This document shows, one piece after another, positions 1 through 63,244 of a stretch of DNA of 63,244 nucleotides. Location: positions 1-63,244 of IMG/VR virus record IMGVR_UViG_3300021961_009334. One strand, 5' to 3'. The notes beneath the pieces were generated by a model that worked only from the letters and a program-made list of their open reading frames with translations, was not told where the DNA came from and made no database searches. The position numbers and the translations under genes are program-made. This stretch comes from a virus. Taxonomy: Duplodnaviria > Caudoviricetes. Every line of letters starts with the position of its first letter. Positions within the stretch are counted from its first letter, which is position 1.

Positions 1-574
1 CCGAGTTCCATCCGCTCAGCACATCAGCATCTTCTATAATTGTGATAAATTTATCCAACATGTCTGCTTCGGATTCACACAGCATGGTGTTTTCAAATTC
101 CTGTTCAATGATTTCCGGATTGGGGAAATCCTTGGGTGGTATGGCTAAAGATATTAGTTGATCCAACCATTGCAGATACACTGTGATCGAAATGATCGGC
201 GCCCAAGCATCTGCGGGTTTGGCATACCCTTTGTTTGGGTCAAAGTCCACCTCGATGTCAAAAAATGCTACTTGGAGTTCCGGAGCATCTTTGTTGAGAT
301 AGTTTTCTTCTAGACAACGAAAGATTGGATTAACGTCAGATTCATACAATCGTTTGCCCGATTGCATGTGGATTTCTCGTTTGAATTCTTTACCTTGTTT
401 GGTAGCAATTCTAGTTACAGAGTTTCCGTAAATGGATTTAAATTTACCTTTAGGATCATCATAATAAAAAACATATCTAGCCGGATATTCAATGTATTTT
501 CTTTCTCCATTGACACGTTCAACTACTGAAATCTTATCAGTATCTCTATCAAAAAATGCATCTACATAACTCAT
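1..574 (-). CDS. Family B DNA polymerase, N-terminal/exonuclease part (runs off window)
   Basis: Not in ORF track; manual translation MSYVDAFFDRDTDKISVVERVNGERKY...VAFFDIEVD (ExoI)...ADVLSGWNS (ExoII); ATG at 574 overlaps the upstream TGA (ATGA). Confidence 0.9.
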   Translation of the reverse strand, partial: MSYVDAFFDRDTDKISVVERVNGERKYIEYPARYVFYYDDPKGKFKSIYGNSVTRIATKQGKEFKREIHMQSGKRLYESDVNPIFRCLEENYLNKDAPELQVAFFDIEVDFDPNKGYAKPADAWAPIISITVYLQWLDQLISLAIPPKDFPNPEIIEQEFENTMLCESEADMLDKFITIIEDADVLSGWNS

Positions 575-795
575 ATTAAATGTGCTATAAAAAGTCCGCC
601 TATTCCTACTAATGATAGCACACTGTTGGTTACTATCAAAGCAGGTTCTTTCCACATAATACTAACAATTAACCAAATGATTCCACCAACTACTAACACA
701 ATTGGTCCTGCAGGATAAAAACCTAAGGAATTAATTGCTGTGCCTACGATAAGTGTTAGAGTGGCGGTCCATTTTAGTAATGTATCTAATTTCAT
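571..795 (-). CDS. Small multi-pass membrane protein
   Basis: 74 aa, about 3 hydrophobic segments, coupled to both neighbours. Confidence 0.7.
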   Translation of the reverse strand: MKLDTLLKWTATLTLIVGTAINSLGFYPAGPIVLVVGGIIWLIVSIMWKEPALIVTNSVLSLVGIGGLFIAHLI

Positions 796-1046
796 TATGC
801 CTTTTTAGCTATGGCTAAAATTTCTTCTAGTTCTTCTATGTCGTGTTTTTCTGATGCTAGTGATTCTTTAAATGCAACAGCAATTGCTTTCGATAACAGT
901 GCTGGTTTAATTTCTAATTCATCTGCCACTGCTTTTACTGTGTCTCTTAAGCCATCTGATAGGTCTTTAACTTCTTGTTTTACTTTGATGCCACTTTCAA
1001 TGACATGTCGTACTTTTGCTTGTTCGTCTGCGTTAAGTGTTTTCAT
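795..1046 (-). CDS. Small dsDNA-binding protein, T4 DsbA/GapR-like
   Basis: 83 aa helical protein with D..KAVADELEIKPALLSKAI pattern; SD AAGGAG; upstream of DNA polymerase. Confidence 0.65.
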   Translation of the reverse strand: MKTLNADEQAKVRHVIESGIKVKQEVKDLSDGLRDTVKAVADELEIKPALLSKAIAVAFKESLASEKHDIEELEEILAIAKKA

Positions 1047-1065
1047 AAGGATCTCCTTGATGTTT

Positions 1066-1094
1066 ATTATAAAACAAAATACTACTTTTGTCTA
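1066..1094 (-). promoter_or_regulatory. Sigma70-like early/middle promoter TAGACA-N17-TATAAT
   Basis: Read on minus strand upstream of SD and 795..1046. Confidence 0.6.
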
Positions 1095-1234
1095 TTAGTT
1101 TTTTTTGAAGATTTTAAAGGAGTGAAATATCTTTTAGTTGGGTGATTTTTGTTTAATGCAAGTCCTCTAGAACCAGGAGATTGAGGACTATTGGTTTGTT
1201 TTGTTGTTGGTATAACTATTTCGGCAAGTTTCAT
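1082..1234 (-). CDS. Small basic protein with MKLAEI N-terminus
   Basis: TAAATA 5 nt upstream of ATG at 1234; the longer track start overlaps the next gene. Confidence 0.6.
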   Translation of the reverse strand: MKLAEIVIPTTKQTNSPQSPGSRGLALNKNHPTKRYFTPLKSSKKTNRQK

Positions 1235-1242
1235 AACAGTAT

Positions 1243-1851
1243 TTACTTTATCCAAGCACCCACTCTGCCGTGTGCTTCTGGACATTCGACATACTGATAA
1301 CCGGCTGGCGGTGTGGTGTCTTGCCCCTGCCACACAGGAATAAATTCTTCATTGTCGTAATCAAAATCTGGATTGCGTCTTAGATGAACTTCTATTAGTT
1401 TACCGCCTATATATTCACAGTTCATCCAACGATATTTCAATGTCAAAGGCCATAAAAGTTTTGGTATTTTAATCTGTTGTTTGACTTTAAGCCAACGATC
1501 CCAACGAGTAAAAGTGTTGTCAGGTTTAAATCCTTGAACGCTGAGTATCTGCCGGCCCCATTCATAGTCAACAGAGATGTGATCACCTTCGAATATTTCA
1601 CACCAAAACGATCCGGGTGGCAAATGATCAGTCCAGCCTTTCACAGTGAGTTGTTCAAACGAAGCACCCAATCCAAGTCCCACACCATTCACACACGGTC
1701 GCACAATGTATTTGCCGTCTTGTGGTACATCAACCCCAGCTGGTCCACAAATATATCCTAAACGTCTAGCTAGAATAAGTTTGTCAAATATCCAAATGTC
1801 TTGGGGGTCAGTGTTTAACCAAGCAATGTCTTCTTGAGAATCTAATTTCAC
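1243..1851 (-). CDS. Putative ATP-grasp-like protein
   Basis: YIVRP..N..G.G, FWCEIFEGDHISVDY, NCEYIGGKLIEVHLRRN resemble ATP-grasp elements. Confidence 0.45.
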   Translation of the reverse strand: MKLDSQEDIAWLNTDPQDIWIFDKLILARRLGYICGPAGVDVPQDGKYIVRPCVNGVGLGLGASFEQLTVKGWTDHLPPGSFWCEIFEGDHISVDYEWGRQILSVQGFKPDNTFTRWDRWLKVKQQIKIPKLLWPLTLKYRWMNCEYIGGKLIEVHLRRNPDFDYDNEEFIPVWQGQDTTPPAGYQYVECPEAHGRVGAWIK

Positions 1852-2484
1852 TTATGAAATATAGTTTACAGTAATTTCTTCCTTTTTTCTAGTAGAAAAA
1901 ACAAGATCTTTATTAACAGCGTGTACTCTTCGATTTTGATTACGATCTTTGTAACCAACCCCCATAATTAATGAAGGTTTGTTTTCAAGTTTTAAGTATT
2001 GTTGAATAGCATCTGTATCAAAACATTGACAACAACCAGTCGAATAGTAAAGCATACTAGCTGTTAAATTTAAGTATCCGGCAGCTATACCAATAGATGT
2101 GTTGAGATCTCTGACATAACAGTCATAATCTTCATGATTAGTAACTTTTTGATGATACTGACTAGACATTTTAGAATAGTCAATTGCCTCAAACACAAAT
2201 ATAGCATTGGCTAAAACTTGACTGTTTGTAGTCATTTCAAATTTATTAGTTTTTATATTTTTTGCACTTGTTCCAGGAGATAATTCGTGAACTTTAGCAA
2301 TTACATCTTTATTAGTAATGACATGTAAATTATAAAATTTGTGATTTTGTTTGCTGGGGCAGTTTGTAGCTGCATAAACTAACAGTTCTAAATCTTCGCT
2401 GGGAATTTCTTTAGATAAGTCAAAGTTTCTTTGACAGTGTTGACTTCTTATCACTGCTTTTTTAATGTCTAATAGTTGTTCCAT
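1852..2484 (-). CDS. Nitroreductase-family (FMN) protein
   Basis: RSQHCQRNFD...LLVYAATNCPSKQN; GIAAGYLNLTASML..STGC; strong SD AGGAGGT. Confidence 0.8.
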   Translation of the reverse strand: MEQLLDIKKAVIRSQHCQRNFDLSKEIPSEDLELLVYAATNCPSKQNHKFYNLHVITNKDVIAKVHELSPGTSAKNIKTNKFEMTTNSQVLANAIFVFEAIDYSKMSSQYHQKVTNHEDYDCYVRDLNTSIGIAAGYLNLTASMLYYSTGCCQCFDTDAIQQYLKLENKPSLIMGVGYKDRNQNRRVHAVNKDLVFSTRKKEEITVNYIS

Positions 2485-2510
2485 TTGTCTACCTCCTATA
2501 ATTTTTTATA

Positions 2511-2921
2511 TTACCATTTTCTACAAGACCAATATCTTGCTTTAGTTCTTGGTCCTGGATTTGCACAATTATGTCTAGCTCTAAACGATCTACGTCTTGC
2601 AGGAATGTATTTTTTAATTTTCATATTAGGATCCCCAAAATTTACTTTTTTGATGTTGCCGGTTTTGGGGTCTTTTACATACACTTTAAATTTTTTAACA
2701 TCTCCACGCATAGGTTTTCCTAATGGAACTTTTCTTCCTCTGTATTCTGCTTCCAGTGTGGAAATTAGTTTACCTGCTACTTCATCTGTATACAATAATA
2801 TGTTATTATTGTGAACTTCAACTATAGGAGCATCTATAGCCAATGCATCACCAAATTCAAATGTAAAAATATCTCCTGATTTAGGCGTTTCTAACAGTTC
2901 ATTTAACTCGTACAGTTTCAT
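2511..2921 (-). CDS. Basic phage protein, putative internal head/DNA-binding protein
   Basis: MKLYEL start; C-terminal KKFKVYVKDPKTGN.KKVNFGDPNM...SFRARHNC...ARYWSCRKW module. Confidence 0.7.
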   Translation of the reverse strand: MKLYELNELLETPKSGDIFTFEFGDALAIDAPIVEVHNNNILLYTDEVAGKLISTLEAEYRGRKVPLGKPMRGDVKKFKVYVKDPKTGNIKKVNFGDPNMKIKKYIPARRRSFRARHNCANPGPRTKARYWSCRKW

Positions 2922-3142
2922 AATTTCTTCTCAATGATATTTATAATGTCTTGAATCGTAACTATTTTTTCAACATCACTGTCTTCTATAGTAATATTCA
3001 ATTTATCTTCTAAATCCATAACAATTTCATAAGCAGATAGGCTATCGGCGCCTAGATCATCAATTAATTTTGCAGTAGGAACTAACTTTGACTCATCGTC
3101 TGTGAGCGTTTTTTTAAGGGTTTCTAATAGTGTAGATTGCAT
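2918..3142 (-). CDS. acpP: Acyl carrier protein
   Basis: DDLGADSL phosphopantetheine site, EIVMDLEDKLNITIED; start at ATG 3142 gives 74 aa. Confidence 0.85.
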   Translation of the reverse strand: MQSTLLETLKKTLTDDESKLVPTAKLIDDLGADSLSAYEIVMDLEDKLNITIEDSDVEKIVTIQDIINIIEKKL

Positions 3143-3146
3143 CAGT

Positions 3147-3398
3147 TTATTTTGTTTTGACGTTTTTGGCAGGGCCTCGTCTGTTCTTGTTGGGATCTTC
3201 CCTGCGTTTGCGTGACGCCGCTGTGGCTCTGCCTTTTTTGCCCAGTGCATGTGCTTTGGATTGTGGTAGACATTTGGGTTTGCCTTCTTCAGATGATCCT
3301 CTGGCACAATCGCCACGGATCTTGCCGTCGGGGCCAAACCTAACCCATTTTTCCTTGAACCATTTTTTGAGATTTTCGTCTATTTCGTATAACTTCAT
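3147..3398 (-). CDS. Small basic protein, putative internal head protein
   Basis: MKLYEIDE then LKKWFKEKWV...KPKCLP...RKRRED. Confidence 0.75.
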   Translation of the reverse strand: MKLYEIDENLKKWFKEKWVRFGPDGKIRGDCARGSSEEGKPKCLPQSKAHALGKKGRATAASRKRREDPNKNRRGPAKNVKTK

Positions 3399-4600
3399 TA
3401 CTTGCTGTTGCCCCAGTTAGAAGCGCCTACTTTGCGGCACTTAACAAGAGCACCAGAGGCATAAGCTGATGGCCATACTTTGTATCGTGATTTTACTTTG
3501 TGATAGCAGGCATCCTTTTCGCCTGCCGCTTCGTCGAATTCTTCTTCTGTTATTGCTACAGATTCTTTGACCTTTTCTTTTTTTTCATCTGATGAGTGTC
3601 CAAAATATTTGTGCACCAACCGGTCTAATTCTGTGTGAAATGAGTCGATAGTTTCATCAGACACATCTTCTTGTGTTTTGATTCTTTTTAGCATGGTCAT
3701 AGTTTTTTGAGTTTCTTGTGGGTCCATGCCTATCATTTGTTTGAAAGCTTGTGCAAGAGATCTAATTTGAGGTAGTGCAGTTACTGGTTGACCTAGTTTT
3801 AGTTTCATTACTGCCTGCATGAATTGAGTTTTGTCATCTACACCTGGAAATAAATTTACAATTTGTTGAACGCCTAAAGATCCTTTTATTTTTTGTGATT
3901 GCTCCACTCCATCTTCATACACAGAATTTAAAGTTCTGGTTTTGCCTTTGCCAAGGAAACCTGTGGCACCCATATTGGCTTTGAATTTGTCTTCTGGACT
4001 AGATCCACCAAAAGTAAAATTTCCATATTGTCTAAGCACTGCTTTGATTTCTTCCACGTTCATATTAAGCATACTTGACATGATAGGCAATACTTCTTCG
4101 TCATCTCTGTCATGCAACACTGCTGAAGTGTAGAAGGTGACCAGCATGTCATAAAATCCAGGTGATTTTTTTATTTTAGCCATTGCCACAGAATCTGAAC
4201 CCATAGGATTTACACTCTTAGAAAAATCGTCTTTACCGTCTTCTTCCACAGCATCCTTGTCCATTCTTCTGCGTTCTTTGTTGGCATCTTTTTTAATCTG
4301 TTTCTTAACCACATTCATTGCTCGCTTGGTCAAAACTTCTGGTTTGGCATCTCTTCCTTTTTGAGTAGGCACATCCTGTTCACCTATTAATTTTTGTATG
4401 ATTCGATTTTGAGCAATTTTTGGATTTTGTTCTGCTATTTTTATTAAAAAGTTTCGTGGTTGAACACCATTTGCTTTAGCCATTTCTCTGACCATTTTTT
4501 CGAAATCTAGTAATTTTTCTTTAGGACTAAGCGGTTTTGTTTCTTTAGTTTTTGTTTTTTCTTCTATAATTGAATTCAAAATATCTTGTAAAAGGGACAT
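3398..4600 (-). CDS. Modular putative internal virion protein
   Basis: 400 aa; modules separated by hydrophobic-x-E sites; C-terminal KDACYHKVKSRYKVWPSAYASGALVKCRK; TAAATA 5 nt upstream. Confidence 0.65.
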   Translation of the reverse strand: MSLLQDILNSIIEEKTKTKETKPLSPKEKLLDFEKMVREMAKANGVQPRNFLIKIAEQNPKIAQNRIIQKLIGEQDVPTQKGRDAKPEVLTKRAMNVVKKQIKKDANKERRRMDKDAVEEDGKDDFSKSVNPMGSDSVAMAKIKKSPGFYDMLVTFYTSAVLHDRDDEEVLPIMSSMLNMNVEEIKAVLRQYGNFTFGGSSPEDKFKANMGATGFLGKGKTRTLNSVYEDGVEQSQKIKGSLGVQQIVNLFPGVDDKTQFMQAVMKLKLGQPVTALPQIRSLAQAFKQMIGMDPQETQKTMTMLKRIKTQEDVSDETIDSFHTELDRLVHKYFGHSSDEKKEKVKESVAITEEEFDEAAGEKDACYHKVKSRYKVWPSAYASGALVKCRKVGASNWGNSK

Positions 4601-4608
4601 GAATGTAT

Positions 4609-4857
4609 TTATTTTCTTTTAATGACGTTGGCTCCAAACAAACTGGTATCCATATCTAAAGCATTGTCTGAGGGTTTTTGCTTTTTTGGTTTGGGTTGTG
4701 GCGGTGATTTTGTACCAGATCTGCCTGGTGAACCAATATAATATTTTTTACCCCTAGCAGATCCTGGTGAAAGATGTGGATTTACAACAGATGCAATATT
4801 ACCGGATGATGTAGCGCCTGCTGTTGCTTGTTCTTTAATGATATCACTGATCTTCAT
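4609..4857 (-). CDS. Small basic protein (MKISDIIKE start)
   Basis: 82 aa; TAAGTA 5 nt upstream of ATG. Confidence 0.65.
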   Translation of the reverse strand: MKISDIIKEQATAGATSSGNIASVVNPHLSPGSARGKKYYIGSPGRSGTKSPPQPKPKKQKPSDNALDMDTSLFGANVIKRK

Positions 4858-4861
4858 ACAA

Positions 4862-5059
4862 CTACTTATTCCTGCCTGATTTCATGTTGGCACACCAGTG
4901 ATACATTTTAGATTTCTCACCTGATGACTTTTTTGCTTTTGTCCTTAAACTTGTAACAGAACCTTTGCAACTAGCGCCAGATCGTTTGACTCTACCTGGG
5001 CGTGATTTGCCTTTTACTTTGCCGTCAGCAAAATTCTCTAATATTTCTCTAATCAGCAT
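4862..5059 (-). CDS. Small basic protein (MLIREILE start)
   Basis: 65 aa K/R-rich with C..HWCANM; TAAATA 5 nt upstream. Confidence 0.7.
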   Translation of the reverse strand: MLIREILENFADGKVKGKSRPGRVKRSGASCKGSVTSLRTKAKKSSGEKSKMYHWCANMKSGRNK

Positions 5060-5085
5060 AAAATTATTTACTTGAAATTATATTT

Positions 5086-5865
5086 CTACGGTATTGGTCT
5101 GCCTTCTTGGTGTAGTTGCCAAAGATCATCTGGTTGTTTTGCTGAGTACCATGCTTCTGACTTAGTGAATAAATGATATTCATTTTTGTCAAGCCATTGT
5201 TGTATTACTTGAGCAAATCTCCAATTGTTTTCTACATTCATATGACAAGGTCGATTGTCTTTATTTTTTCCATAACGATTATTCAAATAATTATTTGTTG
5301 GGGGGTAAAAGGTATCTAATTGACTAATTTTTCCTAACCACATATCATCCGAATCTAACTCTTTGTACAAACTATTAATATTCGTAGGGATGAATAATGC
5401 ATCTGTTCTAGATTGATTTATTGATGACAATAATAATCTATGAAATGTTAAATCTACATAATCGCATTGTAAGTTGGTAAAATATTTCATTAATGTTTCT
5501 TGCATTTCTAAATCATATTCTCCAGGAGTAATATTTTGAATACCAGTGCAAAAATCACTACCATCTTTTATACTAGGTTGTACAAAAGTTTTTTTTAAAC
5601 TAGCAGTATGTACACTTGGTTTATAATCTTTGTTCATAATGTTGCCAAACCACAATCTTCCTGGAGTGGTGACTATAAAAATCACACGATCATAATTTTC
5701 ATGTGTCAAATCGAATTGTGTTTTACTCCAGTGTAGATTACTACCGGGCGCACCATGTACAGTTACATCATACCCCCATTGTTTTAATCGTGCAGGCCAT
5801 CTAGTATGTCCTAGTTCTGGTTCACTACAACAAGTAAAACTATCTCCGTAAATTCCGATCTTCAT
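5086..5865 (-). CDS. SGNH/GDSL-like hydrolase or acyltransferase
   Basis: IYGDSF, GAPGSN, C-terminal RPCH...N. Confidence 0.65.
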   Translation of the reverse strand: MKIGIYGDSFTCCSEPELGHTRWPARLKQWGYDVTVHGAPGSNLHWSKTQFDLTHENYDRVIFIVTTPGRLWFGNIMNKDYKPSVHTASLKKTFVQPSIKDGSDFCTGIQNITPGEYDLEMQETLMKYFTNLQCDYVDLTFHRLLLSSINQSRTDALFIPTNINSLYKELDSDDMWLGKISQLDTFYPPTNNYLNNRYGKNKDNRPCHMNVENNWRFAQVIQQWLDKNEYHLFTKSEAWYSAKQPDDLWQLHQEGRPIP

Positions 5866-5876
5866 TTTAAAAATAC

Positions 5877-6881
5877 TTATTGAAAATTATAATCACTGTT
5901 ATTACATTCTAAACAAGTTTTACTAGAAGTCCACATTGATGGAACATACTGCCGATAAAAATCATTTTCAAGGATTTTATCCAATGTAATTTTATTGATA
6001 TTATTAAAGTTTTTTCCAAATTTTGTTTGTAGGTAATAGTAATTCCATTCTTTGTTGTATAATTTTTCCTCAGATGTAAAACAACAAGGCCACACAAGAC
6101 CATTACTGTCTAGTTGCAACCATCTTTCTTCCATCCATGGACAACTTACTTTTATGTTTTGATCATAATCAGGAGTGGTGATTTGTTTAAAAGTTTCGTT
6201 GTATTTAATTTGATATTCGACAGCATCGATCTTGTCGGGTGCAGTGATTATTCGTTGTGGAAAATTTTTATACTGAACTGCTTCGATTGTTGGTTGATAA
6301 CTGTTATGCAGATAAAATCTAGCAAAACCTAATTTTCGAGATATTTCTTTTGCTGATTGAATTTGATGTTTATTGTGATCAAAAATTATCATTCTCCATT
6401 CAGCAATACCTCCTTCATCTATAAAACATTTTGCATGTTCTATCACAGTGTCATAGTTAATGTTTCTTCTATAAATTGAAAGAGTATCGTCAAGTCCATC
6501 TAAAGCGAATGCTATCATATGATGAGAGAATTTTTGTAAAAGTTGGCTTAATTGTCTCCAAAAATTATTTGATTGCATACCTCCGTTGGTCATTACTTTT
6601 ACATCTAATGTAGGTTTTATTTTCAACAAATGTTCAATCATGTTTAAAAATTCAGGATGCATACAACAGTCTCCAAAATTACCATTAAAATAAATGCTTT
6701 TGATGTGTTTAAGGTTATGATTAGACATAATGTTACACCAATCTTCATAAACAATATGATTGAGTTTCAAAGAAGGGTTTAATTTGCCACCGCGTAAATT
6801 TCTAGCACAACTAGGACAAAATGAATTACAATATGTGGTTGGTTCTATTTGAAGCTGATGAATGTTTTCAAAAGAATACAA
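5877..6881 (-). CDS. Radical SAM protein with C-terminal SPASM/twitch domain
   Basis: CNSFCPSC; GNFGDCCMHP; TNGG; FALDG; C...VWPCC...CLEC. Confidence 0.9.
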   Translation of the reverse strand: MYSFENIHQLQIEPTTYCNSFCPSCARNLRGGKLNPSLKLNHIVYEDWCNIMSNHNLKHIKSIYFNGNFGDCCMHPEFLNMIEHLLKIKPTLDVKVMTNGGMQSNNFWRQLSQLLQKFSHHMIAFALDGLDDTLSIYRRNINYDTVIEHAKCFIDEGGIAEWRMIIFDHNKHQIQSAKEISRKLGFARFYLHNSYQPTIEAVQYKNFPQRIITAPDKIDAVEYQIKYNETFKQITTPDYDQNIKVSCPWMEERWLQLDSNGLVWPCCFTSEEKLYNKEWNYYYLQTKFGKNFNNINKITLDKILENDFYRQYVPSMWTSSKTCLECNNSDYNFQ

Positions 6882-6882
6882 A

Positions 6883-7566
6883 TTAACTTTCTATTTTGTG
6901 TTGTAAAGCAGGATAAAGATTGGTGATGAAATCTATCAATTGATTAGACCACGTAATATGGCCTTGCGAGTTAGGATGTCTGTCCTCTGTACTAACTCTA
7001 TACCCATTTTCGTTGACATAATCCAATTGACTGTAGGCAGGACTGTAAACATGAGTCCAGTCTATGGCATCATATAAAACTTTGTGATCTTGGTAACTAG
7101 GATTTATTTCAGAAGGTAATCCATGATACATCACATATCTAATATTATTGTGTTTGAAATAAGTTTGGAGATTTAACATGGTGTTCAGCATAAACAGTGA
7201 ATGGTCTTGATCCAAATCATAACCAGGAAGTTTTTTGATCCAGTCTGATTCCACTAATGTCTGCCATGTACGCCATGTAGTGGATTGTTTTGGATGTGGT
7301 TTCCAATTATCATTGGTGGGATAATCTCTTCGGAATGGAGAAGTCCATTCTATTAAAGCAAAAGTATTTTCTTTAAATTGAGGATAAGTTTCATAGAATA
7401 TTTTAGTGACCACATCGATTCTGTAATTGCCTCTGCCACCTCTACCAAAATGATGTAGTTTTAAACCAAAATAATCGCTGATCAATTGTCCGGGATATTC
7501 CTTGACATGTGCTTTGGAATTGGGAGAATTGAATGAACATCCATTTGAATATATCCCTGTAATCAC
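6883..7566 (-). CDS. SGNH-like protein
   Basis: YSNGCSF, GGRGN, DRHPNSQGH; start probably GTG 7566 or ATG 7572. Confidence 0.7.
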   Translation of the reverse strand: MITGIYSNGCSFNSPNSKAHVKEYPGQLISDYFGLKLHHFGRGGRGNYRIDVVTKIFYETYPQFKENTFALIEWTSPFRRDYPTNDNWKPHPKQSTTWRTWQTLVESDWIKKLPGYDLDQDHSLFMLNTMLNLQTYFKHNNIRYVMYHGLPSEINPSYQDHKVLYDAIDWTHVYSPAYSQLDYVNENGYRVSTEDRHPNSQGHITWSNQLIDFITNLYPALQHKIES

Positions 7567-7571
7567 TGCCA

Positions 7572-7577
7572 TAATTA
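7572..7577. promoter_or_regulatory. Palindromic TAATTA late-type element between two divergent starts
   Basis: 5 nt from ATG 7583 (+) and 5 nt from GTG 7566 (-). Confidence 0.5.
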
Positions 7578-7582
7578 TATGT

Positions 7583-8191
7583 ATGACGGGCAAACACTTT
7601 GTAGATGCTGTTTTGAACACTCCTATCAACAGTGATCCGTGGGATCATCAAATAGTTCAAAATAGTTTGCCTGATGATTTTTTCAAAAACTTACAACAAC
7701 AATGCGATTCTTTATTGACATTTGACACCAAAGGAGAATTGTATTTTGTCATGCCGGATCAAATGCAAAAACATGGAATTAATTTATATGATGAAATATA
7801 TGAAATTGCTGAAAAAATCTACACCAATGCTAAAAAATTAACCAAAGGATTGTATTATAAACCACGCTGGTATCAAAACCACACAGTGTATGCTTATATT
7901 TCCGTGACACCTCCTCTGCCATACAAGTTTGAAATTCATGAAGAAAAACAGTCTAAATTCTGGAGCAGTGTGACTTATATCACTCCTCAGAAAAATGTTG
8001 GAACAAAAATGTATGAAACAAAAGATCCAAAAACCTTTGTGAAAGAGTCTCCTTGGCAACCTAACAGTACATTTGTGTTTTGTGGCAAAAAAGGCAACAC
8101 CTGGCATTCCTATGAAAGCAGTGAAACTTCAAATAGGATCACTCTCAATTTTTTCTTGATGGATGCTCAGGGTGGAAGATATCTGATCTAA
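7583..8191 (+). CDS. 2OG-Fe(II) oxygenase-like protein
   Basis: FEIHEE, VTYI..GTKMY, W.PN..FVF, TWHSY, RITLN (H-x-E...H...R). Confidence 0.7.
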   Translation: MTGKHFVDAVLNTPINSDPWDHQIVQNSLPDDFFKNLQQQCDSLLTFDTKGELYFVMPDQMQKHGINLYDEIYEIAEKIYTNAKKLTKGLYYKPRWYQNHTVYAYISVTPPLPYKFEIHEEKQSKFWSSVTYITPQKNVGTKMYETKDPKTFVKESPWQPNSTFVFCGKKGNTWHSYESSETSNRITLNFFLMDAQGGRYLI

Positions 8192-8355
8192 CTTACAGAT
8201 TTTGATTTGGTTGAGCCACCCGCTTGGCGTTTGCGTCTGCCAGCACAGTGAGCTCGTTGTGAAAACCCTTTAGGGTTAGAACAGTTGATTGCTTTTTTGT
8301 ATTTCTTGCTCCACTGCTCTAACAGTTCAACTGTATAGAGTTCAGAGAGTTTCAT
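8188..8355 (-). CDS. Small basic protein, 55 aa (not in ORF track)
   Basis: MKLSELYTVELLEQWSKKYKKAINCSNPKGFSQRAHCAGRRKRQAGGSTKSKSVS. Confidence 0.75.
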   Translation of the reverse strand: MKLSELYTVELLEQWSKKYKKAINCSNPKGFSQRAHCAGRRKRQAGGSTKSKSVS

Positions 8356-8358
8356 CGA

Positions 8359-9528
8359 TTACTGTTTTTTGAATAACTGGTACTCTTTGTTGAGTTGTTC
8401 AGCAATAGCATCGATTTCTTCTTTGACTTTTTCTTTGTCTTTCAATGCTTTTTTCATTGGCTCTTTTTTGTCACCGTCTTTATCAAAATCTAAGTAGTCT
8501 GGCTTTGAATTTTTGGCTTCTTCAACTTCTTCTTCTTCTTCGCCCAACGGATTGTCGCCGTGTGTGGCTGAAGCAGGTCCCATGTCTTTGTTGGATACTT
8601 TGTTTCTTTTTAATTCATAGTCATCTTTGTCAAGATACTTTTCATCTGGTTGATTGTCAAATGCTTCTGCTTCTGGCTCTTCTCCTGGAACTTCTGCAGG
8701 TAAGTTAGCATCCATGTCTGGTGCTGGCATTTCCGGTGCAGGAGCATTCATTGAGGGTGATTGTTGAATGTTCATCTGTTGTGGATCAAGTCCAGCATTT
8801 TTTAAGATTGTCATAAGAGCAATAGAATCTTCCAATGAATCGGTTTGAATTCTGATACCCTCGTTCAGCGTTTTTTTATTGTTGTCAGTCATTGTTGATT
8901 CTCCCATAATTGACTTGGCAATGTCATGCCCTTTTTTGATTGTCTTTTTTGACAATGGTGGTTTGTCTTTGTACATCTTCATGGCTTTTGCCATTCCAAT
9001 TGCGTATGGTGATTGAGCCTTTTCTTCTACCTCTTCACCTTGGTCGTCACTCCTACGCTCACCTTCCATGTAAGCGTGTAACATTTTGATGATTTCATGA
9101 ACACCACTCAGTTTGTTCTGGAACCATTCTGGAAACTCTCCGCCTGCTTTGACGTTGTCTTCAATTTCGTCCACAGCGTATTTGATGAAAGCGATCTGAT
9201 TGTCCACCATTTCTGCTTCTGGTCGAGAAGCTGGTTGATCATATTCATCATCGTCTTCTTCAACACTTTCGTCTGTGCCATATTTTAATTCTTTTTGAAC
9301 TCTGTCCCAAATGTCTGCATGTTTTTCACCGTGTGCTTTGATAAATTCTTCTTTGCTCATTTCAGCTGCGTCTGCTTCCATGTCTAACAACCAATCTTTT
9401 ACACGACCTTCTTCAACATCATGTGCTTTTTTGTTGACGTAATCTTGGTATGATACTGGCTCTTCGATCAAGTTGACAGCAGAGAGAGCTTGCCTCATAA
9501 AATCAACGGTGCTTTTAGGTTCTGACAT
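8359..9528 (-). CDS. Acidic modular protein, putative prohead core/internal protein
   Basis: 389 aa, many VEE/LNE-type sites, EF-hand-like DFDKDGDKKE; TAAATA 5 nt upstream. Confidence 0.6.
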   Translation of the reverse strand: MSEPKSTVDFMRQALSAVNLIEEPVSYQDYVNKKAHDVEEGRVKDWLLDMEADAAEMSKEEFIKAHGEKHADIWDRVQKELKYGTDESVEEDDDEYDQPASRPEAEMVDNQIAFIKYAVDEIEDNVKAGGEFPEWFQNKLSGVHEIIKMLHAYMEGERRSDDQGEEVEEKAQSPYAIGMAKAMKMYKDKPPLSKKTIKKGHDIAKSIMGESTMTDNNKKTLNEGIRIQTDSLEDSIALMTILKNAGLDPQQMNIQQSPSMNAPAPEMPAPDMDANLPAEVPGEEPEAEAFDNQPDEKYLDKDDYELKRNKVSNKDMGPASATHGDNPLGEEEEEVEEAKNSKPDYLDFDKDGDKKEPMKKALKDKEKVKEEIDAIAEQLNKEYQLFKKQ

Positions 9529-9556
9529 ATAGGTATTTATAACAGAGTTTTACTCT

Positions 9557-10996
9557 TTATGCAATGCCGATTTGTGGTGATTTTGTAACTTGTTTGCCGT
9601 CAAAATCTATACCGCCAGTGATGGTAATGATTTTATCTTTTTCTTGTTTTTCTAAATCTTCTGCACTTTTAATTACAGTGTAGTTGAGCGTGTCTGGATT
9701 AAAAACCAAAATTGCACTGAATTTTTCTGTATCGCTGTCTCCTTTATATCTAGAAAACAACAGTTTAGAAAAATATGTAAGAAATTTAGTAAAATCAATA
9801 CGATTATTTGAGTCTATTATTGGATTTATATATTGTTTAACTTCGTCGTCTGTGATTGGATTATCCAATGTCACTTGGATAGCACTTTTTACAAAACTTT
9901 TTGTGTTGAATCGTTTTTTTGTGATAGATTCGTGTTTTTGTATCAGTCCGTTTATATAAGGTATGCTTCGATCATAAAAGTTTAATCTTTGTGGTTTGCG
10001 TTTGACATCATTGTATTGATAATCTTGTTTGGGCAATTCTTTAAAAAAATCATTTAATACAGATTGCCATTTGTTAGTCAATTTGCCTGTGTTGGCATCT
10101 GGCGGACTTAGTCTTCCACCTTTGTTTTTATCTCTAGAAGCTTTGAGTTCAAATTTGACACCACCCACAGTTTCTAAGTCTCCGGATCCGTCTGGTTTTT
10201 TTAATGGATTTCCTAACACAATTAAACCTATTTCGCCTGGCCCCCAATTACCTGCTTGTGCTTCAGGTTGCGCTCTAAATAATTTTTCTTTGAACTCATC
10301 AAAAATAGCCTTGTAATTAGGATGCACCATTTTTTCTATATTGCCAGTTCCTTGTTGAATCATTTTGCTGAATGGCACAATTCCTTGTTTAGCTTGTTTC
10401 AAAAACAACAACAATTGTTTTTTCTTTTTTTCATCCAACAGCAGTGGGTTATCAGGGTTCATAATGCTTCCTGTAAACATTGCACTAATGGTGTTTATCA
10501 AAGCTTGTTTGGCATTTTCTTTACTAATCAAATTTCTTTTTTCTCTAGAATTGAGTCTGCCTTTCTGAATTTCTAAGTCGTAATATCTTTTTATGGCGCT
10601 GGCGTTGTCTTGAATTTTATCAGACAAGTCTTCCACTGCTCCTGCGTAATTTTTTAAAAATTTTTGAATTTGTAATTTTATTTCATTTGCGGCTGCAGAC
10701 TTTTGATTTTTTTTAAATTGTTGTAAGACATTTTTTACTGCGCCTACTATGTTAGGATTTTCTAATTTTAAATCAGGTATACCTGCTAGTTGAGCCATTA
10801 CAGCATCTATTTCAGCATCTGTGGTCTCATACACTGCTTCTTGAGTGCGTCCAGTCACACTGGCAATAATTTTTTTAATAAAATTTAAAATTTTAGATTT
10901 GTTTGGGTCTGTGTCAGGTAGATTTTTTGCTGTTTGAGCCAAGTCCCCAATATCTTGTTTGGTAGATTCAACTATTCTAAATTCATACAATCTCAT
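9557..10996 (-). CDS. Putative PD-(D/E)xK nuclease-fold protein
   Basis: GPGEIGL...GSGDL...FELKAS; MRLYEF N-terminus. Confidence 0.5.
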   Translation of the reverse strand: MRLYEFRIVESTKQDIGDLAQTAKNLPDTDPNKSKILNFIKKIIASVTGRTQEAVYETTDAEIDAVMAQLAGIPDLKLENPNIVGAVKNVLQQFKKNQKSAAANEIKLQIQKFLKNYAGAVEDLSDKIQDNASAIKRYYDLEIQKGRLNSREKRNLISKENAKQALINTISAMFTGSIMNPDNPLLLDEKKKKQLLLFLKQAKQGIVPFSKMIQQGTGNIEKMVHPNYKAIFDEFKEKLFRAQPEAQAGNWGPGEIGLIVLGNPLKKPDGSGDLETVGGVKFELKASRDKNKGGRLSPPDANTGKLTNKWQSVLNDFFKELPKQDYQYNDVKRKPQRLNFYDRSIPYINGLIQKHESITKKRFNTKSFVKSAIQVTLDNPITDDEVKQYINPIIDSNNRIDFTKFLTYFSKLLFSRYKGDSDTEKFSAILVFNPDTLNYTVIKSAEDLEKQEKDKIITITGGIDFDGKQVTKSPQIGIA

Positions 10997-11130
10997 TTCT
11001 TCAATCCCTTACTGATGTCTTTTTTCAGTTGCACTTTGCCTTTTTTTACCTTAACTCGATACGGATAATTCAATACACTAGGGTGATAGCCTATCATTTT
11101 TGTATTCTTGTTTATCTCTCCCCATTTCAT
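10993..11130 (-). CDS. Small basic protein (MKWGEI start)
   Basis: TAAATA 4 nt upstream of ATG 11130; stop overlaps next start. Confidence 0.5.
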   Translation of the reverse strand: MKWGEINKNTKMIGYHPSVLNYPYRVKVKKGKVQLKKDISKGLKK

Positions 11131-11185
11131 AGTGTATTTAATCATACTTATTTTATTAACTAAGAGCATTGATTTTGTCTTTGAA

Positions 11186-11193
11186 TATAAATA
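11186..11193 (+). promoter_or_regulatory. T4-type late promoter TATAAATA for the plus-strand structural cassette
   Basis: Exact T4 late consensus upstream of SD GGGAG and ATG 11227. Confidence 0.7.
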
Positions 11194-11226
11194 TTCGTGA
11201 CATAGGTCATAGGGAGATATGAGAAC

Positions 11227-11463
11227 ATGACTGCTAAAAACTTTAGAGTTCATAACGGCATTGATGTTATGGGCACCACAATCAAAATCAACGACAATGT
11301 TATTGTCAAAGACTCTAGCGGAACTTTATTAGTAAGAAACGCATCAGATTCAGCGGCAGCCAATCTCACCGCAGCCACTGTGGCAGCAGACACTGTGACT
11401 ATTAACGGCATTACAGCTGCTACAACAGATGATGCCACAGCTTTGAGCATAGCATTAGGATAA
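11227..11463 (+). CDS. Small virion/tail-associated protein
   Basis: KNFRVHNGI start, DDATALSIALG end, A/T-rich. Confidence 0.7.
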   Translation: MTAKNFRVHNGIDVMGTTIKINDNVIVKDSSGTLLVRNASDSAAANLTAATVAADTVTINGITAATTDDATALSIALG

Positions 11464-11469
11464 TAAAAC

Positions 11470-11808
11470 ATGGCAAATACATTTTATAACAAATTTTCTT
11501 CACAAGTTGGTACAGCAGCTACAGATGTAGGTGGCTACTCAGTGCCTTCAGATTCATCAACCACAGTAGTGGTAGTTGGATGTTCAGTGGCAAACGTAAC
11601 AGCAACAGCTGTGAATGCCTCTGTTTCAGTTTATGACGGTGCAACAGAATACTTTTTAGTAAAAAATGCTCCTGTTAGTGCAGGTGCTTCACTGGTAGTT
11701 GTTGGTGGAGATCAAAAAATTGTGTTAGAATCAGGACATTCTATCAGAGTAACTTCATCAGCAAGTTCGTCATTAGACTGTGTAATGAGTATAATGGAGA
11801 TCACATAA
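11470..11808 (+). CDS. Small virion structural protein
   Basis: MANTF...LVKNAPVSAGASLVVVGGDQKIVLE...SIMEIT beta-rich. Confidence 0.75.
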   Translation: MANTFYNKFSSQVGTAATDVGGYSVPSDSSTTVVVVGCSVANVTATAVNASVSVYDGATEYFLVKNAPVSAGASLVVVGGDQKIVLESGHSIRVTSSASSSLDCVMSIMEIT

Positions 11809-13205
11809 TGTCTTACTTAGGATTGCTTCCTACTACTTCTTTAGATCTGCTGAGTACTTCGCAACAGACATTTACAGGAGATGGATCTACTAGATCTTTT
11901 ACTCTTGATCGTGCTGTTGGTACAGAAAACGATTTGCAGATACAAGTGGGTAACACTCTGCAGGCACCTACCACAGACTACACAGCAGTGGGCACAGCAT
12001 TGACTTTTGGTGCGGGAAAAGCTCCGTCAGCAGATGCATTAGTCACAGTGGTGTACAGAGCAGGCGCATTAGCCACGGTGACACTGGATACAACATCATT
12101 CAATCCTGGTTCTAGTGCAGCTCCTTCCATTAACCATGTGAATCAGTCTGCAACAGGAATCTACTTTCCATCTACATCAAGAATAGGGTTTTCAACTAAC
12201 GGAAATCTAAGAGTAGAAGTCAACAATGACTCAGTTTCTACTAACACTACTACTGGTGCACTAAGAGTTACTGGTGGTTTAGGTGTGTCAGGTGCTATCA
12301 ATAGTGCAACATTCAAAGCAGCTTCAAACACAGTATCTTCATCAACATCTACAGGCGCTATTGTTTCGGCTGGAGGTATAGGGTGTGCTGGAAATTTAAA
12401 CGTGGGCGGAGACATGTTAGTCACTGGTGACTTTGTTGTCAACGGAACTTTTACAACCACTTCAACAGATTCATTAGCAGTATCTGATCCATTTGTGTTT
12501 GTTGGTGATGGCAATGCTGGTGATTCGTTAGATTTAGGATTTGTTGTTGAATACACCGACGGCCAAAGTAGATATGGCGGAATATTTAGAGATGTTACTG
12601 ATCAAAAATTCAAACTGTTTGATAATCTCACAGTTGCACCCACAACCACTGTGGATACAACTGATTCGACATTTGCATATTCAGATATGGTATTAGCAAA
12701 TCTAGAAGTGACAGCTTCCACTGCTTCCACAAATACATCCACTGGTGCACTTATTGTAACAGGCGGTATTGCATGTGGCGGAAATTTAAACGTGGGTGGA
12801 TCAGGTTCACTCACAGCTACCACAGCTTACTATGCAGACTTGGCAGAAAAGTACACAGCAGATGCTGACTACGAGCCAGGCACAGTGGTTATGTTTGGTG
12901 GTGACGCAGAAGTCACACTGTGCAACACAGATTCATGCAAAAAGGTAGCAGGAGTTGTTTCCACAAGACCAGCACACTTGATGAATGCAGGACTTGAAGG
13001 AGACCATGTGATCGATCTGGCCTTATCAGGCAGAGTACCATGTAAAGTTAAAGGTCCAGTTGCTAAAGGTGATATGATGGTATCAGCAGGCGGCGGATAT
13101 GCCAGAGCAGAATCTAATCCTTCGATAGGAACTGTAATAGGTAAAGCATTAGAGGACAATGATTTAGAAGAAGCCACAATCGAAGTTGTGGTAGGGAGAT
13201 TATAA
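11808..13205 (+). CDS. Tail fibre-like protein with C-terminal intramolecular-chaperone-like domain
   Basis: FTGDGST N-domain; three TGAL.V.GG.G..GNL repeats; ADLAEKY...GRVPCKV.G...VIGKALE. Confidence 0.75.
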   Translation: MSYLGLLPTTSLDLLSTSQQTFTGDGSTRSFTLDRAVGTENDLQIQVGNTLQAPTTDYTAVGTALTFGAGKAPSADALVTVVYRAGALATVTLDTTSFNPGSSAAPSINHVNQSATGIYFPSTSRIGFSTNGNLRVEVNNDSVSTNTTTGALRVTGGLGVSGAINSATFKAASNTVSSSTSTGAIVSAGGIGCAGNLNVGGDMLVTGDFVVNGTFTTTSTDSLAVSDPFVFVGDGNAGDSLDLGFVVEYTDGQSRYGGIFRDVTDQKFKLFDNLTVAPTTTVDTTDSTFAYSDMVLANLEVTASTASTNTSTGALIVTGGIACGGNLNVGGSGSLTATTAYYADLAEKYTADADYEPGTVVMFGGDAEVTLCNTDSCKKVAGVVSTRPAHLMNAGLEGDHVIDLALSGRVPCKVKGPVAKGDMMVSAGGGYARAESNPSIGTVIGKALEDNDLEEATIEVVVGRL

Positions 13206-13206
13206 C

Positions 13207-13605
13207 ATGGCATATTTAGGAAATACACCAGCTAAAGGCGCATTTAGAAAGATGGATTCTATCCAAGCAACATTTGATGGATCCACTACACAATTTAATA
13301 TTTTAGTTGGCGGTAGTGCATATTCACCAAAGAATCAAAATGCAATTATAGCTGTATTGGATGGAAATTTGCAAGAACCAGGAGTTGACTTTTCTACAAC
13401 TGATGCAATATTTTCATTTACAACAGCACCTACCAACGGACAAACATTTTTCGCTCTCTTCTTAGGAGATGTATTAGACACTGGTGAACCTTCAGACAAC
13501 ACAGTGACCAATGCGAAAATTGCCGATAACACCATACAGCGTGGTAAGTTTTCGGCTTCATTAAACGGTAAATTACTGGGAGACAGTATAGTATTCGGAG
13601 TATAA
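13207..13605 (+). CDS. Tail-associated protein
   Basis: MAYLGNTP, FDGSTTQF, LDGNLQEPG, FTTAP. Confidence 0.7.
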   Translation: MAYLGNTPAKGAFRKMDSIQATFDGSTTQFNILVGGSAYSPKNQNAIIAVLDGNLQEPGVDFSTTDAIFSFTTAPTNGQTFFALFLGDVLDTGEPSDNTVTNAKIADNTIQRGKFSASLNGKLLGDSIVFGV

Positions 13606-13611
13606 AAAACA

Positions 13612-16600
13612 ATGGCAAGAAAACAAATAAGATATTATGTGTTTACACCAGGCGGAGTTGGACAAGGTACTGTCAAATTCTCTGGCACATATGAAAAGAA
13701 AGACGTGTTGGTTATATACAACACTACAGACAATATTAACATTTACAATTTTTCAGATGCAGGGTTAGGCGGAACTGTTTCAACTTCTCAGGAAGTTGAT
13801 TCTGATTTTCCACAATCACAGGATGGTATCACTACTATAACACTGGATTATAACACTTCATCTATGAGTGCAGGCGATGAACTGCTGATTTATGTAGAAA
13901 CAGCAGAATTTATCATTAAACCATACGACTTCGGTGTTGATGCTGTTGAGCGTATGAGGGTTTCAAATCCGGAAGCACTACTTGACGCTGACTTCGAATA
14001 CGGTCTCCAAAACACAAAATGGCAGTCAGTAGTTACAGTTTCTGATAGACCCGGACTGTATGAATTTGCTGGATCAGATCTCACACTAGCCGAAGCAGGT
14101 TATGTCACTCATCTTGCCGCTGACAATACCATTGGTTCTACTGGTGATACATCTATCGCTCTTTCCAACCAAGAAACAGGTGACACTCCATGGGCTAATA
14201 ATGATTATGCATTGATCAACACTGTCTCTGGCACAACCAACTATACTACAGCAGCTGTCTCTGGTGCAACCAACAGAACATTCTCTGTGGCATCCTCTAC
14301 AGGATTCACAGCAGGCGACTTTGTGATCATGTACGGAGATCCAGACTCAGGAGATTCTGCTTATGTTGGATCAACCATTGCTACAAACATCACATCCACA
14401 GGTACTACATCTGTGGTATTAGCAAATGGCACAGGTTTTTCAGATGGTGACTACATCATGGTGCAGACAGACACAGCGAATGTGTATGAGATCATGGCTG
14501 TATCTGCCAAGTCAGTAAACACATTGACTGTGACCAGACAGGTGAACGGTTCTAATGCCGCTGGAGCAAACATCACATCAGGTAACACAGCAAAAAGACT
14601 CAACAAGTTGGAGATCGGTAAGATCTTCTCAGTTGATTCTGCCACACAATTAACTATCAACAGAGGTCAGTATAACACCGAACCGCTAGCATCTTATTCA
14701 GCTGGTACTGTGATTGCAGAATTGTCTACCAGCAGAGAACTCATCAAACTAACTTCTACATCTAGAGCAGTAAACGGTGCCCAAACGATTTCAAGAGGTC
14801 AACTAGGAACTTCTGCTCTGTCTTCAGCAGGCGTTGGTTCATTAGTGATTTATATGACTGGTGTGTTTGATAACGGAAATGCTAACGTTCCTCAGATAGG
14901 TGTGCATGTGCCAGCTCATGGTATTGCAGCTGAAACATATATTAGTATCAACGAATTAGCAGACACAGATGCTAATGGTAGATATTTTATACACACATCA
15001 GAAACCAACTATTTCTTTTACTATCCAAAAAGATCCACTGGTCAAACAGCAGGCACGGTTTTGAATACCAATGCAACTTCTATTAGAAAAGCAGGTGTAT
15101 ACACCGGCGCGGCACTGGAACTGGCAGCATCAACTCCTATTGCGTCAGATGGTTCAACACCATCCACAATTACTATTACAACAAAGACAGCACATGGTAT
15201 GCAACCAGGTAACATTATATTAGTTCAGTTAAGTTCAGGAACCAATGCTCAATATGCAGAAGGTTCGTTTACCATCGAGACTATTCCAACTGTTACAACA
15301 TTCACTTACACAGCCAAATCAGGCGCCGCAGTGAGTGGCTCTTTGGCAGGCACAGTGATTGTTAAAGACAACACTTTCTTTGTACACAGACCATTCGATG
15401 GTGGTGTATTGATCGGAACAGGAACTCCATCACATGGATCATTGGCTTCTAGACAGTCAAGAAAATACTTTAGATATCAGTCAGGTAAAGGGTTAGTGTT
15501 CAGCACAGGTTCGATTTTGTGTCCAACTTTTGACATACAATCACTGTCATCTGACTCTACTGGTGCTAACCAAGCCAACATCACAGTGACTGTGGACAGA
15601 TATCATGGTTTGAATGCTGGTGCAACTGTTAACATTTCAGGTATAACCACAGCAGGATGGAACGGCGACTATGTGGTTGAATCTATTGTTTCAGACACAT
15701 CATTTATCATAGAAGCAACAACTCCATTGGATTCAACACAGCCAGAAATGGGTTCAGAGCCGAGAGCAACTGTGAAAAATTGGTATGGATCTTCTGTTCA
15801 ATTAGGTATATTTGATGATCAAAACGGTACATTTTTTGAATATGATGGCGTCAGTGTAAACGTGGTCAAAAGAAGATCTACTCTACAACTTGCAGGTGAA
15901 GTCAGTGTTGAAGCAGATTCAACTCTAGTAACAGGCGATGGTAACTGTAGATTTAGCGAACAGTGTAAAGTATCTGACCAAGTGATTATCAGAGGAATGA
16001 CACACACTGTTCAGCAGATCACAGATAACAACACTATGATTGTTTCTCCTAAATTCAGAGGAAGAAGAAATCAACAGAATGTTAAAATGACACTGATTGA
16101 AGAACAACGTATTCCACAACAACAATGGAACGTGGATAAATGTGACGGCACAGGTCCTTCCGGTTTTGTGTTAGATGTCACAAAGATGCAGATGTTTTTC
16201 ATCGAGTACACATGGTACGGTGCTGGTTACATCCAATATGGCATGAGAGGCCAGGGCGGTAAGTACCTACACTGTCACAGAATCAAGAACAACAACGTGA
16301 ACTACGAAGCATATATGCGTTCAGGTAACACACCTGTAAAATATACTGTGACCAACACAGCAGGAAGGACAAGACTAGTAGGTGATATAGCTTCTGGTGC
16401 TACATCGCTGACTGTTGCGGATGCTACACATTTTCCAACAGCCTCAGTGGCGAATCCCGTGTACATCGGTATCAACAACGAATTGATAAGATACACTGCT
16501 AAGTCAGGCAACAACTTAACTGGTCTAACACGTGGAACTTCTTTAACACAATGGTCAGATGGTCAATTGAGAACATTCAGCAAAGGAACATCAGCTGCTC

Positions 16601-17259
16601 ACGCAGATGGTGATGGTGTGTATCTAATAGGTAACACTTGTACACCGACTGTGTCACACTGGGGTTCGGCGTTGATCATGGACGGTGGTTTCCAAACAGA
16701 CAGAGGTTACAACTTCACAATCAACGTGCAAAACTTCTCAACTTCAGGTTCAGCAGATAGAACAATCATCGTGATGAGATTGGCTCCATCAGTTTCTAAC
16801 TCGATTGTGGGAGATATTGGTGATAGAGACTTAATTAACAAAGCACAGTTGCTTCTAAACTTCTTAAGAATCAACGTGTCAGGTCGAAGATATCTAATCA
16901 CAGGCGAATTGAACTCCACTAACATCGACGCAGAAGCCACACAATGGCAGGGATTAGACAACGAGGCGAACGGTTTCCAACCATCCTTCGTGCAGTATGC
17001 TGATCCAAACCAAGTAGCATGGACTGATGGTGGCATCGCAGCCACAGGTGGTGAGCGTGTGTTTGCGATACCGGTCAACACTACAAACTCTGGTACACTG
17101 GATCTGTCACAGATTAAAGAATTGGCAGCATCAGCTATTCCTGGAAGAAACGTATACCCAGACGGTCCTGAAACATTGGCGATTAATATCCGACCAACAA
17201 CAAGATCGGGTTCAGGTCAGTGTGACGTGCAGATATCATTCCAAGAAACACAAGCATAA
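13612..17259 (+). CDS. Large virion structural protein (tail fibre/baseplate-associated)
   Basis: 1215 aa S/T/G-rich beta protein; DADFEYGLQ.TKW, RYQSGKG, YTWYGAG motifs. Confidence 0.75.
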   Translation: MARKQIRYYVFTPGGVGQGTVKFSGTYEKKDVLVIYNTTDNINIYNFSDAGLGGTVSTSQEVDSDFPQSQDGITTITLDYNTSSMSAGDELLIYVETAEFIIKPYDFGVDAVERMRVSNPEALLDADFEYGLQNTKWQSVVTVSDRPGLYEFAGSDLTLAEAGYVTHLAADNTIGSTGDTSIALSNQETGDTPWANNDYALINTVSGTTNYTTAAVSGATNRTFSVASSTGFTAGDFVIMYGDPDSGDSAYVGSTIATNITSTGTTSVVLANGTGFSDGDYIMVQTDTANVYEIMAVSAKSVNTLTVTRQVNGSNAAGANITSGNTAKRLNKLEIGKIFSVDSATQLTINRGQYNTEPLASYSAGTVIAELSTSRELIKLTSTSRAVNGAQTISRGQLGTSALSSAGVGSLVIYMTGVFDNGNANVPQIGVHVPAHGIAAETYISINELADTDANGRYFIHTSETNYFFYYPKRSTGQTAGTVLNTNATSIRKAGVYTGAALELAASTPIASDGSTPSTITITTKTAHGMQPGNIILVQLSSGTNAQYAEGSFTIETIPTVTTFTYTAKSGAAVSGSLAGTVIVKDNTFFVHRPFDGGVLIGTGTPSHGSLASRQSRKYFRYQSGKGLVFSTGSILCPTFDIQSLSSDSTGANQANITVTVDRYHGLNAGATVNISGITTAGWNGDYVVESIVSDTSFIIEATTPLDSTQPEMGSEPRATVKNWYGSSVQLGIFDDQNGTFFEYDGVSVNVVKRRSTLQLAGEVSVEADSTLVTGDGNCRFSEQCKVSDQVIIRGMTHTVQQITDNNTMIVSPKFRGRRNQQNVKMTLIEEQRIPQQQWNVDKCDGTGPSGFVLDVTKMQMFFIEYTWYGAGYIQYGMRGQGGKYLHCHRIKNNNVNYEAYMRSGNTPVKYTVTNTAGRTRLVGDIASGATSLTVADATHFPTASVANPVYIGINNELIRYTAKSGNNLTGLTRGTSLTQWSDGQLRTFSKGTSAAHADGDGVYLIGNTCTPTVSHWGSALIMDGGFQTDRGYNFTINVQNFSTSGSADRTIIVMRLAPSVSNSIVGDIGDRDLINKAQLLLNFLRINVSGRRYLITGELNSTNIDAEATQWQGLDNEANGFQPSFVQYADPNQVAWTDGGIAATGGERVFAIPVNTTNSGTLDLSQIKELAASAIPGRNVYPDGPETLAINIRPTTRSGSGQCDVQISFQETQA

Positions 17260-17275
17260 TAAAAAATTTAAGAAG

Positions 17276-17302
17276 GGGCACAGGAAACTGTGCCCTTTTT
17301 TT
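17276..17302 (+). terminator. Rho-independent terminator between convergent operons
   Basis: GGGCACAG-GAAA-CTGTGCCC followed by T7. Confidence 0.9.
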
Positions 17303-17307
17303 ATGAC

Positions 17308-17583
17308 TTAATAAAATTCTTTAGGTAGATCATCAAAAGGTTGGTCACCACGGTAATCCATGTCCCAACCTCCACAGCCGACTTGTTCTAACAGATAATC
17401 AGGATATGCCATTGAAACAGATTCTGCCATCATCCGAGCAAAAGGTTCGTAGGCCAATGCTTGTTGACATTCTGCAAGTGTGTCAAAAATCATTGCTTCA
17501 TATCTAGGAGTTAATTTTTCCCCTTGTGGGCCAATCATTACAGCAGTGACCATATAAACAATGGTAGCGATTTTTTCTATCAA
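17308..17583 (-). CDS. Hypothetical protein, hydrophobic N-terminus
   Basis: 91 aa, two Cys, ATGA-coupled. Confidence 0.6.
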   Translation of the reverse strand: MIEKIATIVYMVTAVMIGPQGEKLTPRYEAMIFDTLAECQQALAYEPFARMMAESVSMAYPDYLLEQVGCGGWDMDYRGDQPFDDLPKEFY

Positions 17584-18068
17584 CGGATTCCCACGTGTGT
17601 GGCCCCCATAGCCTTGCCATCACGTGCGATTTTATTCATCTGCTTGATTATGTCGTTGAAATATCCTTCACGTTTGCCACCCTGAACAAATGTTGCTCCG
17701 CCTGGAGTTTGGTCCACTTCAGGTTCTTGTTTGGCAGATAGTTTGCCGATATGCTTTTGTAACCATTGAGTAGTGCGAGCAATAAATTCATCTATTGGAA
17801 CTGTGTCCTCTGCATCATATCCGATCACATCAAACACTTCATAAGCATTTGAGTTTGATAAGTTCAAATCATGTTCTGGATCATATTTTGGATTTTTAAA
17901 ATCATATGGGTTTTTGCCTGAACGATCAAAGTCTGTTCTATAAACTTCATCTTGAAACATGGGTTCGTCTCCAGTCACCATCATCCAGTATCCTCGTTTA
18001 GGGTCTTTTTTGTAGGCATGAAAACTCATGCTTTCGTCTAATTTATTAAAAAATTCCGTTAACTTCAT
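17580..18068 (-). CDS. Hypothetical protein (MKLTEF start)
   Basis: 162 aa, coupled. Confidence 0.65.
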   Translation of the reverse strand: MKLTEFFNKLDESMSFHAYKKDPKRGYWMMVTGDEPMFQDEVYRTDFDRSGKNPYDFKNPKYDPEHDLNLSNSNAYEVFDVIGYDAEDTVPIDEFIARTTQWLQKHIGKLSAKQEPEVDQTPGGATFVQGGKREGYFNDIIKQMNKIARDGKAMGATHVGIR

Positions 18069-18601
18069 GTTGCAAATGCTTTCTTTAATTGTGTAATCGT
18101 ATTATTTACATCGCCTGATTTATGATGAATACCTATGCCTCCTGCATTACGCCAAGATTTTATATTGTATCCAAAATCGTCGATCAATACATTAGGAGTG
18201 CCATCTGACTGCTGAGCATATCGACCTTTGTCTGCTGTGGCAGGCATGATTATAACTTGTGTAGGTTGAATAGGCAATTTGCTGATCCATTGTTTTTTTT
18301 GTTGAACTACTCTTTTGTCTCCCGCTAGTGCTTTACTAAGGATGATATATTTTCCACCAGTAATTGTTTTTATAGCAGACATTAGTTGAGGTACATCTGG
18401 TAGTACATCAAGGCTGGTCCAAAAATCCTTCTGTTTGGTAATTTGTTTTAACACAGCACTCACAGTGTCTTTGGAAGCGTCTTTCCAAGATGAAACACCT
18501 GCCATACTGTTAAAAGGACCATAAAAATCCGCTAGAACACCATCCATATCCACATACAAAATGGGTGTTTTAACCGTGGTTTCTAGTTCATACAAGTTCA
18601 T
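18065..18601 (-). CDS. HAD-family 5'(3')-nucleotidase-like protein
   Basis: LYVDMDGVLADF; LIDD...NIKSW..AGGIGI. Confidence 0.85.
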   Translation of the reverse strand: MNLYELETTVKTPILYVDMDGVLADFYGPFNSMAGVSSWKDASKDTVSAVLKQITKQKDFWTSLDVLPDVPQLMSAIKTITGGKYIILSKALAGDKRVVQQKKQWISKLPIQPTQVIIMPATADKGRYAQQSDGTPNVLIDDFGYNIKSWRNAGGIGIHHKSGDVNNTITQLKKAFAT

Positions 18602-19794
18602 TTTAGACGTAGTGCTTTCATTATCTTACCTAGAGTCGTTTTATTAACATCTGGTGTTGTATTCTGTTTGGTAACAATACCAACACCTGCCGCATCTTCT
18701 TGATTGGTAGGAGTAAGAACCTTCACTCTGATAGGTTTGTTTAAAGCCAAAGCGGCATAAAATCTTGTCCTGCCACCTACCACAATTAATTCACTGCCGT
18801 TTTTCAGCACTACAGGAGGCTCATATCTGTTTTGATTGATTTGATCAATCAGATTACCAAGAGGGTATCCTCTTTTTCTTGCTTCACCTTGGTCTCGTTT
18901 ATCCATGATCTGAACAAATTTGTTTTTTATATCTGGTGATCCTTGAGCACTCAATATGCTTTTTAATGCTTGTGGGTCATTTGGTTTGTTGGCTAAATTT
19001 TTTAATTTAGGAATCTGGGTTGGATTAACCATTTGAGTGGGTGCTTTTTGAATGATTGGTGAAACTTTTTTTACTGACTCTAGATCATTTTTTAACCCCA
19101 AACTTTGAACATATTTTTGTATTGTTGGCTCGTCTTGTCCTAACAATTCCCATGCTTCATCTTCCACACTTTCATTAGTTTCAATTTGTTCGATATAACT
19201 TTTTAAACCTTCACGGATGCCCATACCAGTTCTTACTGCCTTGTAGATATTTTTCTTTAAACCTTCATTGCCTTGAAACATAGTTTTAAATGTTTCATAG
19301 TCACCAGCTGCCGCTGCCTCACGAGCTTTTGATGCTGACACACCTTCAACTCCTTCAGAGTCAGGATCTCTATCTCCTGCTGATATCACATCAATTGAAT
19401 CAAAAGAATATTCTTGTCCATTGTATTTTGCCAACAAGTCATTGAATTGTTTGGTTCTGTCTGAACCCACTACCATTGCCACTCGCTTATGTCCTGCCGT
19501 CTCTAAAAATTTCATCACATCTATGATTGTTCTTATGCTGGGATCAGTGATGATATGATCACCTGCTTCTGGAAACTGTCTATCTATCAGTGCAATTTTT
19601 TGATCTCTGTTGAGAGGATTTTTTTTAGGATCTTGTGTGGGTGAAACAAACACAAAATACACAGGACTCACTGTTTTTACTTTGTCAAATAGTTTCTTGT
19701 GTCCTATTGTGGGTGGATTAAATCTACCAAACACAAAAGCCGCTGTTACAGATTTATCGTCTTCATATAAATTGCTAATATCATTAATTTTCAT
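18598..19794 (-). CDS. Cytidylyltransferase-like nucleotidyltransferase fused to a ParB/Srx-like domain
   Basis: FGRFNPPTIGH, VVGSDR, SAGDRDPD..SASKAR; C-terminal PPVV...VVGGRTRF. Confidence 0.75.
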   Translation of the reverse strand: MKINDISNLYEDDKSVTAAFVFGRFNPPTIGHKKLFDKVKTVSPVYFVFVSPTQDPKKNPLNRDQKIALIDRQFPEAGDHIITDPSIRTIIDVMKFLETAGHKRVAMVVGSDRTKQFNDLLAKYNGQEYSFDSIDVISAGDRDPDSEGVEGVSASKAREAAAAGDYETFKTMFQGNEGLKKNIYKAVRTGMGIREGLKSYIEQIETNESVEDEAWELLGQDEPTIQKYVQSLGLKNDLESVKKVSPIIQKAPTQMVNPTQIPKLKNLANKPNDPQALKSILSAQGSPDIKNKFVQIMDKRDQGEARKRGYPLGNLIDQINQNRYEPPVVLKNGSELIVVGGRTRFYAALALNKPIRVKVLTPTNQEDAAGVGIVTKQNTTPDVNKTTLGKIMKALRLK

Positions 19795-20062
19795 TTTTTG
19801 ACTTAGAAATATCGTTGTTAACTATTTCACTATATATTTCGTTTACAAGTTCTTCTTTTGTTTCACCAGGAATCATTGCGTAATCTAAATTGTTATTTTT
19901 ACAATATCTCATTGTGGCATTGTCTACAATTTCTTTTACTCTTGCTTGATCTTCAGGATTGCGTCTTAAATGCATCACAGTAGGAACATAGTGACGTCTG
20001 TATATTTCTTCATCATCAAATATTGATGTGAATATGGCTGTTTTTAAATCTTCATCATGCAT
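19784..20062 (-). CDS. Hypothetical protein
   Basis: 92 aa; TAAATA upstream. Confidence 0.65.
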   Translation of the reverse strand: MHDEDLKTAIFTSIFDDEEIYRRHYVPTVMHLRRNPEDQARVKEIVDNATMRYCKNNNLDYAMIPGETKEELVNEIYSEIVNNDISKSKNEN

Positions 20063-20068
20063 GATGTA

Positions 20069-20275
20069 TTATTTATTTGTTTCTTTGTAGACAAATTCAT
20101 AACTACTCATGCTACCCACATACATGCCAGGTTTGGTTTTTTTCATACTTACTTTGATATCGCCGGGTTGAAGTAAAACAGTCATCCACCCATCTGTGTG
20201 GTTGATAACCTTTGCGTCCACCCATTTGTCGTTGTCTGTGCAGTGAATTTTGATAGTATTGTCTGCGTTTACCAT
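20069..20275 (-). CDS. Hypothetical protein
   Basis: 68 aa, fills the gap between genes. Confidence 0.6.
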   Translation of the reverse strand: MVNADNTIKIHCTDNDKWVDAKVINHTDGWMTVLLQPGDIKVSMKKTKPGMYVGSMSSYEFVYKETNK

Positions 20276-23271
20276 GTGTATGATACTCCTAGATTTGCTG
20301 TTAGTATATTATCATTCTCCACAAATGTATATCTTGAACCAGTGTTAATGCTCCAGTCTTCATTCAACTGTTTGGCATAAGACATTTCTAAAACCATGGG
20401 AGTCTGTGTGGACACAGCAGATGAGGACCCGGAAGCAAAATTAGTGCTGTCGCTGATCCAATCATATGACACTGGCACAGTATAATCAATTGATCCATGG
20501 ATCACACTGATCTGTTCACCCACTTTGAATGAAAATGAATCTTTTGATTGTGAATAGTTGACACCAGCATACCAAGACTGTGATTGAATGTTGTTGGAAC
20601 CTTTTATGAAAGAATTACCAGCAGAATCAATTTCAGAATAACCTCTAGTGTAGGAACCTATCCAACTCCAAGTGTCATTTATGGCATAGGACAGGTCTGC
20701 TCCTATATAATTGGTAGTGCTGGAATCAATAGCAAACAAGCCATCAAAAGCAGAACCCAACAATGCTTGGCGCTGAGTCATGTGACCGAAGTTGTAGGTC
20801 ACTTGTAGATTGTCTGTGTGTTCAACTGATTGACCATACTGCCAGTCATCACCATCCTGGCTCATAGCAAACTTGATGTCGCCATCTGAAAGAGTGTGTA
20901 ATGGTTCGTAGTTGGCAAACTGATTAGCAAGAGATCTTTCACTCAATTCAAACTGTGTGAAAGCATCGTCATTCACGTAGTAATCTCTGTTATAAGAATC
21001 CATGACCACAATAGAAGAAATTTGAGCGATGTCATCCAACCCACTAAGGCTGAGGTCACCCACAATGCCACCCGACACAGCACTGATCGATCCGGAAGGT
21101 TGGACAGCAACTATATCACCTTGTGGTTTGGTGGCTTCATTTAAATCCACTAGTCCGTGTCCATACACCGCATCAACTCCTGGTTCTCCCAAGTCTAGAG
21201 CAGTGGATGTGATCAATCCAACCAACTGTTCTGGTTCCAGTTGTGGCCATGCCTGTTTCAACACAGCGATAGATCCTGTCACATAAGGTGCCGCCATGGA
21301 AGTTCCACTCTTAGTGGTTGTGCCACCACCGTTGGCTGTAGAAAGAATGTTCACACCTGGTGCCACCACGAAGAAATCTTTTGTGTTGAATGTGTCATTA
21401 CAACCTGTGGCAACACCGTCCGTGTACACCACATTGGAACAGATGTGTCCTGCTTTGTTGGACCATGAAGCAATTTGATTGTTGGAGTCGACAGCACCCA
21501 CGATCAACCATTGTCCATTAAGATATAGGTCACCATTCGAATCCACTCTGGTGGCATAGTGTGAAGGCATCATGGGGTAATCCAATCCATAGTTGCCTGC
21601 GGAGTTCACAATGATCATGCCATTGTCGATCGCTGTCTGATAATTCGACAGTGTGGCATCTGCTACACCATCCACAGAAGATTGTCCAGGCAAGTAGTAA
21701 GCATCAGTGCTACCAATTTGTGTCAAGATTGTTGTTGATGTGTTGGCAGACAGGTTGGCCACAGCGGCACCTTGATTGCTCAACACTATCATGGCTTCGT
21801 CAAAATAAGAAGCAGAACAAGATCCACTTGAATAACACAATTTTATTGAAATGAGATCAGCATCATAGGCCACACCGTGAGTGCCTATGTCATTCTTTGC
21901 ACCGGCGATGATGCCAGCCACGTGAGTGCCGTGACCATTGTCATCTTCTGTGCCAGCAAATCTGTAATTGATGGTTGAAAATCTATCTGTATCAAAATCT
22001 TCATGATCAGTATCTATGCCCGAATCGATCATGCCGACTATCACACCGTCTCCGGTCCATCCTCTGTCGTAGGCATATGATGCATTAATCTGACTGAGAG
22101 CAGTTCTGTTGTATTCGTCAGTCAAAAACTGTGTGCCGATTGGTGTTGAATTTGTGGCGATCAATGTTTCTGCAGATGTGCTGGATTCTGCCCAAGTAGT
22201 CACAGTTTCTGTGACAGGAGTTCCCAACACATAAGTTTCTGTTCCGTCCGACCATTCTGTCACAGTCTTGGGAGTAAGTGTTGTGGTTGTGTGAGTTGGA
22301 GTTCTTGTTGTGGTGGTTACCACTTGATAGGTTCTGGTTATTGTGGCATCAACTGTGCTTTCCGATTCTGTTCTTGTGGTTGTGGCAGTTGTTATCACAT
22401 CATCTCCCTGTGTGATGCTTTGTTCTTCTACATTGACCACATAAGTGTCTGTCACATGAGCAGTGGTAGATGTGGATGCTAAAACTTCTGCGACAGATTG
22501 TGTGCTTGAATCACTTGATTGAGCAGTCACAGTTGCTTCGCCTTGTTGTTCTGTTGTGGTGCCATCTGACCAAGTGAATGTTGCTATGGGAGTCACAGTG
22601 GTATAAATTGTTGTTGTCACCACCGAAGTGGTTGTGGTGACTGTGTACACATTGGTTGTGGTTGACCCATTGTCATTTTCCACAGTTTCTGTTCTTGTGG
22701 TCACAACATCTGTGTTTACAGGATCACTTGTGCTGGTAGAAGTAGTTGTGCTAGAAGAAATTGTTTTAGACACAATCACTTTCTGACCTTGACCTTGATT
22801 TTTATAGAGGTTTAATTTTTCTTGAGCAGTTAGAGTTTGGTCATATTCGACTATCGCTGTCATGTCAAGATACTCACTTGAAGTATCGTCAAACTGACCT
22901 TGGTTTGCCGCCATTGACCATAGTGATTCCTTGCCATCATAGTATCTTGATTTGAATCCTTTAAGAGCATAATATCCTTCTTCAAGAGTCATGGTCTGAC
23001 CATCAATTATAATATTGACATTTGCTAGACTGCTTGGATCAAAGTTTGGATGATTGTCTACCCACTGAAATGCTTCATAAGCCTCTTGAATATCTACCTG
23101 TTTATCATCGGCGATATCTATCAGTCTGCTAATGAAGGAATTTGAAACTACATCTGTTGAAACAGATATATTGGTTGGATTAGGAACCGATATAGAAACT
23201 GGTCCTCCTCCACCGCCACCACAGTTTGCTAGAAACAGTGATAATGCTAAAATGCTCACTAATCTTATCAT
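20269..23271 (-). CDS. Lipoprotein subtilisin-like (S8) protease with Thr-rich linker and probable C-terminal beta-barrel
   Basis: Lipobox LANC-GGGGGG; triad IDSG, HGTHVAG, GTSMAAP; C-terminus LGVSYTW. Confidence 0.85.
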   Translation of the reverse strand: MIRLVSILALSLFLANCGGGGGGPVSISVPNPTNISVSTDVVSNSFISRLIDIADDKQVDIQEAYEAFQWVDNHPNFDPSSLANVNIIIDGQTMTLEEGYYALKGFKSRYYDGKESLWSMAANQGQFDDTSSEYLDMTAIVEYDQTLTAQEKLNLYKNQGQGQKVIVSKTISSSTTTSTSTSDPVNTDVVTTRTETVENDNGSTTTNVYTVTTTTSVVTTTIYTTVTPIATFTWSDGTTTEQQGEATVTAQSSDSSTQSVAEVLASTSTTAHVTDTYVVNVEEQSITQGDDVITTATTTRTESESTVDATITRTYQVVTTTTRTPTHTTTTLTPKTVTEWSDGTETYVLGTPVTETVTTWAESSTSAETLIATNSTPIGTQFLTDEYNRTALSQINASYAYDRGWTGDGVIVGMIDSGIDTDHEDFDTDRFSTINYRFAGTEDDNGHGTHVAGIIAGAKNDIGTHGVAYDADLISIKLCYSSGSCSASYFDEAMIVLSNQGAAVANLSANTSTTILTQIGSTDAYYLPGQSSVDGVADATLSNYQTAIDNGMIIVNSAGNYGLDYPMMPSHYATRVDSNGDLYLNGQWLIVGAVDSNNQIASWSNKAGHICSNVVYTDGVATGCNDTFNTKDFFVVAPGVNILSTANGGGTTTKSGTSMAAPYVTGSIAVLKQAWPQLEPEQLVGLITSTALDLGEPGVDAVYGHGLVDLNEATKPQGDIVAVQPSGSISAVSGGIVGDLSLSGLDDIAQISSIVVMDSYNRDYYVNDDAFTQFELSERSLANQFANYEPLHTLSDGDIKFAMSQDGDDWQYGQSVEHTDNLQVTYNFGHMTQRQALLGSAFDGLFAIDSSTTNYIGADLSYAINDTWSWIGSYTRGYSEIDSAGNSFIKGSNNIQSQSWYAGVNYSQSKDSFSFKVGEQISVIHGSIDYTVPVSYDWISDSTNFASGSSSAVSTQTPMVLEMSYAKQLNEDWSINTGSRYTFVENDNILTANLGVSYTW

Positions 23272-23277
23272 ACTAAT

Positions 23278-23305
23278 ATTGTACTACAGATTAGTGATCT
23301 GTCAA
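23278..23305 (-). promoter_or_regulatory. Sigma70-like promoter TTGACA-N16-TACAAT, 6 nt before ATG
   Basis: Read directly upstream of the S8 gene. Confidence 0.75.
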
Positions 23306-23319
23306 TGTGGTAAAAACCG

Positions 23320-23670
23320 CTATCTTTGGAAGCCTACAGTGTCTCTAATAATATCTTTTTCTGGAAATTCTGCCCAATACAGTTCATAAGCAACAGAGTC
23401 TTCTAAACACTCAAATTGGTGTAAGAGACCTGGCTTTACTTTGGTATAATCTCCTGCTTTTAGGACAGTTTCATCACAGAGATCGTAGTCTTTTTGCCAC
23501 ACTCTGATTAAAAGCGATCCTGATTCAACAAAAAAACCATTCCATTTATATTCATGAATATGTTTAGAACATACACCGCCTGCTTTGGTAACAATTCTGT
23601 GAAACTCTAAAACACCATTGCGTTCTACAAGTTCAGTGGTTCCCCACACTTTGCCTGATACAAAACTCAT
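23320..23670 (-). CDS. Cupin-domain protein
   Basis: KVWG, CSKHIH..K..F..ESG, PGLLHQF. Confidence 0.8.
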   Translation of the reverse strand: MSFVSGKVWGTTELVERNGVLEFHRIVTKAGGVCSKHIHEYKWNGFFVESGSLLIRVWQKDYDLCDETVLKAGDYTKVKPGLLHQFECLEDSVAYELYWAEFPEKDIIRDTVGFQR

Positions 23671-23690
23671 GCAAATAATTATGTGGTAAT

Positions 23691-24041
23691 TTAAAAGTTA
23701 AGTTGAATTTTGGTTATTGAACCAGCATCTACACTAACATAAGATCTTACCCAAACAAAATTTCCGGTAAAGTTTATGTATTTGTTGCCAGTTACTGTAG
23801 AGCCATCATATGAAAATGATGTGCCATCTATATCAAACCAATCATTTGAATTAGGGTCTGTTGCTAGGCTAGCCTGCATTTTAATGGTGCCTACATAATC
23901 AGATGACACAATATAAGCCACTGTGTGTAATCCATCAGCACTGCCATAATAACCATCTGCTTTGACTTTGTCAGATATAGTAAATGATGTAGAGTCTCCT
24001 GAACTAACTTGTGTTTGTACAGTTATTGATTGTTGTGGCAT
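23691..24041 (-). CDS. Putative virion structural protein
   Basis: KADGYYG..DGLHTV, FTGNFVWVR; TAAATA 5 nt upstream. Confidence 0.65.
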   Translation of the reverse strand: MPQQSITVQTQVSSGDSTSFTISDKVKADGYYGSADGLHTVAYIVSSDYVGTIKMQASLATDPNSNDWFDIDGTSFSYDGSTVTGNKYINFTGNFVWVRSYVSVDAGSITKIQLNF

Positions 24042-24049
24042 GTGTGTAT

Positions 24050-24334
24050 TTATTGTTGCATTTCTGGATATAACCGTTCGATAGTTTGCTGATCCATTCC
24101 ATTAATTTCGTGTATTTTACTAGCACCAACAAGATATTGATTCAAACTCCACGGGTCACAGCCTTTAATATACATTGCTCCTTTATCAGTACAAGCATAA
24201 TCCTCGAATAGTATATCTTTAGGTACTTCTACAGGAGTCCCTCCTAACCCATATGATTTAACAGTTGCTTTCATGATTGAGTGTTTGTTAACAATATTAT
24301 TGTTGATCAAATATTTTATAATTTTAGATTTCAT
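24050..24334 (-). CDS. Hypothetical protein
   Basis: 94 aa; SD AGGAG. Confidence 0.65.
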   Translation of the reverse strand: MKSKIIKYLINNNIVNKHSIMKATVKSYGLGGTPVEVPKDILFEDYACTDKGAMYIKGCDPWSLNQYLVGASKIHEINGMDQQTIERLYPEMQQ

Positions 24335-24342
24335 TTTTTCTC

Positions 24343-26562
24343 CTATTTTAATATTTCAAATTCTTTAGTTTCCTTGTTGTAAGATACAGTGAGTATTTGG
24401 TCGATTATACCTTCGAACAATAATTTTTTACTTAACGGTAATTTAATTCTGGTATTAATTACTCTCTGCAATGGTCTTGCACCCATCTTAGAATCAAATC
24501 CTTCTTCGATTAATTGTTCTTTTGCTGTGTCGTCTAGTTTCACAACAATCCGTTTGTTTTCCATCTGTTTGTTTAATTCATTAACAAACTTGCCAACTAT
24601 ATCAATCATTACACCTTTTTCTAATGCTTTAAATCTCAACACAGCATCCAGTCTGTTTCTAAATTCTGGAGAAAAAAAGTTATTGATATCAATTTCTCCG
24701 TCATGATTGTTGTTTTCCATAAAACCTAATGTGTTTGATTGCATATCTTCTGCTCCTAGATTAGATGTTAACAGTATAATAGAGTTAGATAGATTAACTT
24801 TTTTACCGTTAGACGCTGTGATACTTGCATCGTCCATGGCTTGTAATAATATGGTCATTACATCTCGGTGTGCTTTTTCAACTTCGTCGAACAGTAACAC
24901 ACAATTAGGATGTTTTTCTAGTTCATTAATTAATTGTCCTGAACCTGTTTGACCGTCATCATAGCCAACGTAACCTGGAGGAGCACCAATCAGTTTGGCA
25001 ACAGAATGTTTCTCTTGGTATTCTGACATGTCAAATTTTAATAATGGTAGATTCAATCCGTCTGCTAGTTTTCTTGCTGTTTCAGTTTTACCACAACCAG
25101 TTGGTCCCACGCAAAGAAATGATCCTATGGGTTTGTTTTCTTGCTTCAATCCCGCTTGAGCAACCAAAACTGTATCCACTAACTTGTCTATTACTTCGTC
25201 TTGGCCAAACACTTGTGATTTTATCAATTTACCAAGGTGTTCGAGTGATTCAGTTTTTGTTTGTACTATTGATTCAAATTTAATGCCAGATATTTTCGAA
25301 ATTTGTTCTTGTATATCTTTTAAATCTACATCTCTAAATGCATCAAAAATTTTAGATTTAGCACATGCACGATCTAATACATCTATTGACTTATCAGGCA
25401 ATTGTCTATCAGTAATATACTTTACACTTAAATCAACACTAGATTCAATAGCAGTTTGAGTAATCTGTACTTTATGATAATTCTCGAACTGTTCTTTGAG
25501 CCCATACATAATTTGTTTGGCATGTTCTATAGATGGTTCCTCTATATTGACTTTGGCAAATCTTCTCATCAAAGCACGATCCTTTTCAAAGTGTTTACGA
25601 TATTCTTCCCAAGTAGTTGATGCAATTACTTTTAAGTCACCTCTAGCTAAGTGTGGTTTTAATAAATTTGCTAAATCAACTCCACCCTGGCCACCAGATC
25701 CTGCTCCATGCATCATGTGTGCTTCATCTATAAACATAATTGCTTTGTTATTTTTTTCTAATACACCTAACAAAACTTTTAATCTTTCTTCAAAATCGCC
25801 TCTGTATTTTGATCCAGCAATCAAACTACCAACATCTACAGAATAAATTATATGATCTTTGATCACATCTGGTACTTGATTTTTTACAATCATATGAGCT
25901 AATCCTTCAGCCACAGCAGTTTTACCTACACCCGGATCACCTATCATTATTACATTGTTTTTAATCTTTCTACCGAGCACAAGAGTAATTTCGTCTACTA
26001 CATCTTGTCTGCCTATACAAGTGAACGTTTTATTTTGTTTGGCTTGCTCGTTTAGATTAACTGTGTATTGTTGCAATATTTTTGATGCTTGTTTAGAACT
26101 CACATGTGTATTTTCTTCTGTTGTTCCTAATTCGGTTTCTGTCATAAAATCAACGATATGTTTTTTTGTTAGTCCGTGCTTTGCCATATAGAAAACAGCA
26201 TGGGAATTTTTTTCTGCATACATAGAACTTAAAAGATTAAGTGTCCCGACAGTTTCTTGTCCTGCAAATATAGCTTGTGTAAATGCACGATTTACCATCC
26301 TATCAATGGACTGTGTTCTTTTAGGAAAAATATCATCTTTTGTTTTAATTTCGTTCATGTTGTTTTCTATATGATTTTTTAATTCTGTTACTAAATCTCC
26401 GTATTTTATAGAAGAATTATTTTTACATAAATCACTTAATTCAGAAGATCCCAATAACACTAAAAGTAAATGTTCTAAAGTAATATATTCGTGTTTATTC
26501 TCTCTTGCTAGTTTTACAGCATCGTCAAAGATGTTTTTTAATTGTCCATCAGGTTCTATCAT
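24343..26562 (-). CDS. clpA: ClpA/ClpB-type Hsp100 AAA+ chaperone
   Basis: Clp N domain; GDPGVGKT and GPTGCGKT Walker A; FIDEAH, FDEVEKAH; LGF loop; GARPL. Confidence 0.9.
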   Translation of the reverse strand: MIEPDGQLKNIFDDAVKLARENKHEYITLEHLLLVLLGSSELSDLCKNNSSIKYGDLVTELKNHIENNMNEIKTKDDIFPKRTQSIDRMVNRAFTQAIFAGQETVGTLNLLSSMYAEKNSHAVFYMAKHGLTKKHIVDFMTETELGTTEENTHVSSKQASKILQQYTVNLNEQAKQNKTFTCIGRQDVVDEITLVLGRKIKNNVIMIGDPGVGKTAVAEGLAHMIVKNQVPDVIKDHIIYSVDVGSLIAGSKYRGDFEERLKVLLGVLEKNNKAIMFIDEAHMMHGAGSGGQGGVDLANLLKPHLARGDLKVIASTTWEEYRKHFEKDRALMRRFAKVNIEEPSIEHAKQIMYGLKEQFENYHKVQITQTAIESSVDLSVKYITDRQLPDKSIDVLDRACAKSKIFDAFRDVDLKDIQEQISKISGIKFESIVQTKTESLEHLGKLIKSQVFGQDEVIDKLVDTVLVAQAGLKQENKPIGSFLCVGPTGCGKTETARKLADGLNLPLLKFDMSEYQEKHSVAKLIGAPPGYVGYDDGQTGSGQLINELEKHPNCVLLFDEVEKAHRDVMTILLQAMDDASITASNGKKVNLSNSIILLTSNLGAEDMQSNTLGFMENNNHDGEIDINNFFSPEFRNRLDAVLRFKALEKGVMIDIVGKFVNELNKQMENKRIVVKLDDTAKEQLIEEGFDSKMGARPLQRVINTRIKLPLSKKLLFEGIIDQILTVSYNKETKEFEILK

Positions 26563-27058
26563 TATATTTTCCTTGTTTCTTTTTTGCTCTTTCGTATTTT
26601 ATTTTTGTTACATTATCAATAAACAGTTTTCCGTCCAAGTGATCAATTTCATGCTGTATACATTTTGCCCATATATTCGCAAATCTGTCAACTGATTTTT
26701 TTAAGTTTTCGTCATACCATTCTACAATTACCCATTCTGGACGTTCAATAGTCATAAAAAGATTTGGAAACGACAAACATCCTTCTTCTGTAAGTGTTTT
26801 GGTTTTAGAGGTTTCTACTATTATAGGATTAATGAAAGTCTTTCTTTCTCTCATAACAAACATCCTTATGCCTATAGAAACTTGATTGGCGGCCAACCCA
26901 AGGCCGTCAGCAGATTCCATAGTATCATGCATGAGGTTAGAAATTTTACCCCATTCTAGATCTTGTGCTAAATTTGTTTCTTCGATTTTCTGACGCAGTG
27001 CATCATGAGGATGTAGATTAATTTTAAGAATATGTTTTTGCAAATTGTTTGATTGCAT
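26549..27058 (-). CDS. def: Peptide deformylase
   Basis: GLGLAANQ, EGCLS, QHEIDHLDG; SD AGGAGG. Confidence 0.95.
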   Translation of the reverse strand: MQSNNLQKHILKINLHPHDALRQKIEETNLAQDLEWGKISNLMHDTMESADGLGLAANQVSIGIRMFVMRERKTFINPIIVETSKTKTLTEEGCLSFPNLFMTIERPEWVIVEWYDENLKKSVDRFANIWAKCIQHEIDHLDGKLFIDNVTKIKYERAKKKQGKYNDRT

Positions 27059-27851
27059 TTTTATCCTCCTCTGTTAAATTTTTTGGTATACTAACATTTA
27101 CATGTACATAAAAATCTCCTACGTAGACTCCGTTTCTCATACCGTGCTGTGGGATCCGCATAGTAGTATTAGGCTGTGTGCCTGCAGGTATTTTAAGTTT
27201 TATAGATATCCCATCTACTGTTTTAATTTCTTTAGTTGTACCTATAATAGCCTCAAAAGCACTCACTGATGTTTCAGTGTGAAGATCTAATTTGTTGCGT
27301 TTAAAATCTGGGTGAGGAATAATTTGTATTTTTACAAGTAAATCTCCAGGAGGTTGGTTTTTAATATCTTTAGTTCCTAATCCTTTGTATCTTATTGTTT
27401 GACCACTATCTACACCGGGAGGAATATCAATGGTAACTTTATTAGGAAGTTGATCAAGATTAAAAAACTTTTTTGCTCCATGGAATGCTTCTAATAATGT
27501 TATTTCTAAATTAACTTGTATATTTTTATTTGTTGGTTGTCTGTTATAAGATCTTCTTCCTCGTGAAAAAGGATCACCACCAAAAAACTGAGAAAACATA
27601 TCTTGCATGTCAAAAGGATCACCTTGTGAAAAGTTAAAATTAAACCCATCTCCGCCAAATCGTTTAGATGCTTCGAATTGTTGACGTTTTTCTTCAGTTT
27701 TAATTTTGTCGTATGCTTCGTTGATTTCTTTAAACTTGTTTTCGTCACCGCCACGATCCGGATGATATTTGACTGCTAGTTTTCTAAATGCCTGTTTGAT
27801 GTCTTGATCAGATGCTGATTGATCAACACCTAATACTGTGTACGGATCCAT
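27024..27851 (-). CDS. dnaJ: DnaJ/CbpA-type co-chaperone (no Zn finger)
   Basis: J domain with HPD, G/F-rich linker, C-terminal substrate-binding domain. Confidence 0.92.
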   Translation of the reverse strand: MDPYTVLGVDQSASDQDIKQAFRKLAVKYHPDRGGDENKFKEINEAYDKIKTEEKRQQFEASKRFGGDGFNFNFSQGDPFDMQDMFSQFFGGDPFSRGRRSYNRQPTNKNIQVNLEITLLEAFHGAKKFFNLDQLPNKVTIDIPPGVDSGQTIRYKGLGTKDIKNQPPGDLLVKIQIIPHPDFKRNKLDLHTETSVSAFEAIIGTTKEIKTVDGISIKLKIPAGTQPNTTMRIPQHGMRNGVYVGDFYVHVNVSIPKNLTEEDKNAIKQFAKTYS

Positions 27852-27857
27852 AACATT

Positions 27858-27885
27858 AATATAATATAAATTTTAAAAACGTCAA
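27858..27885 (-). promoter_or_regulatory. Sigma70-like promoter TTGACG-N16-TATATT, 6 nt before ATG
   Basis: Upstream of dnaJ-def-clpA. Confidence 0.7.
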
Positions 27886-27892
27886 GTGATGG

Positions 27893-28222
27893 TTACTTGC
27901 GTGGAGAACTGCCTAGGTATAAACCAAACCAAGCCGCACCAGCACCAACCACAATTGATACCAACCCACTCTGTTCTAGATTAGGCACAGGCAAACTCAT
28001 AAACCAAGTTGTGACCTTGTAAACCAATATGATGTACACAGTCAAAAACACACGAGGCCATATTCTCCATGAGTCTACTGCTTGAGCAAGGTAAATCCAT
28101 TTTTTATAGGGATTTTGACTAAAGTCACGCATTGTAGCAGGAGGCGGAGTTATATCTACAGCAGGTGTTTCTTTTGCTTTAGATTCTTCTTGAATATTAT
28201 CGTCTTCTTCAACGTATGCCAT
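27893..28222 (-). CDS. Putative holin (2 TM)
   Basis: DSWRIWPRVFL...GAGAAWFGLY; downstream end of the lysis cluster. Confidence 0.6.
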   Translation of the reverse strand: MAYVEEDDNIQEESKAKETPAVDITPPPATMRDFSQNPYKKWIYLAQAVDSWRIWPRVFLTVYIILVYKVTTWFMSLPVPNLEQSGLVSIVVGAGAAWFGLYLGSSPRK

Positions 28223-29210
28223 CAACATTATTTATGGTTTTTTCAACATTTCCATAGTGCTTGTTGCGTAGTCCACACGATGTAATACATCTGCGTAAAG
28301 GTTTATTTTTCCAAGAACTCTCTAAATCACGCATAAAAAATGGGTGATTGAGAATAGTTTTTAAATCATTTGTGGCTAGATCATTCCAATCATGATTATA
28401 CCGATCAAACCAGTCTTTTAATTCCCCACCTAAGAAAGATTTTAAACTTTGTTGTTCTTCGTACAAATAAGCACACGGAAATATATGCCCAAAAACACTT
28501 ACATATAATTTTTTTTGATGTAGCCATTCGCAGTTAATTTCTTTAAAATTAGGTTTTTCATTGTCTTTTCTTTTTTGATAAACAACTAATTCTGCTTGTT
28601 GTTGTTTGGTGTTTATTTCTTCTATTTTAAAATTTCCACCCCAATTTGGTGCAGTAAGAAATTGCTCAAACCCCATATGGTTTGCTAACTGTTTAGCTTG
28701 TTCTATTTGATGTTGGTTATGATCAAATACAATAAATTTCCATCTAGCTCTGCCACCTGCTTTAATGAATGATTCAGCGTTAGTCATAATTTTTGACCAT
28801 ATGCTTCCTCTTCTATACAAGTGATTAGTATCTTGTAGTCCATCTATAGAAAAAACTAAAATACTTTCTTTGTTCATTGTTTTAGCAAGTAATTTAAAAT
28901 ATTCAGGATCACGCATAGAACCGTTGGTGTGTATTTGTTGTGTGATATGATTGGCATAAGAAATCATTTGCAAAAAATCAGGATGTAACAATGGATCGCC
29001 ATACATTGGTATAAATTGCAAAAGGCTAAGATTAGATTGGTCTATAAATTTTTTGTAAAGATTAATATTTAAATCTTGGTTATAAGGAAGATCCGGAGAA
29101 AGTTTTGATTTGTCATCTACGTCCACTCTAGGACATAAAGGACACATACAGTTACATTTAGTAGTAACTTCTATTTGTGCTTCATACGGATGACTTGTAT
29201 CAAGATACAT
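28209..29210 (-). CDS. Radical SAM/SPASM-twitch protein
   Basis: CNCMCPLC, YGDPLLHP, HTNGS, FSIDG; CEW...FPC...CITSC. Confidence 0.9.
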   Translation of the reverse strand: MYLDTSHPYEAQIEVTTKCNCMCPLCPRVDVDDKSKLSPDLPYNQDLNINLYKKFIDQSNLSLLQFIPMYGDPLLHPDFLQMISYANHITQQIHTNGSMRDPEYFKLLAKTMNKESILVFSIDGLQDTNHLYRRGSIWSKIMTNAESFIKAGGRARWKFIVFDHNQHQIEQAKQLANHMGFEQFLTAPNWGGNFKIEEINTKQQQAELVVYQKRKDNEKPNFKEINCEWLHQKKLYVSVFGHIFPCAYLYEEQQSLKSFLGGELKDWFDRYNHDWNDLATNDLKTILNHPFFMRDLESSWKNKPLRRCITSCGLRNKHYGNVEKTINNVDGIR

Positions 29211-29241
29211 CCGTATATTTTATATGATTTTGATTAATAAG

Positions 29242-29403
29242 TTAACCTTTTTTACAGATTCGCCAAATCGAGTATGCTACTCCGCAGTAGGCTAATAGTT
29301 TGGCTAATCCGCCAAATGCAATTATTAACAAGCAACCAATCAGTAATCCTATACCGTGTTTGGTTGATGATTCTTTAATTCTGTCTTTTACCCATTGTAT
29401 CAT
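29242..29403 (-). CDS. Small 2-TM membrane protein, holin-like (not in ORF track)
   Basis: MIQWVKDRIKESSTKHGIGLLIGCLLIIAFGGLAKLLAYCGVAYSIWRICKKG, SD AAGGAG. Confidence 0.65.
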   Translation of the reverse strand: MIQWVKDRIKESSTKHGIGLLIGCLLIIAFGGLAKLLAYCGVAYSIWRICKKG

Positions 29404-29407
29404 TTTT

Positions 29408-29605
29408 TTACTCCTTGATAATTTTGTACATTTTTTCTATATTTTTGCTGGCATAGTGTTGAAAAAATCTTGGTGCTAGTCCATGTACAAATAGTGCACC
29501 TGCTGTTTTCTTACACTGCCAAGCTAACTTCCATGCAAATTTTAAATGCTCTAGTGCAGTCATTTCATTTTCTATCAAATGTTGTTTACACTTTTTTGAA
29601 AGCAT
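29408..29605 (-). CDS. Small hypothetical protein (DUF6356-like)
   Basis: HL.EN.MT..EHL.FA...LFVHGL.P pattern. Confidence 0.55.
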   Translation of the reverse strand: MLSKKCKQHLIENEMTALEHLKFAWKLAWQCKKTAGALFVHGLAPRFFQHYASKNIEKMYKIIKE

Positions 29606-29883
29606 TACTTGTTTTCTAGTTTGTTGATTCGTGCTTCTAGTTCGTCTATTTTTTTGGTCACATAAGGATATTTTTTACGCCATCCATCTTCAGGCTGTTC
29701 AAGCCAAGTCCAACCATAGCGTTCAACTAGAAAATCAACAATGGCATCAAATTTGCCATATAGCCAAAGTCCTATGCGAGTTGATTTGAAGTAGGTAGAA
29801 AATGCAAGGCCAAACAAAGACCCAACTAATGCTGTGTATATCCACAAACGATCAGATGTCATACGTTCTATCATGTCCCACAT
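29605..29883 (-). CDS. Hypothetical single-TM protein
   Basis: 92 aa, N-terminal TM, C-terminal coiled coil. Confidence 0.65.
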   Translation of the reverse strand: MWDMIERMTSDRLWIYTALVGSLFGLAFSTYFKSTRIGLWLYGKFDAIVDFLVERYGWTWLEQPEDGWRKKYPYVTKKIDELEARINKLENK

Positions 29884-29890
29884 TGTAATA

Positions 29891-30571
29891 TTATTTATGA
29901 GAACTTATTTCTAATTTCTTTTGCCAAGGCACTAAATGCTGAATTTTATTATAATTTTTTTCTATCCAATTGTTAAAAAATAACTTTAATTCATCTAGAT
30001 TTTTGATAATATTTGATTTAGGAAAATTTTTTTTGGAGTAGGTAGAATCAAACACAATATCTTCATAATAAATTTTATAATCAAAAACCTTACGAAATTG
30101 ATTTAATATTTTTTTGTCTTCGATACACTCATCTATTCTATCTAAAAAATCATTCACATGAATGTTCATTTTAGTTTTAGGTTGTTTTTGACCCCATACT
30201 CCGGTTTCTTCTGCAATGGCTCTACTGCATGCTTGTTCAAATAAATTTTTTCTAGAAAGTGCTACCTTTTTTCCGGGTAATGAAAAAATTAAACTTTGGT
30301 TTTCTTTATCAAGTTTAGCAATATTGACTGCATGATTTTTCATAACTTTAACTTTTTTAGGATTGTTTTTTATATAAGTGCAGAGTACTTGAACTTCATT
30401 AGTCAATGTTTTGTATTTTAATTTCGACAATGGCTCATTTAAATTTAAATGATTGAATCCTTGTTCGTTGAGATTGTAATTGATCGAATTATACACAGCA
30501 GTACTGCCGGTTCTAGGTTCAGATATTAAATGAACAAAGTTCTCTCTCAGCAAAACTTTAATCCAGTCCAA
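29891..30571 (-). CDS. Sulfotransferase-like protein (Stf0-like)
   Basis: PRTGST 5'-PSB-like motif, LSRKNLFEQACS 3'-PB-like motif, IYYEDI. Confidence 0.65.
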   Translation of the reverse strand: MDWIKVLLRENFVHLISEPRTGSTAVYNSINYNLNEQGFNHLNLNEPLSKLKYKTLTNEVQVLCTYIKNNPKKVKVMKNHAVNIAKLDKENQSLIFSLPGKKVALSRKNLFEQACSRAIAEETGVWGQKQPKTKMNIHVNDFLDRIDECIEDKKILNQFRKVFDYKIYYEDIVFDSTYSKKNFPKSNIIKNLDELKLFFNNWIEKNYNKIQHLVPWQKKLEISSHK

Positions 30572-30591
30572 TTTATTTTATAAACCTCGTA

Positions 30592-30969
30592 CTATTTATT
30601 TTCTTTAGGTTCGTAGTATTCGCGATACTGTTCTAGTGTGAGTTTTTGTTTGATCATGTATGCACGGATCTGTGCGAAGTTTGTGGACAGCGTTTCGTAG
30701 TCATCATCTGTGAGGCCAAACAGCACAGGATCCACGTTCTTTTCCTTGAGCTTGGCAAACACTTCCTCCGCGTTTTCTGACGTGATGATGATGAAGTTTA
30801 GATCATCTATCCTTGGAGTTTCTGGATCAGGTAAATCGAGTGGTGCTCTGGGCACTTCTGTTTTGAACACTTCTAATTTTTTAACTGATGAGCAACTACT
30901 CAGCAGGAACATAATTAGGATTGACCAAACTAGGGCATTCAGCGTTGATCTCACTTGGTTTAACCGCAT
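30592..30969 (-). CDS. Outer-membrane spanin (lipoprotein)
   Basis: Lipobox LSSC; overlaps the 3' end of the i-spanin. Confidence 0.7.
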   Translation of the reverse strand: MRLNQVRSTLNALVWSILIMFLLSSCSSVKKLEVFKTEVPRAPLDLPDPETPRIDDLNFIIITSENAEEVFAKLKEKNVDPVLFGLTDDDYETLSTNFAQIRAYMIKQKLTLEQYREYYEPKENK

Positions 30970-31384
30970 TTATTTCCTCCTCTGTTAGTGGTGCTCCCAT
31001 GGCAACTTCTACACAGCGTAGAGCATTGTTAGAAGCTTTGTTGATGATTTTTTCTACCATGCCGGGTTTGGCAATGGCAAGATCACCTATGTCTCGCTTT
31101 TTGCCAGAAGCATTTGTTTTGTTGAATTTGTCATCCAAATTGGCTAGTTCTTTTTGTAACACTTCTGTTTGAGCGTTGAGTGTTTTGTTGGCAGCCATGA
31201 TGTCTTCAAAGTCTTGTTTCTGCTGTGCTATCAGATCCTGTTGATCTTGAACTGCTTCTTCCAGTTTGATTTGATTGGCTTTGAGAATAGCATTGTCTGA
31301 ACGCAACTTCATTACATACAGTCCAGCACCTGCCAGCGAACTGATCAAGATGCCTACCATCACCAGTTTGAAAGTTCCAAACAT
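30896..31384 (-). CDS. Inner-membrane spanin
   Basis: N-terminal TM then long coiled coil; TAATG-coupled to the endolysin. Confidence 0.7.
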   Translation of the reverse strand: MFGTFKLVMVGILISSLAGAGLYVMKLRSDNAILKANQIKLEEAVQDQQDLIAQQKQDFEDIMAANKTLNAQTEVLQKELANLDDKFNKTNASGKKRDIGDLAIAKPGMVEKIINKASNNALRCVEVAMGAPLTEEEINAVKPSEINAECPSLVNPNYVPAE

Positions 31385-31896
31385 TAAATCATTTTTACAG
31401 CAAGAGCAGTGGTTTCTTCTACTCTTCGAGTCCAACCTTTACCAAATGTATCAAATGTTGATAATGACTCGTAGTATTTTTGTCTTGCAGACTGATATGA
31501 TTCTATAGTATCTTGCAAACCATGATCTTCCACATATCCTCTCAGAGCTGCAAGTGTATTAGGTCCAATACCGCCATCTGCTGTAACTCCTATCAAAGAC
31601 TGTAGATATTTGGCAGCTCTGCCTGGACCAGCATTAACACCAAAATCAAATACACATAAATCTAACCCTGAAGGCAAATCATCGCCTTTTAATTTGCTCC
31701 AATAGTTTTTCTTATATATTGGCTCGACATCTTCTCTAGTTAAATCTTTCATATTTTTAGTTCCACCGAAATCTTCATAAACTCTTTTAGTAACTCCTAA
31801 GTTAGTTTCGCCACCGGGATCTTTGGGATGATTGACATACCCGCCTTCATGATGAAGTATTATTTCTAAACATTTTATCCAGTTTTCTTTTGCCAT
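31384..31896 (-). CDS. Endolysin, glycoside hydrolase family 108 with PG-binding domain
   Basis: HEGGYVNHPKDPGGETNLGVT; FDFGVNAG; FGKGWTRR. Confidence 0.92.
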   Translation of the reverse strand: MAKENWIKCLEIILHHEGGYVNHPKDPGGETNLGVTKRVYEDFGGTKNMKDLTREDVEPIYKKNYWSKLKGDDLPSGLDLCVFDFGVNAGPGRAAKYLQSLIGVTADGGIGPNTLAALRGYVEDHGLQDTIESYQSARQKYYESLSTFDTFGKGWTRRVEETTALAVKMI

Positions 31897-31897
31897 T

Positions 31898-32608
31898 TTA
31901 TAGTTCCTTTGATTTTAATATTATACTTTTATCACCTTTAGCAATTTTAAAACAATCATCCATTTTAATAATTCTATAACCAGTTCCTATCCATGAATTT
32001 AAATAAGAACTTTGAGAGCTAGATGATTCGTCGATTTTGAATACAACATTTTTAACTTTTTTATTAATTGATTGTATTTCAAAAACATGGTTGCTAAAAG
32101 TTTTATTCATCTTTAAGTTTTTACCATCTCTTTGATATTTTATTTGAGATTCACTTAAGAATTCGCTTATAAATTCATCCAGTTTGTCGTCAGTTAAAAA
32201 AGCATATTCATCTGGATTAGTAGGAACTATATTTTTTAAATTATCTTCGTTCATTTTATGCAATGTAGGATCTTTATAAAATGAAAATTTCCATGGTTGA
32301 ATTCCTGTTAAATTTTCTACATCTCTTATCAATTTAAAAATGTTATTAGGTAAATTGTCGTCTCGTTTGATCTCAACAAATATATCATAATTACCATTGG
32401 TATTTTTACTTGGAGAGTGATCAGCGTCTAGGACAAACTTATGACCGGATTCGATAAATTGTACCAAGTCTTCAGCCACATTTTTGTTATTAGTTTCTAA
32501 TTTGATTACAGAAACATCTTCGTCATTGCCTAATTTCGCTTGATAATTGTCAATAGAAATCACTTCATTAACGTAACTCATCATTTCATTTTGAAGTATA
32601 CTTCTCAT
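31898..32608 (-). CDS. Conserved-type phage hypothetical protein
   Basis: 236 aa; SID.Y..K.G.DEDV, A.DL..FIE.G..FVLDAD.S. Confidence 0.65.
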   Translation of the reverse strand: MRSILQNEMMSYVNEVISIDNYQAKLGNDEDVSVIKLETNNKNVAEDLVQFIESGHKFVLDADHSPSKNTNGNYDIFVEIKRDDNLPNNIFKLIRDVENLTGIQPWKFSFYKDPTLHKMNEDNLKNIVPTNPDEYAFLTDDKLDEFISEFLSESQIKYQRDGKNLKMNKTFSNHVFEIQSINKKVKNVVFKIDESSSSQSSYLNSWIGTGYRIIKMDDCFKIAKGDKSIILKSKEL

Positions 32609-33762
32609 ATCTTAATATAATCTTTCCAATCTAACTTCCTTATTTTAGACAGAAGTTCTAAATATTTATCTATTGTATGTCTGTGCATCTGGGTTTCTTG
32701 TGGTGTAAACTGGTTTTCTAGAGCATTTAAACCATATTTTACATTTTCGCACTTGTGATGTTTGTGCTCTTTTGCATAATGAACATATAATTCTTTACTT
32801 TCATCGCTAGCCAAACTAGGTTTTAAATATATTGGATCCCAAACTAAATTTATATCCCAATCATTGATATAGTCATTGTTTTCAACCCAATTGCATATAT
32901 TAGGTATATCATGTACATTCATAGCATGCAGTGTTGTTTTAACACTAATTTTAGTATTGGACATTTTAGAACATCGTTCTATATTATCACTTATATTTTT
33001 AAAACTACTTGGCCATCTAATAAATTCATTTACTTTACCATAACCATCTATACTGAAGTCAAAATGCACATGATCGAATTCTTCTAATTTGGATAAAAGT
33101 TTTTGAGAAATTTTATGACCATTGGTTGTGATTTTTAAAGTAAGTTTTGTATTAATCTCGGATAGATATTCTAAGAATTTTTGCAGATAAGAATTAATAG
33201 TGGGTTCACCGCCAGTAAATCTAATATGTTTACACTGTGAAGCATATTCAGCTAATTCTTTTAATTTGTCAGACCTTTCGTACCACTGTAATCCTGGATT
33301 TAAAATTTTTTTAGAGTGAAAAGGAATCCCATGCGACTCAAATAAATCTTGATTGTTAATATTCTCGTGTTCAATCAAACTGCTAGCTACTGCACTACAC
33401 ATCACACATCCAAGATTACATAAATTTCCAAATTTAATCTCCATATCAAAAAGTTTAATTTGATTATTGTTAGGATATCGCAAAAAACCATCATTTAGAA
33501 TACTCAGTTCTTGATTGCCAATTGCAATATCATTTTGACAATCCATACACCCGCCTGCAGGAAATTGATCTTTTTTCATACTTTCTATGATATTTTTTAG
33601 ATAATCTGAATTAAAGTAGTCTTGGACTGAAGAATTGTTAAAGTTAATGACAGGAGAATCTTTGTAATGTTCGGCGTAGTCGATGTGGCGCCATGAACAA
33701 CATGGTCGAAAATTACCACGAGGGTCGATAGAAAGATGTTTTAAAGGCCAAAGGCAAAGCAT
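32605..33762 (-). CDS. Radical SAM protein with N-terminal twitch/SPASM-like domain
   Basis: CLWP...PCC, C..C, then CNLGCVMC, FTGGEP, TTNG, FSIDG. Confidence 0.9.
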   Translation of the reverse strand: MLCLWPLKHLSIDPRGNFRPCCSWRHIDYAEHYKDSPVINFNNSSVQDYFNSDYLKNIIESMKKDQFPAGGCMDCQNDIAIGNQELSILNDGFLRYPNNNQIKLFDMEIKFGNLCNLGCVMCSAVASSLIEHENINNQDLFESHGIPFHSKKILNPGLQWYERSDKLKELAEYASQCKHIRFTGGEPTINSYLQKFLEYLSEINTKLTLKITTNGHKISQKLLSKLEEFDHVHFDFSIDGYGKVNEFIRWPSSFKNISDNIERCSKMSNTKISVKTTLHAMNVHDIPNICNWVENNDYINDWDINLVWDPIYLKPSLASDESKELYVHYAKEHKHHKCENVKYGLNALENQFTPQETQMHRHTIDKYLELLSKIRKLDWKDYIKI

Positions 33763-34235
33763 TATAATTCAGCGGCGTCTTGCGGTGAATCAGTGGCTAT
33801 TCCTGTAACAGTGGTTTCTTTTTTTGTTTCGTTGTTGAAGTCTTCTATGATGGTATTTGGCACAGTTACTTTAACTAACCATATAGGAAGTTCATCTAAC
33901 TTTGCTTTCCTTGTACCAGGTCTATAATCATCGTATGATTTGATACGTCTCGGCACTAATTTAATATCTTTTTTATATTCGACTTTACCGCCTAGATTAA
34001 TGATTCTAATACCCCCTTCAGGATCAGGCATTTCTGCATTTTCCCACATAAAAGTTGCAGTAGTATCGTATTTTGTTACATGAGGACCGTCTACTAATTC
34101 TCCTAGTTTCCAGTTTTTGTAAGAATAAACATTGACATCATCCATAACTTTTTCCATGTTGATCAACGTATTCAAAACTTGATCAGAGGCATAGATTTTC
34201 TTTATATTACGGATTATATCCAAGGTATCAATCAT
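33762..34235 (-). CDS. Conserved-type phage hypothetical protein
   Basis: E.V.D..NVY.YKNW..GELVDGP, MPDPEGG; TAAATA 7 nt upstream of ATG 34235. Confidence 0.7.
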   Translation of the reverse strand: MIDTLDIIRNIKKIYASDQVLNTLINMEKVMDDVNVYSYKNWKLGELVDGPHVTKYDTTATFMWENAEMPDPEGGIRIINLGGKVEYKKDIKLVPRRIKSYDDYRPGTRKAKLDELPIWLVKVTVPNTIIEDFNNETKKETTVTGIATDSPQDAAEL

Positions 34236-34326
34236 AGTATTATATTTATCAAACTTACAAATACTCACAAATTTTTAATAATACTAACATATTAATAACC
34301 TTTTTGCACTCATTAAATAAAACTGT

Positions 34327-35049
34327 ATGCAATCGCATATCTTAAACAGATCGGAGAACTTAATGAAACATAAAACTGTCTTATCCTTTGACGACCTTCG
34401 TGACGATTTTTCACGATACGAAGTAAGACCTAGATCAGCAAACCAGCACAAATACTGGAACTTACTAAAAGACGATAAAAAGTCAATAGTTATTGCTCAT
34501 GGCCCTGCAGGGTGCGGAAAAACGCTTTTAGCTACCCAAAATGGCATAGATCTAATGAAACTACAAAAGATAGAGAAGATAGTGATTACCAGACCTGTAG
34601 TAGGTGCAGATGAAGAAATTGGTTTTTTGCCAGGCACACTGCAACGCAAAATGGAACCATGGACAAGACCTTTGATTGATATATTTCATAAAAACTACAC
34701 AGTGAATAGGGTACAAAAAATGTTGCGTGAAGAACAGATTGAAATCGCTCCACTGGCTTTTATGCGAGGCAGAACATTTGAAAACTGTTATATCATTGCT
34801 GATGAAATGCAAAATACCACAGTCAATCAGTTTAAGATGCTGTTGACCAGAATAGGCGAAGGTTCCAAACTTGTCATTACTGGCGACTTAGACCAAACCG
34901 ACAGAGGAAAAAACAATGGTATGGCAGACTTCCTACACAAGTTGTGGAGAAGCCAAGCACATCACATCTGTAATGTGCAATTAATGGGTGAAGACATTGT
35001 GAGGCATCGAGCAGTTACAGAAGCATTAAAAATTTATGATACTGTTTGA
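34327..35049 (+). CDS. phoH: PhoH-like ATPase
   Basis: GPAGCGKT, ITRP, GFLPG, AFMRGRTF, DEMQN, TGDLDQ.D. Confidence 0.95.
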   Translation: MQSHILNRSENLMKHKTVLSFDDLRDDFSRYEVRPRSANQHKYWNLLKDDKKSIVIAHGPAGCGKTLLATQNGIDLMKLQKIEKIVITRPVVGADEEIGFLPGTLQRKMEPWTRPLIDIFHKNYTVNRVQKMLREEQIEIAPLAFMRGRTFENCYIIADEMQNTTVNQFKMLLTRIGEGSKLVITGDLDQTDRGKNNGMADFLHKLWRSQAHHICNVQLMGEDIVRHRAVTEALKIYDTV

Positions 35050-35339
35050 TCTAAATTTTTAGTTACTGCATCTATGTGTGATTTGTAGGCTTTGTAAAAG
35101 TAATCAAAAGATTGATCATATGTCAATTTTGGATCAAGTTTATTTTGAATTATAACTTTTTCTTGCAGATCTAGAATGATAGATGCCGATTGATCTTTGT
35201 TTCTAACCTTGGAATCAAATGCAATTTGTTCGTCGTATTGAACATTTGCAGGATCTTTCTGCCATCCAGGTACTGAGGTTAATCCAGGTTTAACTGGAAC
35301 CATATAGTAATGACAAATAAGATATCTAGTTTTTGCCAT
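35034..35339 (-). CDS. Hypothetical protein
   Basis: 101 aa following the clamp loader. Confidence 0.65.
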   Translation of the reverse strand: MAKTRYLICHYYMVPVKPGLTSVPGWQKDPANVQYDEQIAFDSKVRNKDQSASIILDLQEKVIIQNKLDPKLTYDQSFDYFYKAYKSHIDAVTKNLDQTVS

Positions 35340-36258
35340 GATATATCCTTGCTAACTTTATCAGTGTTGCTGATAGATTAATTTCTGCTTCTGCTACAAA
35401 TGAATGATCAACCAGTGCCTGTTTAATGACTAAAACTGCCGAATCCTGTTGGTCTTCAGTGTCACCAAATATTTCAATGTTGTCATACATCCAACGATAT
35501 ATTTCTTCCATCTCTTCTGGGCGTGCCTGTGAACACAGCAGTTTCCTTGCTTCTGTGATCTTGCCCTGTTTGAACAGTTCGACCATTTCTATGCGATAGT
35601 CTTGCTCACCTACATCTGCCACATTGGGTGCTTGTAGTTTGGCATCTGCAGAATTCATTTGCAGTGTGTTGATGCATTTTCTTAGATCAGGATATGTGGC
35701 CTTGACGTATGTGTCCAACGTGTCCAAATCAAACTCCACGCCTTCTTCCACCAGTATCTCTGCCGCACGAGCAGTGAACTCTGTCTTGTCTATCTTTTCA
35801 ATATGGAAACCTTGACACCTTGAATGCAGTGCAGGAATCACTCTGTTGGGATAGTTGCAAGTGAGTATGAAACGAGCAGATTGATGATACATCTCCATCA
35901 CACCTCTCAGTGCCGCTTGTCCGTTGGGTGATATGTAATCTGCCTCGTCTAACAGCACAACTTTAAATTCACCGAATGGCATGGTTTGCACAAAGTTTGT
36001 GATCTTATCTCTAATCACGTCCACAGAGTTTTCTCTTGAAGCATTTATCTCAAGTATGTCTGTGCCAATCACTTCCAACAAGTTCAGCAGTATCTTTGCC
36101 AGTGTGGTCTTGCCCACACCTGGAGCACCTGAAAATAATAAGTGCGGAATTGATTTTGATTTGACCCACTGCTCTACCTGTTTCTTTTGTGCTTCATCAC
36201 GAAACACATATCCCTGCAGTGTGTTAGGACGATGTTTTTCTACCCAAAGTGTGTTCAT
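35326..36258 (-). CDS. Clamp loader AAA+ subunit (T4 gp44/RFC-like)
   Basis: LWVEKHRP, GAPGVGKT, INASRE, LLDEAD, LHSRC. Confidence 0.92.
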   Translation of the reverse strand: MNTLWVEKHRPNTLQGYVFRDEAQKKQVEQWVKSKSIPHLLFSGAPGVGKTTLAKILLNLLEVIGTDILEINASRENSVDVIRDKITNFVQTMPFGEFKVVLLDEADYISPNGQAALRGVMEMYHQSARFILTCNYPNRVIPALHSRCQGFHIEKIDKTEFTARAAEILVEEGVEFDLDTLDTYVKATYPDLRKCINTLQMNSADAKLQAPNVADVGEQDYRIEMVELFKQGKITEARKLLCSQARPEEMEEIYRWMYDNIEIFGDTEDQQDSAVLVIKQALVDHSFVAEAEINLSATLIKLARIYHGKN

Positions 36259-36270
36259 GCTGTTATTATA

Positions 36271-36981
36271 CTATAAAATTTTGGATAACACAAATGGTTT
36301 AATGTAATCTTGATAAGCAAGTAAACTGCCTGCATAGTTTAAATGTAAATCATCAGTCATTAAATCATTAATTAATTTTTTCTCACCATATTTGTTTATT
36401 AAAAAAGACAATACAGAAATAGGATGATCGATATTGTTTTTTTGACTTTGTGTTTCCCAAGAAAAGTAAAAAAGTTTTTTATAAATCTGACTGTAAAGTT
36501 TATCTAAAGATTTTATTAATAATCCTGTGAATGTATTAGGTATCATTGAATTGTAAAATGTATTTTGAATACTAGTTAACACACCCTTTGTTTGTAAATT
36601 TAAACTTTCGTCTATACCTATTGCATTGGTGAATAACTTAATGTGATTACAAACTAATTTCACATCTGTAAGATTTTTGGTAATTATTTGTTCCTTCCAA
36701 ATGTCAGTCAAATTAAAATCAGAAGTTGGAATTAAAAAACGATCATAGCCGGTCAATTGAACTAAGCAAGCATCAAAACCTTTGTCCATGCAGTGTTTTA
36801 ATACCAAGTCAAAATAAAAGTGACTAGTTCCTTGCAGTGCGTATGACACAAAATTAATATCAGGATTATCTTTAGCGGCATGATATAACCAACTGTAAGA
36901 CAAATGGCTTATATCTTCATGCCCACGATTTTGTTTTGGATCGATGTCTGTGTGACTATCACCGATCACTAATATATTCAT
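36271..36981 (-). CDS. SGNH-like protein
   Basis: VIGDSH, GTS, DDLHLN..G. Confidence 0.65.
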   Translation of the reverse strand: MNILVIGDSHTDIDPKQNRGHEDISHLSYSWLYHAAKDNPDINFVSYALQGTSHFYFDLVLKHCMDKGFDACLVQLTGYDRFLIPTSDFNLTDIWKEQIITKNLTDVKLVCNHIKLFTNAIGIDESLNLQTKGVLTSIQNTFYNSMIPNTFTGLLIKSLDKLYSQIYKKLFYFSWETQSQKNNIDHPISVLSFLINKYGEKKLINDLMTDDLHLNYAGSLLAYQDYIKPFVLSKIL

Positions 36982-37331
36982 TAAGATTTGTAAGGCGCTG
37001 TAATTGTATTGGCTTCTGGTTCTTGATTGCTGGTTAATAAAATATCATTTTCATCGACCATTCTGACATCAATTTCTTGATTGTCTTGTTCTAAAATAAT
37101 CTGTCTAGTCCATCTACCGTGTGCAATTAAAACCCATTCACCTATTTTAACATCTTGTTGATCAGGACCAACTGCATAAACTTTAGCCCATCTAGGATGC
37201 GTTCCTTCAGCTTTACCATCGTCATCTAAAATTATAACTCCTCCTTTGGTTTTAATATCGCCAAAGTGCATGTTACAAACTAATACTCTTTTTTTTAAAG
37301 GTCTAATTGATCCTTTTACTCTACTGGGCAT
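36981..37331 (-). CDS. groES: GroES/Cpn10-like co-chaperonin
   Basis: IRPL..RVLV, TKGGVII, VYAVGP, ENDIL. Confidence 0.8.
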   Translation of the reverse strand: MPSRVKGSIRPLKKRVLVCNMHFGDIKTKGGVIILDDDGKAEGTHPRWAKVYAVGPDQQDVKIGEWVLIAHGRWTRQIILEQDNQEIDVRMVDENDILLTSNQEPEANTITAPYKS

Positions 37332-37475
37332 TGATTCTCCTTATTGCTTGTGCTATATTAGGATACAAAAATTTTGACATGTTGTCAAGATTCTTGTAGT
37401 CAGTGTTATCGTAAATTATCTTGTAAACAGTTTTAATTTTGTAAGGTAGAGGTTTCTTGTCGGAATCTTCTGTCA

Positions 37476-37655
37476 TTATTTTTCGTCACGTTTTTTGACA
37501 ATTTTTCCACCCTTACCTAATACATCTCCACGTGCATTGGTTTTAGTATTTCCTACTGCGATTGTTTTTTCATGCTTTGTTCGTAATGAATCAAAATCGA
37601 TGGGTTTCCCTTGCATTGAATAATGTATTTTTTTTCCTGGTGTTTTTGCTGGCAT
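37476..37655 (-). CDS. Small basic protein, 59 aa (not in ORF track)
   Basis: MPAKTPGKKIHYSMQGKPIDFDSLRTKHEKTIAVGNTKTNARGDVLGKGGKIVKKRDEK; SD AGGAG. Confidence 0.7.
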   Translation of the reverse strand: MPAKTPGKKIHYSMQGKPIDFDSLRTKHEKTIAVGNTKTNARGDVLGKGGKIVKKRDEK

Positions 37656-37664
37656 TGTAGTCTC

Positions 37665-38198
37665 CTATCTTAAAAATTCTTTATAGTCTAAATTGTATTT
37701 AATAGGGTCTATGTGGTGTACTTCTAGTAAAAATAATACTAAACTAGCCACGCTAGATCCTCTTCCTACTCCTGTAACAATATCTTGTGCTTTACATGTA
37801 TCTATCAGATATTTTAAAAATTTCCACAAATTTGAAGGATCGGGCATAAGTTTACTCCACGCCTGAAGTTCATTATCTAAGTATGTAATATAAACATCTT
37901 TGTAAATGCCCATTTCTTTCATTTTTTTTATCAAATAATCTTCGATATCTAAGTTAGAATATTCTATCGGAGTATTCCAGTTTTGCGATAACAATTTATG
38001 ATAATCAATTGGATCGATATCTGGTTTATTATGACTGCTAATTTGTTCAAGTTCAAATCTATTGGCATTTTCATTGTATTTGTTTATTTCATCATTATCT
38101 GATAAAAAAGCCTGTGTAATATTAATATTTTGACTATATAAACTTTCCACAGCTTCATCGGTTGTATAATACACTTGTCCAAATTCATCGATAATCAT
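37665..38198 (-). CDS. Stand-alone fragment resembling part of DNA polymerase III alpha (DnaE)
   Basis: GVGRGSSVASLVLFLLEVHHIDPIKYNL..EFLR; only 177 aa. Confidence 0.75.
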   Translation of the reverse strand: MIIDEFGQVYYTTDEAVESLYSQNINITQAFLSDNDEINKYNENANRFELEQISSHNKPDIDPIDYHKLLSQNWNTPIEYSNLDIEDYLIKKMKEMGIYKDVYITYLDNELQAWSKLMPDPSNLWKFLKYLIDTCKAQDIVTGVGRGSSVASLVLFLLEVHHIDPIKYNLDYKEFLR

Positions 38199-38740
38199 TT
38201 TCTGCCGCCTTTAATAACAGTAAACGAGTTTTCATAATCGTTTATTATAAAACCTATTTCTTCCCAAGTCAACTTAGTTTTTTTAAAATTTGACCAATGT
38301 GGATTTTTATCCCATAACCAATTGTATTCTTTGTCAGGGGTTTTAATTATATCCCATTCGGGAGATTCTTCGTTTATTACAAATTTAATATTTTCACCTT
38401 GCCAAGATTCTATTTGAAGAAGATTGATTTTAAGAAAATCTCCTCCTATCGAATTTAATTTAGCAAACAGACTTACACCTACGATTTGGTCAACAGGTCT
38501 TTGACAAAAATCAATTACATATTCATTGTAATTTTTAAAAACTTCATACTGTTTTTGGTTTTCTACAAAAACCGAATTTTGAAGAATTTTATTGAAAACA
38601 TATTTGTATTTTTCGAATGTTATGTGCTGTTGTTTAGGATCGTCAGTACATGGAGAAAAATGAATGGTAACTTCTGTATCATTTGGCCAAATTTTATTTC
38701 CAATTAATACACTATTTGTGTACCTAGTCCGCCAGGACAT
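38195..38740 (-). CDS. Hypothetical protein
   Basis: About 181 aa, ATGA-coupled to the DnaE-like gene. Confidence 0.65.
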   Translation of the reverse strand: MSWRTRYTNSVLIGNKIWPNDTEVTIHFSPCTDDPKQQHITFEKYKYVFNKILQNSVFVENQKQYEVFKNYNEYVIDFCQRPVDQIVGVSLFAKLNSIGGDFLKINLLQIESWQGENIKFVINEESPEWDIIKTPDKEYNWLWDKNPHWSNFKKTKLTWEEIGFIINDYENSFTVIKGGRK

Positions 38741-38747
38741 TCCGTCT

Positions 38748-38984
38748 TCAACTAACATTGATTAAACTGTCTAGGTCCGAATCGTCTTGTGATTGCTCTT
38801 TTGCCTTTTTTAATTTTCTTTGTTCTTGTTCTAACATCAAAGTATTGTATATTGCCAAAGATTGATTATAAAAATTTTCATGATTCATTCTTCTTGCTTG
38901 ATTAATTTTAAGTATAGCATCTTTGATTTTAGATTCCAACTCCTGATCAGACATCCCTTTAGGGTCGTAAGTTGGGTGAAACAT
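38748..38984 (-). CDS. Hypothetical coiled-coil protein
   Basis: MFHP...DLDSLINVS. Confidence 0.65.
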   Translation of the reverse strand: MFHPTYDPKGMSDQELESKIKDAILKINQARRMNHENFYNQSLAIYNTLMLEQEQRKLKKAKEQSQDDSDLDSLINVS

Positions 38985-38987
38985 ATA

Positions 38988-39563
38988 TTAAGAAGCGTCG
39001 TACTCTTGTGGATTATTCATGTAAATGGTAGAACCACCATCTACTGAAAAACAATCAAAAACAAATGTTGACTTTCTAGAAGGAAAAGCAAAAGTAGTGC
39101 TGTCGTCGCCTGATATGTCCATAGGTAGTGTTACACCTGTTAGAGTGATTGTGTGAGAACCCGAACCTTTTGTTAAAATTACACGCATTGAAGCATATGT
39201 ATTAGTTGTGCCGTCATCCTCTGTCGGAAAATTAGAAAAGGTCAAAGTCACATTACCTGCTGTTGTAAGAGTTACTACATTAGCATCTTCAAAATCACAA
39301 CTAACAGACCCAGAAACTGATCCTTTTGCAGAAACTTTTTGCCCCCAATCCATGAGAGTTGCTCTTTTTACATCGTGACCATTGAAATCAGTAGTAGCAT
39401 TAGTGGTTGCTCTGTTAGCTTGCAGAGCAGTTATTTCAGTACTTGCAGTTGTAAGTTGTGTTTTAATTTGAGAAAAGTTATCTCTAAATCCTTGTGAATC
39501 GTTATCTTGCCCTGCAACTGGGAAAGTTGCGTCAATTGATGCTACAGATATTGAACTTGCCAT
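38988..39563 (-). CDS. Virion (tail/baseplate) protein
   Basis: IDATFPVAGQDNDSQGFRDNF N-terminus; TAAATA plus SD. Confidence 0.7.
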   Translation of the reverse strand: MASSISVASIDATFPVAGQDNDSQGFRDNFSQIKTQLTTASTEITALQANRATTNATTDFNGHDVKRATLMDWGQKVSAKGSVSGSVSCDFEDANVVTLTTAGNVTLTFSNFPTEDDGTTNTYASMRVILTKGSGSHTITLTGVTLPMDISGDDSTTFAFPSRKSTFVFDCFSVDGGSTIYMNNPQEYDAS

Positions 39564-39584
39564 ATTTTTTTAACTCCTATATAT

Positions 39585-41177
39585 TTATAACGCAGTGCGT
39601 ATTAATTCTCTCTGTTTTGATATATTAGTGATTTGGTCTAATATGCTTGATCTCGCCATAATGACCTGCGAATCCGATGGTTCTTTTTGATCAAAAGTCA
39701 CCGGTTGTGTATTAAAAACGGTTCCATTTTGATCAAAAGTTGTTTCAACAGTTGAAATATTATCTGCTGTGTGGGTGGTGTTATCTGCTAGAATTTCCCC
39801 GTTGTCTGATGTAATTTGTGGTCGATAACTACCTTTATCAAAAGTGGTTGTTTCGGATAGTCCTAAAGTAGTCTTTTTCCTTTGGAATTTGATTATACTA
39901 CCATTTGCTGGAACACCGTAGTTAGCAGTGAAAGTAAGGGTGGTAACATTTGTAATTGCATCTGTAGACACAGTGTACAATTCAACGTCTGCAGAAGTGC
40001 TGTCTCCTACATTTCCGTGTGTGTTAATTCTTATTCCATTTACCGTCACAATGACATTTTTTGGTTGGCTAACTGGCTTGCTTAATTTAAAAGCACTGGT
40101 AGAACCGTCTGCAGTGTATGTATCTATAGGTCTTGATTGATCTATTGTGGTTCCTGTTTGTCCTGTAATGTATAATCTGTCTATTTGGAAAAAGACTCTA
40201 GATAAGTCGAAGGTTTGTTCTTTTTTTATCTTATAAATTATTTTTTCTGCTTCTCCTGGTTTGACATACTTTATAGGCAGAGCCAATTGGAATCCGGGTG
40301 TCACGTTATTGTCCTGTGGAGATTTCATCCACAAAGGAAGGTATTCGAATGTGTTAACAGTTAAACTATCTTTTAAAGCATTCCTCATGTTTTTAATGCT
40401 GTTTATATGTAAACTGTCTACACTGGTTCCTCCACTAGGCAAATTGAAACTGGCTAAAATTGTTGATGAACTAGCAGAATAATTTACAGTGATAGCAGGT
40501 AAATTGTTTGAAGTGAAAGTGATTGTATTAGGAGATTTGCTGTATGCATCGATCAATTCTATATAGATAATTTCATATATCACTCTTCCATTAGGATCTT
40601 TAGCTTTTGCAACTTTATAATTTCCCATCAATAATTTTGTATTATAAAAGTTTTGTCCCATGGCATTGAAAAGATTAGTAAGATCAGTTTTGTGAACACC
40701 ACTCAGTATTAAAACTTTGTACAAGTCTGTTTTAAAGTTTTTATCTCCCATTCTGTATAATGAAGACTCAGGAAAAGTTTTAGGATCTGTTATAAAATTG
40801 TCTAAGGCAATTCTCGAAACTTTGTCTGGTTGTAATTTTGCATATACATCGGTTATAGGACTGTCCACAATCTTTCTGTGATCTATATAAAATTCATGAG
40901 TATTTGTAACATTGCCATTTTTATTTCTAGCTTTAACATTAAAATTATATCTTCTATCAATAGTTGTGCTAGAGTTGTCTAATGTTGTTTGACCGCTGTC
41001 TAAGTCAGCAATTACACTTGTGGTTTTACCAACTATTTCGCCAGAAGGGTCTATACTCAACCCTGGAACTAATTTGCCACCAGCATACAAATATTCTAGA
41101 GGCTCGGCCGATGTTGCTTGTACTTTAAATAAACTTATTTTATCAGGAGTGATGCTTCCTAACTTAATATGAGCCAT
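39585..41177 (-). CDS. Baseplate wedge-like structural protein
   Basis: Ig-like start, YEIIY.ELID, LPLWM.S.Q, F.IDR; TAATG-coupled. Confidence 0.65.
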   Translation of the reverse strand: MAHIKLGSITPDKISLFKVQATSAEPLEYLYAGGKLVPGLSIDPSGEIVGKTTSVIADLDSGQTTLDNSSTTIDRRYNFNVKARNKNGNVTNTHEFYIDHRKIVDSPITDVYAKLQPDKVSRIALDNFITDPKTFPESSLYRMGDKNFKTDLYKVLILSGVHKTDLTNLFNAMGQNFYNTKLLMGNYKVAKAKDPNGRVIYEIIYIELIDAYSKSPNTITFTSNNLPAITVNYSASSSTILASFNLPSGGTSVDSLHINSIKNMRNALKDSLTVNTFEYLPLWMKSPQDNNVTPGFQLALPIKYVKPGEAEKIIYKIKKEQTFDLSRVFFQIDRLYITGQTGTTIDQSRPIDTYTADGSTSAFKLSKPVSQPKNVIVTVNGIRINTHGNVGDSTSADVELYTVSTDAITNVTTLTFTANYGVPANGSIIKFQRKKTTLGLSETTTFDKGSYRPQITSDNGEILADNTTHTADNISTVETTFDQNGTVFNTQPVTFDQKEPSDSQVIMARSSILDQITNISKQRELIRTAL

Positions 41178-42274
41178 TATAAAATTAACTCCTTTTGTGA
41201 ATTCCACTCGATGGCATTATAAGATTCTCCACGTACTAAAATGCTGTAAGATCTCAAATACACATTGTCAGGATAAAAACTAGAACTTTTTGTTGCTTGT
41301 ACAGTGAACGTATAAGTTTTTTCAGAATCGGGTTGATAAGAAACATTTCCATATAGTTCTCCTGTAGTTGATGAGATTGCTAATCCCGGAGGCAATGTTC
41401 CACTGCTGATGGAATAAGATATTGAAGTAGCACCAGAATAACTTAATGAATCTCCTGGATCAATAACATCAATGTGAATAATATAATAATTTTTATGAGT
41501 TATGGTAGCCAGTAATCCTGCCTGCTGAACAAAATAGAGTGCTCGCACATCTCCTTGATCTGCTAAAATAGAATTAGAATCTGCAGTGACTGATGTAGTG
41601 TCGGCTCTATTAATTTTATTTGCAAGTCCTTGAACGTAAAGGTTAAAAGTTCTATCGCTATAAGATATCCCGTCTGAAACTCTAATTTTAAATTCGTAGT
41701 ATTTGTCAACAGATCCGCTGATTCTTATTATATCAAAATCTGAATAATCAAATTCTCCGACATCAAAACCTATCTGTGTTGAATCATAATCTAAGTTAGT
41801 AGCTGGCTGAATCACTCCGCTGAGTAAACCATTTTTAGTATTCAATGTTACACTTGCAGGTAAATTGCCTGAAACTAATTTATAAAACTTTATATCCGAA
41901 TCCGAATCAGATGCTTGTAATTGATAATATAGATAGTCTCCATCTGTAAAACTTCCAAGATTTCCTGATGCTGTGATCCAAGAAGGTGCATCAGATCCTT
42001 CGACAATGAGTTTAAAAGTTCTATCAATTTTGTAAGTACCATCTGTTACTCTTACAACAAAATCATTTTCTGTGCGTTTTGATACCTCTAGAGGTCTTCC
42101 GGAAATAACACCTGATGTTGAAAGGTATAAACCTCTAGGCAATGCTCCTGCCACTATGGAATATGTTAAACTATCTCCGTCAGAATCTGTGGCTACTAGA
42201 CTAGTAGTATAATCTACTGTTTCGTCTATAGTAGCAATCGTACCGGATGCTGTGCTCCATTTAGGTTTAGCCAT
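41177..42274 (-). CDS. Virion protein with cadherin/He_PIG-like Ig repeats
   Basis: Repeated P.W.T.SG, G.LP.GL.L...G.I.G, DRTF; TAAATA 6 nt upstream. Confidence 0.7.
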   Translation of the reverse strand: MAKPKWSTASGTIATIDETVDYTTSLVATDSDGDSLTYSIVAGALPRGLYLSTSGVISGRPLEVSKRTENDFVVRVTDGTYKIDRTFKLIVEGSDAPSWITASGNLGSFTDGDYLYYQLQASDSDSDIKFYKLVSGNLPASVTLNTKNGLLSGVIQPATNLDYDSTQIGFDVGEFDYSDFDIIRISGSVDKYYEFKIRVSDGISYSDRTFNLYVQGLANKINRADTTSVTADSNSILADQGDVRALYFVQQAGLLATITHKNYYIIHIDVIDPGDSLSYSGATSISYSISSGTLPPGLAISSTTGELYGNVSYQPDSEKTYTFTVQATKSSSFYPDNVYLRSYSILVRGESYNAIEWNSQKELIL

Positions 42275-42293
42275 TTACAGTATTTATGGAAAA

Positions 42294-42318
42294 TAGTGGG
42301 TGCGTAAAACACCCACTA
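42294..42318 (-). terminator. Hairpin terminator after 42331..42807
   Basis: TAGTGGGTG / CACCCACTA 9-bp inverted repeat, TTTT after it on the minus strand. Confidence 0.7.
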
Positions 42319-42330
42319 CAGTGTAGTATA

Positions 42331-42807
42331 TTATACAGAATCGATAGTGACGTGACCAGATAGTTTGGTTTCGTCTGTGCCTTCTGTTGTATTAAGTTCG
42401 TAGCCAGTTCCAGCTGTGATTACATTATTAATCGGTGCTGAACCTGTGTTACCAGCAACATCCACATAGTGTACAGTTCTTTTGTAGAATCTTGTGATGA
42501 ATACTACAGTTGAATCGTCTAGCACACCTCTTACACAAAAAGTGCCGTTTACGTCAAGATCAGAGGCAGCTGTAAGAGCAGTTCCTGATGAATCATAGCC
42601 TTTTAATGTGTAAACTGCTTCTGTTGAATCTTCTAGATGAATCTTGAATCTGTTTGATCCTCTTTGATTAACAATATAAGCAGTTGTTGATGAAGTTGTT
42701 GAACCACCTGTTCTATAACCAGTTACAGCGATTTTTTTCTGTGTACCTATTCCGCCAGCTGGATAATTTGAGCCAACGAAGTAAGATTTTGATATAGGTC
42801 TTCCCAT
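42331..42807 (-). CDS. Putative abundant virion protein
   Basis: MGRPISKSYF, YIVNQRGSNRF; SD AAGGAG; own late promoter and terminator. Confidence 0.7.
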   Translation of the reverse strand: MGRPISKSYFVGSNYPAGGIGTQKKIAVTGYRTGGSTTSSTTAYIVNQRGSNRFKIHLEDSTEAVYTLKGYDSSGTALTAASDLDVNGTFCVRGVLDDSTVVFITRFYKRTVHYVDVAGNTGSAPINNVITAGTGYELNTTEGTDETKLSGHVTIDSV

Positions 42808-42828
42808 TATGTTCTCCTTTTGTTTTAT

Positions 42829-42903
42829 GTCCAACGTGGGTTCTAGCCACTACGCGGAGGATATTACCGCATAAGTCTTGCTTCAAGGCAAGCTCTATTA
42901 GAC
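42829..42903 (-). ncRNA. Candidate structured leader RNA (four-way junction)
   Basis: GUCUAAU/GUUGGAC closing stem around three hairpins; begins just downstream of TAAATA (42908-42913). Confidence 0.55.
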
Positions 42904-42929
42904 TGTGTATTTAATTAAAAAATGCTAGT

Positions 42930-43976
42930 TTATTCTAGTGTGCTATAAAGATAATTTTGCCTTTTTGCAAAGTCGCCACATTGTTTAAAACATTCATTTG
43001 CATGATAAGGTTGACCATAAATCCAACTTTTTTGTAGCAAGAAATTGTAATAATCGTGTTGTAAAATTTGTTCAATTGAATTCACATGTACATTGTTCCA
43101 ATTAACTCCATAGTCTTTTTCTAATTCTTTGATCCATGGAAGTTCATCAAAGTGATAATCTGTACTAAACCAACAACAAGGCCAGAGTTTTCCACTCCAA
43201 TCTATGAAAATTTCTTTTTTGTGTAACATCAAACAATTAATGGTGTTAGCCATTTCTGTATCAACATCTTTGTGTTTCCAATTTTTCACTTTATCATGTT
43301 CTGGATGTTTAAAATCTTCATCTGTCGAAATAGTTTGATTGACAACAACTGTTTGATCTTTTAATTTTGTTTTTACTGAAGATTGCCAATCTTTAATATT
43401 ACGAGTATTTTGTCTAAAGTACAAAGGGATTTTAAGTTTTTTTGAAATAAGTTTTGCATTTTCTATGTCAGATTTATTGTGCTGAAAAATCAAATAGTGC
43501 CATTCGCAGACTCCTCCTTGTTCAACATATGCGGTCATGTTTTCTAAAACCTTATTCCATTGCACATTTACTCTATACAAATGATTAGTGTTTTCACAAC
43601 CATCGACACTGAATATCATTTTTATTGCGTTAGACTGTTCTGAAAGTTTTCCTATTTGAGCAAATATTTCTGCCTTATTAGAACCTGTATTTGTATTAAT
43701 TTCAATCTCTCCGTGGTTTGCAACAATATACTCGCAAATGGAAACTATGTCCTTTACCATCATTGGTTCGTCTACTACACCACCCAGAGTAAAAGATTTA
43801 TTTTTGACTATGTTCTTTGGGAAAATTTTTTTAAAATCATCTATACTCCACTCCATTAATTGTTTTTTAAGATATGGATGAGTATCTCCATTTTGCGTCC
43901 TAGAACAGCCAGGACATCGTGCATTACATTTGTTTGTTAACTCTGTATGTATAATTTGAATATCGTCTATAATCAT
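42930..43976 (-). CDS. Radical SAM/SPASM-twitch protein
   Basis: CNARCPGC, GGVVDEP, FSVDG, WPCC, CFKQC. Confidence 0.9.
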   Translation of the reverse strand: MIIDDIQIIHTELTNKCNARCPGCSRTQNGDTHPYLKKQLMEWSIDDFKKIFPKNIVKNKSFTLGGVVDEPMMVKDIVSICEYIVANHGEIEINTNTGSNKAEIFAQIGKLSEQSNAIKMIFSVDGCENTNHLYRVNVQWNKVLENMTAYVEQGGVCEWHYLIFQHNKSDIENAKLISKKLKIPLYFRQNTRNIKDWQSSVKTKLKDQTVVVNQTISTDEDFKHPEHDKVKNWKHKDVDTEMANTINCLMLHKKEIFIDWSGKLWPCCWFSTDYHFDELPWIKELEKDYGVNWNNVHVNSIEQILQHDYYNFLLQKSWIYGQPYHANECFKQCGDFAKRQNYLYSTLE

Positions 43977-45034
43977 GTAAATTTATATCTCTGTCTAGAT
44001 CCTTGATTACCACAAGTTCTAAAACATGTTTTAGCATGGTATTTTGCTCCTGGCATCCAAGACTGTTCAAGAAGTTTATTATAATATGAATGATTTAAAA
44101 TATCAATTATAGAATGATGATGTAAACTATTCCATGTTATTCCAAAATCGTTATCCATTTGAGTCAAATACTGGTTTTCTAAAATTGTTTTGCCAAAATT
44201 ATAATCATTAGCAAACCAACAACAAGGCCATAGTCTTTGTTGCCAATCAATAAAAATTTCTTTTTGATGTAAACACACACAATGAATTGTTTTAAAATCT
44301 TCTAAGGATTGAGGTTCTAATTTATTGTCTCTTTTAAGTTGTATTTGTTTGTGTTCAAATCTAGCATCATATGTTGGTTCGACTAGATGTGTTGAAAGTT
44401 TTAATTCTCCATTTTGTTTGCTATAAACATGTGCTGTGTAAGGTTCTGTATTTCTCATATTTTGTCTAACCTTAAATGTTATTCCAAGACTGTTAGCTAA
44501 AATTTTTGCATCGTCTATGTCATCAATATTATGCTTAAATGCAAGATAATGCCATTCACAGTGGCCTCCTTGTTTAGCGTATGCTGTCATGTTTTCTAAA
44601 ACCTTATTCCATTTAACATTAATTCTGTATAAATGGTTTGTGTGTTCAAGGCCATCTACACTAAAAAACATTTTTAATCTATTGGTTTGTTTTGAAAGTT
44701 CTCCAAGTTTTTTAAATGTTTCTGCTGTATTACATCCTGTATTAGAAAAAATTTCTAAACTTCCGTTATTTGAAATAATATAATCTGCAATTTCATATAT
44801 TTGTGAATGCATCATTGGTTCATCGACAGTGCCTCCCAGTGTAAACATTTTTCCATCTATAAAAGTCTCAACAGGAAAAACTTGTTTGAATCTTTCCAAA
44901 CTCCATTCTGTGAGATTATTTTCTAAACTAGGATGAGTTTTTCCTTGGTAGGTACGAGCGCAGCCAGGACATCTAGCATTACATTTGTTTGTAATTTCTA
45001 CATGAATAGCAACAATTTCTTCAGCAGTTATCAT
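43973..45034 (-). CDS. Radical SAM/SPASM-twitch protein (paralog of neighbour)
   Basis: CNARCPGC, GGTVDEP, WPCC, CFRTC. Confidence 0.9.
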   Translation of the reverse strand: MITAEEIVAIHVEITNKCNARCPGCARTYQGKTHPSLENNLTEWSLERFKQVFPVETFIDGKMFTLGGTVDEPMMHSQIYEIADYIISNNGSLEIFSNTGCNTAETFKKLGELSKQTNRLKMFFSVDGLEHTNHLYRINVKWNKVLENMTAYAKQGGHCEWHYLAFKHNIDDIDDAKILANSLGITFKVRQNMRNTEPYTAHVYSKQNGELKLSTHLVEPTYDARFEHKQIQLKRDNKLEPQSLEDFKTIHCVCLHQKEIFIDWQQRLWPCCWFANDYNFGKTILENQYLTQMDNDFGITWNSLHHHSIIDILNHSYYNKLLEQSWMPGAKYHAKTCFRTCGNQGSRQRYKFT

Positions 45035-46266
45035 TGTAGTAAATGATCATATTCAGGATAAATGTCTAGGAATTTTTTTGGTCTAGTAGCATCAAAATAT
45101 TGTACCATGTGTTGAAAATACTTTTTAGTTCGTGAATCCATAATCTTTGTAGGTTCGTTGATCAACCAATTGTGCCATTCTACATTTTCGCTCAATTCTT
45201 TGTCTTGAAGTTGTTTGATTGAATCTGTAATTTCATTGTAAATTTTCTGTCTTTCTTCTATAGGACAGTAAGAAAATCTCAAAGGTTCTGGTGTGTCTAA
45301 AACAGTTAAATCAAAAGCAATAGAATAAGTGTTGGCAAAATCTAAAAGTTTAGGTAAACCTTTAATATTGAGGAGTTGCATGGTTGGTTCTAAATTTAAT
45401 GAAAACTGTGGAAACTGACGAGCAATTTTATTAATTCTAATTATTTTGTCTTGTAACACTGACCAAACACTAGGATATCTCACATATTCTAATATGTCTT
45501 CTGTAGCATCTAAACTAATACCTAAAATAACTTTTTTGAATTTAGTTAGGTACTGTTCTATAAATGATTCTTTGATCACTGTACCGTTTGAAATTATGTG
45601 TAAGGTTATATGGCTGCTTTTATCTGCATCAACTAATTTTTTGATTAATTTGTCAAAACCTTTCATCACAAAAGGCTCTCCGCCAACTGCCCATATTTCT
45701 TCAGTGTGTTCGGCATGATCTACAATATGTTGTACAAATTTTTCATTGTAATTAAAATCCGAAGATGAATATTCTTCTACGGGCCATTCTGTAGAATAAA
45801 GGTTATCGGTATTTGTTTGATTGAATTGTAACATATTTTTTGCTATTTGATTGCTTAGTTGTGGTCTACACATTACACATTGTAAATTACATTCGTTGCT
45901 CATTCTTAAACTTAAACTAAGAGGAGATGGAACAATGGTGGTTGGATTATTGTAATAGTATTCGGTAAGTTTGTTAAATTTTTTATTCTCGTATATTCTT
46001 GATGAAATCATCCCTTGTTTTTCCCGTTCGATACAAATTCTGCAAATATCACTAGGCATTTTCCGTTCATTAAATGATTGTCTTAATTTTTGAAATGTTT
46101 CGCCATTCCAAATGTTTTCTACACTATTTTTAAGAACACTCAGTTCAGGTGAAATGGTTTGTTGTGAATCACAACACGCTCTCATTTGGGATTGTGTAGA
46201 CACAAACATTTTTACAAATGGATGTACACAAAAATTATCGTAACTATCTTCAGGTCTCGATGACAT
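45031..46266 (-). CDS. Radical SAM protein with N-terminal twitch domain
   Basis: CVHPF...RACC, CRIC, CNLQCVMC, VGGEP, ISNGT. Confidence 0.9.
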   Translation of the reverse strand: MSSRPEDSYDNFCVHPFVKMFVSTQSQMRACCDSQQTISPELSVLKNSVENIWNGETFQKLRQSFNERKMPSDICRICIEREKQGMISSRIYENKKFNKLTEYYYNNPTTIVPSPLSLSLRMSNECNLQCVMCRPQLSNQIAKNMLQFNQTNTDNLYSTEWPVEEYSSSDFNYNEKFVQHIVDHAEHTEEIWAVGGEPFVMKGFDKLIKKLVDADKSSHITLHIISNGTVIKESFIEQYLTKFKKVILGISLDATEDILEYVRYPSVWSVLQDKIIRINKIARQFPQFSLNLEPTMQLLNIKGLPKLLDFANTYSIAFDLTVLDTPEPLRFSYCPIEERQKIYNEITDSIKQLQDKELSENVEWHNWLINEPTKIMDSRTKKYFQHMVQYFDATRPKKFLDIYPEYDHLLQ

Positions 46267-46311
46267 TTAAAATAGTTATTGTATGTTAGATACTGCGATA
46301 TCTATACTGAA

Positions 46312-47592
46312 TTATCCAGTGTATCTATCTAGATGCCAACCACCGTTAGAAAATAATATTGTTGCTAGGGTTCTTTTAGCCACAGTGGAATCTCCATCTT
46401 GACCGATAAATGGGTACCATTCATAACTAGACATCAATGTTCCATCATTTGGATTTCTAACATTGGCTATAGTAATTTTTGTTGTAGCTAAATTTGTAAA
46501 ATCCGATCCTGCAGGAATAAAATACATGACTTGTCCATCGTTACCATTGGCTAAAGTGTAACCACCTTCTCCGGCTGCAATCGAATGCACTGTGGTCGAT
46601 GTACTGAGAGCAGTTGTGCTTGTGCCCATATTATCTACTACTGCAAAAACTGTATCAGCAGTCACAGACAAATTACCTCCAACTTGTAGGTTACTTGCAA
46701 CAGCTACAACTCCTTGCAGTTGTATTTGAGTTGAATCTAATGCTTCTATAGAACTGGTTTTCAAAACGCCTTGTACATCGATTCCACTCACACATACTAT
46801 CGATGTTGAATCATTAGATTGCATCATTTCTGTGTATAGTTCTTTAGCGGTTAAATTGCCCTGTACACTTAAATCTGTATTGATAGTTAATTGAGCAGAA
46901 TCGCCACATGTGATTACACTAGTGTCTATATTGGCAGAATAAATTCCACCTGTCACAGATAATGCATCGCTGATAGTAACAGCAGATGAATCTTCTGAAC
47001 TGATTGTGTTAACCAATATAGTGCCAGTCACTTGTAGTGTATCTGATACTAAAACTCTTGAAGAATCTGAACTGCTGATTGTGTTCACAGATACTGTGTC
47101 ACTTTCGATGTTTGCCACAATGGTTGCTGTGCTAGAGTCGGTTACTGATGTTGCTGTAGCAGCTGAAGTTGATAGCACTGCTTTAAACTTATCGTCGCCT
47201 TCGTTCCAATAAAACACAGCATTGTTGCCAGCTCCGCCACGTTGAATATACATACCAGCATCAATATCCCCACCAGAGGAGTTTCTATTGAATTCTACTA
47301 GATTGTCTTCTACTTGCATCACAGTTGCGTTAACCTGAGTGCTTGAGCCTTTTACTTCCAAATCTGCATTGATGATAACTTTCCCAGTTCCATTCGGATC
47401 CAGCTCTATATCGCCGTTGGTGTTATCGCTTATAATTGAATTGCCTGAAAAGCCTAAATTAGAAGGAGTTGATCCTCCCAGTTCATTGTATATTTCATCA
47501 AAATTATCGTTAATTTTATCAAATGCCGTTCTTAGCGGATCACCTGTGCCGTCATTGGCCGATGTTCCTAGATTAATTGTTTGTTTTGCCAT
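46312..47592 (-). CDS. Tail fibre/baseplate-attached protein
   Basis: INLG..ANDGTGDPLRTAFDKINDNF anchor; five DS-containing repeats. Confidence 0.75.
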   Translation of the reverse strand: MAKQTINLGTSANDGTGDPLRTAFDKINDNFDEIYNELGGSTPSNLGFSGNSIISDNTNGDIELDPNGTGKVIINADLEVKGSSTQVNATVMQVEDNLVEFNRNSSGGDIDAGMYIQRGGAGNNAVFYWNEGDDKFKAVLSTSAATATSVTDSSTATIVANIESDTVSVNTISSSDSSRVLVSDTLQVTGTILVNTISSEDSSAVTISDALSVTGGIYSANIDTSVITCGDSAQLTINTDLSVQGNLTAKELYTEMMQSNDSTSIVCVSGIDVQGVLKTSSIEALDSTQIQLQGVVAVASNLQVGGNLSVTADTVFAVVDNMGTSTTALSTSTTVHSIAAGEGGYTLANGNDGQVMYFIPAGSDFTNLATTKITIANVRNPNDGTLMSSYEWYPFIGQDGDSTVAKRTLATILFSNGGWHLDRYTG

Positions 47593-47615
47593 GTGTTAAA
47601 CTCCTCTGGTATGTG

Positions 47616-47628
47616 TATTTACTAAATA
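47616..47628. promoter_or_regulatory. Back-to-back TAAATA late promoters
   Basis: tattta 47616-47621 (-) and taaata 47623-47628 (+) between divergent genes. Confidence 0.6.
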
Positions 47629-47649
47629 TTTTTATAAACCTAACGTAAA

Positions 47650-47931
47650 ATGTATATCAAAGAAACCACCGAAATACACCTACATCAGCGTGAAAGCAAG
47701 TTAGGAAATGTTCACAATTTCAAAAGACGCAGGACTGTGTATCATTTCCGTTGTGATGCTTGTCATAAAGAGTTTCTTAGAGACAAAGCCAAAGTATCCC
47801 CCAAACGAGCTACAAATGATTTTCATCATGTGTGCACCAAGTGTGATGTGCATAGATATGCCCAAAAGGTAGGAGTTGAAATGCGAAAGATTTGGTCGAT
47901 TGATGCTAGTAGTACAGAAGTGAAACTTTAG
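47650..47931 (+). CDS. Zn-ribbon protein
   Basis: CDAC...CTKC, basic. Confidence 0.7.
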   Translation: MYIKETTEIHLHQRESKLGNVHNFKRRRTVYHFRCDACHKEFLRDKAKVSPKRATNDFHHVCTKCDVHRYAQKVGVEMRKIWSIDASSTEVKL

Positions 47932-49859
47932 TTTAAATCAGTCCATACGCCATTCACATACCCGCGGAACTTGTGAGTGGATGAATTGTAGTACATCATG
48001 CCATTTACTCCTGCAGGATCGGAAGTATCTGTGTATAACACTGTGGCAGTACCAAAAAGAATGTTGCCTGTGCCTTGAGCAGAAATGTTTAAATCTTCGT
48101 TGGATGTTCCCGAAGTGATTGTGTCTGCAATCACAGAACCTTGAACTGTGTGATCGCCGAATGTGGTTGCTCCTGTTGAACTGGTGCCAAACTTTTTGGC
48201 ATTATCATAATACAGATCCACAGAACCATCTCTGTTACAATACACAGATGCTTCTGAGTTGAATGTTTGAATAAAAATATTATTAGTAGATTTCAGATAC
48301 AAATCGCCTGTGTTTGAATGTTGAACAAAACTGTTGTTTCCATCATTACTAATAGATAGATCACTGTTAGCACCAAACTTAGCAGATGTAGAACTGGTAT
48401 GCTGTGTGTTACTGTTAAACTGTATGACACCAGTACCATTGGCAGATACATCAAGATTTTGATTGGATGCATAAGAACTGATGGTGTCAGTAAACACAGA
48501 TCCTTGAGTTACAAAATCAGAAGTCATTGAAATATTGCCATTGACCTGTAGACTTTGACCTACTAGAATTTGTGCAGAATCATCAGACGTAATTTTGCTA
48601 GTAAAAATTTGATCAGACACATACAAGTTACCGCCGATGTTCATGTCGTCTATAATTTGAATAGCTGCAGAATCTTCTGATCGAATTACATTAGTATCTA
48701 TGGTATCTACCGCCAGTGTGCCTGAAATATTAACACTGTCGTTTATTTGTACCGCAGTCGAATCCGAAGATGAAATATTATTTGTAACAACATCTGCACC
48801 TGATTGATGATAGGTAGAAAGATTAGGACCTGTGATAGTAAGAGTATCACCAGTAATTGCAGCTGTTACGTTTTGTGTGCCCACAATGTTTAGTGTACCA
48901 CCGTTGTTAACAGTAGTTGTACTAGAACCAGAATCTCCAAAAATAATAGATGTTGAAGTAAGATATGATGATAGATCAGGACCTGTTATTGTTAATACAT
49001 CGCCGCTCACTGCGGTTGTAACATTCTGAGTGCCGGCAATTTTAAATATTTCGCCTATGTTTACACTTGTGCCAGTTGAATCATCGCCTACTAGAGTTAT
49101 AGCACTATCGGTGTTCTGTACATAATTTGTTAAATTCGGCCCTGTAATAGTAAGAGTATCTCCTGTGATGGCAGCTGTGAGATTTTGCGTACCTACAATG
49201 TTTAATGTACCACCATTGTTTATGGTAGTTGTGTTAGATCCAGAATCTCCAAAAATTATAGATGTAGAAGTAAGATATGACGATAGATCAGGTCCTGTGA
49301 TAGTAAGAGTGTCTCCAGCCACACTAGCTGTTACGTTTTGAGTACCTAATACATTTAAAGTGTCATCTAAACTTAAACTGATTTCGTTAGATGCATTATC
49401 GCCAATGGTTAATGTGTTGGCGCCACCAATCTGTGAATCCACATAAGCTTTGATTGATTGCTGTGTGGCCAGTGCTGTGTCTGAGTCTGAAGACATGGTG
49501 TCCTCATCAAGAATAGTATTAACAGATGATCCACCATCAAAAGTAAAACTGCCTGTTACAAGTAATCCATCGTCCACTGTGACAAAAGCAGAGTCATTTG
49601 ATTTAATTTTGTTTACATTAAAATCTGCATTGGCGTAGATAACACCGGTGCCATTGGGAGTAAAATTAATGTCTCCATTTGTCGTATCTGATATTAGAGC
49701 AGAACCAGAAAATGCCAGTGAAGATAATGTAGATCCATCATCGGTGAGTTCATTATAGAGTTCAGTAAAGTTATCATTTACTTTGTCAAATGCCTGTCTG
49801 ACTGTGTCAGCATTAGAATCGTTGACACTAGCTCCGATGTTAATAAATTTTTTTCCCAT
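47928..49859 (-). CDS. Tail fibre protein with internal tandem repeats
   Basis: Same N-terminal anchor; LATQQSIKAYVD; four ~50-aa GTQNVT..TGD.LTITGP.L repeats; C-terminal GMMYYNS...FRGY. Confidence 0.8.
   Translation of the reverse strand: MGKKFINIGASVNDSNADTVRQAFDKVNDNFTELYNELTDDGSTLSSLAFSGSALISDTTNGDINFTPNGTGVIYANADFNVNKIKSNDSAFVTVDDGLLVTGSFTFDGGSSVNTILDEDTMSSDSDTALATQQSIKAYVDSQIGGANTLTIGDNASNEISLSLDDTLNVLGTQNVTASVAGDTLTITGPDLSSYLTSTSIIFGDSGSNTTTINNGGTLNIVGTQNLTAAITGDTLTITGPNLTNYVQNTDSAITLVGDDSTGTSVNIGEIFKIAGTQNVTTAVSGDVLTITGPDLSSYLTSTSIIFGDSGSSTTTVNNGGTLNIVGTQNVTAAITGDTLTITGPNLSTYHQSGADVVTNNISSSDSTAVQINDSVNISGTLAVDTIDTNVIRSEDSAAIQIIDDMNIGGNLYVSDQIFTSKITSDDSAQILVGQSLQVNGNISMTSDFVTQGSVFTDTISSYASNQNLDVSANGTGVIQFNSNTQHTSSTSAKFGANSDLSISNDGNNSFVQHSNTGDLYLKSTNNIFIQTFNSEASVYCNRDGSVDLYYDNAKKFGTSSTGATTFGDHTVQGSVIADTITSGTSNEDLNISAQGTGNILFGTATVLYTDTSDPAGVNGMMYYNSSTHKFRGYVNGVWTDLN
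48820..49400 (-). repeat. About four tandem ~150-bp coding repeats
   Basis: Recurring gatagtaagagt..c, gatagatcagg and ccagaatctccaaaaat segments; boundaries approximate. Confidence 0.75.
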
Positions 49860-50260
49860 TAACCAGCACTCACTTTCAGCGTACCGCTATCATTCCATAA
49901 TTGGCCGGCATTATTAGGATTAGATGTTGGTAAATTTGAAAGCATTACCACAGCACCTTTTACAGTCAAACCATCTTCCACAGTAACCTGTGCAGAATCG
50001 TCCGACTTGATTGTATTCACCACAAGATCAGAACTGATCACCACATCGCCTGTGCCGTTGGGAGAAATGTTGATATCTGTATTGGTATAAGTGGATGATA
50101 TAGTATTGCCTGAAATATCAATTGATCTACCGGTAGAATCTTGACCAATCAAATCATAAAGTTCGTCAAAATTATTGTTAACCTTTTCCATGGCCGAGCG
50201 AAGTGTATCGCCCGTTCCTGTGTTCACACCGGTACCTACGTTGATTCTTTGTTTAGACAT
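49859..50260 (-). CDS. Short tail-fibre-like protein
   Basis: GTGDTLRSAMEKVNNNF anchor; LPTSNP..AGQLWND.GTLKVS end. Confidence 0.75.
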   Translation of the reverse strand: MSKQRINVGTGVNTGTGDTLRSAMEKVNNNFDELYDLIGQDSTGRSIDISGNTISSTYTNTDINISPNGTGDVVISSDLVVNTIKSDDSAQVTVEDGLTVKGAVVMLSNLPTSNPNNAGQLWNDSGTLKVSAG

Positions 50261-50272
50261 CTTGTAAACTAT

Positions 50273-50593
50273 TTATTTGACTGAGAACGAAGTGCCACAC
50301 CCACAAGAGGAATGGGCATTAGGGTTATTGTAGGTAAAGTATGAACCAAAGACTTCTTCCTTGTAGTCGATTTCTGTGCCCAAAACAAACAGTTCGCAGT
50401 TGGAATCCACCAACACAGTGATGTCACCAAACTGTAAAATTTGGTCTTTTTCTGTTTTATTTTCAGTTACATCGATTTTATAATTAAATCCAGCACAGCC
50501 ACCCCCTTTAACACCAAATCTAACATAAGGTTTGTTTTGTGCTTTTAATACTTCAAGCATCTTTTTTTGAGCTGATTCTGTTACTTTAATCAT
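50273..50593 (-). CDS. iscA: HesB/IscA-family Fe-S carrier
   Basis: GGGCAGFNY, NPNA..SCGCGTSF. Confidence 0.92.
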   Translation of the reverse strand: MIKVTESAQKKMLEVLKAQNKPYVRFGVKGGGCAGFNYKIDVTENKTEKDQILQFGDITVLVDSNCELFVLGTEIDYKEEVFGSYFTYNNPNAHSSCGCGTSFSVK

Positions 50594-50606
50594 ACTAATA
50601 TTTAAA

Positions 50607-51587
50607 TCAAATCTGTATCCATTTAGAGTGATTTAGAATTTTTTTAGTCCAAAGCCAGTGGGCAGTAATTTGTGGATGCCATTCACACAAAGGTACGTGA
50701 TCTAAAAAATTACAAAATTTTTCAATACAGTCTAACTGTTGATTTATTTCATTTTTAGTTGTATTTAGATTGATAATTTTGCTTGTCCATTTGTCCCACC
50801 ATTCAACTTCATTGCACAAAGGAAATGTTATGTTTTGATCAAACAATTTAGCAAGATATTCTACCCAACTTTGGGGAATTATGCTACGATTATTAGTGTT
50901 CATAATAGGATTAAAGTTCCTCCATATTAAAAAGTCTGCACTATATTGATTACAAAATCCTGAAATTAAATCTATCAACTGTTGTTCATATGTTGCAAAC
51001 CATTGTGTTAGAGATAATTTTTTTGTTTTATCGCCAAACATCCCCATGGTTGTACCCATGTAATTTTTATAGTATTCTGTGATGTTGTTCCATTTGGGGG
51101 AACTAAAACATCTGCCAGGAGATGTTATTTGAAACACAACTTTTATATTTTTATATTTTTTATGTAAAAAATGTAATACATCAGGCAAATGAAAAACTAA
51201 TTCAGTGTTATTGCATCCTGGTACTGCACATAGATATAGATCAGAACGTGTCAGTCTTGCACAGTGTCCTGCAAAAATATTATTCAATCTAAATGATAAA
51301 TTATCTTCCTTATCGATAGAATATACTTGAATGCCGCCATCGGCGTCATATAATCTGTCACCATAGGTCCAACTTTCTCCGATGACTACTATACATTGTT
51401 GCTGTTGTTTTGTAATCCATAGTTCAGTATTTTTTGCTGTTACACCAATTTCCAAATTGTGTTTGACACTGTGCATTTGATGTTTATCAATCCAATCAAA
51501 TGGCTGATTACTACGATAATCTATTTGGGTAAGTTCTAGTGGAGATGTCTTAAAATTTTCAACTAGATATCTAGTGTCTTGGATCAT
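50607..51587 (-). CDS. SGNH-like protein
   Basis: VIGESWTYGD, AVPGCNN, WHP...AH. Confidence 0.6.
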   Translation of the reverse strand: MIQDTRYLVENFKTSPLELTQIDYRSNQPFDWIDKHQMHSVKHNLEIGVTAKNTELWITKQQQQCIVVIGESWTYGDRLYDADGGIQVYSIDKEDNLSFRLNNIFAGHCARLTRSDLYLCAVPGCNNTELVFHLPDVLHFLHKKYKNIKVVFQITSPGRCFSSPKWNNITEYYKNYMGTTMGMFGDKTKKLSLTQWFATYEQQLIDLISGFCNQYSADFLIWRNFNPIMNTNNRSIIPQSWVEYLAKLFDQNITFPLCNEVEWWDKWTSKIINLNTTKNEINQQLDCIEKFCNFLDHVPLCEWHPQITAHWLWTKKILNHSKWIQI

Positions 51588-51883
51588 ATGCCTAGAGCAA
51601 GTCTAGTATCTTCAGGCATCATGTCAGGCCCAAATGGCGGATCGAAGGTTGTGATAATTTCAGCAACATCTATTCCATCTACTGATTCTGTAGCAAATTT
51701 GATATCTTCTACTATTTGATCAGCCACTGGACAAAAGGCCGAAGTTAAAGTATGAGTAATTTTTACTTTAGGAAGTTCTGTAATATCTATATTATAAATT
51801 AGTCCAAGATCATATACATTAATGTGTATTTCTGGGTCATAAACTTGTCTTAAGTTTTTGATAATTTCTTCTTCGATAGACAT
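51584..51883 (-). CDS. sufT: SufT/DUF59 Fe-S assembly protein
   Basis: VYDPEI..NVYDLGLIY, TLTSAFCP. Confidence 0.88.
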   Translation of the reverse strand: MSIEEEIIKNLRQVYDPEIHINVYDLGLIYNIDITELPKVKITHTLTSAFCPVADQIVEDIKFATESVDGIDVAEIITTFDPPFGPDMMPEDTRLALGI

Positions 51884-52401
51884 TATTGTAATCTCACTTG
51901 TTTTACTTCAGGTACTTTGACATGAACTTTATTAAACACAGCACCTAAAGTAGATTCGTGATTTGGACATCCCCAACAAGATCCTTGCATTTTAATTTCT
52001 ACTATGCCGTCTTTATATCTAATAAATCTAATATCGCCACCATCTAATTGTACTGATGGTCTGATTTCTTTTTCAATTATTTCCCTAACTGCACAACATA
52101 TTTCATCTGTACAATATGCATCTGTGTCACCTGATTCTATGTAAAAAAGTTCAGTTTCTAGAATTTTTTTGATCTTTGGTTTAATTTCTTCCCAGTCCCA
52201 TTGGGGGAACTTAGTAATAGTAATAAAATTTTCTTGCAATAATGCAAATCTTACTCCTGCTGTTCTGAATATTTTTTTGATAAAATCTCCACCATTAATA
52301 GCAAGGTCAATATCATACCAGATAGATCCAGAACCAACCAATGGCCTTAAAGCATAGAATTTTATTGCTTGTGGATTAGGAGTTGGTTCTGTTAAAATCA
52401 T
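51883..52401 (-). CDS. nfuA: Nfu/NifU-type Fe-S scaffold (N-domain plus CxxC domain)
   Basis: TPNP..IKF; IRP.VQ.DGGDI; GSCWGCP. Confidence 0.85.
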   Translation of the reverse strand: MILTEPTPNPQAIKFYALRPLVGSGSIWYDIDLAINGGDFIKKIFRTAGVRFALLQENFITITKFPQWDWEEIKPKIKKILETELFYIESGDTDAYCTDEICCAVREIIEKEIRPSVQLDGGDIRFIRYKDGIVEIKMQGSCWGCPNHESTLGAVFNKVHVKVPEVKQVRLQ

Positions 52402-53033
52402 TATGATTCTAAAAGTCTAGATTCAATAAACTTATAGTTTACCAGTTTGTTGATCCAATTTGTTAAGAATGCTTTTCTGTCATTTTTAAAATCTAAGTAA
52501 TAAGAATGTTCCCAAACATCACACGAAGCTAAGACTTCAACATCTTCGCCTACAGGATTGTTAGCATTAGAGTAAGATTTCCAAGTAACTTTTCCTTCTT
52601 CTAGTACAAGAAATACCCATCCAGATCCAAATTGGTCAACACCTTTTGCGATAAATGTTTCTTTAAATGAATCCAAAGACCCAAATGAATCTTCTATCTT
52701 AGATTGTAGTTCTGTAGATGGTTCTTCATATTTTGAAGTCATTGATTGCCAAAATATAATATGATTATAATTTTGTCCAGCATTATTAAAAATGCCATCG
52801 TTTGCATCACGAGAATCTACAATAATTTGTTTAAGACTTTTATTTTCGTACTCTGTTCCTTTAATATAATCATTCAATTTGTCGATATAAGTTTGATGAT
52901 GTTTACCATGATGCAGATCCAATGTGTCCCTGCTCATGTATGGTTCAAGGCTTGTTCTTGAATAGGGCAGTTCCATTAGGGTGAACTTGTCACCTTTTAC
53001 ATTGATATCATCTGCTACTTGATCTAATTTCAT
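52401..53033 (-). CDS. sodB: Fe/Mn superoxide dismutase (probably Fe)
   Basis: LPY...LEP, HHGKHH, NNAGQ..NH, FGSGW, DVWEHSYY. Confidence 0.93.
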   Translation of the reverse strand: MKLDQVADDINVKGDKFTLMELPYSRTSLEPYMSRDTLDLHHGKHHQTYIDKLNDYIKGTEYENKSLKQIIVDSRDANDGIFNNAGQNYNHIIFWQSMTSKYEEPSTELQSKIEDSFGSLDSFKETFIAKGVDQFGSGWVFLVLEEGKVTWKSYSNANNPVGEDVEVLASCDVWEHSYYLDFKNDRKAFLTNWINKLVNYKFIESRLLES

Positions 53034-53203
53034 TATTTTTTCTTGGGTCGTCCTCGACCTTTTGTAGTTTTCTTTGTTGTGATTTTTTTAGTTGTTGTTT
53101 TCTTTTTTGTTTTTGGTGCTTCTACTGTTGTAGATTGAGCGGTAGCAGCTGTTGATGCTGTAGGCTCTTTATGTCCACCAAATAACCATGTTAGTATTCC
53201 CAT
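53033..53203 (-). CDS. Small Lys/Thr-rich protein with AT-hook-like RGRP
   Basis: MGILTWLFGG...KKTTKGRGRPKKK; SD GAGGAG; TTGACA-N17-TATAAT at 53229-53257. Confidence 0.65.
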   Translation of the reverse strand: MGILTWLFGGHKEPTASTAATAQSTTVEAPKTKKKTTTKKITTKKTTKGRGRPKKK

Positions 53204-53257
53204 AATTAGGTCTCCTCTTTTTAACATTATTATACTTATTTTATGTGGTTTTGTCAA

Positions 53258-54289
53258 TCACCAAACAGGTGATCCCACAGACACCAATTGGTATTCTGTC
53301 GCCAGCAGTGTTGATGCAAGGTTTTTTGCCTTGGATTCGCATTGAATATCAAAGAATTCTCCAAATGGACGCACCCACTCATTGGTTTTATGATGCCAAT
53401 AAAAATCAGAGTGTGCTCGGATAGTTGCTTTGTTTTCACCATTGTCAAACAACCAATCTCTGTCCAGCAGTTTGTTTGCATCAACTTTGTCTTTTAGTAT
53501 TTCTCTTGGTTGTGAGTAATGCATTGCAGGACGTATGCCACGCCATGAATCTATGATGCGTTTGATTCTATCATCGGTATGAGTAATCCATTCGCCTGTG
53601 TTCACCCAATGATGATGGATGTCAAAAACCAGTGCCACGTGTTTTTCAAGTTCCAGTATATCAGACAGTCCCCATTTCATTTCTTCATTCTCTATGGTGA
53701 TACAATTTCTTGCTTCCGGTGAAAGACGTGGTAACACATCGATAATACCTTGTGGACCTCGTCTACCTGCAATATGCACATTAATTTTAAAGTCTTGAAA
53801 TGTTCGACCATATCCCATCCAACGAGCCATGTTTACATGATACTCAAACTCGTCAATTGAACGTTCAATCACATCATCTGACTCTGATGCTAACACTGTG
53901 AACTGTCCGGGATGAAAGGATAACCTAACTCCCAATTGCCTTGCTGTGTCGCCAACTTCAGCAAAATGTTTTTCAAGATAGGCAATTACATCTGTTTTCT
54001 GCCAAAAGTAACGCCACGTGGCTTCGGTTGCTACCGGAAGAATTGGTGAACTCAAACGACACATTCTTAATGGTTCAGGCAGTGCGCCTGTGTATTTGAT
54101 TAATTCATGTATTGACGAAATGTTGTGTTGCATGAGCATCCAAAGTTTTTCTTCTGCTTCATCTCGATGTTCGTTTAACCATCTCACAGTCGTTGCTTTA
54201 CAGTTTAAAGGAGACTCTGCTTCTTTCAACAATTTAGGTTTTAAACTACGATCTGAATGAAGGTATTTGCAACAGAAGCCTAGACGCAT
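53258..54289 (-). CDS. uvsE: UV DNA damage endonuclease
   Basis: RLGFCC, RLSS, SFHPGQF, IENEE, FDIHHH, HYS, AHSD. Confidence 0.92.
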   Translation of the reverse strand: MRLGFCCKYLHSDRSLKPKLLKEAESPLNCKATTVRWLNEHRDEAEEKLWMLMQHNISSIHELIKYTGALPEPLRMCRLSSPILPVATEATWRYFWQKTDVIAYLEKHFAEVGDTARQLGVRLSFHPGQFTVLASESDDVIERSIDEFEYHVNMARWMGYGRTFQDFKINVHIAGRRGPQGIIDVLPRLSPEARNCITIENEEMKWGLSDILELEKHVALVFDIHHHWVNTGEWITHTDDRIKRIIDSWRGIRPAMHYSQPREILKDKVDANKLLDRDWLFDNGENKATIRAHSDFYWHHKTNEWVRPFGEFFDIQCESKAKNLASTLLATEYQLVSVGSPVW

Positions 54290-54295
54290 ACATCT

Positions 54296-54323
54296 ATTAT
54301 AGTTGAAGTTAAGATTTTGTCAA
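54296..54323 (-). promoter_or_regulatory. Sigma70 consensus promoter TTGACA-N16-TATAAT, 6 nt before ATG
   Basis: Perfect hexamers upstream of uvsE. Confidence 0.8.
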
Positions 54324-55793
54324 CACATGAACACCATACTTGTTTGTCCAATCTTTGGCGTCTTGTTCGTTGTTGACCATGGGTTTGCCTTTGATGTTCA
54401 AAGAAGTATTCAATAACATAGGACATCCGGTCTTGGCGTACCATGCTTCTAACAGTGCTCTGAAACCCGGAGAATCGTTTTTACCCACAGTTTGTATGCG
54501 TGATGTATTGTCCACATGCACTATGGCAGGAAACTCTTCTGGACGTTTACACACCGCTGTATACTGCATATAAGGACTCTGTGTGCCTATTGTAGATGTG
54601 TCGAAGTAATCTGACACATATTCCTCCAATATGGCCGGAGCGAAAGGTCTGAACTCTTGTCTATGTTTGATTGCATTTACTGTGTCCTTGATGTCGGGTC
54701 CTCTTGGATCTGCCAGCAATGATCTATGACCTAATGCTCTAGGTCCAAATTCTGCCCGACCATTTGCAACTCCAACTATTTTTTGTGTTTCTAATTTATT
54801 AATTAATCCATTAACAGGATATTCACCTTGTATATCATAACCAAGATAAGGACCTGGCCATTCAATTCTACCTATTTCATCCAACACACAACCTATGGAA
54901 GATCCTGCATCTCCAGGATTAGGCACAATCCATACATTATTATAATATTTTTTTGCAATCGGATTGGCCACACAGTTTAGAGCACAGCCTCCAACCAAAA
55001 CAAGGTTGGCGGAAGGTTGTGTCATTTTGGCATGTTTGATGATGCGTTCAAAATTTTCTTCATACAGTGCTTGGGTAGTCGCCGCCAGATCACACAAATC
55101 TTGAATGGTGTTTGCTTCAGGCAACCATGTTTGACAACCTCTATGTAAATTGATATTATATTTGGTATCAAATCCTTCGTTATCATAAGCAAAGAAATTT
55201 CGTTTCATCTCGCCATAGTATTTGATTGGTGACCCCAATGCACTCATCCCCATAAGAATATATTCTTCTTCATTGGGTTTGAAATGTACTCGTTGTGTCA
55301 TAGCAGAATACCATAGTCCTATAGAGTGAGGATAATTTTGACTGTAGACTTTTTTTAATTTATTGTCATAACCTTGCCAAACTGTAAGACATTCCCATTC
55401 TCCTATAGAATCTATTACAACTACAGTTGCATCTTTGTAAACACTTGTAAAGTAACCAGCCGCCGCATGACTGCGGTGGTGTGAATGCATCTTAATAGGT
55501 ATGCCTTTGATATTGAAATCTGTTAGGTGAGATTTAATAGATGGTTTGTTGAACACCAAATCCCATTGTCCCGCCCATGCTTGTCTAGTTTTTTTAATCC
55601 AGTTATTTTCGTAAAAATGAATTTGTTTAGGATAACCAAATTTTAATGCATCATCAATTATTAATTGATTAAGCCATTTATCGTTTTTTATACCCGAATA
55701 TCTTTCCGCATGGCTGGCAAATACTAATTTTTGATCATCGAATACGGCAAGCGCCGCATCATGAGCCATTGCTGATATGCCCCACCTAATCAT
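54309..55793 (-). CDS. Carbamoyltransferase (NodU/CmcH family)
   Basis: HDAA, HHRSHAA, GGCALN, GRAEFGPRALG.RS, FRPFAP, LNTSLN. Confidence 0.93.
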   Translation of the reverse strand: MIRWGISAMAHDAALAVFDDQKLVFASHAERYSGIKNDKWLNQLIIDDALKFGYPKQIHFYENNWIKKTRQAWAGQWDLVFNKPSIKSHLTDFNIKGIPIKMHSHHRSHAAAGYFTSVYKDATVVVIDSIGEWECLTVWQGYDNKLKKVYSQNYPHSIGLWYSAMTQRVHFKPNEEEYILMGMSALGSPIKYYGEMKRNFFAYDNEGFDTKYNINLHRGCQTWLPEANTIQDLCDLAATTQALYEENFERIIKHAKMTQPSANLVLVGGCALNCVANPIAKKYYNNVWIVPNPGDAGSSIGCVLDEIGRIEWPGPYLGYDIQGEYPVNGLINKLETQKIVGVANGRAEFGPRALGHRSLLADPRGPDIKDTVNAIKHRQEFRPFAPAILEEYVSDYFDTSTIGTQSPYMQYTAVCKRPEEFPAIVHVDNTSRIQTVGKNDSPGFRALLEAWYAKTGCPMLLNTSLNIKGKPMVNNEQDAKDWTNKYGVHVLTKS

Positions 55794-55909
55794 TATTCGT
55801 ATATGAAAGGATCTCTTTTTCTAAGTTCTTTAATTTTTTTCCTAAAAGCAATTTCTTGTTTTATTTTGCGAATGGGCCAAAAAATAAAATTAATAATTTT
55901 TTTAATCAT
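55793..55909 (-). CDS. 38-aa basic peptide (not in ORF track)
   Basis: MIKKIINFIFWPIRKIKQEIAFRKKIKELRKRDPFIYE; overlaps the queD stop, TAATG-coupled to the carbamoyltransferase. Confidence 0.6.
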   Translation of the reverse strand: MIKKIINFIFWPIRKIKQEIAFRKKIKELRKRDPFIYE

Positions 55910-56354
55910 TACACTCGTATATAGCAGAATTATTTTCATGTTCCCAAATTTCTACCTTTTGTACTTTAACTCTACCATTAGTTTTTTTAAAAGTCCAGTC
56001 ATTGGCAAAATCGTACACAAATTTACAAGATGCCTCGATACCAGGCCCATATCCTTTTGTAACATCCATAATATTGATATTAATTACTCCAAGGTTGTGT
56101 AATTTTTTAATATCTTCTAGATTAGGATCATCAGATGCGATCAGTGTTCTGTGGTCCCATTGTTCTTCCAACCAATCTCTTACTTCGCCTAGAAATCCAA
56201 AATCCATTACCCATTGTCTGTGATCTAGATCTCCTGCAAATGTTATTTGCACATGTCTGCCATAACCATGAATAAATTTGCAATGACTGTCATCGCGCCA
56301 TTGTCTGTGTCCTGTACAGATAGGACCAAATCGTTTTGTTGAATAATATGCCAT
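55902..56354 (-). CDS. queD: 6-carboxytetrahydropterin synthase (QueD/PTPS)
   Basis: HRQW....HC..IHGY, WVMDFG, DH, WEHENNSA. Confidence 0.85.
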   Translation of the reverse strand: MAYYSTKRFGPICTGHRQWRDDSHCKFIHGYGRHVQITFAGDLDHRQWVMDFGFLGEVRDWLEEQWDHRTLIASDDPNLEDIKKLHNLGVININIMDVTKGYGPGIEASCKFVYDFANDWTFKKTNGRVKVQKVEIWEHENNSAIYECND

Positions 56355-56357
56355 GAG

Positions 56358-57083
56358 TTATTGTACTACAAAATCATACATTCGTATACGAAAATCTTTG
56401 GATTTCATTAATAAAATTTTTTCACCGAAGTCTTTTATTGCATAATGATCATTCATTTCAAAAGGTTTTTTTGAAGAAATAACAACTAAAATTTCATTAG
56501 GATTATCTTCTTTGAACATTTTTAAAGTATAGTTGGAATTTGGTATAATTAAATTTTCTAACTTTTGTTGTGGATCATATACATTAGGATAGATTTTAGT
56601 TGCAGTTGAATTTACTGCAAAAATACTAAAATATTGTTTGCTTTCAGCCGAGATCTTTAATTCCATATTGTCATTAGAATGGAACATGCCTTGTTTGTTC
56701 ATTATGACACTGAAATCATGATCATGGTCATATATTTTATCTAAAGGCATAACAAAGCCATCTACTTTTGCCAAACAAAATCTCTTTTCGTTCTCATAAA
56801 TTATCTCTGTGCTGTAAACTGATTTTTTGATAATGCCAGGAAAAGTAATCCATTTAAAACTATTGAGTTCGCAGTTGTCGTTAACACAAGATTTTAGGTC
56901 ATTTACTTGAATCACTACTCCTATTTCATCTTCTATCAATTGTTTGGTTGCTTTAAGTTTTGCAATTTCACAAGATTGATTTTCTGTGATGTCTGCACCG
57001 AAGTCGTGTATGCCAATGGCAGAGCCAGACCATGCTGACAGTGACCAAAGGCACACTACGATTGTGGTGGTAAATTTACTCAA
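56358..57083 (-). CDS. Secreted protein with DUF4384-like C-terminal domain
   Basis: Signal peptide, Cys pairs, IYPN...IP motif; start probably TTG 57083. Confidence 0.55.
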   Translation of the reverse strand: MSKFTTTIVVCLWSLSAWSGSAIGIHDFGADITENQSCEIAKLKATKQLIEDEIGVVIQVNDLKSCVNDNCELNSFKWITFPGIIKKSVYSTEIIYENEKRFCLAKVDGFVMPLDKIYDHDHDFSVIMNKQGMFHSNDNMELKISAESKQYFSIFAVNSTATKIYPNVYDPQQKLENLIIPNSNYTLKMFKEDNPNEILVVISSKKPFEMNDHYAIKDFGEKILLMKSKDFRIRMYDFVVQ

Positions 57084-57630
57084 TAATTGTACTTTGAGTA
57101 AATGCTTGTTCGATATCATCTTTGTTAATTGATACTGCTCTTGCCGGAGGATACCAATCAGATCGATCGAATTTCATCAAAATGAAAGATCTGTAATGAG
57201 GTCCTTCGTTTACAACCACTTTATTAACAATAATATACCCACCCATATCTAACTCGTCAATCACTGCTTGTGACATTTTAGTTGTCAATTGAGTTGTATT
57301 ACCGTTTACTACAGACCCTGAATCTTCTATGTATCTTTTGAAGTCTCCATTAATATAGTTCTGTAGTTTATCTGCAATCATGACCTTGGCGTCATGGATG
57401 CCTTTGTCTATCGAGAACTGCATGTCCTGACTTTGTCCTGTGGCAACTCCATAAACCCATTCATCATCATCCATAGGATAATCAAAGAACCATTCTGGAA
57501 CTTCACTGCCACCACGCAGTTTTACTGTATCGATATCTACCTTCTTGTTGATATTATTGTTAAACGGATTGACCGAAGAACAAGCACCAAGCATCAATGC
57601 AAGAAAGGTTGTTGCGATTATTTGTTTCAT
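57076..57630 (-). CDS. LPP20-like lipoprotein
   Basis: Lipobox LGAC; VPEWF; YGVATG.S.D.Q...DK. Confidence 0.7.
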   Translation of the reverse strand: MKQIIATTFLALMLGACSSVNPFNNNINKKVDIDTVKLRGGSEVPEWFFDYPMDDDEWVYGVATGQSQDMQFSIDKGIHDAKVMIADKLQNYINGDFKRYIEDSGSVVNGNTTQLTTKMSQAVIDELDMGGYIIVNKVVVNEGPHYRSFILMKFDRSDWYPPARAVSINKDDIEQAFTQSTIIE

Positions 57631-57636
57631 GTAATA

Positions 57637-57664
57637 ATTTTATAATAGATTAAAAAAGTGTCAA
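57637..57664 (-). promoter_or_regulatory. Sigma70-like promoter TTGACA-N16-TAAAAT, 6 nt before ATG
   Basis: Upstream of the lipoprotein gene. Confidence 0.7.
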
Positions 57665-57667
57665 CCG

Positions 57668-57934
57668 TTAAAAAGGAACAAGTTGCCAACTTTGATCTGG
57701 CATTCTACAACGTCTAGATGGAATATAAAGACCGTTAAGATTCACTTGGTAAATTTGGTTAGCACAGTACAATCCGTCTTGTGCTACATAGAATTCGCCA
57801 ATTTCTTGATTTTCTTTCACCCAAGATGGTTCACTTTGGTATTTAGGCTCTAACATAATACCAGCATCTAAAACATAAGGAATTGAAAGGATTATAAGGA
57901 AAAACAGAATAGACAGAATGGTATTACGAATCAT
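57668..57934 (-). CDS. Small exported/membrane protein
   Basis: N-terminal TM/signal; C...CRMPD.SW. Confidence 0.6.
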   Translation of the reverse strand: MIRNTILSILFFLIILSIPYVLDAGIMLEPKYQSEPSWVKENQEIGEFYVAQDGLYCANQIYQVNLNGLYIPSRRCRMPDQSWQLVPF

Positions 57935-58314
57935 ACTTTTTTACCTGCTGTTTTTAAGTCTGCCTTGGCAATCACCATGTATGGACCTTTGTTATAGGCA
58001 GGCGCTATGGTGTAGCCTGCAGATACTTCTAGTCTTTCTCTGTCATTTCTTTTTAACCCAGCCACTCCAGGCAAAGAAGAAGGCATAGAATAGTAGGGAT
58101 TTTTTACAATCTGTTTAGGATTGTTGAATGAATTAGAGTCAGTAAACGCAGTCCAACCTTGTTTATGGTTGCGAGTTTTTGGTGTTACTCCAAGTGATTC
58201 TAGATATTTGGCATAATCTGCCTGTGCTTGTCTATCTCGGGCAGTTAGTCCTTTGACCTTACGTTTTTTTGTTGAATTCATACTCAACGCAGGTCCCACA
58301 AGATGCATAGTCAT
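57931..58314 (-). CDS. Conserved-type T4-like phage hypothetical protein
   Basis: TIAPAYNKGPYMVI motif. Confidence 0.7.
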   Translation of the reverse strand: MTMHLVGPALSMNSTKKRKVKGLTARDRQAQADYAKYLESLGVTPKTRNHKQGWTAFTDSNSFNNPKQIVKNPYYSMPSSLPGVAGLKRNDRERLEVSAGYTIAPAYNKGPYMVIAKADLKTAGKKV

Positions 58315-58320
58315 ATTTTT

Positions 58321-58348
58321 ATTATATACTCAAACATTAAATTGTCAA
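58321..58348 (-). promoter_or_regulatory. Sigma70 consensus promoter TTGACA-N16-TATAAT, 6 nt before ATG
   Basis: Perfect hexamers. Confidence 0.8.
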
Positions 58349-58373
58349 CACTGCTATTTGTTAAGTATAGCAC

Positions 58374-59339
58374 ATGAAAAAAGACATTTTTATATGGTCT
58401 GAAATACATAAAAATTTAGAAAAATTTTGTTTAAATCCAACAGCAGAAGTATTAAACATATTTGCTTGTGAAGAATGGGAAGTGCATCCGTACTGGCAAA
58501 ATTATTCATATTTTGAAACACTTGATCAATATAGTCAAAACAATCAATTAAACATGATATTTGGCTGTTTCGATACAGATGAGCATCGTAAAAAAATTGT
58601 CAAACCTACAGGATCTAATTTATATTATTGGGAAACTCACTGGATTACACATACCTATCAGTCTTTACTAAAAGTAGATTATCCTCAGCCAAATAATATT
58701 ACTAAAACATTTTTATCGTTAAATCATCAACCTCATGTTCACAGATGCTTATTATTAGATTATATTAGTAAAAATGATTTATTTGACGATGGAGATATCA
58801 GTTGGCATTTTCCTAATGTTGATTATAAATGGTTGTACTGGAAACCAAAAAAGTTAATCCTTGACGAGCAGTACAGCAAACAACTTAATTCATACAATAC
58901 ATTACCCGAAGGATTTAGCACAACTTTTATGAGCATTGTTGCAGAATCGAATATAGGAGTGCATTTTGTGACAGAAAAAACTTGGATGAATATATTTTTC
59001 AAAAGGCCTTTTTTAATTTTTGGACCTGCAGGCATCAATAATATTATCACAAAGTTAGGATTTGTTTTGTATGATGAAATTTTTGATTATGCATTTGATC
59101 AGGTTACAGATGATCAGACAAGATGTGATATGATGTTAGAAAACATACACAGGATAAAAAATGATAATTTTGAAAACTTAAGAAATAAAATAAAAAATAA
59201 ATTAGAACATAATTTTTCTCTAGCAAATAAACTAGCATTGGATCAATCCATGTGGCCAAAACCGGTTACAGATTTATATCAAAGGTACCAAAATGATAAT
59301 AGCATTGATCAAGCCTATAGGAGATGGTTAGAATTATAA
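58374..59339 (+). CDS. Putative glycosyltransferase-like protein
   Basis: FLSLN..PH.HR, IVAES, FVTEKT....F.RPFLI.G, GF..YDEIFDY.FD. Confidence 0.55.
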   Translation: MKKDIFIWSEIHKNLEKFCLNPTAEVLNIFACEEWEVHPYWQNYSYFETLDQYSQNNQLNMIFGCFDTDEHRKKIVKPTGSNLYYWETHWITHTYQSLLKVDYPQPNNITKTFLSLNHQPHVHRCLLLDYISKNDLFDDGDISWHFPNVDYKWLYWKPKKLILDEQYSKQLNSYNTLPEGFSTTFMSIVAESNIGVHFVTEKTWMNIFFKRPFLIFGPAGINNIITKLGFVLYDEIFDYAFDQVTDDQTRCDMMLENIHRIKNDNFENLRNKIKNKLEHNFSLANKLALDQSMWPKPVTDLYQRYQNDNSIDQAYRRWLEL

Positions 59340-59938
59340 TGGGTGCTTGTGCATTTGATATAATTGTAGATTATGTAGATGTAATATCTTCAGGATCTGT
59401 GATTGAAATTGGTGCAACCAGAGGAGAAGGCAGTACATATTTTTTTATGGGGTTTTTGCATAACAGTAAAAAACATAACTTTATTACTATAGATATCAAT
59501 CCTGAAACCACCAGGCACTTAGAAAAATATAAAAGGATGGGCAATATCGATGTGTTAACAGGCGATGGATGTGCGATGTTAGATAAGATATCTCAACCTA
59601 TTGCTTTTGCTTACTTGGATAATTTTGATTTAATTCGTCCGGGTACTGAAAATTCAATACCTATTATAGAACAAATTGAAAAATACAAAAAAGATTTTAA
59701 TTTAGAAATGCACAATGATAATTGTTATAAAGCTCATTTAGAACAAACTAAAAAAATTGTGGAAAAATGTGCAGAAAAATGCATTATACAATTTGATGAT
59801 ACTCATTTTGATCAAAAATGGATTGGAAAAGGAGCAACAGCAGTGCCATGGTTACTTGGACAAGGATGGCATGTTTTACCTCAACATTTTGATCCGTGGA
59901 CCAGCGACGATTATGTGGCGTTGAGTAATTTTACATGA
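59339..59938 (+). CDS. Class I SAM-dependent methyltransferase-like protein
   Basis: VIEIGA.RGEGST, TIDIN, AYLDNFD, FDDT, GKG; TAATG-coupled start. Confidence 0.7.
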   Translation: MGACAFDIIVDYVDVISSGSVIEIGATRGEGSTYFFMGFLHNSKKHNFITIDINPETTRHLEKYKRMGNIDVLTGDGCAMLDKISQPIAFAYLDNFDLIRPGTENSIPIIEQIEKYKKDFNLEMHNDNCYKAHLEQTKKIVEKCAEKCIIQFDDTHFDQKWIGKGATAVPWLLGQGWHVLPQHFDPWTSDDYVALSNFT

Positions 59939-60450
59939 GAATAACAATATTCGGTGACTCGTTTGCAGTGGATAAAAAGGGGTGGATAAGTTTTTTAAAA
60001 TACCCTAGTGATGTTTATTCTAATAGAGGATCGTCACAGTATAGGATTTATAAAAATTTTATAAAACACTATGATGAATCTATGATTAATATTATTGTTT
60101 GTACCCATTACAGTAGAGTATATGTAAAAGATTCTGTTATAACAAAACTACGACAATTGATTACACACAAAAAAAGCGATTGGGTTTGGACCCATGGGAT
60201 AGCATCTAAAGATCCAATAATAAAAAATATAAAATCAATTTATGATGATGAATACCAAAAAGATATTTTTAAACTCATGTATAATCATATTAAATCTTTT
60301 AAAAACACATATACACTCAGTGCTTGGAATGACTGTGTACAACCTGATTTTTGTTTTGCAGATATATGGAAAAAACATCAAGGAACGATTAATCATTTGA
60401 CTATGGATGGAAATAAAATACTTGCGGAAAAAATAAATGAACTTTTCTAA
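59935..60450 (+). CDS. SGNH-like protein
   Basis: IFGDSF, GSSQ, NHLT..GN. Confidence 0.65.
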   Translation: MRITIFGDSFAVDKKGWISFLKYPSDVYSNRGSSQYRIYKNFIKHYDESMINIIVCTHYSRVYVKDSVITKLRQLITHKKSDWVWTHGIASKDPIIKNIKSIYDDEYQKDIFKLMYNHIKSFKNTYTLSAWNDCVQPDFCFADIWKKHQGTINHLTMDGNKILAEKINELF

Positions 60451-61153
60451 TCTTTACGTTAATGGTGCTTCACACACCAAATTTGGAGATCACAAACTAT
60501 GGCCAGAACATCTTGCGGAACATTACAATATCAATTTAGAAAACCAAGCACATCAAGGAAAAACAGTTGAATCTATTCTCACACAAACAATCAATGACTT
60601 AGATAAACATACTCCTCAAGAAACTTTGGTTGTATTGCATCTTCCTACGACAACAGTGAGACAGTGTTGGTATCGAATTGACGATAAACAAATTTCAGAA
60701 GTTCCAGTAACCATTTGGCAAATGCCTGAACCACAAAAAATATGGAAGATTTATTACACACAAATCACAAACGATTTTGACATGTATGCGAAGTGGTTAT
60801 TACAGATTTTGAACATTCAAAACTTTTTAAAAGTAAACAATTTTTTTTACCATATCATTTTTGATAACACAGAGTTTTATCATGATGGTAAAACTAGAAC
60901 ATATCTAGAAGAAGTTGATTTAGATATACAAAAGGTCGAATACAGAGATGATCCTGTTTTTAATAAATTTAAAAATATAAGGCACAAACACATAGAAAAT
61001 GCAAATATTACTAGCGGAATAACCAAGTGGTTTGAAAAAAATTGTGAAAAAGATTGGTGTTTAGATGGAGTGCATTGGAACAGTCAAGCACACCAAAAAT
61101 TTGTACAAGAACTATTAGTTAAAAATATTAATCGTTGTCTTTGTTTAGATTAG
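60437..61153 (+). CDS. SGNH-like protein
   Basis: YVNGASH, N.A.QG, DGVHWN..AH. Confidence 0.65.
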   Translation: MNFSNLYVNGASHTKFGDHKLWPEHLAEHYNINLENQAHQGKTVESILTQTINDLDKHTPQETLVVLHLPTTTVRQCWYRIDDKQISEVPVTIWQMPEPQKIWKIYYTQITNDFDMYAKWLLQILNIQNFLKVNNFFYHIIFDNTEFYHDGKTRTYLEEVDLDIQKVEYRDDPVFNKFKNIRHKHIENANITSGITKWFEKNCEKDWCLDGVHWNSQAHQKFVQELLVKNINRCLCLD

Positions 61154-61436
61154 ATAGATATCCGTTATCGTTGTAAAGATTAGAGATATCTATGCTTTGT
61201 TCCCAATTCAATTGATTCTGATCTACACCGTTCATTTTACCAAAAAATACATGCAGTGATTTTATTACTTCTCCTAGTTCACGTGAATCAATGATAGGCT
61301 CTATATCACACCCTGCCTCATGAGCATATTCCAGCAGTAATTCCACAGCATCAAATACCTGCATGTCAGACGCTGTAAATTCTTGATTGGGTTTTCGGTA
61401 GTGTTCTCTATTGAATGGTATTATTTTTGCTGTCAT
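61128..61436 (-). CDS. Hypothetical protein
   Basis: MTAKIIPF start, ATGA-coupled. Confidence 0.55.
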   Translation of the reverse strand: MTAKIIPFNREHYRKPNQEFTASDMQVFDAVELLLEYAHEAGCDIEPIIDSRELGEVIKSLHVFFGKMNGVDQNQLNWEQSIDISNLYNDNGYLSNLNKDND

Positions 61437-61684
61437 GATGGATTGTTGATTATACCTCTGATAGAATGAATCCAACGCCAAGTGGCCAAGGCCATTATCG
61501 CCCATGCTCCGGTCATAAATCCTATGGAAAAAAAGAAAGGTTGAGCCCAAACAGAAACCCACATGCCGAATCGCCTTTCGCGATTGGTTTTGCCTGAAAC
61601 AAAATATATAGAAGTGACACTTCCTACCAGAGCAATGCCATTTAATATGTGGAACCAGTAATTATTGAAGTCTGCCAAAACCAT
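61433..61684 (-). CDS. Small membrane protein
   Basis: About 3 hydrophobic segments. Confidence 0.55.
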   Translation of the reverse strand: MVLADFNNYWFHILNGIALVGSVTSIYFVSGKTNRERRFGMWVSVWAQPFFFSIGFMTGAWAIMALATWRWIHSIRGIINNPS

Positions 61685-62384
61685 ATTCTCTTTCTCCACA
61701 CCACCAACATTTACCACAATGTTTGGAAAAATAGTTAGTTTCTGCTTCACAACTCCTAGTCATGGGAAATAATGTGTCTATTAAGTTATAATGTTCGTAT
61801 AATTCTGCTATAGCTTTTTTATCAACATTTGAAAAAGGTGCAAAACCATTTATCGTAATGTTTGAATTAGGAATTGGTTTATTTAGATTTTGGAAAATCA
61901 CTGCATCTTGTAATGGATATGAGTCAAATTCTGAATATTCATTGTCAGTTAAATCTCTTTCAGTATCTCTGTATTTCCATGTCCTTGTTAAAATTTTATT
62001 TTCTTCATAATTTATAGGATTAGCAGTGACTCCAATAAAATGAGCATCCAGATTAAATTTTTGATATGTTTGATATAAAGTTAACTCTTGTTCATCGACT
62101 AGAGCATCTTCACTTGATGCCATTTTGTTGGTATGAGAGGCAAATTTAATATCAAATGTGTTTTCTAACCAATCAATCACAGACTTTGCAAAATTAACTT
62201 GATAAGGTTTAAGAGGATTATCAAGAGTAATTGCATGAAAATTAACTTTGTTCTTAAGATGTTTACACAGTATAAAAGCTAAGAGAGAACTGTCTGCTCC
62301 TCCACTCATCTTGAGTCCTATGTTTTGAAATGATGAATCTATCGGAATTTTGATTTGCTTTTGTTCGGTAATTAATTCAATCAT
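61662..62384 (-). CDS. QueC-like PP-loop ATPase
   Basis: MSGGADSSLL; TRSCE...HCGKCWWCGER Zn site. Confidence 0.75.
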   Translation of the reverse strand: MIELITEQKQIKIPIDSSFQNIGLKMSGGADSSLLAFILCKHLKNKVNFHAITLDNPLKPYQVNFAKSVIDWLENTFDIKFASHTNKMASSEDALVDEQELTLYQTYQKFNLDAHFIGVTANPINYEENKILTRTWKYRDTERDLTDNEYSEFDSYPLQDAVIFQNLNKPIPNSNITINGFAPFSNVDKKAIAELYEHYNLIDTLFPMTRSCEAETNYFSKHCGKCWWCGEREYGFGRLQ

Positions 62385-62385
62385 T

Positions 62386-62613
62386 TTAGAACTTTTTCTT
62401 ACCTCTAAATGTTATTCTGCCTTTGGTTAAATCATATGGAGTCATTTCTACAGTGACTGAATCACCTACCAACATTCTAATTTTATGTTTCTTTAATTTG
62501 CCGGCTGTGTAGCACAGCACCTTGTGTCCATTTTCTAGTTCTACCATACATCTTGATTCAGGCAGTAAATCAGTTACCACACCTTGAAATTCTAATACGT
62601 CCTGTTTGGTCAA
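62386..62613 (-). CDS. infA: Translation initiation factor IF-1
   Basis: KQDVLE..GVV..LLP...VELENGH......GK.....IR.L.GD.V.VEMTPYDLTKGRI.FR. Confidence 0.95.
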   Translation of the reverse strand: MTKQDVLEFQGVVTDLLPESRCMVELENGHKVLCYTAGKLKKHKIRMLVGDSVTVEMTPYDLTKGRITFRGKKKF

Positions 62614-62792
62614 TTCATCTCCTTGTCATGTTGTTTGATCACTTGTTCGATGTCTCTTTGGTTAAACAAAAAGCCACTGGAACTCAATCTTGGTCTTTCT
62701 CTTTTTATTGTACAGTCTGTTTGGATTTGAATCAATCGCTCAAATATTTTGCCAGCCATTGTTTCTGCGTAGCCATTACCAGATGTCTTCAT
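62610..62792 (-). CDS. Small hypothetical protein
   Basis: Fills the gap between coupled neighbours; start uncertain. Confidence 0.4.
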   Translation of the reverse strand: MKTSGNGYAETMAGKIFERLIQIQTDCTIKRERPRLSSSGFLFNQRDIEQVIKQHDKEMN

Positions 62793-63093
62793 ACTTGCCT
62801 GCGATTTCTTCATACTTTAGTGTTTTTGTGCCACGAGTAAAAAATTCAGGGCGAACTTCTGCCACCTTAAATGTGCCCACTGTGATGAAAACAGCCGCCA
62901 CCACAATTATGTGTGCTATGGCTGTGTAACCAAACACAGTCCAACTGCCCACCCATATTGAAAACACAATGCACCACATCCAACACAACACCTGCGTGAC
63001 AAAATGTCTGGTGTTAAAGTCTTGTATGTGTCTCAGTGGGTTTTTGTTCCAATCCATCACAGATGTATAGGCATCATATATCCATTGTCTCAT
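62776..63093 (-). CDS. Membrane protein
   Basis: NPLRHIQD...QVLCWMWC, 2 TM. Confidence 0.7.
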   Translation of the reverse strand: MRQWIYDAYTSVMDWNKNPLRHIQDFNTRHFVTQVLCWMWCIVFSIWVGSWTVFGYTAIAHIIVVAAVFITVGTFKVAEVRPEFFTRGTKTLKYEEIAGKYEDIW

Positions 63094-63244
63094 ATTTTTT
63101 CTCCTATCTCAAATCCTCTGAATGACTTAAATCTTGGAAACCTTAGCGAGTATGTGCCGTCTTGATTTTGGGTGATAGCATCTGCTCTGACTTCTACCAT
63201 TTGCCCAATAACCTTGTCACGATCAGTCCAAAAACTATCACGAT
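63090..63244 (-). CDS. ATP-dependent DNA ligase, C-terminal end (partial)
   Basis: Manual translation ...IGQMVEVRADAITQNQDGTYSLRFPRFKSFRG (motif VI). Confidence 0.85.
   Translation of the reverse strand, partial: RDSFWTDRDKVIGQMVEVRADAITQNQDGTYSLRFPRFKSFRGFEIGEKI

Follow-up and report, generated by a model that had tools for sequence, protein, structure and literature searches.

The DNA analysed here is a stretch of 63,244 nt (the window), a viral record estimated to be 18% complete. Its minus strand carries an ORF of 158 aa that starts with MGRP (42331..42807, ATG at 42807-42805), and a structured leader of 75 nt lies between this ORF and an upstream TAAATA. Read directly from the window sequence, the minus strand at 42903..42829 is GUCUAAUAGAGCUUGCCUUGAAGCAAGACUUAUGCGGUAAUAUCCUCCGCGUAGUGGCUAGAACCCACGUUGGAC, exactly as an earlier note on this DNA had quoted it. 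The minimum free energy (MFE) structure that RNAfold gives for this element is a four-way junction, in which a 7-bp closing stem surrounds three hairpins (-23.3 kcal/mol, z -2.78), the same arrangement that the earlier note had described; equally good folds are found in 3 of 200 dinucleotide shuffles. When the element is folded in a context of 146 nt, the four-way junction is still the MFE structure, and the z of this longer stretch is only -1.21.

All parts of the locus discussed below are on the minus strand. The closing helix consists of a 5' strand, GUCUAAU (42897..42903), which would also provide the first nucleotides of the transcript, and a 3' strand, GUUGGAC (42829..42835), both assigned from the MFE structure, pair counts and helix variants. 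The enclosed hairpins are P1, CUUGC(CUUGAA)GCAAG (42877..42892, from the Rfam alignment), P2, UAUGCGG(UAAUAUCCU)CCGCGUA with a U.G wobble (42851..42873, from the Rfam alignment and pair counts), and P3, GUGG(CUAGAAC)CCAC (42836..42850, from the MFE structure and the Rfam alignment), which directly adjoins the closing helix. The 3' end of the junction is 10 nt upstream of the Shine-Dalgarno sequence (SD) AAGGAG (42814..42819), itself 6 nt before the ATG, consistent with the earlier statement that the element ends just before the SD of 42331..42807. This SD is predicted to be open, with a mean unpaired probability of 0.94 over the four SD-core bases scored (the GGAG/GAGG/AGGA match). The core of the element lies 15-60 nt upstream of the open SD, and the element overlaps neither the SD nor the AUG. 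On the other side of the element, the sequence contains a late-promoter-like -10 element, TAAATA (TTAAATAC in the window, 42908..42913), 4 nt before G42903, the spacing that had been noticed earlier.

Downstream of the stop codon, folding predicts an 11-bp hairpin followed by UUUCC (42293..42319, z -2.56), which is terminator-like in appearance and is not called by a consensus terminator scan. The next ATAAATA after this hairpin is found at 42281-42287. With a hairpin after its stop codon and a further ATAAATA behind it, the MGRP gene thus looks like its own transcription unit. Just upstream of the element there are three radical-SAM/SPASM genes, and just downstream a gene with a He_PIG Ig domain. 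Elsewhere in the window, N-termini of the baseplate-wedge/fibre-connector kind are encoded at 46312-47592 and 47928-49859, and a virion structural protein at 13612-17259. The MGRP gene of the window stands in a baseplate/fibre-like late gene region, and that of many relatives after the major head gene.

The freshwater-2 family

The Rfam search proposed in the earlier note gives the element a name. When Rfam 15 was scanned across the whole 63-kb window, the sole family above its gathering score was RF02980, freshwater-2 (type Cis-reg), with 60.3 bits against a gathering score of 49.9 and an E-value of 1.1e-6 for the whole window. The match (42805..42893) runs from P1 through the AUG and leaves no model position uncovered (1-84 of 84). 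The three hairpins of the earlier note are P1, P2 and P3 of the freshwater-2 consensus, all three of which are in the MFE structure. Two features of RF02980, the P2 pairing UAUGCGG/CCGCGUA and the P3 loop (C)UAGAAC, are both present in the window, and the alignment to the consensus contains only two non-standard pairs, both in P1. The SD and the start codon of the downstream ORF lie at the 3' end of the element, as a cis-regulatory position implies. The window element belongs to the freshwater-2 family, of which there can be hardly any doubt; it is a further instance of a catalogued, functionally uncharacterised family and no new kind of RNA.

The closing stem lies outside the RF02980 model. 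After P3, the consensus has no further pairing across 'uugga', AAGGAG and AUG; of the closing stem, the 5' strand is upstream of model position 1 and the 3' strand coincides with the conserved, unpaired 'uugga'. The window therefore has a mixed relationship to the model: it shares P1, the sequence-specific P2, the UAGAAC loop of P3, the 'uugga' tail, AAGGAG and AUG with freshwater-2, but in the window's clade the tail pairs with 5' nucleotides that the model does not include. This helix around P1-P3 is found in the MFE structures of 56/56 unique leaders of the clade (protein-retrieved set).

To our knowledge, and according to its Rfam/Wikipedia entry, freshwater-2 is known only from aquatic metagenomes, with no classified organism, and the genes downstream of it are without known domains. 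A full-text search for literature on freshwater-2 function, judged by title and abstract, found nothing relevant. The motif was introduced in a 2017 survey of 224 candidate RNAs by Weinberg et al. (PMC5737381); the word 'freshwater' has 0 occurrences in the main text of that article, and the motif is presumably described in its supplements. Freshwater-2 is an orphan motif, for which the window and its relatives supply a concrete phage setting: the 5' end of what appears to be a late-promoter transcript, often directly after the major head gene and always before one unannotated protein family. The resulting additions to the Rfam model are modest, namely a clade-specific fourth helix, a probable position of the transcript start and a phage late-gene setting, and these context facts are testable handles on the function of the motif.

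Conservation of the leader among relatives

A search of IMG/VR with a DNA pattern for P2 returned at least 120 stretches; among the matches listed, the MGRP ORF is the next ORF in 123/133, and four are obvious chance matches in GC-rich DNA. Retrieval by the protein profile only, which gave 80 loci, finds the exact P2 (UAUGCGG...CCGCGUA) in 73/80. In a further 6/80, P2 is altered on both strands with the pairing kept, as UAUGCAG/CUGCGUA in four and UAUGGGG/CCUCGUA in two, and only one locus (L266) lacks the leader altogether, having TATAAATA, N8 and ATG only. In 12/12 viral loci that were found through the protein, RF02980 matches at 65-73 bits and ends exactly at the ATG.

The three hairpins are conserved in different ways. 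Among 40 unique class-A leaders, P2 is invariant at 7/7 pairs, including the U.G wobble, whereas 3/4 pairs of P3 covary, with 100% of cells paired. The sequence of P1 changes between relatives with its pairing retained, and the loop between the arms of P2 is variable in length in every alignment and leader table. The variable arm spacing, the fixed U.G and the two-sided changes that preserve pairing indicate that P2 and P3 act as RNA-level structures. The earlier note had looked to the leaders of MGRP homologues for conservation or covariation. This expectation is borne out by the invariant P2 and the covarying P3, but only partly by the closing helix, where 77.5% of cells are paired in the 40 class-A leaders, three pairs vary on one side, and two of the 7 show a two-sided change. 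True two-sided covariation of the helix is sparse: one of these two cases comes from group f, in which the 5' base is part of P1, and the seventh pair is formed in only 6/39 sequences.

The closing helices of the window's clade are built from about nine different strand pairs. These include GUCUAAU/GUUGGAC, GUUCAA/UUGGAC, GUCU/GGAC, GUCAAA/UUUGGC and GUUGUCU/GGACAAU, as well as CAGAGC(C)/(G)GCUCUG, which also occurs with a GUUC/GAAC extension. A further pair, GAGCCAA/UUGGCUC, was read from the MFE structure of one leader of the first-scan set (L108). With the 5' 12 nt shuffled, a closing helix is formed in 394/1120 cases (35%) vs 55/56 observed, at >=4 pairs. When 5' ends are swapped between leaders, 1376/1866 still close, a control that barely discriminates because most closing strands are mutually compatible.

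Outside this clade the closing helix is reduced or missing. Class B, which makes up 64/104 unique leaders of the first scan, keeps the 5' GUC and has no 3' partner strand: a 3-bp P3 is followed directly by the SD region, and in many class-B MFE structures the 5' end is single-stranded. Of seven class-B loci scored against RF02980, three pass (55-58 bits) and four fall below the cut-off. Group g (39 unique leaders) has a helix of no more than 3 bp, GUC/GAC or GUC/GGC, and group f either forms it in competition with P1 or lacks it. Since class B has no 3' partner, the four-way junction is specific to the window's clade. The closing stem that the earlier note had described is thus real where it was seen and is not a family-wide feature; on comparison of the leaders, the junction is a lineage-specific elaboration of a P1-P2-P3 core.

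The SD is not in the same state in all relatives. It is closed in 48, intermediate in 27 and open in 44 of 119 class-A leaders, and open in 45 of 65 class-B leaders. In roughly 40% of class-A leaders an anti-SD hairpin stands next to the junction; the window has none. Because the SD is open in the window and in most class-B leaders, a simple SD-occluding switch fits neither.

Several further elements were considered and rejected. A pseudoknot between 5' GUUC and GAAC of the P3 loop is contradicted by the window and class B, which have GUC followed by variable bases; a conserved uORF starting from the AUG inside P2 is contradicted by its frame and stop, which shift with loop length; pairing of CC in the P2 loop with GG of the tail is absent in one group of leaders (the L010 group); and the MGRP codons are not part of the RNA motif, as their synonymous sites vary.

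Transcript start and the MGRP gene

The TAAATA upstream of the element is one of many in the window. ATAAATA is depleted, with 14 occurrences observed against 28 +/- 5 expected, and 13/14 of these are on the coding strand. TAAATA-N5-9-ATG is found at no fewer than 10 (>=10) sites in the window, and at each of them the ATG opens an ORF of >=80 aa. Strand bias, depletion and the TAAATA-N5-9-ATG arrangement all speak for a real signal. The T4 late promoter has the consensus TATAAATA, which we take the TAAATA of the window to resemble, including a start about 6 nt downstream; the window reads TTAAATA at this place, and relatives read (G/A)ATAAATA. The TAAATA-N5-9-ATG pattern suggests that transcription starts about 6 nt after TAAATA, in which case the MGRP message would begin with the 5' strand of the closing helix. 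In 84/104 unique leaders, GUC or GUU begins 4-6 nt after the conserved TAAATA. No GUC comes after the other TAAATA sites of the window, indicating that GUC is part of the RNA element and not of the promoter. We infer from these patterns that the MGRP transcript starts at 42903 +/- 2.

Two other observations bear on the transcript. A metatranscriptome run (word share 0.05) contains only contigs of relatives that are less than 90% alike; within the leader they extend up to 42878 and include no 5' end, and they may reflect DNA carry-over. In addition, a sigma-70-like sequence, TGGACA-16-CATAAT, lies inside the element at 42833..42806 and matches the consensus at 10/12 positions, a consensus match only. 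Its use would place the start of transcription downstream of the junction and after the ATG; the match is regarded as due to chance.

The protein encoded downstream of the leader has no Pfam or PHROG family. At E<=0.001 it has 675 relatives, of which the best 120 include none with a Pfam family, and the few names given to these are 'hypothetical protein' or bare gene-call records. Similarly, searches with 8 diverse MGRP members yield no Pfam or PHROG family above cut-off; one of them (L041) has a sub-threshold match to Pfam DUF6748 (16.5 bits vs a cut-off of 27), and the other 7/8 have nothing. The family is very divergent, as only 65/143 unique proteins are BLAST-significant to that of the window, at 22-89% identity. 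With the N-terminus masked, 142/142 members longer than 60 aa nevertheless form one BLAST-linked component, and the family has an invariant core motif.

An AlphaFold (AF2) model of the MGRP protein (pLDDT 79.3) is all-beta and contains two small beta-barrels. In BFVD the model matches proteins from uncultured and jumbo phages that are uncharacterised or labelled 'possible surface' (E 1e-6 to 9e-4, TM ~0.5), with a 'major tail protein' as a weaker match at E 3e-2. Foldseek of the same model against the PDB returns nothing at E<=1e-3, and VIA-align gives a best Z of 4.1, to small SH3/Tudor/KOW-like barrels, against the tool's stated background in which Z under 8 is common. Atlas feature scores for the protein are 0.86-0.87, below the lead threshold of 0.9. 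A residue count on the translation gives about equal numbers of basic and acidic residues in the window's protein.

In 143 loci examined, the upstream neighbour falls into one cluster in 34/99 cases; for two representatives of this cluster, phrog_138 (major head protein) is matched at E 1e-98 to 1e-101. The head protein of these relatives shares 65-71% identity with its counterparts in Sinorhizobium phage Phosso, Vibrio phage 2.275.O, PA5oct and 121Q, which are Rak2-like jumbo phages. The leader and its gene were not found in these cultured phages. A tblastn search with the MGRP protein and a blastn search with the leader had no match in 50,697 GenBank phage records, and the genomes of Phosso, 2.275.O, PA5oct and 121Q, chosen via the major head protein, contain no RF02980 match over the cut-off. 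In the 2.5 kb that follow the major head gene of these four phages, no annotated CDS starts with MGRP, nor does an ATG-GGN-Arg-CCN start occur in their 6-kb head-gene loci. When the gene directly after the head gene of Phosso and 121Q was compared with the MGRP profile by hhalign, the probabilities were 0.1-0.5%. A 26-bit RF02980 match in 121Q was rejected, since it consists of two unrelated hairpins and an SD, without the P2 sequence.

Function of the leader

The best overall reading of these observations, which we consider probable, is that the element is the 5'-terminal freshwater-2 leader of a monocistronic late MGRP mRNA, where it would serve both the protection of the 5' end and recognition by a factor. 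That it is a cis-acting leader at the RNA level is very likely. The earlier note's proposal of a cis-regulatory or mRNA-stabilising leader is in keeping with a curated Cis-reg family, with a single linked gene family and with a position between a late-promoter-like TAAATA and an SD. In this reading, the first 7 nt of the late transcript, GUCUAAU, would pair with the 7 nt after P3, GUUGGAC. Such a pairing encloses P1-P3, so that the 5' end of the message would be buried in the four-way junction. The leader would act in cis, as RNA, and the sequestration of the 5' end would protect a highly expressed late mRNA from decay that depends on the 5' end. A contribution of this kind is put forward tentatively, at less than even odds.

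Leaders with such a role are known. Those of ompA and T4 gene 32 have 5'-terminal stabilising stem-loops, which need structure and not an invariant sequence. The MGRP leader would resemble them in having structure at the presumed extreme 5' end, followed by an open, strong SD. It differs in that P2 and the P3 loop of freshwater-2 are invariant in sequence, and in that class B may leave the 5' end free. The invariance of the P2 sequence makes a plain stabiliser an insufficient explanation. The nearly invariant P2 helix with its U.G wobble, together with the P3 loop (N)AGAAC, may instead offer a sequence-specific surface to a trans-acting factor, which would tune translation. That a protein or a ribosome factor reads P2 and P3 is conceivable on these patterns of conservation, though somewhat short of an even chance.

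The main rival to a leader for end protection and factor recognition is autoregulation by the MGRP protein, which we consider unlikely. As an autogenous translational operator, the leader would be bound at P2/P3 by MGRP protein in excess over its assembly partners, which would repress or stabilise its own mRNA. Autoregulatory leaders are familiar from ribosomal-protein operons, the MS2 coat operator and T4 gp32 and gp43, and like these the MGRP locus combines one conserved RNA element with one protein family, just upstream of an SD. Each genome has a single motif, whose link to one protein family is strict even though the members diverge widely; a sequence-invariant RNA surface faces a protein with an invariant core motif; the two modelled beta-barrels have weak matches that include KOW/Tudor/SH3-like folds; and roughly 40% of class-A leaders add an anti-SD hairpin beside the junction. 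However, a best Z of 4.1 is poor evidence for a fold where Z under 8 is common, the balance of basic and acidic residues does not favour RNA binding, and the BFVD matches point to virion or surface proteins. Unlike known operators, moreover, the window element, with its core 15-60 nt upstream of an open SD, overlaps neither SD nor AUG, and RNA binding by MGRP is hypothetical. The same anti-SD hairpins could also be the expression platform of a small-molecule riboswitch with the junction as its aptamer. This would agree with a junction of several helices whose nucleotides are highly conserved, with a hairpin that sequesters the SD after the junction in many sisters (the 48 closed and 27 intermediate class-A leaders given above) and with the Rfam type Cis-reg. 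A riboswitch is very unlikely all the same, as the regulated gene is a late gene of the structural module and of no metabolic kind, the conserved nucleotides are mostly within a helix and not in the junctions, the junction architecture is not conserved across the family, and the SD is open in the window, with no anti-SD, as well as in most class-B leaders.

Other readings place the function in transcription, RNA processing or DNA binding. Cis-acting antitermination RNA is known from the put sites of phage HK022, and a put-like element, whose nascent 5'-terminal hairpins bind the transcribing RNA polymerase and confer terminator resistance, would also directly follow a promoter and form the very beginning of the transcript; an invariant stem across diverse phages would suit a conserved host partner. 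This is highly improbable for a gene that is apparently monocistronic, with a terminator-like hairpin directly behind it and then a separate promoter for the next gene, and for a motif that extends to SD and ATG and accompanies one ORF family, not the starts of operons. The earlier note had further suggested a tRNA mimic or a processing site. In such a case, the partner of the junction would be RNase P, the CCA-adding enzyme or a different factor that binds tRNA. The element does have the size of a tRNA (75 nt), a four-way junction and a 7-bp closing stem, to which P3 adjoins as a T-arm does to an acceptor stem (4 + 7 bp). It nonetheless fails every tRNA detector and sequence signature tested, which makes a mimic extremely unlikely. 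ARAGORN finds 0 tRNA genes in the window, in agreement with the earlier view that this is not a canonical tRNA; at E<=10, the region 42600-43100 has no tRNA-family match and contains only freshwater-2 and a weak snoRNA match. A 6-nt loop caps the first arm (5-8 bp) and a 9-nt loop the second (7 bp), and the third, of 4 bp, has the loop CUAGAAC; CCA, the GG of a D-loop and the UUC of a T-loop are missing; and the 3' flank is AUAAAAC. The P3 loop, once described as T-loop-like, does not fit a tRNA, and P3 of sister groups has a GAGAA pentaloop. The closing helix, and with it the junction, is not family-wide, being 3 bp or absent in most of the family, and if the 5' strand is the start of the transcript, nothing is left for processing to cleave off. 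The chance that P2 is instead an operator at the DNA level, a protein-binding palindrome just downstream of the promoter, is practically negligible. Both P2 arms are invariant in sequence, as such a palindrome would be, but the distance between them differs from relative to relative, the U.G wobble at one position is a mismatch in DNA, and the rare variants change both arms with RNA pairing kept, including a change from C-G to G-U.

A leader for end protection and factor recognition could also be combined with autoregulation. In an uncultured Rak2-like jumbo clade in which most late mRNAs would be leaderless, the junction might cap the one message that has a long leader and at the same time be the autoregulatory operator of its own product, a combination that we regard as quite unlikely. 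The product in that operator reading would be, as modelled, a small tandem beta-barrel protein from the late structural-gene region. If such an operator existed, the synthesis of MGRP protein would be coupled to virion assembly.

TAAATA spacing and apparently leaderless starts

At many genes of the window, the ATG of an ORF of at least 80 aa lies only 5-9 nt past TAAATA, an element resembling the -10 element of a late promoter, which makes much of the late transcription of this phage look leaderless as judged from its sequence. Such TAAATA sites begin at 50604, 50275, 42286, 34248, 29897, 24052, 20075, 9539 and 4611 on the minus strand, and at 34314 on the plus strand. ATAAATA is rarer in the window than expected (14 copies observed versus about 28), and 13 of the 14 are held by the coding strand. 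The exception among these genes is the MGRP gene (42331-42807, minus strand), directly downstream of the freshwater-2 leader RNA (Rfam RF02980; 42829-42903, minus strand), as its TAAATA-to-ATG distance is 100 nt.

Among the 80 loci retrieved by protein, one MGRP homologue, L266, lacks the freshwater-2 leader. Upstream of this gene, some 30 nt before position 401, a terminator-like run is followed by TATAAATA, eight bases and then the ATG. The leader can thus be lost, with the leaderless arrangement taking its place.

Anti-SD segments and class B folds

Sister groups of the window's leader (L010, L009, L021, L022, L140 and relatives) carry an anti-SD, CUCCU or CUUCU, between hairpin P3 and the Shine-Dalgarno sequence (SD), immediately 3' of the closing-helix strand GGA, and in the MFE structure this segment is paired with AAGGAG. 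The SD is closed in 48 of the 119 class A leaders, which include the window's clade; the anti-SD is absent from the window's own leader subgroup. Class B leaders, which lack a 3' partner strand for the closing helix, retain GUC at the 5' end together with a flank rich in purines (for example L041, L049, L109 and L130). Often this flank has complementarity either to the 5' P1 strand or to a CCUA within the P3 region, which yields alternative folds. In minimal class B variants, P1 consists of GUC(5 nt)GAC, placed right at the 5' end.

MGRP proteins, MAG contigs and neighboring genes

Proteins of the MGRP family range from 117 to 416 aa and share a nearly invariant N-terminal MGRP and an invariant core, such as ..AY..Q.GS..F.....DS.. 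in alignment A2, which includes the window's protein; outside of these regions they have diverged past direct BLAST detection. True instances of freshwater-2 with MGRP occur on four MAG contigs (L311, L313, L315 and L316) from Vampirovibrionales, Haliscomenobacter, Legionellales and Rickettsiales bins, the Haliscomenobacter-binned contig being 183 kb long. Since they may represent prophages, or phage contigs placed in the wrong bin, the bin names are not evidence of host. Three further pattern matches are due to chance.

Three consecutive radical-SAM genes (348, 353 and 411 aa; 42930-46266, minus strand) adjoin the element upstream, the first and third matching a SPASM domain. Elsewhere on the minus strand, the window encodes a Lon-like ATP-dependent protease at 24343-26562, which matches phrog_4871 (E 1.5e-236). 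A second enzyme gene on this strand, at 54309-55793, is for a Nol-like carbamoyltransferase (phrog_1601, E 1e-100).
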